DNA of 64,000 nt, from the NCBI RefSeq assembly GCF_046119375.1, contig NW_027362764.1:717774001-717838000 (forward strand), given 5' to 3'. How positions within the stretch are numbered: position 1 is the first letter of the stretch; the number at the start of each line of letters is the position of its first letter. Position numbers and translations under genes: made by a program. Positions 1 to 64,000 of this stretch are shown here, piece by piece. Origin of the DNA: Phyllobates terribilis (Eukaryota). The notes beneath the pieces were generated by a model that saw only the letters and a program-made list of their open reading frames with translations, was not told the DNA's origin and searched no databases.

Positions 1-309
1 TAGCTGAAGGGATGTCACAGTGCAGAGGGATCAGATTTATTCTCATTTGCACATGGAAACACGAGAAGCAATGGAATGAAATTGAATGGGAGGAGATACA
101 GATTAGATATTAGAAAACACTTTTTGACAGTGAGGGTGATCAATGAGTGGACCAGGCGGCCACGAGAGGTGGTGAGGTCTCCTTCAATGGACGTCTTCAA
201 ACAGAAGCTGGACAGACATATGTCTGAGATGGTTTAGTGAATCCTGCATTGAGCAGGGGGTTGGACACGATGACCCTGGAGGACTCCTCCAACTCTACCA
301 TTCTATGAT
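1..309 (+). mobile_element. CR1 LINE 3' end (ORF2 C-terminus plus 3' UTR), runs off the left edge
   Basis: Frame 1 reads LKGCHSAEGSDLFSFAHGNTRSNGMKLNGRRYRLDIRKHFLTVRVINEW...FKQKLDRHMSEMV* (stop 235-237), the typical CR1 ORF2 tail. It is followed by a CR1-like 3' UTR ending in ATTCTATG (300-307). Confidence 0.9.
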
Positions 310-738
310 CACTTATCCACTGAACCGCCTATAACTACCAGTGCTGCTGTCTTCGTCAATACAGGGGAGCGACATAGAGACATCCCATTCCGGCTGGGGG
401 TCCAAGCAGTCGGTTACTCACCGATTCGGAGGATTAAGTGACGGATGTGACCATTTGGCGCCTCATTTACATACATGACCCAAATACGTCCTAATGAGTG
501 GAGGAGCCCCGCTGCCTGACCCTACAATCGTTCTGATCACACTAAATCTACAGGGCATTCTACCTTAATAAGTCCAGTTTCACATGTCTGATATTCATGG
601 TGCAAGCACACACTGGCTGCGGGTCTCCTGATCCTAATCCAAACCCCAAAGCCTTATATATGGCTGTGGGGATGAGTTTGGATTAAGACCTCGGACTGTG
701 AATGTCGGACGTTTGGATCCGGCCTAGAGGCGACTTAC

Positions 739-824
739 CAGCTCCGGCAGCAGACAGCAGGTGCTCTGTGGCAGTCAGGTTCTCCGCTCTCCCTTCCTTT
801 TTGTAGGCCTTGATTGCATTATAA
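739..824 (-). CDS. SLC25A32: SLC25A32 (mitochondrial folate/FAD carrier) coding exon 3, 86 nt
   Basis: cag|TTATAATGCAATC...GGAGCTG|gtaagt; encodes (F)YNAIKAYKKEGRAENLTATEHLLSAAGA(G); phase-consistent with exon 2. No later exons found inside the window. Confidence 0.93.
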
Positions 825-1293
825 CTGGCAAATAAAGACACAATCAGGATGTAATAAGATCAGGGAGACTCCGACATATAATATCTGTGTGCTAGTACTG
901 GACACCATTGATACGTGTTCCAGCGGCCCCATCGTTACCATACAGAAAACCAACAAATCAATATGGAACCCTAAGGGCGTGTGTAAGGCTCAGAGGTTGG
1001 ACGTACGGCAACGAGACCGATGTGCTCCCGGGGGCATTGTGGCCCCTTTATCACGATTTGCACAAGCTGCATATCCTACTATGTAGAGGTAGCGTGCAAT
1101 GGAAAGGCAGCTGCAGCAGGCAACGGGGTGAACGAAGAGGGAACTTGTGTTCCCCCTATATGAGATGAAAGAAGCAGCTGACAATCGGTGGGACCACTCA
1201 GGATTTCATGCATTGAGGACCCCTTGGAAAGTTGGGTAACAACGACTGTGAGATCAGCACTGGCAGATACAAGAGATACAGATACCTGCGGAA

Positions 1294-1305
1294 ACACACA
1301 CACAC

Positions 1306-1353
<48 letters not shown>
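1294..1353. repeat. (CA)n(TA)n compound microsatellite
   Basis: Read directly from the sequence. Confidence 0.95.
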
Positions 1354-1357
<4 letters not shown>

Positions 1358-2284
1358 GACAGCACCATTTCATATTACTCACTAGTCGGTGCCAAGCCTC
1401 CAAACAGTCTGTCCACACTGCTGCATGTCAATAGAAAAAATATAAAGAGCCAGAACCTTTCTCAAGCCAAGAAAGGTTGAGAAAGGTTCTGTGAACCGAA
1501 ACGTCGCCTTTGGGCTCATTAAAGTCCATTTTTTTTCAAAAATTTCTTGGAGTGCTGCCTCTTTATATTTTTTATATATATATATAAATATTTTTTTTTA
1601 AAAGCTCAACTTTGGGGGCATTTTATTTTTTTTCTACTTAAATGCAAGTATTTTGGGCTAAAAAAATAACTTTTGCAAATGTGTTTCGTTAAATATGTTG
1701 CACCGTTTGGTTTTTAGGGCTCTGTTTTCTGCACATTCCTGAATGAGCCAACTAAGAACCCATCAGAGAGCATCTGGTGACGAATTAGTAACTGCGATTT
1801 TCATAAATACAACATGTACCCATTTTATTCTATGGGGCAGATCACAAGACTGTTTTTTTCACGGACTGTAAGTTGGTACAAAAATCATGAGAAGTTGGCG
1901 GCGCGCAGATCCCACACGCTCAAGTCTGTTTTACTCCCCCTCCCTAACTCTCTGCTGCTGCTCCTGGTGTCTTTAATGGTCATGTCACATCAATAGCACT
2001 GCAGCCAATCACTGAGTGTATGGGCTCTGCCCAAGTAGACGACACAAGCTGTTCAGAGCCTCTGAGCTCAGCGATTGGCTGCAGCACCATCGACATCAGA
2101 GCTGCAGACAATAACAGTCACCAGGAGCAGCGGCGGCGACTTAGAGGTGGACCCGGGGATGGTGAGTAAAGCACATTGTGTTTTGAAGTTTTTTAAAGCA
2201 AACTGCAGAAGACAGAGATTTTCTCTGATAAATTCCCCTTAAGGAGTCCATTCCCTTTAATGCTCTCAGGTTGTATTCACTTAC

Positions 2285-2435
2285 AAGAAGAAATAAAGCC
2301 CCCAGGAGGCTCCTGCACCCCACATATTTGGGGTGACCCCCTGATAGAGACCACGTAGTCCTTCATGCTTCCACACAGTGGACATACAATGCAGGATGCC
2401 ATTATACTTCGGTCGGAGCTCCAGGCCGTCACTCA
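2285..2435 (-). CDS. SLC25A32: SLC25A32 coding exon 2, 151 nt
   Basis: ttcag|TGAGTGACGGC...TTCTTCTT|gtaagt; encodes (V)[49 protein letters not shown](F), a solute-carrier repeat with the GLRGLYQG motif. Confidence 0.96.
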
Positions 2436-3899
2436 CTGAAAAATCAAAAACACAAAACAGATGTTAATATCCATTAAAGGTTTATTTTTTTTCTTAAAAA
2501 CATGGATTTGGGGCTAAAAATCATTTTTGTAATTGGGTTTCATAAAAAAAAAAAAAAAAAAGTGCAGCGTTTCCATTCTGTAGTCTTTGTGTTGCTGGAT
2601 ACAGAATGAGTTAACTGAGAAGCCATAAGTGAGCTCGTTCTGAAGGGGAGTTTTTAACTCCTCTTTTTATCTGTCTCTTTCTGAGCTCCTTTCAGATAAT
2701 TTATGACCTCATCAAAGGTGAACGTGCAGGAAAACAAAGAGTAGGCAAAAGCCGAACTTTAATCTAGGATTCTATAATGAAGCGTTCTAATACACCTGGG
2801 GCAGCGATTCGCCGCCATCTCCAGATGTCTGCTCGCTGTCAGTGATTCGGCGGGACCCAGCATCGTATTTTTATGAAAAAAATAATGCGTCTATTTACTG
2901 ACAGCAAGTAGAGAGCCTGACAACGGCGAAGGATTAACCCTTTCCCACCACAGGACGCAATAGTACACCCTATATCGGGTGAGTGGAGCAGGCTCAGAAG
3001 CCGAGCCAGCACCATTCCTGGCAGGTGGCAGCTGTGTTACACAGTCAACACCTGCCTCCAAAAGCAGTGGGCAGCTGTTTAACCACTTAGATGCTGCTGG
3101 CAACCATTGACAGAGGCGTTAAAAAGGACTGGTGTGACCACGAGGGTCACCACGACAGTAAGAAAACTACTGACTGTCCCCATCACGGCCATCTTGATCC
3201 TGCTATGAAAATTGGGAGAACATCAATGTCCCAATACCGTGGAACACTGTAGTGATGGAGTACAGAGAACAAATAATCAGACCCCCAAAAAAGAGGAAAA
3301 GAAAAAAAAAAAGGAAAATAAATGGTTTAAAAAATGATTTAAAAAAAAAAATTGGACTCAAATTTTTAATGAACATTTTTTTTTTATATTTCTGAAGTAT
3401 AGAGAACAAATAATCAGACCCCCCCCCCCCCCCCCCTAAAAAAAGAGGATAAATGGTTTAAAAAAATGATTGGACTTAATTTTTAAAGGAAAAAGAATAA
3501 ATTAAAAAAAATATATATATATTTTATTTTTTTTTGGTTGAACTTTTACAGACATAACTATATACACACACACATATCTATCTAGAGATAGATGAATATA
3601 TATATATTCATGTCTGTAAGAGTTCAAACAAAAAAAATCCTGGCAAAAGTTTATTTTTTCCCTATTTCCCGGTGCATTTTACGGTAAAATTAATAATGGA
3701 ATTTAAAACTGCACCTCGTCCCCATAAGTATACAAATCCTCCTGTGGATTGAACGGAGGGGAGGCAAAATGAAAGCCTGGTCCGGTCATCAGAGGGACTG
3801 TCCACTACTTTATCGCTGATGTACGACACAGAACCCCTCGTTATACAGCGCGGACTACAGATCCCAGCATGCCCCGCGCCGGTTCTCGGTTGTTTTTAC

Positions 3900-4065
3900 C
3901 TGCGAAGCGGATCTTGACCAGGTCCAGCGGGTGCAGCACCAGGGTGGAGATGACGCCCCCGCTCAGGCCGGCAGCCAGGTTCTCGTACTGGACATGTCTG
4001 AACACGTCCCTCACCACCGTCACCGGGTGTACGGGCTCAGCAGCCGGTCCGGACGGGGCGGCCAT
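3900..4065 (-). CDS. SLC25A32: SLC25A32 coding exon 1, 166 nt
   Basis: ATG at 4065; [55 protein letters not shown] with the carrier signature PLDLVKIR; phase-1 donor G|gtaaaa at 3899. Confidence 0.96.
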
Positions 4066-4320
4066 GTGTACGCACGTTACATCAGGCTCTCCGCTGACCT
4101 CCAGCACTAGCCCCGCCCACTGTGCCTCCTGCAGCGTGCCCGCTCACCTGTTGCCCAAAATAAAGATGGCGGCCCTCATAACTAAGCTGTGACTGTACAA
4201 GGCTGCCCGGAGTAAAGATGGTGGCCACGATGGAATGACGCAGAACACAGGAAGCGCTGACCTTTTACTTCCGGTCCATGCGGTGTACGGGAGCGAGAGG
4301 AGCACGGTTTGGTAGTCGCC
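4066..4320. promoter_or_regulatory. Bidirectional promoter shared by SLC25A32 and DCAF13
   Basis: 255 bp between divergent ATGs; CpG-rich; YY1-type AAGATGGCGGC (4163-4173) and AAGATGGTGGC (4215-4225); ETS/GABP-type ACTTCCGGT (4267-4275). Confidence 0.8.
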
Positions 4321-4390
4321 ATGAAGGTGAAGGTGTTGTGTAGAAATCCTGATGATTACGTGCGGGAGACCAAGAAGGATCTGCCCAGAG
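4321..4390 (+). CDS. DCAF13: DCAF13 (WDSOF1/Sof1 homologue) exon 1, 70 nt
   Basis: MKVKVLCRNPDDYVRETKKDLPR, donor G|gtgaga. All 11 exons sum to 1338 nt = 445 aa plus stop with consistent phases. Confidence 0.97.
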
Positions 4391-4536
4391 GTGAGAACTG
4401 TGCGACGTGATGGTCTCGTGGGGGGATTCAAGATCCCCAACTTTATTGACTTCTGACCTGTGCACATAGTGTGTCTAGTTACCTATGTATCCCGGCTGTC
4501 TGCGCACTTGTGTGGTGTCATGGCATTTATTGCCCT

Positions 4537-5510
4537 GTAGGGGGCAGGCTGGTGTCATGGAGCGCCCCATAGGGGGCAGGCTGGTGCGGTGTCATGGAGC
4601 GCCCCGTAGGGGGCAGGCTGGTGCGGTGTCATGGAGCGCCCCGTAGGGGGCAGGCTGGTGCGGTGTCATGGAGCGCCCCGTAGGGGGCTGGCTGGTGCGG
4701 TGTCATGGAGCGCCCCGTGGGGGGCAGGCTGGTGCGGTGTCATGGAGCGCCCCGCGGGGGGCAGGCTGGTGCGGTGTCATGGAGCGCCCCGCGGGGGGCA
4801 GGCTGGTGCGGTGTCATGGAGCGCCCCGCGGGGGGCAGGCTGGTGCGGTGTCATGGAGCGCCCCGCGGGGGGCAGGCTGGTGCGGTGTCATGGAGCGCCC
4901 CGCGGGGGGCAGGCTGGTGCGGTGTCATGGAGCGCCCCGCGGGGGGCAGGCTGGTGCGGTGTCATGGAGCGCCCCGCGGGGGGCAGGCTGGTGCGGTGTC
5001 ATGGAGCGCCCCGCGGGGGGCAGGCTGGTGCGGTGTCATGGAGCGCCCCGCGGGGGGCAGGCTGGTGCGGTGTCATGGAGCGCCCCGCGGGGGGCAGGCT
5101 GGTGCGGTGTCATGGAGCGCCCCGCGGGGGGCTGGCTGGTGCGGTGTCATGGAGCGCCCCGCGGGGGGCTGGCTGGTGCGGTGTCATGGAGCGCCCCGCG
5201 GGGGGCTGGCTGGTGCGGTGTCATGGAGCGCCCCGCGGGGGGCTGGCTGGTGCGGTGTCATGGAGCGCCCCGCGGGGGGCTGGCTGGTGCGGTGTCATGG
5301 AGCGCCCCGCGGGGGGCTGGCTGGTGCGGTGTCATGGAGCGCCCCGCGGGGGGCTGGCTGGTGCGGTGTCATGGAGCGCCCCGCGGGGGGCTGGCTGGTG
5401 CGGTGTCATGGAGCGCCCCGCGGGGGGCTGGCTGGTGCGGTGTCATGGAGCGCCCCGCGGGGGGCTGGCTGGTGCGGTGTCATGGAGCGCCCCGCGGGGG
5501 GCAGGCTGGT
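4537..5510. repeat. 37-bp GC-rich minisatellite, ~26 copies, DCAF13 intron 1
   Basis: Unit GGCAGGCTGGTGCGGTGTCATGGAGCGCCCCGCGGGG; the three overlapping ORFs have a 37-aa period (3 units). Confidence 0.97.
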
Positions 5511-5892
5511 CTACAAGGGAGTGAATATTTCTGTGTGGGACCTGGGTGGTAACAGTATTATTACTGCGGGCAGCATTCGTCTTTGTGCATTAGTTACCAG
5601 GAGCTGTAACTTTTTTGTTTTCCGTCTGTGGGTTTTGGTTTTCGCTGGACGAGTTGTACTTCTGAATGGCGCCGTCCATATTAAAGTATAATGTAGTGAA
5701 GCTCCGAAAAAATCCAAATGGTGAAAAAAAACAATTCCACTGTTTGTTTTGTTTATCTGGCGTTCACTGTGCAGCAATAACCACCTGAATTCAAGTGCGA
5801 CAATAACACATTTTTATATATGTATCTACCCCAAAATGCAAAAAATAAGCCCTCACTCAGCCCCAGATCCCGAAAAAAGAAAACCTTACAGG

Positions 5893-6649
5893 CAGGGCCG
5901 GCGTCAGCACCCGGGCAAGTGCCGGGGCCCTGAGCAGGCAGAGGGGCCCACTGGCAGTCGCGCTATGGGCGGAGGAGAGCGGTGTTAGCGCCCGCCGTTC
6001 TCCGCTGCTTGCTCAGGGCCCCGGCAGCCGGATACTTACCTCTCCCCGTGCCTCCGCAGAGCCGCTGTCTTCCTGCTCTGTGCTCCCTGTGACGTCTCAG
6101 GTCAGAGGGCGCGGTGACGTCTCTCCACCGCGCCGTCCCCCTGAGCCGTCACAGGGAGCACAGAGCGGGAAGACACCGACAACGCTGGAGTCCGGACCCG
6201 AGCAGCTGCAGCAGGTGAGGAGGAGGGAGGTGAGTATTTGATTTTTTTTTTTAATGTATGGAGGCATGGGGCATTATATGGGGGGGGGGGGGGGTGACAG
6301 CCTGCATGGGGCATTATGGAGAGAGGGGGTGACAGCCTGCATGGGGCATTATGGAGAGAGGGGGTGACGGCCTGCATGTGGCATTATATGGGGACCAGTA
6401 TTCCGTATGGAGCCTTATATGGGGGCCAGTATTCCGTATGGAGCCTTATATGGGGGCCAGTATTCCGTATGGAGCCTTATATGGTGGCCAGTATTCCGTA
6501 TGGAGCCTTATATGGGGGCCAGTATTCCATATGAGGCCCAGTATACTGTGTGGAGCGATTCGCCCGTTTCTGAGCTTTTGTAGAATTTACAATAGATATC
6601 ACTCATGACTCTTTCGCCCGGGGCCCAGAAAAACCTGGAGCCGGCCCTG
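5893..6649 (+). mobile_element. hAT-type non-autonomous element (MITE) with an internal 31-bp minisatellite
   Basis: TIRs CAGGGCCGGC / GCCGGCCCTG; perfect 8-bp TSD CTTACAGG (5885-5892, 6650-6657); internal repeat GGGGGCCAGTATTCCGTATGGAGCCTTATAT at ~6390-6545. Confidence 0.9.
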
Positions 6650-7186
6650 CTTACAGGTCTCTGAAAATGGCGACCAATACAAAAACTTTTTTTCGTATAA
6701 ATTTCAGAATTTTTTTCACCACTTAAATAAAGTTCCTATCCATGTTTGGTATCTGAGTACTCGTGCTGACCTGGGGAATCGTATTGCCAGGTCAGTTTTA
6801 GCATTTAGTGAACATGGTAAAAAAAAAAAAAAAACTATTGTAGAATTGCCCTTTTTTTTTTTTTTTTTTTTTGCATTTTCACCGCACTTGGAATTGTTAT
6901 TTTTCATTTTCCTGTGCACGATATGGTAAACTCAATGGTATCATTCAAAAGTACAACTCATCACGTGACCCAGATAGAAATGAAGGTGTCTATGCTATGA
7001 CAGCAAGCAGAGATCTTACAGGGGTTGTCCACTACTTGGCCATCTCCTTCTCCATCACTATATTCCCCCGTTTAGAATAAGAACAGCCCGTACTCTGTGC
7101 CGGCACCGTTCCAGCCGTGTCACATGGGCAGTTTACCATAAAGATTTTAAGGCTTCTGTGTTGACTCTAGATGCTTTCTCTTCCAG

Positions 7187-7386
7187 TGCCACGTAACTAC
7201 GACCCCTCGCTCCACCCATTTGAGGTGCCACGTGAATACACCAGAGCGCTGAATGCCACCAAGCTGGAGCGCGTGTTCGCTAAGCCGTTCATTGCCGCAC
7301 TGGAAGGTCACAGAGATGGAGTGAACTGTATGGCCAAACATCCCAAGAGCTTGTCCACGGTGCTGTCAGGGGCGTGTGACGGAGAG
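7187..7386 (+). CDS. DCAF13: DCAF13 exon 2, 200 nt
   Basis: ttccag|TGCCACGT...GGAGAG|gtaagg; (V)PRNYDPSLHPFEVPREYTRALNATKLERVFAKPF...SGACDGE. Confidence 0.97.
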
Positions 7387-7589
7387 GTAAGGAACCACAG
7401 CCGCTACAGGGGGTGTAAACTTTAGGAACCTTTTTTTTTTCTTTTCTTCAAGCAGCGTTGCACGTCTTGATTAACCCCTTTGACGTATCAGACACAGCCG
7501 CTCCTACAGTAGCCACCTGGACTCGAGAAGCCTTCAGTGTTGGCCGTTTAACTTCCTTAGATGCTACGATCAATGTATGAATAAAGCCG

Positions 7590-7985
7590 TTTTTTTCTAT
7601 GTAATCTGAGAGCTGCATTATGTAGGAGCTGAGACCCTGATTCCAGTGATATGTCACTTACTGGTTGCAGCAGTTGTGATATAATCCGTTTTCTCTGCTG
7701 CAGATCTAGCAGTGCTCTGAATGCTGAGCTTTGTATAACCCCGCCCCCAAAGCTCTGATTGGCAACTTTTGAGAACATTGTGTATTGACAGTAAGCTGCT
7801 AATCAGTGCTGGGGCGAGGTTGGACCTGGAGGCACCAGACACCTAGTCCTGTAGCGATAATCTCCTGCTGATAAAACACTGATTGTATTGATACAAAAAC
7901 AGTCCAGTAAGTGACACCGCTCTCTGCCCCTACATCATGTTGCTCTCAGATTACATAGAAAAACCTGCTGACAGATTCCCTTTGA
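7590..7985. mobile_element. Foldback MITE, probably T2/Kolobok-like
   Basis: Inverted arms TTCTATGTAATCTGAGAGC...TGTAGG (7595-7625) and CCTACA...GCTCTCAGATTACATAGAA (7929-7960); right end ACAGATTCCCTTT. Left terminus not resolved. Confidence 0.55.
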
Positions 7986-8587
7986 GACATGTAAGGAGGG
8001 TAATTGAAGGGAGCTGTGTCTCATTGTTTCCTTACTGTGTATACCAAAGGAAACGCGTCCTGCTGGCCTGTAGGTTAGCATAGCGACGAAATACGTCTAC
8101 AAGATCAGACCTCAATGATTTGTTTGTAGTCTGTAACCATGGAGACACACTGTTCTGTGAAAGAGCTACATACATAAAACATTAAAATATGGAGTAACCA
8201 AAAAATCAGAGCTTCCCCGGCCGCTCGAGGATTAGGTGATGGTCAGACGCAAGGCTGAGTCGGGGAGGTTCACCGTGAGACTGATTAGTCAGTACTGTGG
8301 TTCCCATTAAGAATGGAGACCAAAGAGCAGTTGTGAACAGAGCCATACATGACGGCCATCCCATCCACATGAGTACATGTAATGCCTGGACGCGCTGGTA
8401 TGTGAAGGCTCCAAGCAAGGGACCTTCACTGTCCTCTATCAGCCCTAATAAGGTATAAAGGGGGGAGCCATGAGGACAACTCCTGACCTTATAGTAATCT
8501 ACAGGACCCCCTGTGTTTTGTGACTAATGGCAGCTGCTTTGGTCGTCTCTTCATATCCAGCGATGATCTCCTCCTTTATTTCCGCAG

Positions 8588-8695
8588 GTGAAGATCTGGA
8601 ACCTGACCACCCACAAGTGCACCCGCACGGTGCAAGCTCACGAAGGCTTTGTGCGAGCGATGTGCGTGCGGTTCTGCGGGACGTCTTTTTTAACC
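8588..8695 (+). CDS. DCAF13: DCAF13 exon 3, 108 nt
   Basis: gcag|GTGAAG...TTAACC|gtacgt; VKIWNLTTHKCTRTVQAHEGFVRAMCVRFCGTSFLT (WD40 repeat). Confidence 0.96.
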
Positions 8696-9598
8696 GTACG
8701 TATATGTGATGGTGACAAATTCAAAGGGGTTTTCTTGGAATATTTTTTTTACGCTTATCATCTTGCACTAGATGGTTGTAGTAGGAGGAGCAGTCACTTG
8801 CCCCCTGCTTCCATCTTTTACAGTGGTGATCGCATGTCTGCCGGGCACATCACTGCTGCAGCCAATGACTGAGCTCAGCGGTGGGTGCTGTCCGGGTAGA
8901 CGGCACAGGTGGTTGTGCCATTTTACATTTCATCTCATATACCGTAAGGAGTCAGTAGTGGAGGGGTCTTCTTCTCAGGATCCTTAACTTTTGGATGGTG
9001 CGGTTTCAGGAGATGTCTTTCTCCAGAGGAAGGATCTGTCTCATCTTGCATTAGGTTGCATTCTCCCGTTTGTTTGTTTTTTTCTCAGTTGTAATCCTAG
9101 TTGCATCCTTTTTTTTTTTTTTCTGAACTTTTTTTCATCCATTGACTTTAATTGGATGAAACTCAGATGGTAAACTGAATTACTCAGTCTAGTATCATCC
9201 GGGTCTCATAAACTTTAATGATTGAGTCTGATCTGCAAAATAGATGAGAATAGGACCTGCTCTGAAACCCCCGGACCGGAGACATGGAACCATATGGGTC
9301 CGTGTGCTGTCCAAAAAAAAAAATGGACATCACATGGGTGTGTGAATGTGGCCTAATACAGATAACCCATTGGTTTAAATAGGAGCTGTGTAATGTTGCT
9401 ATGCAGGGATTTTGAGCGCTTACCGCCATGGTACCCCACAGATTATAGCTGATCTGGGGGTCTCAGCAGTAGGGCACAATGTCATCTGTGTTTTGTAAAT
9501 GGACCAGGTGAAAAGTAGGGACTCTAGATATCGGGGAGGGCGAGCACAAGCACAAGCCCCCATTATTAAATTCTAATAGGTTTATACTTCTGCATTAG

Positions 9599-9688
9599 GT
9601 CGGTGATGATAAGACCGTGAAGCAATGGAAGATGGAAAATCCGGGATATGGTGAGAAAGAGGAGCCGATCAATACAGTTCTAGGAAAG
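9599..9688 (+). CDS. DCAF13: DCAF13 exon 4, 90 nt
   Basis: ttag|GTCGGT...GGAAAG|gtaaaa; VGDDKTVKQWKMENPGYGEKEEPINTVLGK. Confidence 0.96.
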
Positions 9689-10027
9689 GTAAAATGCTGA
9701 ATAGGAGCTGAACCTTTCCCTCAAGCACCGTGGACCCCCGTATTGTACATGCGCGGTATTTAGGTGGGCCAGTGACCATTTCACCTAAGTTCTGGTGCCA
9801 TAGTGGCACTGTAATGGCAACCAGGCACCGCAGATGAATAATGGAGGCTTCGGACCTGAACCAATCTGATACTGATGACCTTTCCTGGATCGACGTGTTA
9901 ATGACATTTTCCACTGGAAGGTTAAAGTGCCACTAATTTTACACTTTAGTCCCGTATTGTAGCTCTGTTTTTATTATTTACTTTTTTTGAGTCCTAATTT
10001 GTAGTCTTCTTGCTCTCTTGTTTGCAG

Positions 10028-10183
10028 ACTGTGTTTACCGGGGTGGATCACCACTGGACGGACGCAGTGTTCGCTACCTGTGGACAGCAAGTGGACATCT
10101 GGGACGAGCAGAGGACCTGTCCCATGCGATCCTACACCTGGGGTGTGGACAGCATCCATAGTGTCAGATTTAATCCCATCGAG
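10028..10183 (+). CDS. DCAF13: DCAF13 exon 5, 156 nt
   Basis: gcag|ACTGTG...ATCGAG|gtaacg; TVFTGVDHHWTDAVFATCGQQVDIWDEQRTCPMRSYTWGVDSIHSVRFNPIE. Confidence 0.96.
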
Positions 10184-10646
10184 GTAACGCTTGTTTGCTA
10201 GCTCTGATAATTCCAGCTTTCCATGCTGTGTATGGCGTTGCTGCTCATCTGAAACGATCTGGACAGGATAAATACTCGTGCTGATACGCTTAGCTCACTG
10301 TATATCACCACGATTGTTCTCACAAAAGCGCGTCTATTGGTCCACACTATACACCCCCAACAATGACTAATATGGAGGGGCTGCTGCTCTCCTCTGAGCC
10401 TGTTTCTGATCTTGTGGAGAGTCGGCTCAGTGCTTCCTCCACCCCATTGGAATTCCGCACAACCTGACCAACCCCAAAAATCACAACTTCTGATATTGAG
10501 CGTTTTGTAAAAGTGCCACTGAGTGTGATTACACGGTCATGTCGCCCTCCTCTTGTTGTGGTATGGAGGGAAGGTTTTTCTCTTTCCTAGCGGCTTTTTA
10601 CATTATCATCTTCTGTGAATTACTTTAGGATGACTTTGTTTTTCAG

Positions 10647-10724
10647 ACACAGATTTTGGGAAGCTGTGCCGCAGACCGGAGTATAGTTCTTTATGACCTG
10701 CGGAAGCCTACACCACTGAAAAAG
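10647..10724 (+). CDS. DCAF13: DCAF13 exon 6, 78 nt, GC donor
   Basis: ttcag|ACACAG...AAAAAG|gcaagt; TQILGSCAADRSIVLYDLRKPTPLKK. Confidence 0.93.
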
Positions 10725-11154
10725 GCAAGTGCCGCCCCGAGAGCCCCCCGCTTGTGCGTTAATTGGAAGATACCCCAGTTCTGAGGCCCATTCATCACCA
10801 TGGGATTGGACGGCTAGGGACCCCATACAATGCCGAGAACAAGCCTCTGAAATGCTCCAGTGACCACCTGTGGGACTACTTTGGATAACAACGTGCCATA
10901 CCTGGCTACCTCCAGTCCAACTGGGGCCCTTTCAGAGCCCCGTTCTTGAGATTGATGGTGGTCCCAGCGGTCGGAGCCATGCAAGTTATCGCCTGTCATT
11001 GGGAATATTTAGAAAGGCGCCCTCCTGACTACATCTACCTGCTTGGTGCCTATTGCAGATTATAAGTATTTCCTAAACCTGCGGAGCTGCCGTTCCTTTA
11101 TGTAGTTTCTGCTTCTTGTTACTTGTTGAATAATCCTTTTCTTTAATGGGGCAG

Positions 11155-11237
11155 ATGATTCTGGAAATGAGGACCAATGCTCTCTGCTGGAACCCTATGG
11201 AGGCCTTTATATTCACAGCCGCTAACGAGAACTACAA
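11155..11237 (+). CDS. DCAF13: DCAF13 exon 7, 83 nt
   Basis: gcag|ATGATT...TACAA|gtaagt; MILEMRTNALCWNPMEAFIFTAANENY. Confidence 0.96.
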
Positions 11238-12267
11238 GTAAGTAAAAGTCTGTAGGACAGGGCTTAGCCGTCATTGTGCTGTCATTCAGGTACAATGTCC
11301 CCTGTGAGTATCAGCCGCCCTGTCGCCTCCTCCATCATCCAGGGAGAAATAAATGAGACCACCCCCTGTATATTCCATGTCCCCACTTCATCACTCAGAG
11401 CAAGGAGCCGCTCAGTATCAGTGGCACTGGCGCTCCTCGGCCATCCATGTATTACATGGAAAGGCATTCATTTTCTTTGTCTTCATGTAATGCTACATTT
11501 CCCCTGCACGGAGCGGCATGTATGACCGGTGATCACGTCTGCTGCAGATCACTGGGCTAGCTGAAAGTGGTTTTCTTCTATAAAAGGGTTATTCACAAAA
11601 TATGTTGTTCCTGCCCCCCCCCCCCCCCCCGCTCCTATCCCCTGGATAGGGGATGGCATATGGATCGCTGCGCATCTGACCGCTGGGACCGCCAGCGATT
11701 CCAAGCAGAAGCCCCATCTTGAATGCAGCAGAGGTACACATGCTCTTCTCCACCTTCATTCATCGATTATATGACAGCCGGAAATAGTGCAGCGCCTAGC
11801 TCAGCTTTCCTATAGACGATGAATGTAGGAAGGTTGAGCATGCACAATTCTGCCCCATTCAATACAGATCTCTGCAGATCCTCCTTGGGATTGCCGAGGG
11901 TCCCAGAGATCAGATACACAACAGTCCATAAGACACCCCCTATCCATTGGGAATAACCCCTTTACCCGTCCTTTCAAGAGATCATCAGTCTCAAGTTGTC
12001 GGGGTCCCTGTTCACCTATATGGGAGAGAGCTGTAAGCAACATGCATGGTCATTGCTCGGTATATGGAGCTGGTACTTTGAGCGAGACCCCCTCTGCTCT
12101 GATAGTGATCACATGTCTGTCCTAAGGATAGATCATCAGTATTAATGTTTTAATAAACCCTGTTAAATTAAAACAAATGGCAGGAAGAGCTCATATTATG
12201 TGATTCACAAGTTTGTATTAAGACAAATGTTTTTTCTGACTTCATCATGAACCGTTTCGTCCTGCAG

Positions 12268-12432
12268 ACTTTACACGTATGACATGAGATACATGACTGC
12301 CCCCGTAATTGTACACATGGACCACGTATCCGCTGTGCTGGATGTCGACTACTCTCCAACCGGGAAAGAATTTGTGACTGCCAGCTTTGATAAATCCATC
12401 CGCATCTACCCCTTTAGCAGCGGACACAGCAG
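12268..12432 (+). CDS. DCAF13: DCAF13 exon 8, 165 nt
   Basis: gcag|ACTTTAC...AGCAG|gtgagt; LYTYDMRYMTAPVIVHMDHVSAVLDVDYSPTGKEFVTASFDKSIRIYPFSSGHS(R). Confidence 0.96.
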
Positions 12433-12664
12433 GTGAGTTTTTCCCATAGAAACACTGGGGAAAAAAAGGTGCAAACTAAAGTCATTATGGGGCTGAAAGT
12501 CTGGGGATACATAGGGGATAACACACGGGTGCAACTATAATATATATAGATTAGCCAATACGTTTTCAAGTCTGTCTAGGGGAGAGAAATTGCAAGAAAG
12601 TTCAGAATTTTTGAGCTTGCAAAGTTCACTTTAGTAGGTGCTAAATCTGTAGGAGAGTTCAGCC

Positions 12665-13955
12665 CTGGGCCGGCTCCAGGTTTTTGTGGGCCCCGGGCGA
12701 AAGAGTCTCTGTGGGCCCCTTTAATACATACCACGCTTCATGATGCACAGATACAGTAGAGAAATATATATATATAGTACAAGGCCAAAGATTTCACTTC
12801 TTACATTACATGACCAATATCTATTGTAAATTCCACAATAGCTCAGAAACCGGTGAATCGCTCCATACAGAATAATGGCCCCCATAAAATGCTCCATACA
12901 GGATACTGGCCCCCATATTACGCTCTGTACAAGATACTGGCCCCCTTATAATGCTCCATACAGAATACTGGCCCCCTTATAATGTTCCATACAGAATACT
13001 GCCCCCCAAATAATTCTCCATGCAGGATACTGTCCCCCATATTACGCTCTGTACAGGATACTGGCCCCCTTATAATGCTCCATACAGAATACTGGCGCCC
13101 AAATAATGCTCCGTGCAGGATACTGACCCCCATATTACGCTCCGTGCAGGATACTGGCCCCCTTATAATGTTCCATACAGAATACTTGCCCCCGTATAAT
13201 GCTCCATACAGAATACTGACCCCCAAATAATTCTCCATGCAGGATACTGGCCCCCATATTACTCTCTGTACAGGATACTGGCCCCCTTATAATGCTCCAT
13301 ACAGAATACTGTCCCCAAAATAATGCCCCATGCAGGATACTGGCCCCCATATTACGCTCTGTACAGGATACTGGCCCCCTTATAATGCTCCATACAGAAT
13401 ACTGGCCCCAAAATAATGCCCCATGCAGGCTGTCGCCCCCCCCCCACACACACACATAATGCCCCATGCAGGATGTCACCTTCCCCCTTATAATGCCCCA
13501 TGCAGGATGTCACCCCCCCCCCTTATAATGCCCCATGCCGGATGTCATCTCCCCCCCCTTTATAATGCCCCATGCCTCCATATATTAAAAAACAAATACT
13601 CACCTCACTTCTCACCTGCTGCCGCTGCTCCGAACCCCTCACCCGCGCCGGCGTCTTCCCGCTCTGCGCTGCCTGTGACTGCTCAGGAGAGAGCGCAGTA
13701 TAAAGACGTCTCAGGTCAGAGGGTGCGGTGACGTCACCGTGCAGCAGCCGCAGAAGAGACCGAACCTGTTGTGCGGAGGCATGGGGAGAGGTAAGTATTG
13801 TAGTATTGTGCCGGGGCCCTGAGCAAGTGGGGGGGAGCGGGCGCTGGCACTGCACCGCTCACGGGTCTCATAGCACGCAGGGGTCCCCGACAGTGAGTGG
13901 GCCCCTCCGCCTGCTCAGGGCCCCGGCACTTGCCCGGGTGCTGACGCCGGCCCTG
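12665..13955 (-). mobile_element. Second, longer copy of the CAGGGCCGGC hAT-type MITE, opposite orientation, with expanded internal minisatellites
   Basis: Both terminal segments are reverse complements of the ends of the 5893-6649 copy. TSD GTTCAGCC (12657-12664) / GTTCACCC (13956-13963), 7 of 8 match. Alternating ~31-bp repeats at ~12870-13430. Confidence 0.88.
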
Positions 13956-15114
13956 GTTCACCCGCTCGTCATGAAAAGTCCACTAAAAACATTAATATAA
14001 AATCTATCACTAATCCACTGCCTTACGGTTATGTAGGATGGTGGGGTTGAGCAGATGGTCTCGCGCTGCTCTGCTCCGTTGTCTGGCCGCCACAGATAAG
14101 TGGTCATTTATGGGGCCAGCATCTTGGACACCTCTTACACTTACTCAGCTCCCCGACCTGGTGATATGCCAATGCCGGGTCTGAGAACGCCGGCCACAGA
14201 AGTGAGGACTGCCCTGGTCTGGCTGCCACAGACGACTGGACTAGGGCAGTTTTTGCTCAACTGTACAGGATGATAATGGCTTTCTAAAGATGTCGCCCTC
14301 CTAAATCTGCATTGTAGGAAAAAATAAAAGGGGTAAAGTCGGTGGTCCTGGTCCTGCAGTTCTGGCACTGATGCGTGTGTAGTAAAGCAAGGCGTAATGG
14401 CCGCTCACCATACATGCTTCAGATGCTGTAGGAGCTAGATGGTAATGTCAGGACCGCGGGGCCACAATAGGCCGGACCTCAGGTCGTGTGCTATTCTGAA
14501 TACTTTTATTATTTGAATCCTGTCTGCAACATGGCTGCATCAGACATCACAATCCTGAAGACTTCCCATACCGGGGTATCACCCTGACTATACTCCCTAT
14601 CGGCACATGGGGGTCATACATCGGATCTTGCTCAAAGTAGGCGACTCTTATAAGCGGCAGAAACAGCTGGATCTGGCGAACGACTGCTACATGTACATCT
14701 TCTCATCTAAATGGCCACCACATAGGGAAAATGTCTGACTGGTTGTAACTAGAGGTGAACAAAAAGAGTATATCCGTCACGTCATTAGTCTGTGGCTGCC
14801 GGACTAGAGGCCTGCGAACCTTCTTCTACCTGCCGGTGACTGCTGTGACTAGAGGGTCGGCACGATTGTTATGTATGTGTCACACCACAGCAATGACGTC
14901 TTGCCAGGCCTACAAAAGACACCCCAAGGATGGAAGGAGGTTCCCAGGGCTCTTATCTGGAGTTATGGAAGTGGGTCCTGCAAGTCTTTCCCATGTCAAT
15001 GGCAGTCAGACATATTGGCTAGAGAGGGAACTGAATGAGTGACTCAATGACCTGCCGTTGCTGTATGTATTGCACATTCAGAAATGATTGAACCCGTAAC
15101 TTGGTCGATCACAG

Positions 15115-15250
15115 GGAGGTGTACCACACGAAGAGGATGCAGCACGTCACCTGCGTCCGCTGGTCTTCTGACAACAAGTACATTCTGTGCGGCTCAGACG
15201 AAATGAACATCCGTATCTGGAAAGCAAAAGCATCGGAGAAGCTCAGCCTG
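15115..15250 (+). CDS. DCAF13: DCAF13 exon 9, 136 nt
   Basis: acag|GGAGGTG...AGCCTG|gtaaga; EVYHTKRMQHVTCVRWSSDNKYILCGSDEMNIRIWKAKASEKLSL. Confidence 0.96.
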
Positions 15251-18079
15251 GTAAGACTGTCCAAGAAAGCAATGCACTAACTGCATCTGCAGAGATCCTG
15301 CACCTACGGCCTGATCTACAGCATGAGACTCCTCATCAGACTCGCCCATCACTGATATTGGGGCAGATTTATTAAAGCAGTCCTGATGGTGGCGTGCTCC
15401 GCAACAGAAATGCTACTCCAGTCTGAGACTGGAGTAGCATTCCTGGTGTACCAAAGCCATCCCTTTTAATAAATTGGCTGGTTGTGGCAATGTCCTGTCC
15501 CAGGTCTGCTCATTTTCGGCAAAATCTATTCAAACTGTCAGGAAAACTCCAAAAGTCGCAAAATATCTGCGCTACTTCGCAATGTGCAAACATTTTATGA
15601 CTTTTCCAAATATTTTATGCCAGTTCTCTCACATCAAAGCTTTGGTGGGACATTTTAGGGCCGATTCATCAAAATTTTTTTTTTTTTTTTAAGATTATAG
15701 TGGGCACAATGTATATAAAATGTAAATTAACTAGCAAAAAAAAAAAATAGAACGTTAACCAAGTCCTCAGAGGCACAGACTACGGCTATAAGCCCGCCCC
15801 TGAGGAGACAGAACTATACATCCCTTATTAAAAAATGACGGGGGGGGGGAGGGGGCACAACTTTTTATTTATTTTTTAACCCCCTTTTATTTGTTCCATT
15901 ATTTCACTAAAAAAAGTAAAATGTACTAATACAAAAATGTAGTAAAAAAAATAATAATAATAATCCTCATTAGTGTGTGTATCCTGGAAAAATTATAAGT
16001 GGGTTTTAAGGGGTGAAGCCCCGGTAGATGTAGTAACTGAAAATCCAAGTGAAGCCAATGAAGCCCAGCCAAAGGTTTCATAGGAGACTGGTAATTCTCC
16101 AATAGACTGTAATACTACAGTATGATAGTGCAAGTGATTGGAGATTCAAGGTCATGGATGGACCAGTAGAAAAAAAAAATTGTAGTAATATATGTGTCCC
16201 ACAAGAAAAATAGCCCTAAAACAGCTCTATATCGATGAAAAATAATAGCATTCTGCTCTTGGAAGGCGAAGAGGAAACATTTAAGTGCCGAGGGGCCCCT
16301 TCTGGACGTAGCATTTTCTCCCGACCACCTAAAGAAAAACTCTCCCTTAATGTCTTTTATGGGAAGGAGCAGACTCCATGCCCCCATCTTTTCTATCCCT
16401 ATATAACCCCCTTCTTTCGCTTCCTCTGACCCCTTAAGGTGCCAGAAATTGTTCTGCAAATCAGTTTACAAATGTCTGTTCCTAGTTCAACAAACCGCAA
16501 GAGCAAGTAAACATCACAACCGTGAATAATTTAGTATGTGTTTTTTTTTTTTTGGGGGGGGGGGGGTTGTTATGCTAATTCTAACTACCAGCCATGTGCA
16601 AAGTATTCCATCAATGTCTCTTGCCACATGGAGGCGCTCTCCAGCCTTTGCACTGCCGCAGGTGACTTTAGGACTCCTCTGACTCCTGCACCATCGCTGA
16701 TTTATTTTTCGGCGTTCAGGTCATCGCTTAACGCGTTGACAAGGAAACACTATTAATTGAATCCTAACTTGTTCACCTCTTAGTGTTCGGCTAATGCTAA
16801 TCGCCAGGAGAGCGGTGCTATGTCACCATTTAATGACTGAGGGCATATTAAAGTCTTCTTTTTTTCAATATTAAAGAAGCAATACATAATCCTCTGTTAT
16901 ACCTTATGGAAACCCCTGAATTAACTGGCTACCAAGTATCGGGAAAAACCTTTTAGTTCTCAAGAACCAAATCACTAGTTTGGAGTAAGCACCGCACCCT
17001 AAGCAGCTGCCAGGACACACACTGCCTAACCCATTGAGATCCCACAGAAGTGCAAGGAGACAATATGGCTTTTCATTGTACTTGTCTTTCTTTTCATCGT
17101 AAGTGTATTTCTTCTTTCTAAGTTCACAACATCTTCTAGGCAAAGCCTGAGCGTCTTTGCCTGTCGTGCCGAAAGTGTTAATCTTGCTTCCTTTCTGCAC
17201 CTCCCGGTAATGTTCTGCGCACACGCCGCTTTTGGTCGACTAAAGTGTTTAGCTTGTACCAAATCAGCAACATCGCTTTACTGTTCTTCAATTAAATTAA
17301 AGAAAATCATTGCTTTTAATTAGAATAAAAGCCTCATTCGGAGGCTGCCGACAACTTGCTGCACGATGGGGGGAAAAAAAAAACAAAACACAAAAATTAG
17401 TGCTCTGTTTAGGCTACATCAGGGAAAATAACCATGGGAAGGGGCAAAGATGGTGCCAGCACACCCTCCCCCAATCAATAATCATCTGATATTTACTCCT
17501 TTTCTTAATCATTTAATTCACTTTAAATCTTAAGGAGATGTGATACCTAGATAATGCTATAGTAGAGAGCATGGGGTGAGCCCGAGCTCCTCCTGCCGGC
17601 TTCCACTCCAGAAAGCTGTGACACTTGCAGGGACTGAAATTCCCATCATGGCATATGGATATTGTCAAATAGTGCTTGAAAATAGCCATTCTTCAGCTGT
17701 TGACATATTTTTTTGCTGTTGTTTAAAGCTAGTTGCCTAGGAGACCGACCACCAAACATGCCCAGTGTTTACAGTTTCTTTTTGATTAGCTTTTGAGCCG
17801 GCCAGGATCACTGGAGCACACTGTTGTCTCCTTTTCCTGGCCAGCTTGAGCGACATGCTTAGAAGGTAGACTGCAGCGGTGGTCGGTCTCCTAGTCAACA
17901 AGCTGTAAGCAAAAGGAAAAAAAGAGTGTTGTATTTACAAGCTGGATCCAATAATGTCAATATGCGAAGAAAGGAATAACCCTAATGATTTGTAGGGATC
18001 CGATCCCGTTTTTGCTTTACTACGCTATGTTTTGCACCCGTCTTAGATAGTAGGTAACTCTGGTGGTATTGTCTTTCAG

Positions 18080-18243
18080 CTATCTCCGCGAGAGAGGGCC
18101 ACCAATAACTACAACCAAAAGGTAAAGGAAAAATTCCAGCATCATCCACAGATCCGGAGAATCGCCCGACACAGACACTTACCCAAGTCCATATACAACC
18201 AGATATCAGAACAGCGCATTATGAGGGAAGCTCACCGCAAGAA
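18080..18243 (+). CDS. DCAF13: DCAF13 exon 10, 164 nt (Sof1 domain)
   Basis: ttcag|CTATCT...AAGAA|gtatgt; LSPRERATNNYNQKVKEKFQHHPQIRRIARHRHLPKSIYNQISEQRIMREAHRK. Confidence 0.96.
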
Positions 18244-18334
18244 GTATGTACTCCATATGTGCTGCCACGGATTAGTGGCCACACATTCTCGTTCTGTGGT
18301 ATTTACTATCAGACAGTACGGTTTAACATGTGGT

Positions 18335-18549
18335 AGACTTATACATTAGTGCCGTTAATTCCTCAGCTCTTTATAAACATCACTGTCCCCTCTGGGGCTC
18401 ACGAACAAAATCCACTATAAGTATGTCTTTGTATGGGTTTCTTACGGTTTCCTCCTATACTCCAAACTCCTTGCAGATGTTGTCCTTGGTGGGATTTGAA
18501 TCCAGGACCTCAAGGCTGCAGTGCTAACCACTGAGCCACTGTGCTGCCC
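18335..18549 (-). mobile_element. tRNA-derived SINE (V-SINE-like), internally degenerate
   Basis: Minus strand starts GGGCAGCACAGTGGCTCAGTGG (A box) with GGATTCAAATCC (B-box-like); same family as 39777-40042. Confidence 0.8.
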
Positions 18550-20303
18550 CTTGCAATCAATGTGTGATTGGCAGCAGAAGATGGCACCTCTGACCCCGAG
18601 GCTAAGCCCAAACAAGAGTATTTTCAGTCCATGTGCAACAAAATTGCGCATAGAGCAATGTGAACCTATGGGCTAGTGCACACGAGCTGCTTTCTACATG
18701 CACCAGAGGTCCAGTGGGAGAAATCGCAGCATGCCCTAGCCTAGTCTGACTAGTGCTTGTGAATAGTAGGCAACTCCTGCACATGCAATCTGTGGATGTG
18801 ACTTGTCCACAGAGTTCAGCACTCGTCTGAACTTGCTGTTAGGGCAGGTGCAGACAACCATTGAGTCTCTCATCCAAGAGAATAATCGATTATGCAAATG
18901 ACACTGATGAGTGTCAGCTTCGTGTGATCTGATTCTCTTGGATGAGAGAATCAATGCACACTGAGGAGAAGATGGAGAATAAAATTTCTCCATCTTCGCC
19001 ATTGCGTGAGTCAGCGGAATTTCATCCGAGTGCAGTCTGATGTTTCCCACACGTCCATAGACTTGATTGGCATTCGATTTCAAAGTGATTCTATCAGTGA
19101 AAAAAATCATGCTTCTGTACTGCCTCATTGAGTAACATTGGTCCTAGTGCTATCCGATTAAACATCAGATAACACTCGTCCGATGTATATGCTGGTGTGA
19201 GCGAGCCCTTCTAGTGATGATTGTGGGACAGCCGCTGCTGATTTTATGTAGTAGAATATCCTTTTAATATTTTTCCAAGGGTTTTCTGCAGTTACCCACA
19301 GAATAAGTTATCAACATCACACGGGATCAGGGGTCCGGGTGCCTACTCTGATGTTGGGTAGCTATTTGTGTAGGACCCCTCCATTCAGGGCAGCTGCAGT
19401 ACGTGGCTCCGCCGCTACCTATTGTCATAGCCGTGCCTGGGAAACATGGGGACTGCTTCACTCAAGGGATCGATGACATTGCCTGGAGTTAAGACTCCCA
19501 CCTATCTGACCCAAAAAAGGTCAGTCATCATGGCAAGATTCTTACAATCTGCTAAATGAAAAGTTCTACAATTTTTAGGACCCTCTGCCTACCGCCACTG
19601 ACTAGAAAGTTTTTTTTTTGTAGGACATCATCCATATTATACAGTTTTATTATACAATGATTAAAGGGGTTTCTTTCCCCATTAAATAAAGTTGCAGCCA
19701 GCCACTATTTTTCCTGCAGATAAATTCTGGCCTTCCAACTTAATGGCCGTTCCTATAGCACAATGGCACTCAGAGGGCCTTCCCAAATTGTCTCTCTCCT
19801 CCTATGATGACTACATGCCCAATATAATGGCATTGTCCACTACTGGTCATCCTTTTTATTATAAAAGCTCCATTAAATAATAAAAATAAGTATACTGATA
19901 TCCTAGACTGTCATTGACCCTCTGATCTCAGCTCTGTGTCCCCTTTTGGTCACCAGACACAAACAATATCATGTGACCGCTGCAGTCATTCAGGAGTCAC
20001 TGACCGGCTGCAGCCTACGCTATTTCTTAACAGGACGGAAGAAACACTGTTCTCCTGCACTGAGGGAATAATGATGGCTGCAGCGGTTACGTGGCCTTTT
20101 TGCTAAAAGGCTGGCAGGGGGGGGGGGGGGGGAGAGGCACAAGGCTTGAAGGGGAGGTGCAGCGCTGGTCAGGGAGGTGGTTTTTTATTTTATGTTGTAT
20201 CCTGGAGTTACTTCGCAGACAACCCCTTTAAGATTCATTACTTCGTTGATGACTGACACTATTTTATCTTGCTAATTGATATTTGGTTTTTTCAATCTTA
20301 CAG

Positions 20304-20391
20304 GGATGTAAATCGCCGCAAACACAGCAAAGCGGGAGCAGTGCCCATCGTACCGGAGAAGAAGAAGCATGTTGTGGCCGTGTTGGAATAA
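20304..20391 (+). CDS. DCAF13: DCAF13 exon 11 (last coding exon), 88 nt
   Basis: acag|GGATGTA...GAATAA; DVNRRKHSKAGAVPIVPEKKKHVVAVLE*, stop 20389-20391. Confidence 0.96.
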
Positions 20392-20527
20392 TATGTGCCC
20401 CGTTTATGTTGCACAGTATTGAGCCCAGATGTTGGCCCTGTAATGTACTATAGCACCAGGGATGTTTATGGATGGGACTAACAGGAGGTGCAAATCTCAA
20501 GGACATCTCATTTATAGTGTAAAAAAA

Positions 20528-20533
20528 AATAAA
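20528..20533 (+). terminator. Candidate DCAF13 polyadenylation signal
   Basis: First AATAAA after the stop, but it lies in an A-rich run. An AT-rich region near 21055-21100 is an alternative 3' end. Confidence 0.3.
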
Positions 20534-22524
20534 TAAATCTGGAAACCATCAGCAGGCAGGATAGAGCCTACAGAAGGGTAAAAGGGTTGTCCACTACAGG
20601 ATGCTACAAACGTAGACTCGCCTCCCAGACTACCTATGCTGATAAATATGCTATCCCAGTGGTCGCTGATGGGACGCAGCTTTCCGTCACAGAGTTCAGA
20701 TGGAACTGTGACTGCTGCCACCCATCAGCAACCAACGATTGACTGCAGTGGTCATGTGACATAATGTGTAAGTGAGCACTGGGAGACGCAGTGTCAACAT
20801 CACTGGAATTGCTCCATTCTGGGAGGTGATTGTATGGTTTTTGTATGAGGCACTATAGCATTTAAGAAAGAGTTGTTTGAGTAGTGGACAACACCTTTTT
20901 AAGTTTTTCTCTTTTTTTTATTATTGCGTTGCACAGACCAAGACAATCTGAATATCTCCCGACCTTACAAAGTTGCTCCACTTTATACTCATTGGCTATA
21001 TAATGAGAGATTGAGTTAATTTCTATTGTTTATATCTGTGTAAGATTTTTTTGATAAAAAATAAGTTATATAAACTGAATTGTTGTACTTTTTTTTTTTG
21101 CCTTTGGCCTTGCTCTCTAGATTGTATAATGTTTATCCAGTTGTCTTAAGGCCGTGTTCATACGTGTGGAAACACAAGAGTTTTTGTCTGTAGGTCTGCT
21201 ATGATTATTGCTTTTTTCTGCTGCAGGTTTTTTTCTTTTTTTGTATTTTGCAAGTGTAGAAACCAAACAATTGCGGTTTTACATGTGATTTTTTTTTTGT
21301 TTTTTAGTCTCCCCATTGAAGCCTGTAGGGGAAAAAAATCCAACAAAAATGCACAGGTTAAAAACCTGTTTTTAAACAAACCTTGGCCAGGAGGTTCCAT
21401 GAAATCACATCTACTTTGCTTGCAGTGTTAAATGCACAAAAAAAAAAAGTCCAGCGGTATTCTGGTAAGAAGAACTATCCTGTGGAAAGTTGATAATTGT
21501 TACATTGGTGAAAGTTTCCATCTCTGAAATCACCAAAACTGTGTTTTTTTTTCCCTTAACATATGACATACTGTGTCACTCATATGTCGTCTCCCTGCCT
21601 CTGATGTGAGCTCGCAAGCCGAGCCCGCATATTTACCGGCAGGTGATGGCTGAATTATTCAGCTATCATCTGCCTCTAACAGCCGCGGGTGGAACAGAGC
21701 AGGGAGCGCTCTGTTCTAACTGCTAATAAGCGCTCCCGCGACATGATTGGGGACGCCGATGGATTGCCATAACAGCCAGAGGTCTGCTGAAGAACTTCGT
21801 GCCTGTCAAGACTGTTTTCCTGTGAAGGACAAGGTTTAGCTGCCATTTATAGGAGAGTGTGACTTTTTTTTTTTTCTTCTGTACACAGCAATACTATTGT
21901 CTTGCTGTGTATAGTACAAGCGATCACATGATCAAGTCCCCTAATGGGACTAATAAATAGTGAAAAGTAAAAAAAAATTAAAAAAAATGCTGCACAACTT
22001 TTTGAGTCGATCACTGCAAACAATTTCTGTAAGGGAAGAGTAAGACAGCCATATAACTTGGAAGAGGATCGCAACGCAATGGTTGGACTGGCTGTTGACT
22101 GTGCTAACCCGAGCATGATAGCATGTATTTCTATACAGCCATCATGCACTGGTTGGGAGATCCGAAGGCCAGTCCAAGCATTGTATACTCGTTCAAGTTG
22201 TACGGTTGTCTGACTCTTCGCTAGCTCTCAATGATACTTCTGTACCTGTCCACAGGTATTTTGGCCACTCCTCGGACCAAACTGCTTCCCCTGTCTCAGG
22301 TGTGGAGTTGGCTTCTCCAGACTGTAGGTTTCAGCTCCTTCCACAGATGTAGTATTTAGATCAGGGCTCACAGGAGCCACTTCAGAAGAGTCCAATGCTT
22401 TGCTCTTCACCATTCTTGGATGTTTTTAGCTCTGTGTTTTGGGTCATTATCCTGTTGGAGAACCCATGACCTTCGGCACAGACCAAGATTTCTGACACTG
22501 GGCAGCACATTTCTTTGAAATTCA

Positions 22525-22653
<129 letters not shown>

Positions 22654-22683
22654 CTATGCTTCATTTTTCAATCTGTCAACTCA

Positions 22684-23837
22684 CAGGTGCATCTCACAAA
22701 ATTAGGATATCATCAAATAGTTAATTTATTTCAGTTCTTCAATACAAAAAGTGAAACTCCTATATTATATAGAGTCATTACAGACAGAGTGATCTATTTC
22801 AAGTGTTTAGTTCTGTTAATGTTGATGATTATGGCTTATAGCCAATGAAAACACAAAAGTCATTATCTCAGTAAATTAGAATACTTTATAACAGCTTGAA
22901 TAAATGTTTTTAAAATCTGAAATGTTGGCCTACTGAAATGTATGTTCAGTAAATGCCCTCAATACTTGGTCGGGGCTCCTTTTGCATCAATGCGGCGTGG
23001 CATGGAGGTGATCAGCCTGTGGCACTGCTGAGGGGTTATGGAAGCCCAGGTTGCTTTGATAGCAGCCTTCAGCTCGTCTGTATTGTTGGGTCTGGTGTCT
23101 CTCATCTTCCTCTTGACAATACCCCATAGATTCTCTATGGCAGTGGTTCTCAACTCCAGTCCTCAAGACCCACCAACAGATCATGTTTTCAGGATTTTCT
23201 TAGTATTGCACAGGTGATGGAATTATTACCTGTGTAATACTAAGGAAATCCGGAAAACATGATCTGTTGGTGGGTCTTGAGGACTGGAGTTGAGAACCAC
23301 TGCTCTATGGGGTTAAGGTCAGGCGAGAGTGCTCTAAAATTTCCTGGTAGACTGCTGCGCTGACTTTGGTCTTGATAAAACACAGTGGACCTACACCAGC
23401 AGATGACATGGCCCCCAAACCATCACTGATTGTGGAAACTTCACACTAGACCTCCATCTGCTTGGATTGTGGCCTCTCCACTCTTCCTCCAGACTCTGGG
23501 ACCTTGTGGAGTGTGTCAATGACTGCCTTCTGGACATCTGTCAAGTCAGCAGTCTTCCCCATGATTGTGGAGCCTACTGAAACAGACTAAGGGATTTTTT
23601 TAAACGCTTAGGAAGCCTCTGCAAGTGTTTTTTGTTAATTATTCAAATTTACTGAGATAATGACTTTTGTGTTTCCATTGGTTGTAAGCCATAATCATCA
23701 ACATTAACAGAAATAAACCCTTGAAATAGATCACTCTGTGTGTAATGACTCTATATAATATGAGTTTCACTTTTTGTATTGCAGAACTGAAATAAATTAG
23801 CTTTTTGATGATATTCTAATTTAGTGAGATGCACCTG
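22684..23837 (-). mobile_element. Internally deleted Tc1-like transposon with long (~150-bp or more) TIRs (inner)
   Basis: Ends CAGGTGCATCTCAC... / ...GTGAGATGCACCTG followed by TA; transposase C-terminus SPDLNPIENLWGIVKRKMRDTRPNNTDELKAAIKATW...PTKY*. Confidence 0.9.
23141..23302. mobile_element. 162-bp palindromic hAT (Charlie-like) MITE
   Basis: CAGTGGTTCTCAACTCCAGTCCTCAAGACCCACCAACAGATCATGTTTTC... matches its own reverse complement at the right end; perfect 8-bp TSD CTCTATGG (23133-23140, 23303-23310). Confidence 0.95.
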
Positions 23838-26800
23838 TAGATCCAATGTGACTTGCCAGTAAGCTCCAGTTTTGTCTCATCTTTCCAATGGACAATTTTC
23901 CCAGAAGCTTTGTGACTTGTCAATATGCATTTTGGCAAATTCCAGTCTCTCTTTTTTATGATTTGCTTTCAACTGTGGTTTCCTCCTCCGGTTGTCTACC
24001 ATGAAGTCCACTTTGGCCAAGCCAATGAAGGATGATGTGATCTAACACTGATGTACCTTGACTTTGGAGTTTACCTCTAATCTCTCTGGAAGTTGTTCTG
24101 AGCTCTTTGTTTACTATTTATTTTATCCGTCTTTTAAATTTGTCATTTAAATTTTCCTCTTGTGGCCACATCCGAGGACATTGGTTAGAGTCCCATAGAC
24201 CTTAAAGTTCTGAATAACGTGTAACTAGTAACATCAAACTGTTTGGAGAAAGTCTTATAGCCTTTACCATTTAACATGTTTGTCTGTAATTTTCTTTCTA
24301 ACCTCCTGAGAAAACTCCTTTGCTTTCGTTGCTCCATGTTCAGTGTGGTACACACAGTGATAACAAACAGCACAATCACTACTTTTCACCCTTCTAATAG
24401 GCAGATTTAACGGATTACAAAATGATGCTGATAACAGGACGCAATTTTGTTAAATGACTGTGTACGGCATGGCTGGTGCAGGTCATATTACATATCATAC
24501 TGCATCAGACAATGTGATGTGGAGTTTTTGGTAGTTCACCATTATCTGTCATATATGCTGAAACTCCATAATGGCCCATAAACCCGAGTATCAAATGTCT
24601 GATGTAGAAAATGCAATCTAAACATTTACCTTCCAGGGTTAATGACCGCATCATCCTAACCTGTGTGTATCAATGTCACTATGTCTGCCCGTGACCGGTG
24701 TACAATATCTGCACCGTCATCCTGTACCTGCCAAACATCTGCATCGCCTCTCTTCTCGGAAATATACACCGATCAGTCATAACATTAAAAGCACTGATAG
24801 CTGAAGTGAGTAACATTGATTATATTGTGACAATGGCGCCATACAAGGGATAAGATGTATTAGCCAGAAAGTGAAATTGATGTGTTGGAAGATAAAAAAA
24901 AAAAAAAAAAAAAAAATGGATAAGTGTAAAGAAGACCTGTGATGGTAGACGATTGTGTGAACATCTCCAAAACGACAGGTCTTATGGTTTATTCCAGATA
25001 ATCGGAAGTGATCCATGAAAGGTCAACCAGCAATTAAAATTGTTTTTTCTAATGAAATGTTGATTTAGCCTCACATTTTTCACAAGGATTAATAGGAGAA
25101 AATGGACCCCACAACTCCTGAATGCGGCAATCCCCTGTACGTGGCCAGAATCTACTATTTGCACACACGGCGGGGCTCAGAAGGAAAGAAATGCTATTTT
25201 CCTTTAGGGTTCATCTTTGGCTAGAGTACTTTGTGGGTGTCACTTGCAGATCCCATGAGGTGACACCATGTTGGTAACTACCCCCCCTGAGGAATTGATC
25301 TAAGGGTGTAATACCCTATAAGTGGGCGTACTCTTCTGCTTGGGCACAGGGCAGGGCTCAGAAAAAGAGAAGCGCCATTTGGCTGAGCCACAGATTTTTC
25401 TGGTGTAGTTTGTGGTTGCCATTTGCAGAGAGCCTTCAGTGCAGAAATCCCCAAAAAGTGACCCCATTTACAAATTATACTTGGGGAATTAACCTATGGG
25501 TGTAGTGAATATTTTGACCCCACTGGCGTTTTTCAGAAATTAGTTCCCAGTAAATGTTGCAGTTAGACTAGCAAGTATGCCATATAGTGCCCAGCTTGTG
25601 CTTCTGTAAACACGTGCCCCATAAATTAAATAGGTTATCCAGGACTTAACAATTGATGGCATATCTCAGATGACAGTTGGTGCTTGTAAAGTTCTATGGA
25701 GAACTGTAACTTTCGTTTCAGAAGAACTTGCAGTAGAATGTCTGTGTCTGATTCTAGCTGCTCCCTTCTCCTCTTTCCTCTCCTCTCTCTCACACGTTAA
25801 GTATTTGCAGTAGAAATTATCTGCACTATTTCTCCATCTCTTGGCAGGAAAAACGCTGAGTAAAATACGGACTTTTTTGCCGCATTTTATACATGCATTT
25901 TTTATTACGTTTTTGCTGTGTTTTATAGATGCATTTTTTTGTTTCTTTTTTTTGCCTCATTTTATACATACATTTTTCATTGTGTTTTTGCTGCATTTTT
26001 TTTTTACATGGGTTTTTGTTGCAGATTTTGCCCCACTCATTAGTATGGGTGAAATCTGTAGCAAAAACGCTGAAAGAATTGACATGTTGTAGATTTAAAT
26101 CTGCAAGGAAAAAAAAGAAATGTCTGCATGAGACTTCAGGAATCTCATTCACTTTGCTGGTACTAGGAAATGTTTCAGGTTTTGTGGCATAACTGTGCTG
26201 TTAAAAGGCAGCAAAAACACAACATGTGTACATACCCTTACTTAATACAGATTTGACACATTTACCCATGAATTGAGATTGAAATTTCAGTCCAGGAGGA
26301 GAAAGAAACAGATTTCTCTGATAAGAAATAAAAATTACTCTCTTTAACTTTTGGGGGTTTTTTTGTGTGAAATAAGGAATAAAAAAGTAATTAAAGTAGT
26401 ATTCCTGTAAGAAGAATTTATCACCTATGCACTATGCACACGATACTTGATAAATTCTGCATCAGTGTGGGTACAACCCATCATGCCCAGACTGGTTATT
26501 GGCTTGACTGGGCTGATTCTTGGTGGACCATGCAGCTTGAACACAGAGGATCACCTGCTCCAGCCCTCACTTTTTACAACCCCTTTACATGCCAATGGCA
26601 GATCCTGCAGCACCCAGAAAGCCCCGCTGTGGAGTCTGATTGCTGGCCATCAGGACACTCGATGGCACAGACAAAGCTAGTCCTGTTTTAATCTTAAAAC
26701 TACATGTCTCACTCTGCATGGGGCCTCTGCCGTCATTAGTGCAGTCAGATCCCCGGCTGTGTTAAATGGCAGTGGGCAGTCTGTGCTGTCAGTACAGCTG

Positions 26801-26924
26801 CTCAGGAGCCCAGTGAGGAGAATTGCCAAGGGACTTGTCAAAAAAGCAGAAACATCAAGTATGTTGGAATGAAGGCTGAATGTATCAGCAATACTGTGAG
26901 GAGCCTAAATATTGGGGCAGACTT

Positions 26925-27165
26925 TGTGTGATGTGACTATATTGTAGGATGTGTGCTCTCTCTGTATCATGTGGTCGTTGTTTGCATGACCTGTGCTGTG
27001 TGCTTGTATCATGTGTGTGTTGTGCTTGTCTGGCACGTGTGCTGTGCTTGTGTGATATGTGCACTGTGCTTGTGTGACGTGACCATACTGTATGGTGTAT
27101 GCACTGTGTTTTTATCGTAGGTGCATTGTGCTTGTATGACATGGGTTCTGTGCTTGTGTAAGAGG
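26925..27165. repeat. Degenerate TG-rich repeat (TGTGCTGTGCTTGTRTGA-like); similar sequence resumes at ~29465-29960
   Basis: Recurrent GTGCTTGT core on both sides of the 27.3-29.5 kb insertion. Confidence 0.65.
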
Positions 27166-27345
27166 GTGGATATCGGTATGGTCGAGGACGACCATCTTTT
27201 ATGTACGAGGGTATGTAAACTGGTAGACAATAAGTCCTGTCCCCACTCAAGAAGATGACGTGACAAGTGTGCTGAAGGTTATTTCTGTGTGTGGTTATAT
27301 TTCTTCTTACAATATATAAAAATGTATTTTATCCTTATGGCCGGT

Positions 27346-29465
27346 GTGTGTGCCAGGTTCTGGTAGGGTTAACCACAAGGCCGTTCTCAGGGAACACAGG
27401 AGGGTGGCATTATAGGGGAACCAGTGGGAAAGTTATAGGGATATAGGAAGTAGTCAGTGTTGAGTATGTTGTGTGTTGGAGAGGATGTGAAAGGGGAGAA
27501 GTCAGGTTTATCGTTTGTGGGACTGCAAGCCTCAGCAGGAGAAGAAGCTGGTTATGGAGGCGGCAGGACATTTCAGGCAGGTGGGGACCCCTGCACAAAG
27601 GAAAGCTATACGTCCGGGAAAAGGGAAAATTCAGTGGAAAAGGGGGACCTTGGCACCCTGCTGTGAGTACTTAAACAGAGAGTTTAGTCTCAACGAGCGG
27701 CATTTGGGACTGACATAGGCAAAGGCTTAGGGCATCAGGGTCATAGTGATACACGTGGACCCATTTGACCCTACCCTTAAGAAAACTCAGGCAATTACAA
27801 CTACTCTTCATGCCTCCTGTGGTATCTGTTGCCGGTAACAAAATGCAAACTAACGCTAGGAATGGAGCCGGTGTATTGTGTGGAAGATGGAGAAGGAGAA
27901 TGTACAACCTGTAATCCTCTGTTCACCAGTTTGGCCCTGTATAAAATGGACATTGTTTTTAAGGACTGGTTTGGCTTATTGATCGAAAAGGTAAAAGGGA
28001 GTGAGATTGTACTAAGTGCATTGAAAATGGCGTTCGAAGCAGCAGATCCAGGTACATTGTCGCACACACACACCAATACCGCTCAATTTTCTGTAACCGG
28101 CCCTTTTATGGAAAAGGCGTCCCCCTCACACGGCTGCCGCTGAGGCCCAGCTTACAAGGGGAGTAAGTGGCAGGATGCGAACATTTGAAATGGAGAAATC
28201 GGGGAAACTAATACCTGAAAGGGACAGGATGGCGCACAATGGCACAAGCCCCAAGATGGCAGCGTTCTGTGACCTGAGTCAGAAAAGTCCAGCCCATCGT
28301 GGGAGTGGACGGCACCTGAAGGTGCAAAGAAGATGTGCCATGCCCACCAGAGTGATGACCTTGAAAAGTCCAACCTTGAAAAGGTGGAACGTCGCAGAAG
28401 GGGGCGCAATCCAGCAAGGAAGGCAGCCCATTAGGTGAGAAACGCTGAGTGAAGGAGACATGTCCAGAGGCAGAGTCACTAAGAGTGGCGGAAGAAGTGG
28501 CGGTCGCATCACAAGTACGGCTTCCGGAAGGGCAGAGCCAGTCGGAAGGGGAAAGCTTGGTGAGTGACTGGCCGGTGCCATTTTGCCCACAGCTAAGAAC
28601 CAGAGCAGACGTGCTAACAGCAATGGACAGATGTCGTCTCAGTAACAGCTCGTCCTCAATGGAAGTTCCTATGGCGGAGGATGAGTTTGAGCGCCGATAA
28701 AAGCTACGGAGCAAAAGGGAGTCAGCAGGGTGCGTCAATAGAGACCAGAAGGAGGAGCCTAGTCAACACCACAAGGAAGACGGGGGGACCCAGACTCTCA
28801 TTCAGTCCGAGGAAGATGAAAAAGAATTTCCTGGCTCGGGAATGCCCTGTACGGCCGGATCCGGCACAAACATCTGCTTGTCCAGAAATGGTTCTGCCCA
28901 GGTGTTCATGGCCGGTACAAGACTTTTACAGAACGATCCTATACAGCGCCCTGCTGTGAGTACTTAAACAGGGAGCATTATCTCAACGAGCGGCCCCTGG
29001 GACTTACATAGACAAAGACTCAGGGTATCAGGATCATCGCAATACACATGGACCCGTATGACCCTACCCTTAAGAAAACGCAGGCAATTCCAACTACTCC
29101 CCATGCCCCTGTGGTATCTGTTGTCGGGAACTAAAATGCAAACTGTAGTTCTAGGAATGGAGCTGGTGTATTGTATGGAAGATGGAGAAGGAGAATGTAT
29201 TTATTATTATTTATTGATATAGCGTCATTTATTCCATGTTATCCCCTGTTCACCAGTTTGGCCGTGTATAAAATGGACATTGTTTTTAAGGACTGGTCCG
29301 TCTTATTGATCGAAAGGGTAAAAGAGAGAGAAATTGTACTAAGTGCATTGGAAACAATGATGGAAGCAGCAGATCCAGGTACAATGTCGCACACACCCAC
29401 CAACACTCAATTTCCTGTAACTGGCCCTGGCGTAGAGAAGGCAGCCCACTCACACGACTACCGCT
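27346..29465 (+). mobile_element. Unclassified element with two diverged ~490-bp direct repeats (27656-28143, 28950-29465), possibly LTR-derived
   Basis: Both repeats begin CCCTGCTGTGAGTACTTAAACAG and end ...CTCACACGRCTRCCGCTG. No recognisable retroelement protein motif between them. Confidence 0.5.
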
Positions 29466-32400
29466 GTATGACGTGTGCGCCATGCTTTTTTAACATGAGT
29501 ATACCGTGTGACGTGTGCACAGTATTTGTATGGACTATGCTCTGTGCTTGTGTCATGTGTGCTGTAGCTTTTGATGTGTGCTCTCTGCTTGTGTGATGTG
29601 TTTTTGCTTGCATAATGTAAACATAGTGCTTATGTGATATATACAGTATTTTTGTGTGATGAGTGTGCGGTGCTTGTGTCTCATATGTAATTTGTTTTAT
29701 GTGTATGCATGACGTGCGCATGTGACATGTGAGCTGTGCTTGTGTAATGTGTACTTCTGCGATGTGTGCACTGTGCTTGTATGATATGAGAATATTGAGT
29801 GAAGTGTGCTTTGTGCTTGTCTGATGTGCACTATACTTGTATAAAATGTGTTCTGTGCTTGCATGATGTGTGTTCTGTGCTTTTGTAATGTGAGCATTGT
29901 ATGTTGTGTTTGTGTGATCTGTGCTTAGTGCTTGTCTAGCGTGTTCTCTGTGCTGATATGCCAGTCCAAGGGAGATGAGATGAAAATAAAAATATTTAAA
30001 TAATGAAATACCCCCCCATGTCTTTTACGTGTAAAATTAATTACAAAAAAAAGTAACAGGTAAAAAAATAGAAAAATAAATAAAAATGTCGTTCTCAGTC
30101 CAAATCTCTTTAACCAGCCCTGTTGTGTCTGATATATAAAATACATTTTTACAGAACGGGGAACAAATTTTCAAATGTAATTTAGAAAATCCTTTCTGTT
30201 CATAAAAAATATGGAAAAACAGTCACTTATTTCCCTTATTTTTCCACTGATTTTGCCTGATATCAGCAAAAAAAAAAGAGAAATGAAGCCCCATGTATCA
30301 TGAAAAAGAAGACGCAAAAATTACTTGAATATTCGATAGAGGAAAAATTAACAGCTCTTTAAATTGTATGTGAGAAACACCCAAAAAGGTGCCTGGTCAG
30401 GAACAGGGGTAAATGGCCGGATCTTGAACTAAGGAAAGGGGCTCATACAGAATTCTTGCACAAGGGCCCTTTGTTCTCACTGTCCGCCCTTGATCAGTTG
30501 CTCTGTGTACAGTCCCTGATGTGTCTTATATGCTACAACCCATATTACCCTAAAACCCATAGGACTGGAACTGTATGTGGGCTGTCATGTGGATGATTTC
30601 TACCTGTGTGTGCTCCCTAGAAAATGCAGAGTCTATACTGCATAGATATTCATAATATCGGGCTGGCGCTACATGATGACTTTGTCCGTGACACACTTCC
30701 CACGGGCAAAGATCACGTTACGTTATTGTTAGAACGCACTGTAATGTTGGCGAATGCGGTTCTGCAAACACAACACAAAAGTGGGAAAAAAAATGTTTGG
30801 TGGATTTCTTATCCCCTCCATTATAGCATTCACTTACATTATAGTGCATGGTAGCAGCAGCTACGTGGTCGTGTGACGTGTATTGAGGCTAAAGTCGTGA
30901 AGTCTCATCCTATGTGTTGGTGGCCTGTTTTTCATGGTTATTTTTTCTAGGCTTTTTATACTGTTTTTACTTTGCCAAATATACTGCACACGGATATTTC
31001 TAGGTTGTCCAAACACACTGTTTTCGTTGGGATTGGCCAGGAATCTAATGTGTATGGGGACCGCCTAATTCTTCTGCGACAGATAATATTGAGGGAGAGA
31101 AGGATCTGATCCTTTTGTTCTCCCAAGAGATAAGACGCTGCCAAAGGAGGATGGATGAGGGGACAAATGAATGTAGATGATGGGACATAGGAGTCTGGAG
31201 GGAGGGAGACAGAGAAGTCTGGAGGGAGGGAGACAGAGGAGGCTGGAGGGAGGGAGGGAGAGAGACAGAGGAGGCTGGAGGGAGGGAGAGAGACAGGAGG
31301 CTGGAGGGAGGGAGACAGAGGAGGCTGGAGGGAGGGAGACAGAGGAGGCTGGAGGGAGGGAGACAGATGAGGCTGGAGGGAGGGAGGGAGGGAGAGAGAC
31401 AGGAGGCTGGAGGGAGGGAGACAGAGGAGGAGGGAGGGAGACAGAGGAGGCTGGAGGGAGGGAGACAGAGGAGGCTGGAGGAAGAGAGACAGAGGAGGCT
31501 GGAGGAAGAGAGACAGAGGAGGCTGGAGGAAGAGAGACAGAGGAGGCTGGAGGAAGAGAGACAGAGGAGGCTGGAGGAAGAGAGACAGAGGAGGCTGGAG
31601 GAAGAGAGACAGAGGAGGCTGGAGGAAGAGAGACAGAGGAGGCTGGAGGAAGAGAGACAGAGGAGGCTGGAGGGAGAGACAGAAGAGGCTGGAGGGAGAG
31701 AGACAGACGAGTCTGGAGGGAGGGAGAGAGAGGGGTCTGGAGGGAGGGAGACAGAGGAGTCTGGAGGGAGGGAGACAGAGGAGTCTGGAGGGAAGGAGAC
31801 AGAGGAGTCTGGAGGGAAGGAGACAGAGGAGTCTGGAGGGAAGGAGACAGAGGAGTCTGGAGGGAAGGAGACAGAGGAGTCTGGAGGGAGGGAGACGGGG
31901 GTCTGGAGGGAGGGAGACAGAGGAGGCTGGAGGAAGAGAGACAGAGGAGGCTGGAGGAAGAGAGACAGAGGAGGCTGGAGGAAGAGAGACAGAGGAGGCT
32001 GGAGGAAGAGAGACAGAGGAGGCTGGAGGAAGAGAGACAGAGGAGGCTGGAGGAAGAGAGACAGAGGAGGCTGGAGGAAGAGAGACAGAGGAGGCTGGAG
32101 GGAGAGACAGAAGAGGCTGGAGGGAGAGAGACAGACGAGTCTGGAGGGAGGGAGAGAGAGGGGTCTGGAGGGAGGGAGACAGAGGAGTCTGGAGGGAGGG
32201 AGACAGAGGAGTCTGGAGGGAAGGAGACAGAGGAGTCTGGAGGGAAGGAGACAGAGGAGTCTGGAGGGAAGGAGACAGAGGAGTCTGGAGGGAAGGAGAC
32301 AGAGGAGTCTGGAGGGAGGGAGACAGGGGGGTCTGGAGGGAGGGAGACAGAGAAGTCTGGAGGGAGGGAGACGGGTCTGGAGGGAGGGAGACAGAGGAGT

Positions 32401-32919
32401 CTGGAGGGAGGGAGACAGAGGAGTCTGGAGGGAAGGAGACAGATGTTAGAACCTTGCTGTTAGGTTTTTTTTCCTTTGCTGGTCACATGACCTTGTTGGC
32501 CTATTTAATCCTGCTCCGCCCTTCTGGCTTTGCTGGACTTCATTGTATATCTACTTTCTAGCTAGCCTGTGCTCTGTATCTAGCTCTGTTAGTTTGCTTG
32601 GTCTACGGACCTCTATGTTCTATCTATTTTGTTTGTTCGTCTGTCTGCTACTATTTCTGTTAGGAGGTATCCCATATTCCTCCCAGTCCTTAGTACTTGT
32701 AGGGATTCCCTCCCCACATCTATAGGTCTCCGTACAGACTAGATTAGGACTTTAGCAGGTCTGATCGCAGGATCAGGTTCCCTGTTACATCGTAGGGATT
32801 CAGCTGAGTCCTATAGTAGGGACAGATCTCCTCTCTTTCCTTAGCTTTGGTAGCAGAACATAACAGTAAGTCCAGCCTGCAAATTCTCTAAGGAAAGATT
32901 TTTTTTTTTTTGTTCCATC

Positions 32920-33759
32920 ATGGTGTCTGTTCAGGATTTGGCTAAACACCTGCAGGGACTCTCTCTGGAAGTGGCCGAGCTCCGTCAGCACGTGAGTAAC
33001 TGTCCTGGAGCATATTTCTTGGAGCCTAAGGTATGTTTGCCGGATTTATTTTTTGGTGAACATCGAGAATTTTTTTCATTTAAAAATGCTTGCTTATTGT
33101 ATTTTCGTTTGAGACCCAAGTCCTCTGGGGATGAATCCCAGCGCGTAGGGTTCATAATGTCACTTTTGCGCAAAGAGCCTCAGGAGTGGGCCTTTTCTTT
33201 GCAACCTAGTGATACATGCTTCAGATCAGTGGATAGTTTTTTTTCTGCTTTAGGATTATTATATGATGATCCTGACCGTGTGGCATCAGCTGAGACTGAG
33301 TTGAGACGTTTAAAACAAGGATCAGGTAATGTGGAAAAATATTGTACTCATTTTCGTCGTTGGTCCACTCAAACAGGGTGGAACGATTCTGCTCTGAAAA
33401 GTCTATTTCTTGCTGGGCTCAGTGAAAGGGTTAAAGACCTGCTAATTGCTTATCCTACACCTGAGGATTTGCAACAGGCTATGCAATTAGCTATACGGGT
33501 GGATAGAAGACTGCGTGCTAGGGTTAATGAGAGCAAATCCTCTGCTATGTCAGTTTCTGGTTATGATAATGTGTGTACTAACAGTGGTGAACCGATGGAG
33601 ATTGGATCGGTGGCACCTCGCTCTCAAGAAAAAGACCGTCGTTTTTCGGAAGGCTTGTGTTTCTATTGCGGAAAATCTGGTCATTTGATTAAAGGCTGTG
33701 AGCTTCGTATGAAGAAAGAAAAAAAAAAATGGTCAGTCACGCCCGTATTGCCTGTTTAA
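32920..33759 (+). CDS. Gag (retrotransposon capsid domain plus CCHC zinc knuckle), intact 279-aa ORF
   Basis: EPKVCLPDLFFG...LKQGSGNVEKYCTHFRRW...EPMEIG...CFYCGKSGHLIKGC, typical of sushi/PEG10-type Gag. Confidence 0.88.
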   Translation: MVSVQDLAKHLQGLSLEVAELRQHVSNCPGAYFLEPKVCLPDLFFGEHREFFSFKNACLLYFRLRPKSSGDESQRVGFIMSLLRKEPQEWAFSLQPSDTCFRSVDSFFSALGLLYDDPDRVASAETELRRLKQGSGNVEKYCTHFRRWSTQTGWNDSALKSLFLAGLSERVKDLLIAYPTPEDLQQAMQLAIRVDRRLRARVNESKSSAMSVSGYDNVCTNSGEPMEIGSVAPRSQEKDRRFSEGLCFYCGKSGHLIKGCELRMKKEKKKWSVTPVLPV

Positions 33760-34199
33760 ATTCCAAGGGTATATTTTTAGCTGCTTCCACGATTGCTCAG
33801 GAAAAATTAATGGAATTTCGGGTGTTTGTTGATTGCGGGTCTACACTGAATGTAATTGATGGGGGATTCGTGGAAAAACTAAATTTAAAACCTGAACCTT
33901 TATCATCCCCCATTGCTGTGGTTTCTGTGGATGGCTCCCCTTTGAAGAATATTACTCTCAAGGTCAGTGAATTTCCTCTCACTATTAATGGTGTTCACCA
34001 TGAGAAATTGGATTTGGTAGTGTTGAATAACTTGCCTTCTCCAGTAATATTGGGTTTGCCCTGGTTAAAATTTCACAATCCTGTACTGGATTGGTCTACC
34101 AGTGAAATTAAATCCTGGAGCCATAAATGTTATGACAAGTGTTGTAACGGGCGTATTGCAGTATCTTGTGGCCTGGAAAGGTTTCGGACCCGAGGATAA
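33729..34199 (+). CDS. Retropepsin-like aspartic protease in the -1 frame relative to gag; truncated by the pol deletion
   Basis: VFVDCGSTLNVID (D-S/T/C-G-like active site) and VILGLPWLKFHNPVLDW. Confidence 0.82.
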   Translation: MVSHARIACLNSKGIFLAASTIAQEKLMEFRVFVDCGSTLNVIDGGFVEKLNLKPEPLSSPIAVVSVDGSPLKNITLKVSEFPLTINGVHHEKLDLVVLNNLPSPVILGLPWLKFHNPVLDWSTSEIKSWSHKCYDKCCNGRIAVSCGLERFRTRG

Positions 34200-34285
34200 C
34201 TCTTGGGTGAGGTCAGATGATGTTTCCGCGTCCAGACTTATCAGAGCGTTTCACAGGAGATTTCCTGATAAGCCTGGTCCTAGGG
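34159..34285 (+). pseudogene. Chromodomain remnant from the integrase C-terminus
   Basis: QYLVAWKGFGPEDNSWVRSDDVSASRLIRAFHRRFPDKPGP; out of frame with the protease. Confidence 0.85.
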
Positions 34286-37200
34286 GATCCGGAGGATCCT
34301 CTTAGAAGGGGGGGTACTGTTAGAACCTTGCTGTTAGGTTTTTTTTCCTTTGCTGGTCACATGACCTTGTTGGCTTATTTAATCCTGCTCCGCCCTTCTG
34401 GCTTTGCTGGACTTCATTGTATATCTACTTTCTAGCTAGCCTGTGCTCTGTATCTAGCTCTGTTAGTTTGCTTGGTCTACGGACCTCTATGTTCTATCTA
34501 TTTTGTTTGTTCGTCTGTCTGCTACTATTTCTGTTAGGTGTCCCATATTCCTCCCAGTCCTTAGTACTTGTAGGGATTCCCTCCCCACATCTATAGGTCT
34601 CCGTACAGACTAGATTAGGACTTTAGCAGGTCTGATCGCAGGATCAGGTTCCCTGTTACATCGTAGGGATTCAGCTGAGTCCTATAGTAGGGACAGATCT
34701 CCTCTCTTTCCTTAGCTTTGGTAGCAGAACATAACAACAGAGGGGTCTGGAGAGAGGGAGACAGAGGGGTCTGGAGGGAGGGAGACAGAGAGGTCTGGAG
34801 GGAGGGAGACAGAGAAGTCTGGAGGGAAGGAGACAGAGGGGTCTGGAGGGAAGGAGACAGAGGGGTCTGGAGGGAAGGAGACAGAGGGGTCTGGAGGGAA
34901 GGAGACAGAGGGGTCTGGAGGGAGCGAGACAGAGGGGTCTGGAGGGAGCGAGAGAGAGGAGTCTGGAGGGAGCGAGAGAGAGGAGTCTGGAGGGAGCGAG
35001 AGAGAGGAGTCTGGAGGGAGCGAGAGAGAGGAGTCTGGAGGGAGCGAGAGAGAGGAGTCTGGAGGGAGCGAGAGAGAGGAGTCTGGAGGGAGCGAGAGAG
35101 AGGAGTCTGGAGGGAGCGAGAGAGAGGAGTCTGGAGGGAGCGAGAGAGAGGAGTCTGGAGGGAGCGAGAGAGAGGAGTCTGGAGGGAGCGAGAGAGAGGA
35201 GTCTGGAGGGAGCGAGAGAGAGGAGTCTGGAGGGAGCGAGAGAGAGGAGTCTGGAGGGAGCGAGAGAGAGGAGTCTGGAGGGAGCGAGAGAGAGGAGTCT
35301 GGAGGGAGCGAGAGAGAGGAGTCTGGAGGGAGCGAGAGAGAGGAGTCTGGAGGGAGCGAGAGAGAGGAGTCTGGAGGGAGCGAGAGAGAGGAGTCTGGAG
35401 GGAGCGAGAGAGAGGAGTCTGGAGGGAGCGAGAGAGAGGAGTCTGGAGGGAGCGAGAGAGAGGAGTCTGGAGGGAGCGAGAGAGAGGAGTCTGGAGGGAG
35501 CGAGAGAGAGGAGTCTGGAGGGAGCGAGAGAGAGGGGTCTGGAGGGAGCGAGAGAGAGGGGTCTGGAGGGAGCGAGAGAGAGGGGTCTGGAGGGAGCGAG
35601 AGAGAGGAGTCTGGAGGGAGCGAGAGAGAGGGGTCTGGAGGGAGCGAGAGAGAGGGGTCTGGAGGGAGCGAGAGAGAGGGGTCTGGAGGGAGCGAGAGAG
35701 AGGGGTCTGGAGGGAGCGAGAGAGAGGGGTCTGGAGGGAGCGAGAGAGAGGGGTCTGGAGGGAGCGAGAGAGAGGGGTCTGGAGGGAGCGAGAGAGAGGG
35801 GTCTGGAGGGAGCGAGAGAGAGGGGTCTGGAGGGAGCGAGAGAGGGGTCTGGAGGGAGCGAGAGAGAGGGGTCTGGAGGGAGCGAGAGAGAGGGGTCTGG
35901 AGGGAGCGAGAGAGAGGGGTCTGGAGGGAGCGAGAGAGAGGGGTCTGGAGGGAGCGAGAGAGAGGGGTCTGGAGGGAGCGAGACAGAGGGGTCTGGAGGG
36001 AAGGAAACAGAGGGGTCTGGAGGGAGGGAGACAGGGGTCTGGAGGGAAGGAGACAGAGGGGTCTGGAGGGAGGGAGACAGAGGGGTCTGGAGGGAGGGAG
36101 ACAGAGGGGTCTGGAGGGAGGGAGACAGAGGGGTCTGGAGGGAGGGAGACAGAGGGGTCTGGAGGGAGGGAGACAGAGGGGTCTGGAGGGAGGGAGACAG
36201 AAGTCTGGAGGGAGGGAGACAGAGAAGTCTGGAGGGAGGGAGACAGAGAAGTCTGGAGGGAGGGAGAGAGAGGAGTCTGGAGGGAGGGAGACATAGGAGT
36301 CTGGAGGGAAGGAGACAGAGGGTTCTGGAGGGAAGGAGACAGAGGGGTCTAGAGGGAGGGAGACAGAGGAGTCTGGAGGGAGGGAGACAGAGGAGTCTGG
36401 AGGGAGGGAGACAGAGGAGTCTGGAGGGAAGGAGACAGAGGGGTCTGGAGGGAAGGAGACAGAGGGGTCTGGAGGGAAGGAGACAGAGGGGTCTAGAGGG
36501 AGGGAGACAGATGGTACTGGAGGGAGGGAAACAGAGGAGTCTGGAGGGAGGGAGACAGAGGGGTCTGCAGGGAGGGAGACATAGGGGTCTGGAGGAAGGG
36601 GGACAGAGGGTTCTGGAGAGAGGGAGAGAGGGGTCTGGAGGGAGGGAGACAGAGGGGATCTGGAGGGAAGGAGACAGAGGAGTCTGGAAGGAGGGGTCTG
36701 GAGGGAAGGAAACAGAGGGGTCTGGAGGGAGGGAGACAGAGGGGTCTGGAGGGAGGGAGACAGGGGTCTGGAGGGAGGGAGACAGAGGGGTCTGGAGAGA
36801 GGGAGACAGAGGGGTCTGGAGAGAGGGAGACAGAGGGGTCTGGAGGGAGGGAGACAGAGGGGTCTGGAGGGAGGGAGACAGAGGGGTCTGGAGGGAGGGA
36901 GACATAGGAGTCTGACAGCGGTTCTCTTACAGAGTACACTGGTGTGCTGTGTAAGGGAGTCAGGAGAGACAGGTGTATGCAGAAAGATCATTCAACTGAC
37001 AGCTATCTAATATGTATGAGGCTTTACCTCTTTATGATTCCAATGATTCATGTGGTCACAAGTGCTGTACTATACCTCCCAAATATTGAAGAACAGAAAG
37101 ATGGACTAATTATGCGTCGCAACTGAGCTCACCACGGCAAACTTTGGCCATTCCCCTGGCCACACCTTAATTCATGCCCATTTACCATTTCTTTCTTCTC

Positions 37201-38806
37201 TGGCAGGAGGAGTTAGTTGTCAGAGGGCCAGTGGCAGTGAGGGACAGTAAGCAGACGCCCTAGACTTCAGGTCGTAGACCCAAATCCGGGACTGTCCGCT
37301 GTATCCAGGACAGTTGGGACTAGGGATGAGTGGATGGATTCACGGGGTCTCTGGTCCAGCATCCAAATCAGTGCTACCTGGCGTCTGGACGGGAGGCTGC
37401 GAATCTCTTAGCTTCCAGCGTCATCGGAGCGACTTTTGATTAGCCAGGGCAGCGCGACGTCATCTGTGCGTCCTGCTCATCGCTTTCTGAGACCTGTGGA
37501 TGTATTTTTTGTTCATTCACTCACTTTCTCATCTTTATGTAGCTACACTGTATGATATCTGGCTTTTTGTGTCTGTAAGGCCGTGTTCACACATAGTGAA
37601 TTTCTCACACTGCAAGCAGTGACATCAGCTTAGTGAACGGAGTTCATTGACTATGAACTCCAGTCACCTTGGTGACGTCAGCGGCCGATATTGAAGCTGC
37701 GCTGTGACGCACAGCTCAGTGTCTCCTGGATGCATGGCTGAACGGTCGCATCATGCCACGTGCTATGGGGAACCTATGGTTAAAGCAACCCTGATGGTGT
37801 GGGGCTTAGCTCTGCAGTAAGGGGTCTGCAAACAAATGCAGCACTTTTTTTTTTGTACACCCTAAAAAAAAGTTTTTGTTCAGATCTTGGGAAACGCATA
37901 TTACACTGCTGGTGGCAACCCGAGAGGAGCTCATTTACAGGTCGATCGGAGACTTTTCCACGAACTACGAGTGATTTCCCTCTTGAAATAAGAGAAAAGT
38001 TCAAATCACAACATATTTTTCAAACAATCTAATAATCCCAACAAAATGAAAAAAAAAAACAACAATGCAGATTAATGTTACAAGATGATCCTATTCACAG
38101 GGACTAAGGAAGACCCCCTTGAAGTCTGACGTGACGTTGGGCGATTTAGAAGTAAAGTAATAGACTATTATAATATAATAACACGCTGTAAGCATGAAAT
38201 AAACATAATGAGGTATTTGATTAAAACAGTTTGTCACTGAAGCGCTGCCGCCTTATCCTGCAGCACCCGCACACCTAACTTTTCAGATTTTACTGTTCTG
38301 TGTCATTAATTTGATTCCCTACAATTCTCCTTTAATCAGAGTAATGAATAAGAAGTGGCAGCAAAGGCTTCTGGGACGCAGTTCACAGCATAGGCGACAT
38401 AGAATCAGTTGGAGGAAAGGGAACATGACAGCAGGGGGCAGCTCTATTAATTAGGGCAAAGAAATAAAGAAAAACACGGAAGTCTTAGTAATAGTGAGAG
38501 GAGACGGCTGGAGGGTGACATCGAAAACTGCTCGGAACGGAATTATTCTTCACATTGGCCAACAGTCCCAAATTTGCCAGAACTGTCCCCATTTTTTATT
38601 AATAGCAATATTGTCAAATTGCCCCTTATCTGAGGTCTGAAATTTGGGGTTTGGGATTTGAATATAGGGACTTGTTCAGAATTGGAAGGATTATCGGGGC
38701 TGTATAAAAAGGTCGCCTGTGATCACTATTGTGGGCAATCCGCTCCCTCTATACTGTTCTCAATGTACGGTCCTGAAAACCACATGCCATATTAAATGAG
38801 TCCAGC

Positions 38807-39586
38807 CAGTGGCATAGCATGAGGGTGCGGAGAGGGCATAGAGCCGGGTGCCCAGGGTGCAAAATATTTGGGGTGGGTGCAAAAATTGTAAGTAAAAAAT
38901 ATATATAACAGCTGTGACATTGCTAGCGCCAAAGATCCGGGGAAGTGAACATGCTGGCCGGGTGCCCCAGATCTCCAGAGTGCCACTTTGAACGGTTTTG
39001 GAGTCAACATGATTAAGATACAGCTAGATCCTATAGTAAAACAGGGAGAAAAAGGCCCTGCGCCCCACCACTCTCCATGCTGTCCAGCCTGTAGGCCACA
39101 GGCACCACAAAGACGTCACCATCCTGACCAAGACACCAGATCACTGCATCATTCTGACCTCCTTTGTGTGCAGGGGTGAGGATTAGGTGAGTATAACATT
39201 TATTTTTTTGTGGGGTTTGGCACAAAATCGGCATCATAACTTTTGGAAGGGGAACATTATTTGTTTTATGGGGGCACAGAGGTGTCATTATTACTTTTGT
39301 AGGGAACACTGAGGGAGAATTGTTTGTTTTAAGGGGGTACAAAGGTGGCATTATTACTTTTGGAAGGGGCACTAAGGGAGCATTGTTTTTTTAAGGGGGC
39401 ACAGATGTGACATTGTTACTTTTCGAGAGCACTAAGGAGCACTATTTGTTTTAAGGGGGCACAAAGGTGGCATTATTTCATTTGGAGATGGCACTAAGGA
39501 AGCATTATTTATTTAAAGGGGTCACTCAGAGGGCATTATTATTGAGTAAGGGGGCACAGTGCTTGCTGGCCCATGCTACTCCACTG
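38807..39586. mobile_element. Decayed hAT-type MITE with an internal ~63-bp tandem repeat
   Basis: Ends CAGTGGCATAGC / GCTACTCCACTG (10 of 12 complementary); flanks AGTCCAGC / AATTCAGC (6 of 8); repeat AAGGGGGCACA...CATTATTACTTTT at ~39225-39560. Confidence 0.6.
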
Positions 39587-39776
39587 AATTCAGCAGTTAA
39601 ACTTTTACCAGACGCACCTGTATATACAGCGGTACACAATGGACCATTTTGGCCTTTCAGAAGTTTCAAGGCATTTTTGGACTGTACATTAAAATGCAAC
39701 TTTTATTCAAGTGATGGCTTCTTCAAGAGAGGTGGTATCTGAAATTGCTCGTTTTACTGTAGGGAAAGTGTTGATC

Positions 39777-40042
39777 AGCACAGTGGCTCAGTGGGCAGCA
39801 CGGTGGCTCAGTGGGCAGCACTGCAGCCTTGCAGCACTGGTGTCCTGAGTTCAAATCCCTCCAAGGACAACATCTGCAAGGAGTTTGTATGTTCTCTCTG
39901 TGTTTTCGTGGGTTTCCTCCCACACTCCAAAGACATACTGATAGGGAATGTAGTTTCTGAGCCCCAATGGGGACAGTGATGATAATGTCTGTAAAGTGTT
40001 GTGGAATATAATGGCGCTATATAAGTGAGTAAAATAAATAAA
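39777..40042 (+). mobile_element. tRNA-derived SINE (V-SINE-like) with a duplicated head
   Basis: A box TGGCTCAGTGG present twice, B box GAGTTCAAATCC, core GGAGTTTGTATGTTCTC...GGGTTTCCTCC, tail GCGCTATATAAG...AAATAAATAA. Confidence 0.88.
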
Positions 40043-41399
40043 TTCTGGATTCTCTATCTCGACCTGTGATCACTTATAGGCTTTAACAATAGAACAAACC
40101 TTATATATATTACATATTTATGAAGGTTATAGTAATTCCATAAGACATAATCTAATATTGCCAAGTGAACTGATAACTTTGCTTAATCACCCGCTGATAA
40201 CGGAGAAAGGACATCGTATTAATTATGTTTTCAATGGGGAGAGAGGAAAAAGCGGTTGCCAGACTCCTAGTGGCTCGAGACACCTAAGAATCCTTCTGGG
40301 AAGCTTTTAGCATGATGAAATAAATTGTTGCTTTTAATTTTCAAGACGAGTGCAGGATTATACCTGCGGATCCTTGTATCAGCTCCTCATTCTCTGTAAG
40401 GAAGGAGGAGGGTGCGCTGATTTGTTTCTTTAAATTGAAGAGCGTTTTGGTATAAAGTATATAGGCTCCTTTTTAGAGTGGTTATCGAGGGGGGATACAT
40501 GCGATCACTTTGCCACCTGCATAGTTTACGTTTTTTCCCCCTTTATTCTGTACGCCCCCGTATTTTCTTCTCAGAAACGTCAGTGCTGTTAGATTCTTCA
40601 CTCCCCTTTTGGGGGTACTTTTGGTACTCCAGATTTTTCCAAAAGGTGTTATGTGACTAGGTGGATTCTGGTAACAAGGGCCCCAGCATTCCTGATTGGT
40701 GGGCTACTCCACTGGCGGGAACATGGACAAGTTAAAACGTCAGCCACCTGGTCCTGGAAGCATCATGGACCCTGCCACCCCTCCTTCTAGGATGCATGTT
40801 TCTTAGCGGGTGGTCTCACAGTTATTTGACCTCATGTCATGTTTGTGGTGGTGAATTACAGACTTTATGATTAGTTTACAGGATAAACACTATTATCTTT
40901 TAATTTTCAGTAGCTTCTCTGTTCCTTTTTTCTATTTCTTAACAGGTTATATTTTGGATGGGGAGTGACGTCTGTGACAATGCGCAATGGCTTTCACGCT
41001 CAAATTGTTCCACAAAAAATACAGATGAAACAATCCCTTTGCTCAGGTCTCTGCTCCTGAAAAACCTGCACCGTGTTCACACAGTCTCAGTCTCTTGCTG
41101 TCTCTACTACAGAGACCCTGTTCTCCATTACCCTCCCTCTGTCACCCACCACAAATCCTGCCAGTGGCGTAACTATGGTCTTATGGGCCCTGGTGCAAGA
41201 TTTGGACCGGGCCCCCCCATCCTGAATAAATTATGTATATAATATATATGTATGCGTTCTCCATCCTGGTATATGTGTCCCTCATCCAGGCCCCATTCTG
41301 GTATATACAGTATATCCCGTTCTGCCGCTGTTCTTTAACGTATAGAAAAAAATAAACTATTATACTCATCAGGGGCGTAAATAGAAATCATGGGGCTAC

Positions 41400-42540
41400 A
41401 TAGAATAAGTATAATGCACCCCCCATAGTCAGCTATATAGTATAATGAATCCCATAGTCCTCCATATAATATACTGCAAAGCTCAAAATCATCCATGTAG
41501 TATAATGCACAGTCCATAGTCATCCATGAAGTATAGTACACAGCTAATAGTCCTCCATAGTCATCCTATAAAGTATAATGCATAGCCCATAGTCCTCTAT
41601 AAAGTATAATGCACCCCAGAGACATCCATAGTAGTATATTACACCCCACAGACATGCATAGTAGTATAATGCAGCACCATAGACATCCATAGTAGTATAA
41701 TGCACCCCCATAGACATTCATAGTAGTATAATGCACCCCCATAGACATTCATAGTAGTATAATGCACCCCCATAGACATCCTATAAAGTATAATGCATCC
41801 CATAGACATCCATAGTAGTATAATGCATCCCCATAGACATCCATGTTAGTATATTGCATCCCATAGACATCCATGGTAGTATAATGCATCCCTTAGACAT
41901 CCATAGTAGTATAATGCATCCCATAGACATCCATAGTAGTATAATGCACCCCATAGACATCCTATAAAGTATAATGCATCCCCATAGACATCCATAGCAG
42001 TATAATGCACCCCCATAGACATCCTATAAAGTATAAGGCACCCCATAGACATACACAACAGTATAATGTACCCCATAGACATCCATAGCAGTATAATGCA
42101 CTCCCATAGACATCCATAGTAGTATAATGCACCCCCATGGACATCCATAGTAGTATAATGCACCCCATAGACATCCACAGTAGTATAATGCCCCCATAGA
42201 CATCCTATAAAGTATATTGTACCCCATAGACATCCATAGTAGTATAATGCACCCCCATAGACATCTATAGTAGTATAATGCACCCCCATAGACATCCATA
42301 GTAGTATAATGCACCCCATAGACATCCACAGTAGTATAATGCACCCCCATAGACATCCATAGTAGTATAATGCACCACCATAGACATCCTGTAAAGTCTA
42401 ATGCATCCCCATAGACATCCATAGTAGTATAATGCATCCCATAGACATCCATAGTAGTATAATGCATCCCATAGACATCCATAATAGTATAATGCATCCC
42501 ATAGACATCCACAGTAGTATAATGCATCCCCATAGACATA
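41400..42540. repeat. 30/31-bp satellite CATAGACATCCATAGTAGTATAATGCACCCC, left part
   Basis: Direct reading; the array resumes at 46214. Confidence 0.95.
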
Positions 42541-42736
42541 CAGTACAGACCAAAAGTTTGGACACACCTTCTCATTTAAAGATTTTTCTGTATTTTCATG
42601 ACTTTGAAATTTGTACATTCACACTGAAGGCATCAAAACTATGAAAACACATGTGGAAAAAAAAGTGTGAAACATCTGAAAATATGTCTTATATTCTAGG
42701 TTCTTCAAAGTAGCCACCTTTTGCTTTGATGACTGC
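42541..42736. mobile_element. Tc1-like terminal fragment
   Basis: TA|CAGTACAGACCAAAAGTTTGGACACACC, a typical Tc1 TIR start; truncated against an LTR fragment. Confidence 0.8.
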
Positions 42737-45700
42737 CCGGGCAGTACTCCTTCCTTACCTGAGAGTGAGATACCACACCTCTGGGTGAGATGCAGTACCT
42801 CTGTGGCGACTGAACCCTCAGGGGCGCCACATGCCCTCCTGGTAAAACACAGCATGGCCGCGGGCTGGAACAGAGTAAAACACGGTTTTAGACATACAAT
42901 TTTTAGAATGCATTCTCATATAAGATCATAAACAAACTTTTTCTTCCCTTTATGGGAGGCTCTTTTTCTTAAACGTAACAGGTTACTATATAGCTTATAA
43001 AACATTATAAAACTTTTTTCAATACAATTTTCTTCACATTTATAAAACACTTTTTTGTTTTTTTTTAATAAAACACATCTTTCAACTCAACACAGTGAGA
43101 TCCATAACCGGGTGTCCATCTCACTGGAGAAGGTGCAATTTGAGCAACATGAGGGACCCGTCTGAAAACCCTCAACGTAGGCCCTGGGCGTGGCTGCAGG
43201 GCATAGATGATGCAGTCGCAGGACCACGTCTTTGGCCACGCCAAACGGGTTTTTGTTCTGCGGTCTATTTATATAAAACCAATAAGAGGCTCTTTAATAA
43301 CTGCAAACTATTTACAGGTAAAGTTTTTGGCTGCTCACAGTCCTCAGCCTACAAGTTCTGGTACCCTCACCGGGTAACTGGGTAACACACACATAACCTT
43401 TTTTTTTCTGTTCACACAAACAATGCTATACCCTTCCGGGTAACTATTTACAGTTCAGTTCCACATACTGCACTTAGTAGTGGTGCTCCCTCCTGGGAAA
43501 CACCTGGTTGCTGCAGGCTGACCCAGCCGGGTCATCAGCCTTGAACTGCGGGGGCATGTTCTTTCCCTCCTCCACTACTCGGTACACCTGGAGAGCATAC
43601 CACCCGCGCTCTCCCTTGTGTCGGGTAAAGGTGACACCGGGGTAGAGGTCTCTGCCGGGATGTCCCCGTTGAAGATGGGGTTCATCGTCCCGCCTATTCA
43701 CAAAGACGTCCCGGTCCATCTGCGGCTCTCTGATGAAGCCCCATCCGGTTTCCAGGTCGAACTTCACCACTATCCCCTCCAGACGGGGACTGGATGTGGC
43801 AGATCTTGTCTTGCGGGCCTGGGTTTTGGCCGCCATGTTCCGGGCCTCCATCTGCTCCCAACGCACCTGCTGGTTGTACCGCTCCTTCTCTAACTGTAGG
43901 AGCTACTGCCTGCAATGCTTCTCTCTCCTGAGGGCCTGGGTCTGGGTCTCCCATGGGAACCCCATGAGGTTCCCCTCCCGGTTGTCCCACCGAAACTCCT
44001 CTGCTCCTTGGCAGGCAACCGGGGGTGCAGGTGTAGGTGTTAGAGGGAGTCCCTGCTGATCCTCGAACTTGGCGCACCAGTCATAGACGGGGCTTCCGTA
44101 CACCCACTCGGTGGCTCTGGTAGGGGGCCTAGGAGCAGGTCGGTGGAGCAGGCACCCGGGATCGGAGGCTCTGCCAGGGGGCCCAGGAGCAGGTCGACGG
44201 AGTAGGCACCCGGGATCAGAGGCTCTGCCAGGGGGCCCAGGAGCAGGTCAGCACTCTCAGCACCCAGGACAGGGAGACTCCTCTTACCTGCTCCCGCGGC
44301 CGCTTCTGTGCTGCTCTCTGCCTCCTGGCTCAATTAAGGCTCCTCCGGGGCTGGGGCAGTGGTGGAATGCAATGCTGGCTGCTGCCGGGTCACGATCTTT
44401 CCCAGCAGCTCCTCCTTCCAGCTAGCGATGGCATCCTGCTGGGCCCTCTCCATCCTCCGGCCTAGCTCTTGGACCTCGGCGCGGAGGAACTCCGTGTCCT
44501 CCAGGGATAGTTTGGAGATCGCCTCCTCCAGGGTGAGGGGCATCTCGGGTTGCTGCAGGCCACGGACGGGAGCTCGGTCCTGATTCCTCTCCATGCTGCC
44601 TGCCGGGTGCGGTCTGTCTAGACTGCTGGAGACTCCTTCCTGTCTCCCAGGTTTCTTCTCTCCTCTCCCCTTTCGGGGGCGGTTCCATGGCAGCTTGCTG
44701 TTGGCCACACCTAAGGACGGCCCCCCCATCTTGATGGACACATCTACATACATGGCCACTGCTGCTCGGGGCAGGCCCCGCTTTTGGCGCCATTCTGGAA
44801 CCCGGCCCACGATGGGAGGTGGTTTCTTGTTGTCTTTGGTGTCGCACATAATGGCACCCGTTCTTCTTGGGCGGGCGCCACATTCAGTATACAACAGTCT
44901 CTAGGCGCACAATACTCGGTGATAACGGGTGGGTTCATATCCTGTTCGTGACGCCAAATATGACGCGCCCCCTGGGCCGTGGGGTACTCGGTGCCGGGCC
45001 GGTCGTTGCTAGGGGAGATGTCGCAGTGGCGGTGACCCGGTCCGTGACCCAGGGTGGTCAATAAAAGGGGATATTTACAGGGGAATTAAAGTTCCTATAT
45101 AAAGTTTGTGATGCCACCTGTGGTATGCGGCTAAAGGGAGCCGCAGCTGAAGAGCAGGTCCTCTGGAGCTGTTGTTAATGCAACAGAGTTGGTTCAGCTC
45201 TCCACAGGCAGAGCTTAGCTCCGGGGCAGTGTAGATGTTGTTGATATTGAGGTAGCACTCGTGGTGCAGTGTAGTGCAGGGGATGATGGCGCAGCAGTAA
45301 TAATTCACAGAGACAGTGGGGATGCAGTCTTCTGGATTAACTCACTGTTCTCACTTTGCTCCTGGTTACAACTGCAGATCATAACTTCCCACGTCATGCT
45401 GCGTTCACCGGGCTGGGGTTCAGCCAACCCTCAGGTACCTCCGGAGTACATAACGGGACCCCCTTCTGTGTGTTCCTTCTAGCAGTCTCCCTGCACCTCA
45501 CACCCAGTGTCCCAAGCCAGTGACCACGGACCTTGTCGGGCGACGTCTTCTCTGTCCCCTGAGTCCTCTATGGCCACCTTTTCGGTGAGTTAGATGTAGC
45601 TTTTGGGCTGCAACACCTGAAATGCTGCACCCTCCGGTTACCTAGTTGAATATTGTAATTCTCACTAGTTAGGGGCTGGTCCCCTCTGCGACCTGATCCC

Positions 45701-46213
45701 TCCACCGCCTGGTAGATTCGGGCGTACGGGTGGCCTCCAGCACTGCCCGTACCCCTGGGAGCCTTTCTTCACTCCTGGAGCCTTCTCTCTGCTCCCATTC
45801 CTTCCTCCTTCTCTGCTTCTCCTGGGCCTCCTCACTCAGGCCCGCGCTTCCGCTGAGCAGAGCTCCTGCAGAGCTCCTGCTCCCAATTCTTCCTCTGACT
45901 CTCTCTCCTCAGACTTCACTCACTCTAGAATGTTCCACCCTCTCTTTTATATCGCTTCTTACTGAGCTCCCCTGAACTTCTTCCTCCACCCACACCCACT
46001 ACATGGTTCCCCCTAATTTGATTCCCCCCACTCCAGCCAGGGACAGGGCTCAGCAGGAGAGCGACGCATCTTGCCCCTCCTGCTGGTCTGGAGTAGTGTA
46101 GTGTTGGATGCAGGTGTTAGGGTCCCGGGCAGTACTCCTTCCTTACCTGAGATACCACACCTCTGGGTGAGATGCAGTACCTCTGTGGCGACTGTACCCT
46201 CAGGGGCGCCACA
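42737..46213 (-). mobile_element. Non-autonomous LTR retroelement (no pol) with a cold-shock-domain ORF
   Basis: 5' LTR 46213-44961 (TGTGGCGCCCC...GCGCGTCA; TATAAAA at 45951-45945); PBS 44956-44939; ~2.1-kb interior; purine tract then a truncated 3' LTR at 42832-42737 matching the first ~90 bp of the 5' LTR. Confidence 0.88.
43474..44849 (-). pseudogene. Disrupted ~458-codon ORF: putative coiled coil, 18-aa Pro-rich repeats and a C-terminal cold-shock domain (43576-43782)
   Basis: ATG 44849; stops at 44334-44336 and 43903-43905; inferred frameshift near 44110-44130. The C-terminus LEGIVVKFDLETGWGFIREPQMDRDVFVN...LYPGVTFTRHKGERGWYALQV aligns by eye to CspA/YBX RNP1 and RNP2. Confidence 0.78.
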
Positions 46214-46995
46214 CATCCATAGTAGTATAATGCACCACCATAGACATCAATAGTAGTATAATGCACCCCCATAGTCATACATAGTAGTATAATGCACCCT
46301 ATAGACATCCACAGTAGTATAATGCACCCCATAGATATCCATAGTAGTATAATGCACCCTCATAGACATCCATAGTAATTGAATGCATCCACATAGACAT
46401 CCATAGTAGTATAATGCACCCCATAGACATCCTATAAAGTATAATGCCCCCCCCAAGTCATACGTAGTAGTATAATGCACCTCATAGACATCCACAGTAG
46501 TATAATGCACCCCAATGGACATCCATAGTAGTATAATGCACCACATAGTCATACATAGCAGTATAATGCATCCCATAGACATCCACAGTAATATAATGCA
46601 CCCCCACAGACATCCATAGTAGCATAATGCACCCCTATAGAGATCCATAGTAGTATAATGCATCCCATAGACATCCACAGTAATATAATGCATCCCCATA
46701 GACATCCATAGTAGCATAATGCACCCCCATAGAGATCCATAGTAGTATAATGCACCCCATAGACATCCACAGTAATATAATGCACCCCATAGACATCCAT
46801 AGTAACATAATGCACCCCCATAGAGATTTATAGTAGTATAATGCACCCTCATAGACATCCTATAAAGTTTAATGCACCCCATAGACATCCATAGTAGTAT
46901 AATGCACCGCATAGACATCCAGAGTAGTATAATGCACCCCCATAGAGATCCATAGTAGTATAATGCATTCCCCATAGACATCCACAGTAGTATGA
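46214..46995. repeat. 30/31-bp satellite, right part
   Basis: Same unit as 41400-42540. Confidence 0.95.
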
Positions 46996-48187
46996 CCAAT
47001 GATTTTTAAAATAAATGAATATATACTCACCACTCCTTTGTTCTCGCACCAGGCGCATCCTCTTGTGGCACCAGCAGGGCTCAGCATGCGACGGGAGCCT
47101 GTTACATCACTGTCATGCGCCTCGCCACATGCGCATGACGTCATCTGCTGGCCTCTGATTGGCCGGCAGCATGTATTGTGGTGCACGGATCCGAGTGCTG
47201 CATTACATTTCAGCTATATGTAGCTTCAGCTACACTTCCAGCTAAAACTTTTGCAGACGTCGGCGGGCCCCGGCCCTCACCCGTCAGGCCCCTGACTCGC
47301 CGGTCCCGGTCGCTGCAGCGACCGCAGTCGTTATGCCCATGAGTCCAGTGCTGCCTTTGTTGACAGGTTGCAGGTGTGACATCATGACTACAGTGCTTGT
47401 GACTGCTGAGGTCTAATGCCAACTCCATAAAAGCAGCAAACCATCTCTTAGACTGGAGTAAGATTTGCGGCGTAAGGAATGCCACCGCTCATCATGAATT
47501 TGACGAACGTGGGCGCTATGCCCTGCCATGCCCCTGTCCCTCCCCAGCTCAAATTGCCTTTAAATGTGCTGTGACAAAGTCACTGGGAGCGTGTTGGAAG
47601 AGAGATATGTGTCACTGAGGCTGTTAGCCTCAGTGATGTGAAAACATGGAAATTTCTCCTGCACATTAAGTGCAGAGTGGGTTAACGGCCTAGGTTTACA
47701 AGGGAATGGTTTTTAGAGGATGATGAAGTGCAGGGCAGGACGTCATCCATAATATCTCCAATCCAGGGAGTGCTCTGGGCTTTAAATAGCCAGGCTTGAC
47801 ACTCAGGTGTGGTCAGTGTCTGGAAAAACCTGCTCCTGAGACGAGCTCGCATGTGCTGTGCTGAACCGTGAGCGACTAACCCTGAGTGGCCGAACGCTGG
47901 CCGATATACGGACTGTGCTGCAACTTTGGTATTTTGTTTTGCCTTTATGTCAAAAGGGCTGTGTTTTCTTTATGGACTCCAGGTTAGTTTATGATGTTTA
48001 ATAAACTAACCCAAAATTTAAAGAGACAGTGTTACTTGTCTACCTACGTATACAATCATGCAAGTCACTTTACCACAAGTGATGGAGGATGCGGGCAAAA
48101 CTCCCAGAGAACACGTGTGACTGTTACAAGAAGTGCTGCATGTCCTGGGTGAAGTCGGCCGTAAGCCAGCAAGTGACTCCGGACAAA

Positions 48188-49140
48188 ATGGAGGACCTGC
48201 TTAAGCATCTGTTGCAGGCACAGCTGGCGCAGCAAACGCAGCACCAGCAGCAACTACAGCAACAGCAGGTGCAGTACCGGCAGCAGCACCTGCAGAGCCA
48301 GCAGAGCATGGAGCAGCAGCATCGGGAGCAGCAGCAGGAGACAAATAAACTTCTGATGCAGAAGATCCAACAGCAGCAAAGACAGATGGAACTCCTAGCA
48401 GAGTAGATCCGAGGCAGGACAAGCACCCCACCCCCAAATCCAGGTGATGACTCACACGTCAGGAAGATGGTAAGAAGAGCATTACAAAAGATGACCCCGG
48501 GGGATGACATTGAGACGTTCCTGACTATGTTTGAAAGGGTGGCGGAGTGGGAGAGATTACCCCCGGAGCAGTGGGCAGAGGTTCTGGCACCATATTTAAT
48601 AGGGGAGCCACAGAAGGTCTACTATGACCTGGCGTTGCAAGACGCAAAAGAGTATGCAATGTTAAAAACTGAAATTTTGGCACGCTTGGGGGTAACAATG
48701 TCTGTCAGGGCACAGCGCGTCCACCGCTGGGCATATCACTGCTAGAAACCTTCACCCAGCTCCCAAATGTTTGACTTACTGCACCTGGTTCAAAAATGGT
48801 TGCAGCCTGAGTCCTCTACACCTGTGCAGATGGTAGAGCAAGTGGTTATGGACCGGTTCGTACATTCCCTGCCAAGGCCAATACAGGCTTGGGTTGCCCA
48901 GGGTGATCCCCGGGATGCTGATGAACTGGTGGCTCTGGTTGATAGGTATCAGGGGGCCGAGGGTTCCATGGGAAGGCAGCCTACTCCGTACTGGGGAACT
49001 CACCAGGGGGTGGAGTCCCAAAAAGGGGTGAGGCATCCAAGGTCCAAAGGAGTGGGGAAGGCAATGCCCAAGGTCCCTATGGGTTATATTATATTCTGGA
49101 GGTGTCATGGCCCAGGCCACGTGGCTGCCCGTTGACCCCT
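48188..49140 (+). pseudogene. Gmr1-like Gag with a poly-Gln N-terminus and a SCAN-like capsid C-terminal domain
   Basis: MEDLLKHLLQAQLAQQTQHQQQLQQQQ...; DDIETFLTMFERVA...WAEVLAPYLIGE; KWLQPE...EQVVMDRFVHSLP...WV...ELVALVDRY; in-frame stops. Confidence 0.82.
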
Positions 49141-52100
49141 GACCACAGAGCAGATGGACTGTAGCCTGGGACGCCAGTGCTCTTACTATGCCTACCCAAC
49201 CTGCAGTGTTGACTATCAGCCCAGCGAGGAGCCACTGACATGTCCTGTGACCGTAAATGGAGTACTGGTGGCAGGACTTTTGGACTCAGGGAGTTTGGTG
49301 ACTCTGATAAGGGCCACACTCCCTCACCAGTTGATCCCCGGGAAATAAATATACACAGTAACTGTGGTGTTGAGTCCCATGAGGTCGGGGTGGTTAAGGA
49401 TCTGCTCCACCCGATAATAATAGGGCGGGACTTCAGCCTGTTCTGGGACTTGTGGCAGAAAACCGGGGGTACCATGTGTCTCCAACAGGAGCAGATTATA
49501 CCATGAAGCATCACAGTCGCACTCAGAGGCAGATGAGTTCCCCCTGTGTGTCCTTGCTGATGACGAGGATGAGACAATGACCCCAGAGGCCGAGATTCTA
49601 GATTTGGGGGAGTCTGGGGGGAACTTTGGTACTGCGCGAATGCAGGATCTGACCTTGAAGTATGCTATTGATAATGTATCTGTAATCAATGGGGTTGCTC
49701 AAGAGCTGGGGCTGACACCAAGTACCCATATTTTACGCTCAATGGGGAACTTCTTTATCGGGTCACTAAGCCAAAAGGGGAGGTGATAGAGCAGTTGGTG
49801 GTACTGGGACCCTATAGACTTAGGGTATTAGACTTGGCCCATTCTCACATCTTGGGTCGGCATCTAGGGGTCAACAAAACTTAGGAGCAGGTCCTGCAGA
49901 GGTTCTACTGGCCAGGATGTCACCATGAAATTGTGAATTACTGCCAGTCCTGTCCCACCTGTCAGCTAACGACTCCCGTGTCCCATTTCCGCAGCCCCCT
50001 AGTACCGCTAGCTATCATAGACCTTGTCGGGCCCCTGGTGAAGTCTGCCTGGGGCACCAATACATCCTCGTAGTATTGGACTATGCCACTCGGTATCCGG
50101 AAGCGGTACCATTGAGAAATTCCTCTGCCAGAAGTATCGCTAGGGAGCTGGTGCATATTTTCTCCTGGACGGGTTTGCCAAAGGAGATCCTGATGAGCCA
50201 GGGAACTCCTTTTACGTCGAAGATGATGAGGGAGTTGTGTAAGGCTCCTCAAATTACACAACTCTGGACGTTTGTATACCATCCGTAGACGGACGGACTG
50301 GTAGAGCGATTCAACAAGACCTTAAAGTCAATGTTGAAGAAGGTCGTGGAGAAGGATGGATGAGATTGGGATTGCCTACTGCCGAACCTGCTGTTCTCCA
50401 TTAGGGAAGTTCCCCAGAGCTCTACGGGGTTCTCACCATTTGCGCTGCTTTACGGATGACCCTCGGGGACTTCTGGACATAGTGAAGGAGACCTGGGAAA
50501 TAGAGGTTACACCCCACCGGAACATCATTGAGCATGTGGCCCAGATGCAGGACCGGATAGAGAGGGTGATGCCCATTGTGAAAGAGAGCCTTCTACAGGC
50601 TCAAAATGCCCACGCGAGGGTCTACAATCGGGCCGCAAGGCTGAGACAATTCAACCCGGGAGACCATGTGTTGGTGTTAGTACCCATGGTCGAGAGCAAG
50701 TTTCTGGCTAAATCGCAAGGGCCGTACGAGGTGGTTGAGAAGCTGAGTGAAGTTAATTACAAAGTCCAACAGCCGGGTAGAAGAAAGTCGTACTAGATCT
50801 ACCACATTAACTTGCTTAAGCCGTGGTGGGACACGGAACAGGTGGAAGCTACGTATCTAGGGGCCAATCCTGAAACCATTATCGAGGACGTCACAGTGGC
50901 AGAGACATTATCACCGGTCCAAAAACAACACTGCAAAGAGCTCCTGCAGAGAAACCGAGAGCTGTTCTCAGAATTGCCCGGATGTACGCACATTGTGGAG
51001 CATGAGATCCTGACGGACCGCACGTACGGGTGAACCAGAGGCCGTATCGAATTCCTGAAGCCTGCCGTGAGGTGATCTCCAAGGAGGTGAGGAGAAGGTG
51101 AAGCCTGGGTGTTATTGAGGAGTCTAAGAGCGGCTGGTCCAGCCTGATTGTTCTTGTACCCAAGCTGGACAGAGAATGGAGTTTCTGTAATGATTACAGG
51201 AAGCTAAACAACGTGTCCAAGTTTGACGCCTACCCGATGCCCCGGGTCGATGAGCTTATTGAGAGGCTGGGGCCTGCCAGGTACATCAGTACCCTGGACC
51301 TAACAAAAAGGGTACTGCAAATTTGCCTGGCCCCAGGTACCAAGGCGAAAACAGCCTTCTCTACACCTGATGGGTGTTTTCAATACACCCAGATGCCGTT
51401 CGGACTACAGGGAGCCCCAGCTTACCTTCCAGAGGGCTATGGACCGGATTCTGGGCTCACATAAGAAATACGCTACCGTTTACCTGGACGACCTCGTAAT
51501 TTTCTGCCCAGTTTAAGGAACTCACCTGCAGAAGGTCTAGGCAGTACTGGATGCATTGAGAAATGCCGAGTTTACCATAAACCCAAGAAAATGCGCCAAA
51601 GGAAAGGAAACGGCGAAATACTTGGGCTACGTGGTTGGAAGGGGCAAAATAAAACCGCAAATGAACAAGGTGGAGGCAATCCAGAATTGCCCTCAACCGG
51701 TCTCCAAGAAACAGGTATGGGCATTTCTGGGAATCGTGGGGTATTTATCCCAAGTTTTGCCACAATAGTGGCACCCCTGACCGACCTACTTAGAGGTACG
51801 AAGACGGCGATGGCTAAATGGTCTTCTGAGGCAAATATAGCATTCCAGGAGCTGAAAAGCACCCTATGTAACCTCCCGGTCTTGATAGCACCTGACTTCT
51901 GTAAAGAGTTTGTGCTCCAGACGAACGCCTCAGACGTCGGCATTCGAGCCGTCTTATCGCAGGAGGTAAATGGGGAGGAACACCCCATTCTGTACCTGAG
52001 CAGAACACTCTCGCCTGCGAAAAGAACTATGCAATTGTGGAAAATGAGTGCCTGGCCATCAAGTGGGCGGTTGACACCCTTAGGTACTACCTGTTGGGCC

Positions 52101-52792
52101 GCAAATTCAGACTGGCCTCAGACCATGCCCCCCTGAGATGGATGGGAAAAAAATGGTGACCAGGGGGTTACTGGCCCTCCAGGACTTTAGTTTTTTGGTG
52201 GAGCACAGGCCCGGGAAACTGCATGCTAATGCCAATGCCCTGTCCAGACTTCCCTGTCTAACGAGTGATGGTGCCAAAACCCCCGGCCTTGGGCAGAGGG
52301 GGGGCATATGTGACAAAGTCACTGGCAGCATGTCAGAAGGGAGATATGTGTCACTGAGGCTGTTAGCCTCAGTGATGTGAAAACCTGGAAGTTTCTCCTG
52401 CACATTAAGTGCAGAGAGGGTTAACAGCCTAGGTTTACAAGAGAATGGTTTTTAGTGGATGACGAAGTGCAGGGCGGGATGTCATCAACAATATCTCCAA
52501 TCTAGGGATTGCTCTGGGCTTTAAATAGCCAGCCTTGAAACTCAGGTGTGGTCACTGCCTGGAAAAAACCTGCTCCAGAGAGGAGCTCGTATGTGCTGTG
52601 CTGAACCGAGAGCGACTAACCCTTTGTGGCCGGACGCTGGCCGATATATGGACTGTGCTGCAACTTTGGTATTTTGTTTTACCTTTATTCCGAATGGGCT
52701 GTGTTTTCTTTATGGACTCAAGGTTAGTTTATGATGTTTAATAAACTAACGCAAAATTTAAAGACACAGTGTTACTTGTCTACCTCCGCATA

Positions 52793-53844
52793 TGACGCGC
52801 CCCCGGGGCAATGGGGTACTCGGCAGCCGGGCCTATGGATGCTGGGGGGGATATGTCACAGTGGCTGGCCCAGTCCGTTGCCCAGGGCGGTCAACCAAAA
52901 AGGGGATTGTAACTTGGATAGAGATAAAAATAAAGTAAATAGTTTGTGACTCCACCTGTGGTACCTGGTAAGGTTTACCAGCGCTGCTGTAGACCTCCGG
53001 GGGGTGATGGGAAGGCCGCTGAGGTGTTTCTGCTCCCCACAGGTGGAGCGGGCCCCCGGGGCAGTGTGGAGTTTGGTGGGTGGTGATGCTGGAACTTGTA
53101 GTGCAGGCGGCATGGCGCAGCAGGAGTAATTGACAGAGACAGGGGATTCGCTTCAATACCTTTACTGGTGCGGATATCAGGTACGGTCCAGGGTACTCAG
53201 TAGGATGGGTGCACTTCAGGACTTCTCCCCAGTGAGCGGGTATAAGGCCTCCTGGTCCGTGTCTGCCTCTCTGTATGCTCCTGGCCAGCCTGCAACTGGG
53301 CCTAGCTTATGTGTCATGATGTTCCTTCACCTGTCGCTTGGTAGTGGGACCTTCTGCTGGCAACCACTATCCCTGGTCGCCGGGGCCTTCGTGGTTCCTG
53401 GTCCTGTAATGGGTCTAGCTTCAGGTCTACCAGGGACTTGTAGTCCTCCTGGAATGCTGGTGGTCCCTACTGGGTATAAAGGACCCTGTAGGCGCGGACT
53501 CTGTGTCCGGTTTGTATCTTCGGGGTGAGCCTATGATGCTCCTCTGCCCCTTTCAATTCCTCTCTCCTCTCCTCCTTGCCGTAGGCCACACTCGGGGCCC
53601 TCAGAACTCAGCAGCAGACGTGCTGCGTCTTCGCTGCTCTCAGCGTCAGCACACTCTCAGACTCTCTGACTCTACAACTGACTGACTGCCTAGCTCCACC
53701 CTCCATATATATATCCCTAAGGGGCTCCCTCTGCTGGTATGAGGTGGAATGGTGGAGGTGTTTGCATGTAGTGAGGGCCTCTTGTGGAGAAGTCCATCCA
53801 TGCACCCTGGGTCCTGTGGTACCTGTGAACAGCAGGGTTCCACA
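52793..53844 (-). mobile_element. Solo LTR (1052 bp) related to the LTR of the cold-shock-domain element, inserted into the Gmr1 3' LTR
   Basis: Plus-strand start TGACGCGCCCCC.GGG...TGGGGTACTCGG matches 44961 onward; ends ...GGGTTCCACA; perfect 4-bp TSD CATA (52789-52792, 53845-53848). Confidence 0.88.
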
Positions 53845-55345
53845 CATACAGCCAAGCAAGTCGCTTTATCACAGTGTGTAATAGAGGAATCATGACCGTT
53901 CTTCTTATCCTAGTGAAAAGAGGCCAGCATACCCTTACATGATTGTCCAAGCTCTTTTTGACTTTCTGGTTGTGTTCGTAGAGAAGTTTTGGAAAGGTCA
54001 AAGAATGACCGACCAATGTGTGAAATAAAAAAAAGCTCGACCATCTCAATGTTCTGCTAATGTCTTATGTAAACTATTCCCTACCAATTCAACTTCTCCC
54101 ACTGTTTTTACATTTATAGTTGTGTATTTTTTCATGAACTCAGATTAACTTTTTTGTTCAGAATAGTCACTATTTTTTCAGACATAAAAATCTTTTCTAC
54201 TAAATAATTGGATCAAATTGCCCTTTTTCCCAAAAAATGTTTTATAATAATTTGACATATGTCTTGCATTTGTGGCCTAACACTTTGCAATGTTCATACT
54301 CATATGGTAGAAGCAAAGCTGAACTTTGGGATCCTGAAAAACGCAGCAAAAAAACGCTGCAAAAATGCAGCAAGAAAAACAGCAAAAAAGCCAGCAAAAC
54401 CTGCTTTTTGTCTGCAGATTTTTGCTGGCAAGAAATCAGGTTTTGGCTGCAGAAAAAAGCACCAAAAAAGCAGAGGGTGAACATAGCCTTATATTGCTTT
54501 TCCGCATTGGAAATAACAGTTTCGATTTGTGTGCGCTTTTCATTGTAGTCAGTATATCTAATTGCATGAAGTAAGTGGGAGGTATAGTGTCTCAGGACAC
54601 CTCTCCTGCGCATTGTACTCTGTCCTGTCTCCTATGTCCATTGTTAGGATGTTATAGGGCACAAATCTCAATTCCTGTGATATTCCCCTTCCCCCCCATA
54701 GGACAGAGCTGGGCTCTGAAATATTAGACATGTGAGCACGAGGCATTCTTACGTAATTGGATTATATCCGTTTGATGTATTATATATTATTCTCACCAGT
54801 AGCAGGGACTCTTTCTTATTATATGCGTATGGTGACCTTTTCTACCCCCCCCTTAAGCTATTACAAAACTTTCCGCTGCCACTTGTTATTCCTCGGCTTG
54901 TGGTGACGTGCCCTGCGATGTAATTTAAGCACATGAAATTGGAATACAATTAACACAAATACATAAGAAACATCCATGAGTGCACTGATATGGTCACAAA
55001 CGTGAATTTACAAATCACCTTTTGTTCAATCTGAAAGTTATACTCGGAGCTTTCTTAGCGTATGTTCACACAGAAAAATGGATGGAAAATTTGTAGTCCG
55101 CATAGTATTGACAGCAGGACAATTTAAGCTGCGGATTTCACCTTTTTCGGCCCATAGGTAGAATTAGTGTCAAATCTGCAGTAAAATCCCAAATAAATCC
55201 ACACGAAAGTGATATGGATTTTGGAACAGATTTTTTGGACACGTTCATAATAAAGAGCAGAGGTGGTAAGGAAAAGAAAAAATATCATAACCTAAATCTA
55301 CCTATCAGTCTTAGGGCTTGTTGTTCCACACTTTATCTAATTTAA

Positions 55346-56487
55346 CCCCTTCCTGCCTTAGCCAATTTCTGTTTTTTCGTTTTTTTCCTCCCCTTCTTCC
55401 AAAAGCCAGAACTTTTTTAAATAGATGTATGACGTCTTTTGGTGGTTTTTTTTGGGAAGAATAGTAATTATGAATTACACCATTAATTTTATAATGTGAT
55501 GCATTGGAAAGCGGGGGGGGGGGGGGGGGGGGAATTCCAACTGCGTCGAAATTGCAGAAAAAAGTGCAAATTCACAATTGTTTTTTGAGTTTTTTATTTA
55601 CTATGTTCACTGTATGGTAAAACTGACCTTCCAATATGATTCTCCATGTCAGTATGAGTACGCAGATACCAAACATGCATAGTTTTTGTTTATGTAAGTG
55701 GTGAAAAAAAATTGAAAATTTGTAAAAAATAATACATTTTTTTCCTTCTGTCGCCATTTTCCGTGGACCATAACGTTTTCAATTTTAGGTCGACTGGACT
55801 GTGTGATGGTTTATTTTTTTGAGGCCTGAGATTACGTCTTGATTGATACCATTTTGGGGTGGATACGATGTTTTGATCGGCTCTTATTGCAGTGGCCGAA
55901 AAAACGTAATTCTGGCATTTCAAATTTCTTCTCATTACTCCATTTACCCATCAGATTCATTTATTTTATATTTTAATAGATTGGATTTTTATGGACATAG
56001 CTATACCAAACATGTGTATTTTTGTTTTTTTGTAATTTCTTTTTAATGGCCGAGAAGGAGGGTGATGTGAACTTTTACAGCACTGCTATGTATAGAGAAA
56101 ATCATGATCTCCTATGAACGCCAGCCACGGACTGACTTTCACAGGAGGACCGTTATGACAGGCACGAGGGTCTTCAGCAGACTTCCGGCTCTCATGGCAG
56201 TCCATTGGTGTCTTGCAATTGCGTCACAGGCGCACCTATGGGAGCATAGAATGACGCACCCCCCTGGCAGCGCACATTAAATGTCATTGTCACAGATTGA
56301 CAACAACTTTTAACAGGTTAACAGTCAAGGGCACAGCTCCGTTTCACCCGTGGCTGATAGAGGCTGATGATGGCTGAATAACACCGCTATCATCTGCTGG
56401 GAAAGATGTGGGTTCGGCGTACGAACCTGGCATCAAATTCAGGGATCCCACATATGACCTAACTGTACGTCATATGTCAGGAAGGGG
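55346..56487. mobile_element. TTAA-flanked non-autonomous DNA transposon (piggyBac-like)
   Basis: TTAA|CCCCTTCCTG ... CAGGAAGGGG|TTAA. Related internal sequence occurs as fragments around 5620-6960 and probably elsewhere. Confidence 0.85.
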
Positions 56488-56582
56488 TTAAAGACATGCT
56501 GACATGTCTGTTTCAGTGAATAAAGTATACTCCATAAAATCACAATTCTAGAGCATATTTTCTTAGGACACTACATTGTGTC

Positions 56583-56710
56583 AGTCTATCAAATATCCAT
56601 CTATCTGTCTATCTATCATCTATTTACTCATCTATCTATTATCCATCTATCACATATCTATTATCTATCTATCCATCTATCTATCTTATACCTAATGTCT
56701 ATCTATTCAT
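56583..56710. repeat. Degenerate (TATC)n / GATA microsatellite
   Basis: Direct reading. Confidence 0.85.
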
Positions 56711-57257
56711 TTCACATCTTCCTACCATGCATGCATCCATTCTTCTCACTCGATACGTCTGGAGATAAGGACAGAATAAGAAGGGTTAAAGTACAGCCTA
56801 TTTAACCCTTGATTTCCTTTACTTGAAATACCGGCCCGCAATTATCAAAAATGGTGTCATTTGCTCTAAATCTTTAGTATACTTACTTCAACTCCACCAC
56901 TCCATGTTGATCAGATGTGGCACCTATTTGGGGCACATTACCCCCCCTAACTCTTAAGCATGGCAGTGCACTTCCCAATGTTCTATCGGAGCAGGAGACC
57001 AATGTGTCATATATTTCACATTAATGTACAATTTTTGAGTACATTTCAACTTTTGTAGGCATGTAGAAATAATTATAACGTAGATGTATTTCTTTCACGC
57101 CTTTTACAAGACAGTTATGATCTGTCTAGAATATGCGACTTCCCCTGGGTGTTAATAATCAGCGTGCTGGAGTAACAAGCACCTTATTTCTGAAGATGCG
57201 CACGCTTGTTGCTTGTGCACCAAAAAGTGAAATCCATGCCATTCTTATGTTACATCT

Positions 57258-57701
57258 AATTCCTTTAATCCAGGACCTGATGAGTGCCAGATTGCCAAAT
57301 GTTCTGCATTATCAGATAGTCCTAGAAATAGAGTTGGTGAGAATCGATTCTCATGACCTGGTCCATCAGCCATATCGGTTATCTATGGCGGTAGGACGTG
57401 AGCCGCAGGAACCACTTCCTACCTGACGGCATCTGCCGCTCTTCTTTTGATTAGCCGGCCCCACATGTGCGTAACGCCACAAAGATGACGTCGCACCAGT
57501 CAGGCTAATTAATAGAAGAGCGGCAGATGCCGTCAGAAAAGAAGTGGTTCCTGTGGCTCACGTCCTACCGCCATAGATAACTGATATGACTGATGGACCA
57601 GGTCATGCGAATCGAGTCTCACCAACTCTAGTTCTAGGACTATCTGATAATGCAGAACATTCCAGAATCTGGCACTCATCAGGTCCTGGATTAAAGGAAT
57701 T
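57258..57701. repeat. 444-bp inverted repeat (foldback element)
   Basis: ~200-bp arms AATTCCTTTAATCCAGGACCTGATGAGTGCCAG... / ...CTGGCACTCATCAGGTCCTGGATTAAAGGAATT with a short central spacer. Confidence 0.92.
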
Positions 57702-58793
57702 GGGTACAGTCAGGTAAGAGGCAATTCTCCCAGCTCCTGTCCAGCGACCACATATCGCTGACGTGGCCGATGGACCGGATTCTGAGTATCAAATCGCACC
57801 AAATGTAAAGTATTGAGTATTGATGTAAAACAAAATCCTGATGTAAAATATTGACGTAAAACAAAATCCTGATGTAAAATATGCTCTTATTACAATATTT
57901 ATTAATCACAGGAGTTTCTTCCTTTGTCTACCCAGTTCTCTTGGATTTTTAATTTTTTTGGATTCCGGATGCACAAAATATCATTGTTTATTGAAAAAAA
58001 AAAAACGGAAAAGAGAAACTGATTGCAGCTTTTGCTCTCCGCCCTGCCGGTACGTTTAAGACTTTCTTTTTCTTTCGTGGTATGGGGTTAATCCTTTAGG
58101 GTGGAAGTGAGGAGTCTCTTCTCACACCCTCCCCGCTGCGGCATAGGTTGGTGCTACAGAAATAAGGCCTATTATTCCGATTATCCGGTAGGATCCAGCG
58201 TGCATACATCTGTCTATCTGTAGTAGGAGCCATCTGGTCATCTCTGAGTCACTCAGCCCTTCTGTTCTTTTAGTCTCCGGAAGAGGATATATATATTAGT
58301 TCACCTCCTCCCCTTCCACCTAGCTGTGACACACGCATGCTCAGCTACATCCACTACCAGCAGCAGCGCTGCCTCCTCCCCCAGCCATCTCCAGCTGCTG
58401 CTCTGCTGCTGTCACCGTGCAGCTCTCTCCAGCCCCCTCAGCTCACGAGCAGGGACACCTTGCACCGTCTGTGGGGCGCAGGGGGGAGGGGGGAAAACCA
58501 CAGGGGCATTCAATAGCACAAAGCTGGAATGTCCCTCCAAGAACCGCAAGCCCCTTTCGGATCTACTACTTTGCATTGATGCTCCTTCATTTGTAGCATT
58601 TATGTTTGTGACAAATGTATTCTTTCCAATCTGCTTTATTTAGCCCAGCTGTCTCCGCGTCTCTTGATGTCCGCCCCGTCACTACGGATTGGTGATTTAA
58701 AGCCTCGCTGCAGATCGGCGTGATTTATGTCTTACCACCAACCTGCTTGAGATCCAGTATTTCCAATCGGTGTGTGTTTGCTCATCCACCAAC

Positions 58794-58957
58794 ATGTCTG
58801 CTCCTCTCGGGCCCAGGGGCGGCCCTCTGCCTCCCGCACAACCACTCTTGCCTGAGATGCCAGATCTCAGCCACCTAACCGAGGATGAGAGGAAGACCAT
58901 CCTTGCCGTCATGGACCGGCAGAAGAAAGAAGAGGAGAAGGAGCAGTCGGTACTCAA
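58794..58957 (+). CDS. RIMS2: RIMS2 (RIM2-alpha) first coding exon, 164 nt; the gene continues beyond the window
   Basis: MSAPLGPRGGPLPPAQPLLPEMPDLSHLTEDERKTILAVMDRQKKEEEKEQSVL(K), Kozak-like CAACATGT, donor AA|gtaagc. RIMS2 is the expected neighbour of DCAF13 in vertebrate synteny. Confidence 0.95.
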
Positions 58958-60384
58958 GTAAGCATGTCTCCTTTCTAACCTGTTCGGAGCCGGGGGTGCA
59001 GTGCGATGCAGGCTCCTCCTAATTGAGTGCCTTGTGATGTCTGCATCAACCCACCCTCACATATACATAGAAAGAAAAAAAAAGCCTCAATCTTTGGGCA
59101 GGTTCTATTCATATCTTCTTCCGAAATCATCACATCCTTTTTTTACGTGCAGATCTGTAACAGAATTTAAAAAATCCAAATTTCTAATTTGGGATATTTT
59201 GCAAAATAATAATAATAATAATAATAATTAATAATAAAAAACCCTTTGGATCAATAGCAGTCAGGCCCTGATATTATTCACCAGCTGGTTCCTTTTTTTT
59301 TTCATTGTCCATCTGATTTTAGAAGCCAGAATTTGTGTCTTTGGGTGTTTTTCTTAAAACAGATGACTCGGCAGCTAAGAGGTTAATGTGCGTCTATTTT
59401 ATCCGGTGGAGCGTAGAGAAAATCGTGTCTTTTTTTTTAAATTTTTTTTCTTATCCACCCCCAGATTTGTGTTTCCGTTTCTGTCGTGCTCTGTCAGTGT
59501 TATATATGGGGTAAGAGGGATGATGAATGGTGGGGGGGGGTTATATAAGCTATGTCATGAGATTGACTTGGCAGTCATTTATTTTAACCCTTTATTTGTA
59601 GTCTCTTTTTTTTTTAATCTAACATGGCTGCATACAGGTGCATAGCATTTTGCTCTGCTCCCTGCCTGCAGAGTATTGCTATATATCTAGCTTTCCTAAC
59701 AGGGGTGCAGCTTTTTTTTATTTTGGTGGGTGGGGGTTGGGTGCCGGTAAAACTATTTTACCATTTCAGTGTTGATTTTTTAATATAAATCCTGCATTAT
59801 CTCGTGCATCCAGTGCTGGGGCGGCCTATGTTGTATAGGCTTTTGGGTGGGTTATAACAGCTGCCATCTTTCTCTATAAACATATCTAAACTCCTTTTTC
59901 CCCTTTCCCCCCATGTTGCTCGAACTCTCAGATTAGGATGGAGAAGGATGCAGCATGCAAGAAGTGCCGGGAGACGTTACATGGTTGTGTAATGGCAGCG
60001 GGGCTGGTAGCAATGCAGTTCTCATTACATGGCTATGTGCTTGTGGGTTCAGCACCAGGTAGCTGTCCACAAGCAGCAGGGCCTGTCATCTGACTCACAG
60101 ATGCTGCTTCGCGGCTGCTCTGTGAATACTGAGCTGGCTGGATAGTCCACTAGCAAAACACACTGGAAGATATATCGTATTTTACCATTAAATTGCCCCT
60201 TAAACCGGCCAACAGTACACACTTTATACTTGCACAATATATATATAGATTGCAAAAATAACAAAAAATTCTTACAACTGTGCTGTTGTATGATAGCGAG
60301 ATCGTCAGCAAAATTCAGGCCAACAACAAGGCTGGGGCTACGCGGCGACATGCATCATGCAACGCTGAAATCGCAGCGACACAC

Positions 60385-60590
60385 TGCAACATTGGATGTA
60401 ATGATTTACTATGATGTCACATTGCGACATAGTGCGACAGTCATAGATATTTCCAACATTGGATGTAATGATTTACTATGGCGTCACGTTGCGACATACT
60501 GCGACAGTCATAGATATTTCCAACATTGGATGTAATGATTTACTATGGCGTCACGTTGCGACATACTGCGACAGTCGTAGATATTTCCAA
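60385..60590. repeat. ~3 copies of a 67-bp tandem repeat, probably inside a Harbinger-like MITE
   Basis: TTCCAACATTGGATGTAATGATTTACTATGG recurs at 60451 and 60518. Confidence 0.8.
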
Positions 60591-62071
60591 ATGCGCTGGA
60601 TTTTCTGTTGCTGGTTGCAAGTTGCACGCAACACATTTACCGTAGGCTTCGTGACATGCGACTTGCGTTCAACTTAATCTGCAACTTGTTTTATATGCAG
60701 CAAAATCAAAGCTCTGAAAAAGTTGCGTCGCAGAAAAGTTGAACAAATAATTTTGTTGCTCAACTTTTTGGAGACTGTAGTAGCCAGACTGTACGGCGAC
60801 ATGTATCACACGAGACCAAATCTCTGAAAAGTCGCAGAAAAAAATTATTTTTTCACCTTGACTGCGACTTTTCAGAGAATTGATGTCGCTCAATACAATG
60901 TCGCTGTTTAGCCAGACTGTAGTGCAGCACACACCGGCAGTCATAAAATAACCAGTGTCTAATTGCTCATGTTAATAAAGGATGTAACACCATAAACCGA
61001 AACGCGCATGTTAGGGAATGACCAGATATGCTGTTTCTTCAGGATGTCCAACTCTAAGGACGGCAATTATTATCATCGATACATGTTAAAATAATCAGGT
61101 GTTAATTCAGGCCAACAGTTAAAGGAGCGCTCCGGTTATTTTTTTAAAATTTCCACCTTGGATAGCAAACGTGTGAATGTGTAATGTGTGCAGTGATATG
61201 CTCACCAGTCACGGTCTTCTGCCATTTTCAGCCGGGCTCCGGTCCGCTCCAGCGTCACATTTGTAACCTGTCGAATCACAAAGTATCTTTTTTGTGGAAC
61301 GGAGGTCACTTTTCTCAATGTAAGTCTCATAGGCTATCATGGAAAAAGTACCTGCCAATCCACATAGAAGACGTTATGTGATATGGCAGGGTTACAAATG
61401 TGGCTGGGGCCCTGCTGAAAACGGCAGAAGACGGCGATCTGCCGGTCATTACACATATACACAATTACTAATAAAGTCCTCCTTTAAGCACGGCGGTCAT
61501 AAAATAACCAATGTCTAACCCCTCACGTTCAGATTTTATAGCCGAATTATGTAAAGCACCCCACGCACTTTAGGTAGCTGTCACTGAATGAATGTTTGAC
61601 CGGCAGCTATCTCGGCCATCTCTCCCAAACACAGGAGCGCTCACTCTGCTAATCCCGTGTTCTGTATGAGAGAGCCCCTGCCAGACATCTCTGGCGGCGG
61701 CTTATCACTTAGAGAATAGAAGGATTGTCAGTCCAATATGGCACATGCCAGATCCTTATCTCCCCGACATTATCGGACATACACATTAGACTGTCCACTG
61801 AACCTGTTGATATCAGCAGATTCAGCCGACATTAGTCTAATGTGTATGTGCGTCTTTAGGGAATTGCCATATATTCTTTTCCATTAGCACTGTGAAATTA
61901 CCCTTTAAAGATGGCAGTTTTTGTCATTGATATATGTGAACATGATAAGATCTAAATCTTTGTGTCTACGAGAAGCTTTCAAACTCTGAAAGTGATTGCA
62001 TGATAGGGGCATAAACTATAGGGGCTTTAGAGTATATACTGTATATGAGGCACGTCCATGAATTTGCTTAA

Positions 62072-62266
62072 GGACTCATTCAGATGGCCGTATAAATTTG
62101 ACCGAGATCGGAACGCAGTGCACGGACTGGCCGGCGGCTCTCCCGACCCAAGTGTGACAGATTCATACATTTCTATGCAGTGTTCACGCTCGGGTCGGGA
62201 CGGGAGAGCCGCTGGCCAGTCCGTGCACTGCGTTTCAATCTCAGTTCGATTTATACGGCCGTCTGA
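62072..62266. mobile_element. Palindromic MITE (Harbinger/Tourist-like), right end clipped
   Basis: TCAGATGGCCGTATAAAT...CAGTGCACGGACTGGCC / GGCCAGTCCGTGCACTG...ATTTATACGGCCGTCTGA. Confidence 0.75.
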
Positions 62267-62272
62267 CTGTGT

Positions 62273-62633
62273 CCCCATCTCCAAGATCCTTTCCCAATAT
62301 GTAGTAGGTGTAATAAGAAGAATATTAGAAAATACCTCCAATTAGAAATGTAGTATAGTTTTTCTGATTCGCTGTGTCTCTTTCCTCATGTGCAGGCATT
62401 GCAGGACCTTATGTATCCATGGTTACGACCACTAGCAACTAGCTAACTAACTGTCACTATATCAGTGGTCATAACCATGGATACCTAAGGTCCTACAATG
62501 CCCTGTACATGAGAAAAGAGACATAGCGAATCAGAAAAACTATACTACAATTCTAATTGGAGGTATTTGCTAATATTATTATTATTACACCTACTACATA
62601 TTGGGATAGGATCTTGGAGATGGGAATACCCCT
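62273..62633. mobile_element. Palindromic T2/Kolobok-like MITE, left terminus clipped
   Basis: CCCATCTCCAAGATCCT.TCCCAATATGTAGTAGGTGTAATAA mirrored by ...GGATCTTGGAGATGGGAATACCCC|TTTAA. Confidence 0.8.
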
Positions 62634-64000
62634 TTAATTAAAAGTTATCAATGATCAATTTGTGACTGGCTGATCATTGAGTGTCTGAGCACAGGGACCC
62701 CCACCGACCCCGTGTGCAGAGCCAAGTGCAGCATCGGCTTTTTCTAGCAGCCCCATGAAAAATGAATTGGGACAGTGGTGGTGCACATGTGGAGCTATCA
62801 CTCCATTCTGATGCCACATTTTAGCTCCCCAATCTTGGGATCTCTGGGGGTCCCAGCAGTCAGACCACTACCGATCATAAAGTTATGTGGAATTTTGGCT
62901 TCTCTCCACCCATGTTCCCATCACCTAGGGTACATGTCCACCCCACCCCTATTTATGCCCTTGTATAATGAATATGGATATGCACAAATTAATGTAAAAT
63001 CTGTCCTGGTCATGTGACGATCTCTAAGAAATAACTGAGAACCAAAGTGTAAGTGTCACGAGCTCTGCAGCCGTGTATCTGCCGCATGACCAGAATACAT
63101 TTTCAGCCTCTGCTCTAATTCACTAGCAGCAAGCAGAGAGCTTGGAAAAAGTCAGACATATTAGGCCTCATTTATTAAAATTGTGTATGTTGCCCATGGC
63201 AACCAATCAGAGTTCAGCTTTCATTTCATAAATTACTCTGGTAAGTTGAAAGCCGCACTGTGATTGGCTGCAATGAGCATCAAGAATAGTTGTTGTTTTT
63301 CTGACAGGTTTGATAAATCTGCCCACTATTATAAAATTGCATTTTTTATGTAAAAATCTTTCTAAAGCATCTTATGTTTTTCACTTTTATTCATCCTAGC
63401 CCTAAAAATGTAGAATATTTATGGCACTTCTATGACATTTCGTGCCCAATTCATTAAGACTTGTGCTAGTCTTAATTAAGACTCGCTGAGGTATGGTGTA
63501 CCAAATTAATTAAGAGGGTTACCCCTCTTAATAAATGGCACGCATCTTATTAGTGGCGTGGGTCTTGCCAGAAATGATACTCCGGTCAGGGATTCGAGTA
63601 GCATTTCTGGCGTAAGAAATGGCAGCACTTTTGCTGAATTTGACAGGCGGGCGTAGCCATACAACGTCTTGCCCTGGCTTCTCCCCAGCTCCGCCCATTT
63701 TAAAGTAGCATGAAAATTACAAAAGGCACAACATTTTTCACTTTTTTGGCGTAACAGTTCTGATGAATCGAATGCTGTGTCCCTGAGCTTTGATATTATG
63801 GACCATGGACATACAGAATGCTTGGACTTTACTTGTTTCTATTCGTGTGTCCAATCAACGTTTATTGGCAATGGCAATATTTTGCAAAATTAAAGGGGTT
63901 TTTTTTGCTTAGAAAATTCATTATCAAACACCCTATTAAAGGGGTATACCTAAGTCGGACATTTATGGCATATTCGTAGGAAAATAGAGGAGATCTAACT

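Follow-up and report, generated by a model that had tools for sequence, protein, structure and literature searches.

The element at positions 42,737 to 46,213 of the window (a stretch of 64,000 nucleotides from Phyllobates terribilis, contig NW_027362764.1, positions 717,774,001 to 717,838,000) is a copy, on the minus strand, of an LTR retrotransposon family without pol, referred to here as the passenger, the single gene of which encodes a protein ending in a divergent cold-shock domain (CSD). This copy is dead, with a broken open reading frame (ORF) and a 3′ LTR that is cut off. The best explanation for the whole, given a probability of about 0.55, is that the passenger is copied by a Gypsy element acting as helper, and that its selected CSD protein likely binds RNA of the passenger itself, aiding entry into the particle.

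All features given with coordinates lie on the minus strand. The 5′ LTR (44961..46213) extends over 1253 bp from TG to CA, with a TATA-like motif at 45951 and a U5, its last ~270 bp, that is common to passenger and helper Gypsy and contains at 45104..45117 a second, primer-site-like motif whose type tracks that of the real primer site. Four spacer bases separate the LTR end from the 18-nt primer binding site (44939..44956), which is complementary to host tRNA-Ser(CGA) and consists of TGG followed by the reverse complement of the tRNA gene's 3′ terminus, the identity of this tRNA being an ARAGORN call at one of four host loci scanned. The single ORF (43474..44849) starts with the ATG at 44849 and ends at 43474, its frame interrupted by stops at 44336-44334 and 43905-43903 and, between them, by a frameshift near 44110. 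From N- to C-terminus it is laid out as a basic N-terminus, a helix, a Pro-rich disordered region, a long charged helix (43807..43940; predicted, with pLDDT 89-96 when modelled from a related copy in the genome), the CSD of the long-loop type (43579..43779; Pfam profile PF00313) and a short tail. Further downstream are a 3′ non-coding block that is also present in the helper at 74-76% identity (43093..43349), the polypurine tract region (42832..42847) and a 3′ LTR stub of ~96 bp (42736..42831) with 93% identity to the start of the 5′ LTR. The stub adjoins the end of a Tc1 DNA transposon (42521..42735), and because this end cuts the second LTR short, the window copy has no checkable target duplication. 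The LTR, the primer site, the start codon, the two stops with the frameshift, the purine tract and the start of a second LTR are thus all borne out as the first-pass annotation of this DNA had described them. A 31-bp satellite surrounds the element, and a helper-type LTR, apparently solitary and 90% identical to that of locus L101, is located elsewhere in the window (52793..53850).

Searching the DNA of the 10.6-Gb host genome with the CSD region as query yielded 4,289 first-look candidates, and the 40 that were scored showed 88-92% identity, the window itself apart. The order of leader, ORF and CSD was the same in 38 of 38 fetched copies, the complete ones measuring ~4.55 kb within a family range of 4.5-5 kb. 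A pol probe, validated by its detection of Gypsy pol, matched at 3 of these 38 loci, each time outside the element, and found no pol between the LTRs, in agreement with the earlier reading of the window copy. Old copies with both ends preserved (n=20) displayed perfect 4-bp target duplications in 11 cases and duplications with one mismatch in 5; the K2P distance between the LTRs of old passenger copies was 0.033-0.078, and a near-full open frame was retained in 2 of the 38 copies of the window-type set. A query with a Ranitomeya relative led to divergent subfamilies, 38-62% identical to a window-type protein, with LTR pairs 3.1-3.4 kb apart at 6 of 20 loci. The CSD recurs across copies and subfamilies and is not a one-off insertion; the original proposal of a non-autonomous LTR family in which a genuine CSD was multiplied holds.

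A Pfam CSD search of the host genome (33,380 candidates, 150 scored) exposed a young subfamily of 4.8-5.0 kb, in which 15 of 16 copies featured an LTR pair with 99.4-100% identity and 4-bp duplications, and all 16, picked by Pfam score and hence biased to open frames, had uninterrupted reading frames 694-816 codons long. Among young passenger copies sampled in order of position, 10 of 17 were open across the ~420 codons covered. Internal deletions have removed the CSD from three of these 17, and their differing break points fit a loss in the last copying round; L251, one of the three, sits inside a target duplication. The primer site of the young subfamily differs from the old one and finds its complement in host tRNA-Ser(AGA) and (TGA) genes. 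The young junction of LTR and primer site occurs exactly 36,371 times in the host genome (reversed control, 0), and the first 30 junctions on contig 1 comprised 17 of passenger type, 11 of gag type and 2 others. Taking 17/30 of the junctions suggests roughly 20,000 young passengers, or ~1% of the 10.6-Gb genome, a crude figure extrapolated from the end of a single chromosome. Exact matches to the old junctions numbered 570 and 538, both of them minimum values given the mutations in old copies, and the total of passenger copies is likely in the tens of thousands.

The CSD of the window copy matched PF00313 at 43779-43579 with E=4.5e-5 and 23.7 bits, under the cut-off of 27 bits, which was passed by two of five natural open old copies and by a young copy (37.8 bits), and 47 of 49 copies gave a profile match at E<=0.001, confirming the C-terminal CSD that had been read from the letters. 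The loop after FV measures 23 residues in all 49 aligned copies, so the length of 21 that the first-pass annotation read is private to the window copy. AlphaFold2 arranged the strands of the CSD in a five-stranded OB barrel with moderate model confidence, and its long loop between strands 3 and 4 is one residue longer than that of YB-1. In the model of the whole protein (mean pLDDT 47) the chain is largely disordered apart from two long helices and the barrel at its C-terminus; the helix and CSD part alone reached a pLDDT of 76, with 89-96 in the helix and weak last strands. All 11 Foldseek hits at E<=0.001 were cold-shock proteins, YB-1 scoring 2.5e-4 and CspA 7.0e-4, and the top match in the profile search, YBX1, was barely ahead of CspA (E 1.3e-6 vs 2.7e-6). 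An ESM Atlas search with P0001 returned a best score of 0.80 and is regarded as a source of leads only.

The residues by which YB-1 contacts nucleic acid, as given in the available text of the source (PMC7498358), were used as reference for the element CSD. F74 of RNP1 is retained in 47 of 49 copies and D83 and F85 of RNP2 in 49 of 49, and an aromatic residue is kept at position 72, where W replaces Y72 in 48 of 49. Just one of the 49 copies has W65 and none has H87, indicating a remodelled binding face, and near-fixed new arginines and aromatics are present, among them two arginines (RR) that follow RNP2 and a pair of aromatic residues in the final strand. Judged by sequence, the element CSDs are a distinct cold-shock domain family with a remodelled binding face. 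The passenger protein is probably made and able to bind single-stranded nucleic acid.

Membership of the Y-box proteins entails a CSD nearly identical to that of YBX1 and grouping with Y-box domains. The element CSDs share 25-30% identity with Y-box proteins and form a clade of 21 rows (support 95/83) apart from the Y-box-like rows and from host CSDE1, in a tree of 54 rows and 69 columns that includes just three Y-box-like rows and has a backbone without resolution. The passenger protein is consequently not a Y-box protein, and host CSDE1 was dismissed as donor since its domains occupy a separate branch. The former description of the CSD as a host Y-box type survives only in the hair's breadth by which YBX1 leads CspA, and gives way in the tree to a clade of its own. 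No Y-box or Lin28 locus was among the 30 loci from the genome-wide Pfam CSD search. The signature of the element CSD was also found in 4 further proteins. Relatives are present in gene models of Phyllobates, Ranitomeya and Anomaloglossus, some of them fused to neighbouring host genes by annotation. Word-based protein searches returned named relatives solely in poison frogs, a result that does not bound the range of the family since gene annotation masks repeats.

Selection was assessed by pairwise codon counts among natural copies (12 DNA rows, P0001 left out). Between subfamilies the CSD had a pS of 0.71-0.76, a pN of 0.15-0.22 and a dN/dS of 0.07-0.15, so that the dN/dS check recommended at the outset speaks for purifying selection, and on these codon counts the CSD is under strong constraint. 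Between divergent copies dN/dS was 0.17-0.23 in the helix region and 0.5-0.6 in the N-terminal part; pN/pS amounted to 0.12 (0.06-0.19) among young subfamilies and 0.34 inside the window's own subfamily. A Ranitomeya protein exhibited ~70% identity over the CSD vs 34% over the full alignment. With copies picked for their open frames and synonymous sites close to saturated, the effect size is rough and the direction of selection clear.

The helper, typically 7.8-8.1 kb in length, has the same primer site as the passenger and another interior, encoding a PNMA-like Gag with one CCHC knuckle, followed by PR-RT-RNase H-integrase. This gene order without env is that of Gypsy/Ty3, and the clade is presumably the one named Barthez. 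No further ORF of at least 300 codons was found inside the helper LTRs. All four coding parts were present in 10 of 14 fetched young helper loci, which measured 7.4-8.1 kb with LTRs 98.2-99.9% identical, and old helper LTR pairs at three loci were 93-96% identical, placing them in the age class of the window's subfamily. A CSD match was obtained in 0 of the 14 young helper loci and in 1 of 20 old ones, L116, which is a hybrid; the CSD ORF was on this basis rejected as an env-like third gene of a complete element.

Helper and passenger have in common the start and end motifs of the LTR, the U5, the start of the leader, the 3′ block (74-76%) and the purine tract, and the primer tRNA was switched in parallel in both. 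Comparison of four copies per group revealed that U5 identity sorts by era and not by element type, with 0.74 between old passenger and old helper, 0.70 between the young partners, 0.58-0.61 across eras and 0.59 between old and young passengers. The LTR middle is unrelated between the partners (0.50-0.52 vs 0.49 for shuffled sequence), and the U3 is private to the passenger. Several loci combine parts of both elements. In L251 a single CTTA duplication encloses a helper 5′ LTR joined to the interior and 3′ LTR of a passenger, L255 and L256 link a passenger U3 to a helper U5 and leader, and in L258 a CSD segment is flanked by helper parts. The structure of L251 is what would be expected if plus-strand transfer, an established retroviral mechanism, had taken place between two RNAs packaged together. 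The hybrids could alternatively have arisen via recombination after insertion, the chance of a 4-bp match being 1 in 256 per case. The shared signals, the tRNA switch and the hybrids together make it highly probable that the passenger is co-packaged and copied by the Gag-Pol of the helper. This partnership is old, given the relatives in Ranitomeya and Anomaloglossus.

In the proposed cycle, the passenger would be transcribed from its own U3 and its reverse transcription would be primed by host tRNA-Ser, after which the Gag-Pol of the helper would, with the same high probability, package, copy and integrate the passenger RNA. The CSD protein may act mainly on its own messenger, which it would protect or chaperone and thereby help to a larger share of the helper particles. 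The odds of such a cis preference are about even; it is favoured because a protein dispensable for copying stays selected most easily if the encoding RNA benefits. Points that stand against the overall explanation include the remodelled binding face, the loss of the CSD in 3 of 17 young copies, which speaks against a strict requirement in cis, the alternative origin of the hybrids after insertion, and a U5 just 70-74% alike between helper and passenger.

Other roles for the protein have to be weighed. A captured host fragment carried as neutral cargo would account for most old copies being broken, with a near-full open frame in 2 of 38, and is hardly credible in view of the CSD dN/dS of 0.07-0.15 between subfamilies, the young copies with open frames and the ~70% CSD identity to the Ranitomeya protein against 34% over the full alignment; unless alignment artefacts underlie them, the selection data refute it. 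It is also very improbable that the protein is a degenerate Gag that helps to build particles with the CSD in place of nucleocapsid, a substitution the first-pass annotation had envisaged. The ORF does begin at the usual start position of gag and two long helices are predicted, but no Gag, PNMA or CCHC Pfam hit was found in 6 natural passenger ORFs, hhalign of the passenger ORF with the helper Gag gave a probability of 1.2%, and no capsid fold appears in the AlphaFold2 model, most of which has pLDDT <50 outside the helices and the CSD. The ORF was rejected as a Gag on these results, and the helper Gag having a zinc knuckle of its own, the substitution for nucleocapsid was abandoned as well.

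Host Y-box proteins package maternal mRNA in the germline. A CSD protein acting in trans could be a shared accessory factor useful to both partners, shielding their RNA for example from repression by piRNA, tRNA fragments or Y-box proteins. This reading is possible, if doubtful: the two elements expanded side by side and changed primer tRNA in parallel, passengers stand at 17 vs 11 helpers among the 30 sampled without having displaced them, and the partnership is old, with relatives in Ranitomeya and Anomaloglossus, yet a freely shared product is weakly protected by selection whereas the constraint is strong, and the helper already encodes everything a Gypsy needs. A wider and likewise speculative picture is that of a two-part retrotransposon, in which one RNA would bring Gag-Pol and the other a CSD protein shielding or delivering the two of them in the germline of the frog, the partners having co-evolved since before the dendrobatid-aromobatid split, swapped U5 and primer tRNA together and helped to inflate poison-frog genomes. 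It is unlikely that the CSD instead binds ssDNA or nascent RNA at the U3 or leader of the passenger and boosts transcription or translation of the family. Against such a self-activator, the protein lacks the Y-box residues W65 and H87; in its favour, the N-terminus is basic (21 K/R in 105 residues), the benefit would stay in the family owing to the passenger-private U3, and ssDNA is bound by the CSD of YB-1 according to the available text (PMC7498358).

The preferred reading stays that of a passenger copied by the helper, with a CSD protein that likely serves its own RNA. As regards its expression, none of the sequencing runs recorded as RNA holds the window stretch. Four runs from one study, which are RNA only by guess, have contigs that span the window element and, at few differences, the young ORF and that leave a flank almost uncovered, a pattern that shallow DNA would also produce and that is no evidence either way on expression.

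Non-autonomous retroelements usually lose genes, and the passenger, which keeps one non-Gag gene under strong selection and borrows the rest, is a clean case for asking what an accessory protein can do for a parasite of a parasite. Being abundant and recent, it is also relevant to the question of the great genome size of poison frogs. Gypsy elements are reported to account for at least 1 Gb in one poison-frog genome and to be expressed in ova in the available text of one study (PMC6278860), and the terms 'cold shock' and 'non-autonomous' have 0 occurrences in the main text of two poison-frog genome papers (PMC6278860, PMC11152451). The search of the freely accessible literature found no paper on a mass-amplified, selected passenger with a CSD only, and a catalogue entry in Repbase or Dfam may exist.

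The initial statement that no vertebrate LTR family of such architecture is known stands insofar as the search of accessible papers found none, and has to be qualified by the capture of CSDs in bird endogenous retroviruses (ERVs), 46 of which were classified by RT in the accessible part of the source (PMC12287698). Those CSDs occupy varying positions, derive from several captures and have host-like scores, with E 1e-14 to 1e-26 among the pfam00313 matches listed in its Supplementary Table 6; no claim of amplification or selection was seen in that part of the text (PMC12287698). Bird ERVs and the passenger are alike as vertebrate LTR elements holding a Pfam CSD. The former carry a retroviral RT, whereas the passenger is without pol and has a Gypsy as partner, and its CSD, unlike theirs, is divergent, part of the sole gene, fixed in place, selected and massively amplified. 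Among LTR elements without pol, 1A11, xretpos and lambda-olt 2-1 of Xenopus laevis have an ORF of their own and are transcribed in the early embryo, the 1A11 protein being described as Gag-like and the copies numbering tens to hundreds, and neither a CSD nor pairing with a helper was seen for them in the available portion of the paper (PMC4585706). Early-embryo transcription is likewise documented, in the text available, for the zebrafish LTR element BHIKHARI, filed as ERV1 (PMC9341512).

At the level of the domain, the passenger CSD resembles YBX1 and YBX2 (PDB 6ktc, 5ytt, 7f3l) in its five-stranded barrel, the long loop between strands 3 and 4 and F74/D83/F85, and differs from them in the loss of W65 and H87, RR after RNP2, the aromatic pair on the last strand and its C-terminal position after a long helix.

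At the level of the element, the likeness is to plant pairs, in which an element without pol reaches high copy number via its partner and exchanges LTR parts with it. Rice Dasheng and barley BARE2 are non-autonomous members of such autonomous/non-autonomous pairs, and the plant pairs are not known to carry a cold-shock domain. The soybean SNRE/SARE pair, with LTR swapping between its non-autonomous and autonomous partners, is said to have been described by Du et al. in 2010. Plant partners without pol and with LTR exchange are also on record in the available text of a further source (PMC4079214). Set against these plant pairs, the new part in the passenger is selection on an RNA-binding cargo protein.

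Within U5, approximately 160 nt upstream of the LTR end, a second primer-site-like motif was located at 45104-45117 on the minus strand of the window, and it also occurs at loci with LTR-primer junctions. The motif was absent from 21 of the 105 junctions inspected, and in every one of the 84 junctions having it (37 Ser-CGA and 47 Ser-AGA/TGA) its type was identical to that of the real primer site. It could offer tRNA another place to anneal, or act as a decoy for tRNA fragments.

Internal deletions have eliminated most or all of the CSD in the young passenger copies L204, L208/L251, L215 and L221/L253, with different break points in each. L249 (G000:C1:8971987-8981986) is a young gag-only derivative of the helper that arose by deletion and measures 3.8 kb, with an LTR pair identity of 99.6%, and the window itself bears an apparently solitary helper-type LTR at 52793-53850 on the minus strand, 90% identical to L101.

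Passenger or helper copies recur every 50-100 kb at G000:C3:689.8-691.7 Mb and C1:1087.7-1090.5 Mb of the host genome, a periodicity pointing to large tandem segmental duplications. The passenger ORF is also joined to other genes in the public poison-frog gene models P0002, P0004, P0005 and P0100, the partners being R3HCC1, a vomeronasal receptor, a protein of the MIF4G type and a nuclease that is Harbinger-like by its Pfam labels; these fusions represent either annotation artefacts or exonisation. Separately, the tandem intronless CSDE1/UNR-like copies L123-L128 (G000:C1:734.44 Mb) are probably processed pseudogenes.

Elsewhere in the window, 24-, 37- and 31-bp units are repeated in tandem (31200-32600, 35000-37000, 4400-5600 and 12740-13500), the arrays of the 24-bp unit having a strong purine skew. 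The window also contains the right end of a Tc1 transposon (42521-42735); a more complete relative, which includes a transposase ORF, lies at L048 769-2405. A decayed Gypsy element lies on the plus strand at 47570-52567, flanked by 259-bp LTRs that are 92% alike; its Gag is Gln-rich and integrase-like text precedes RT-like text, and it resembles the Gmr1/SCAN type.
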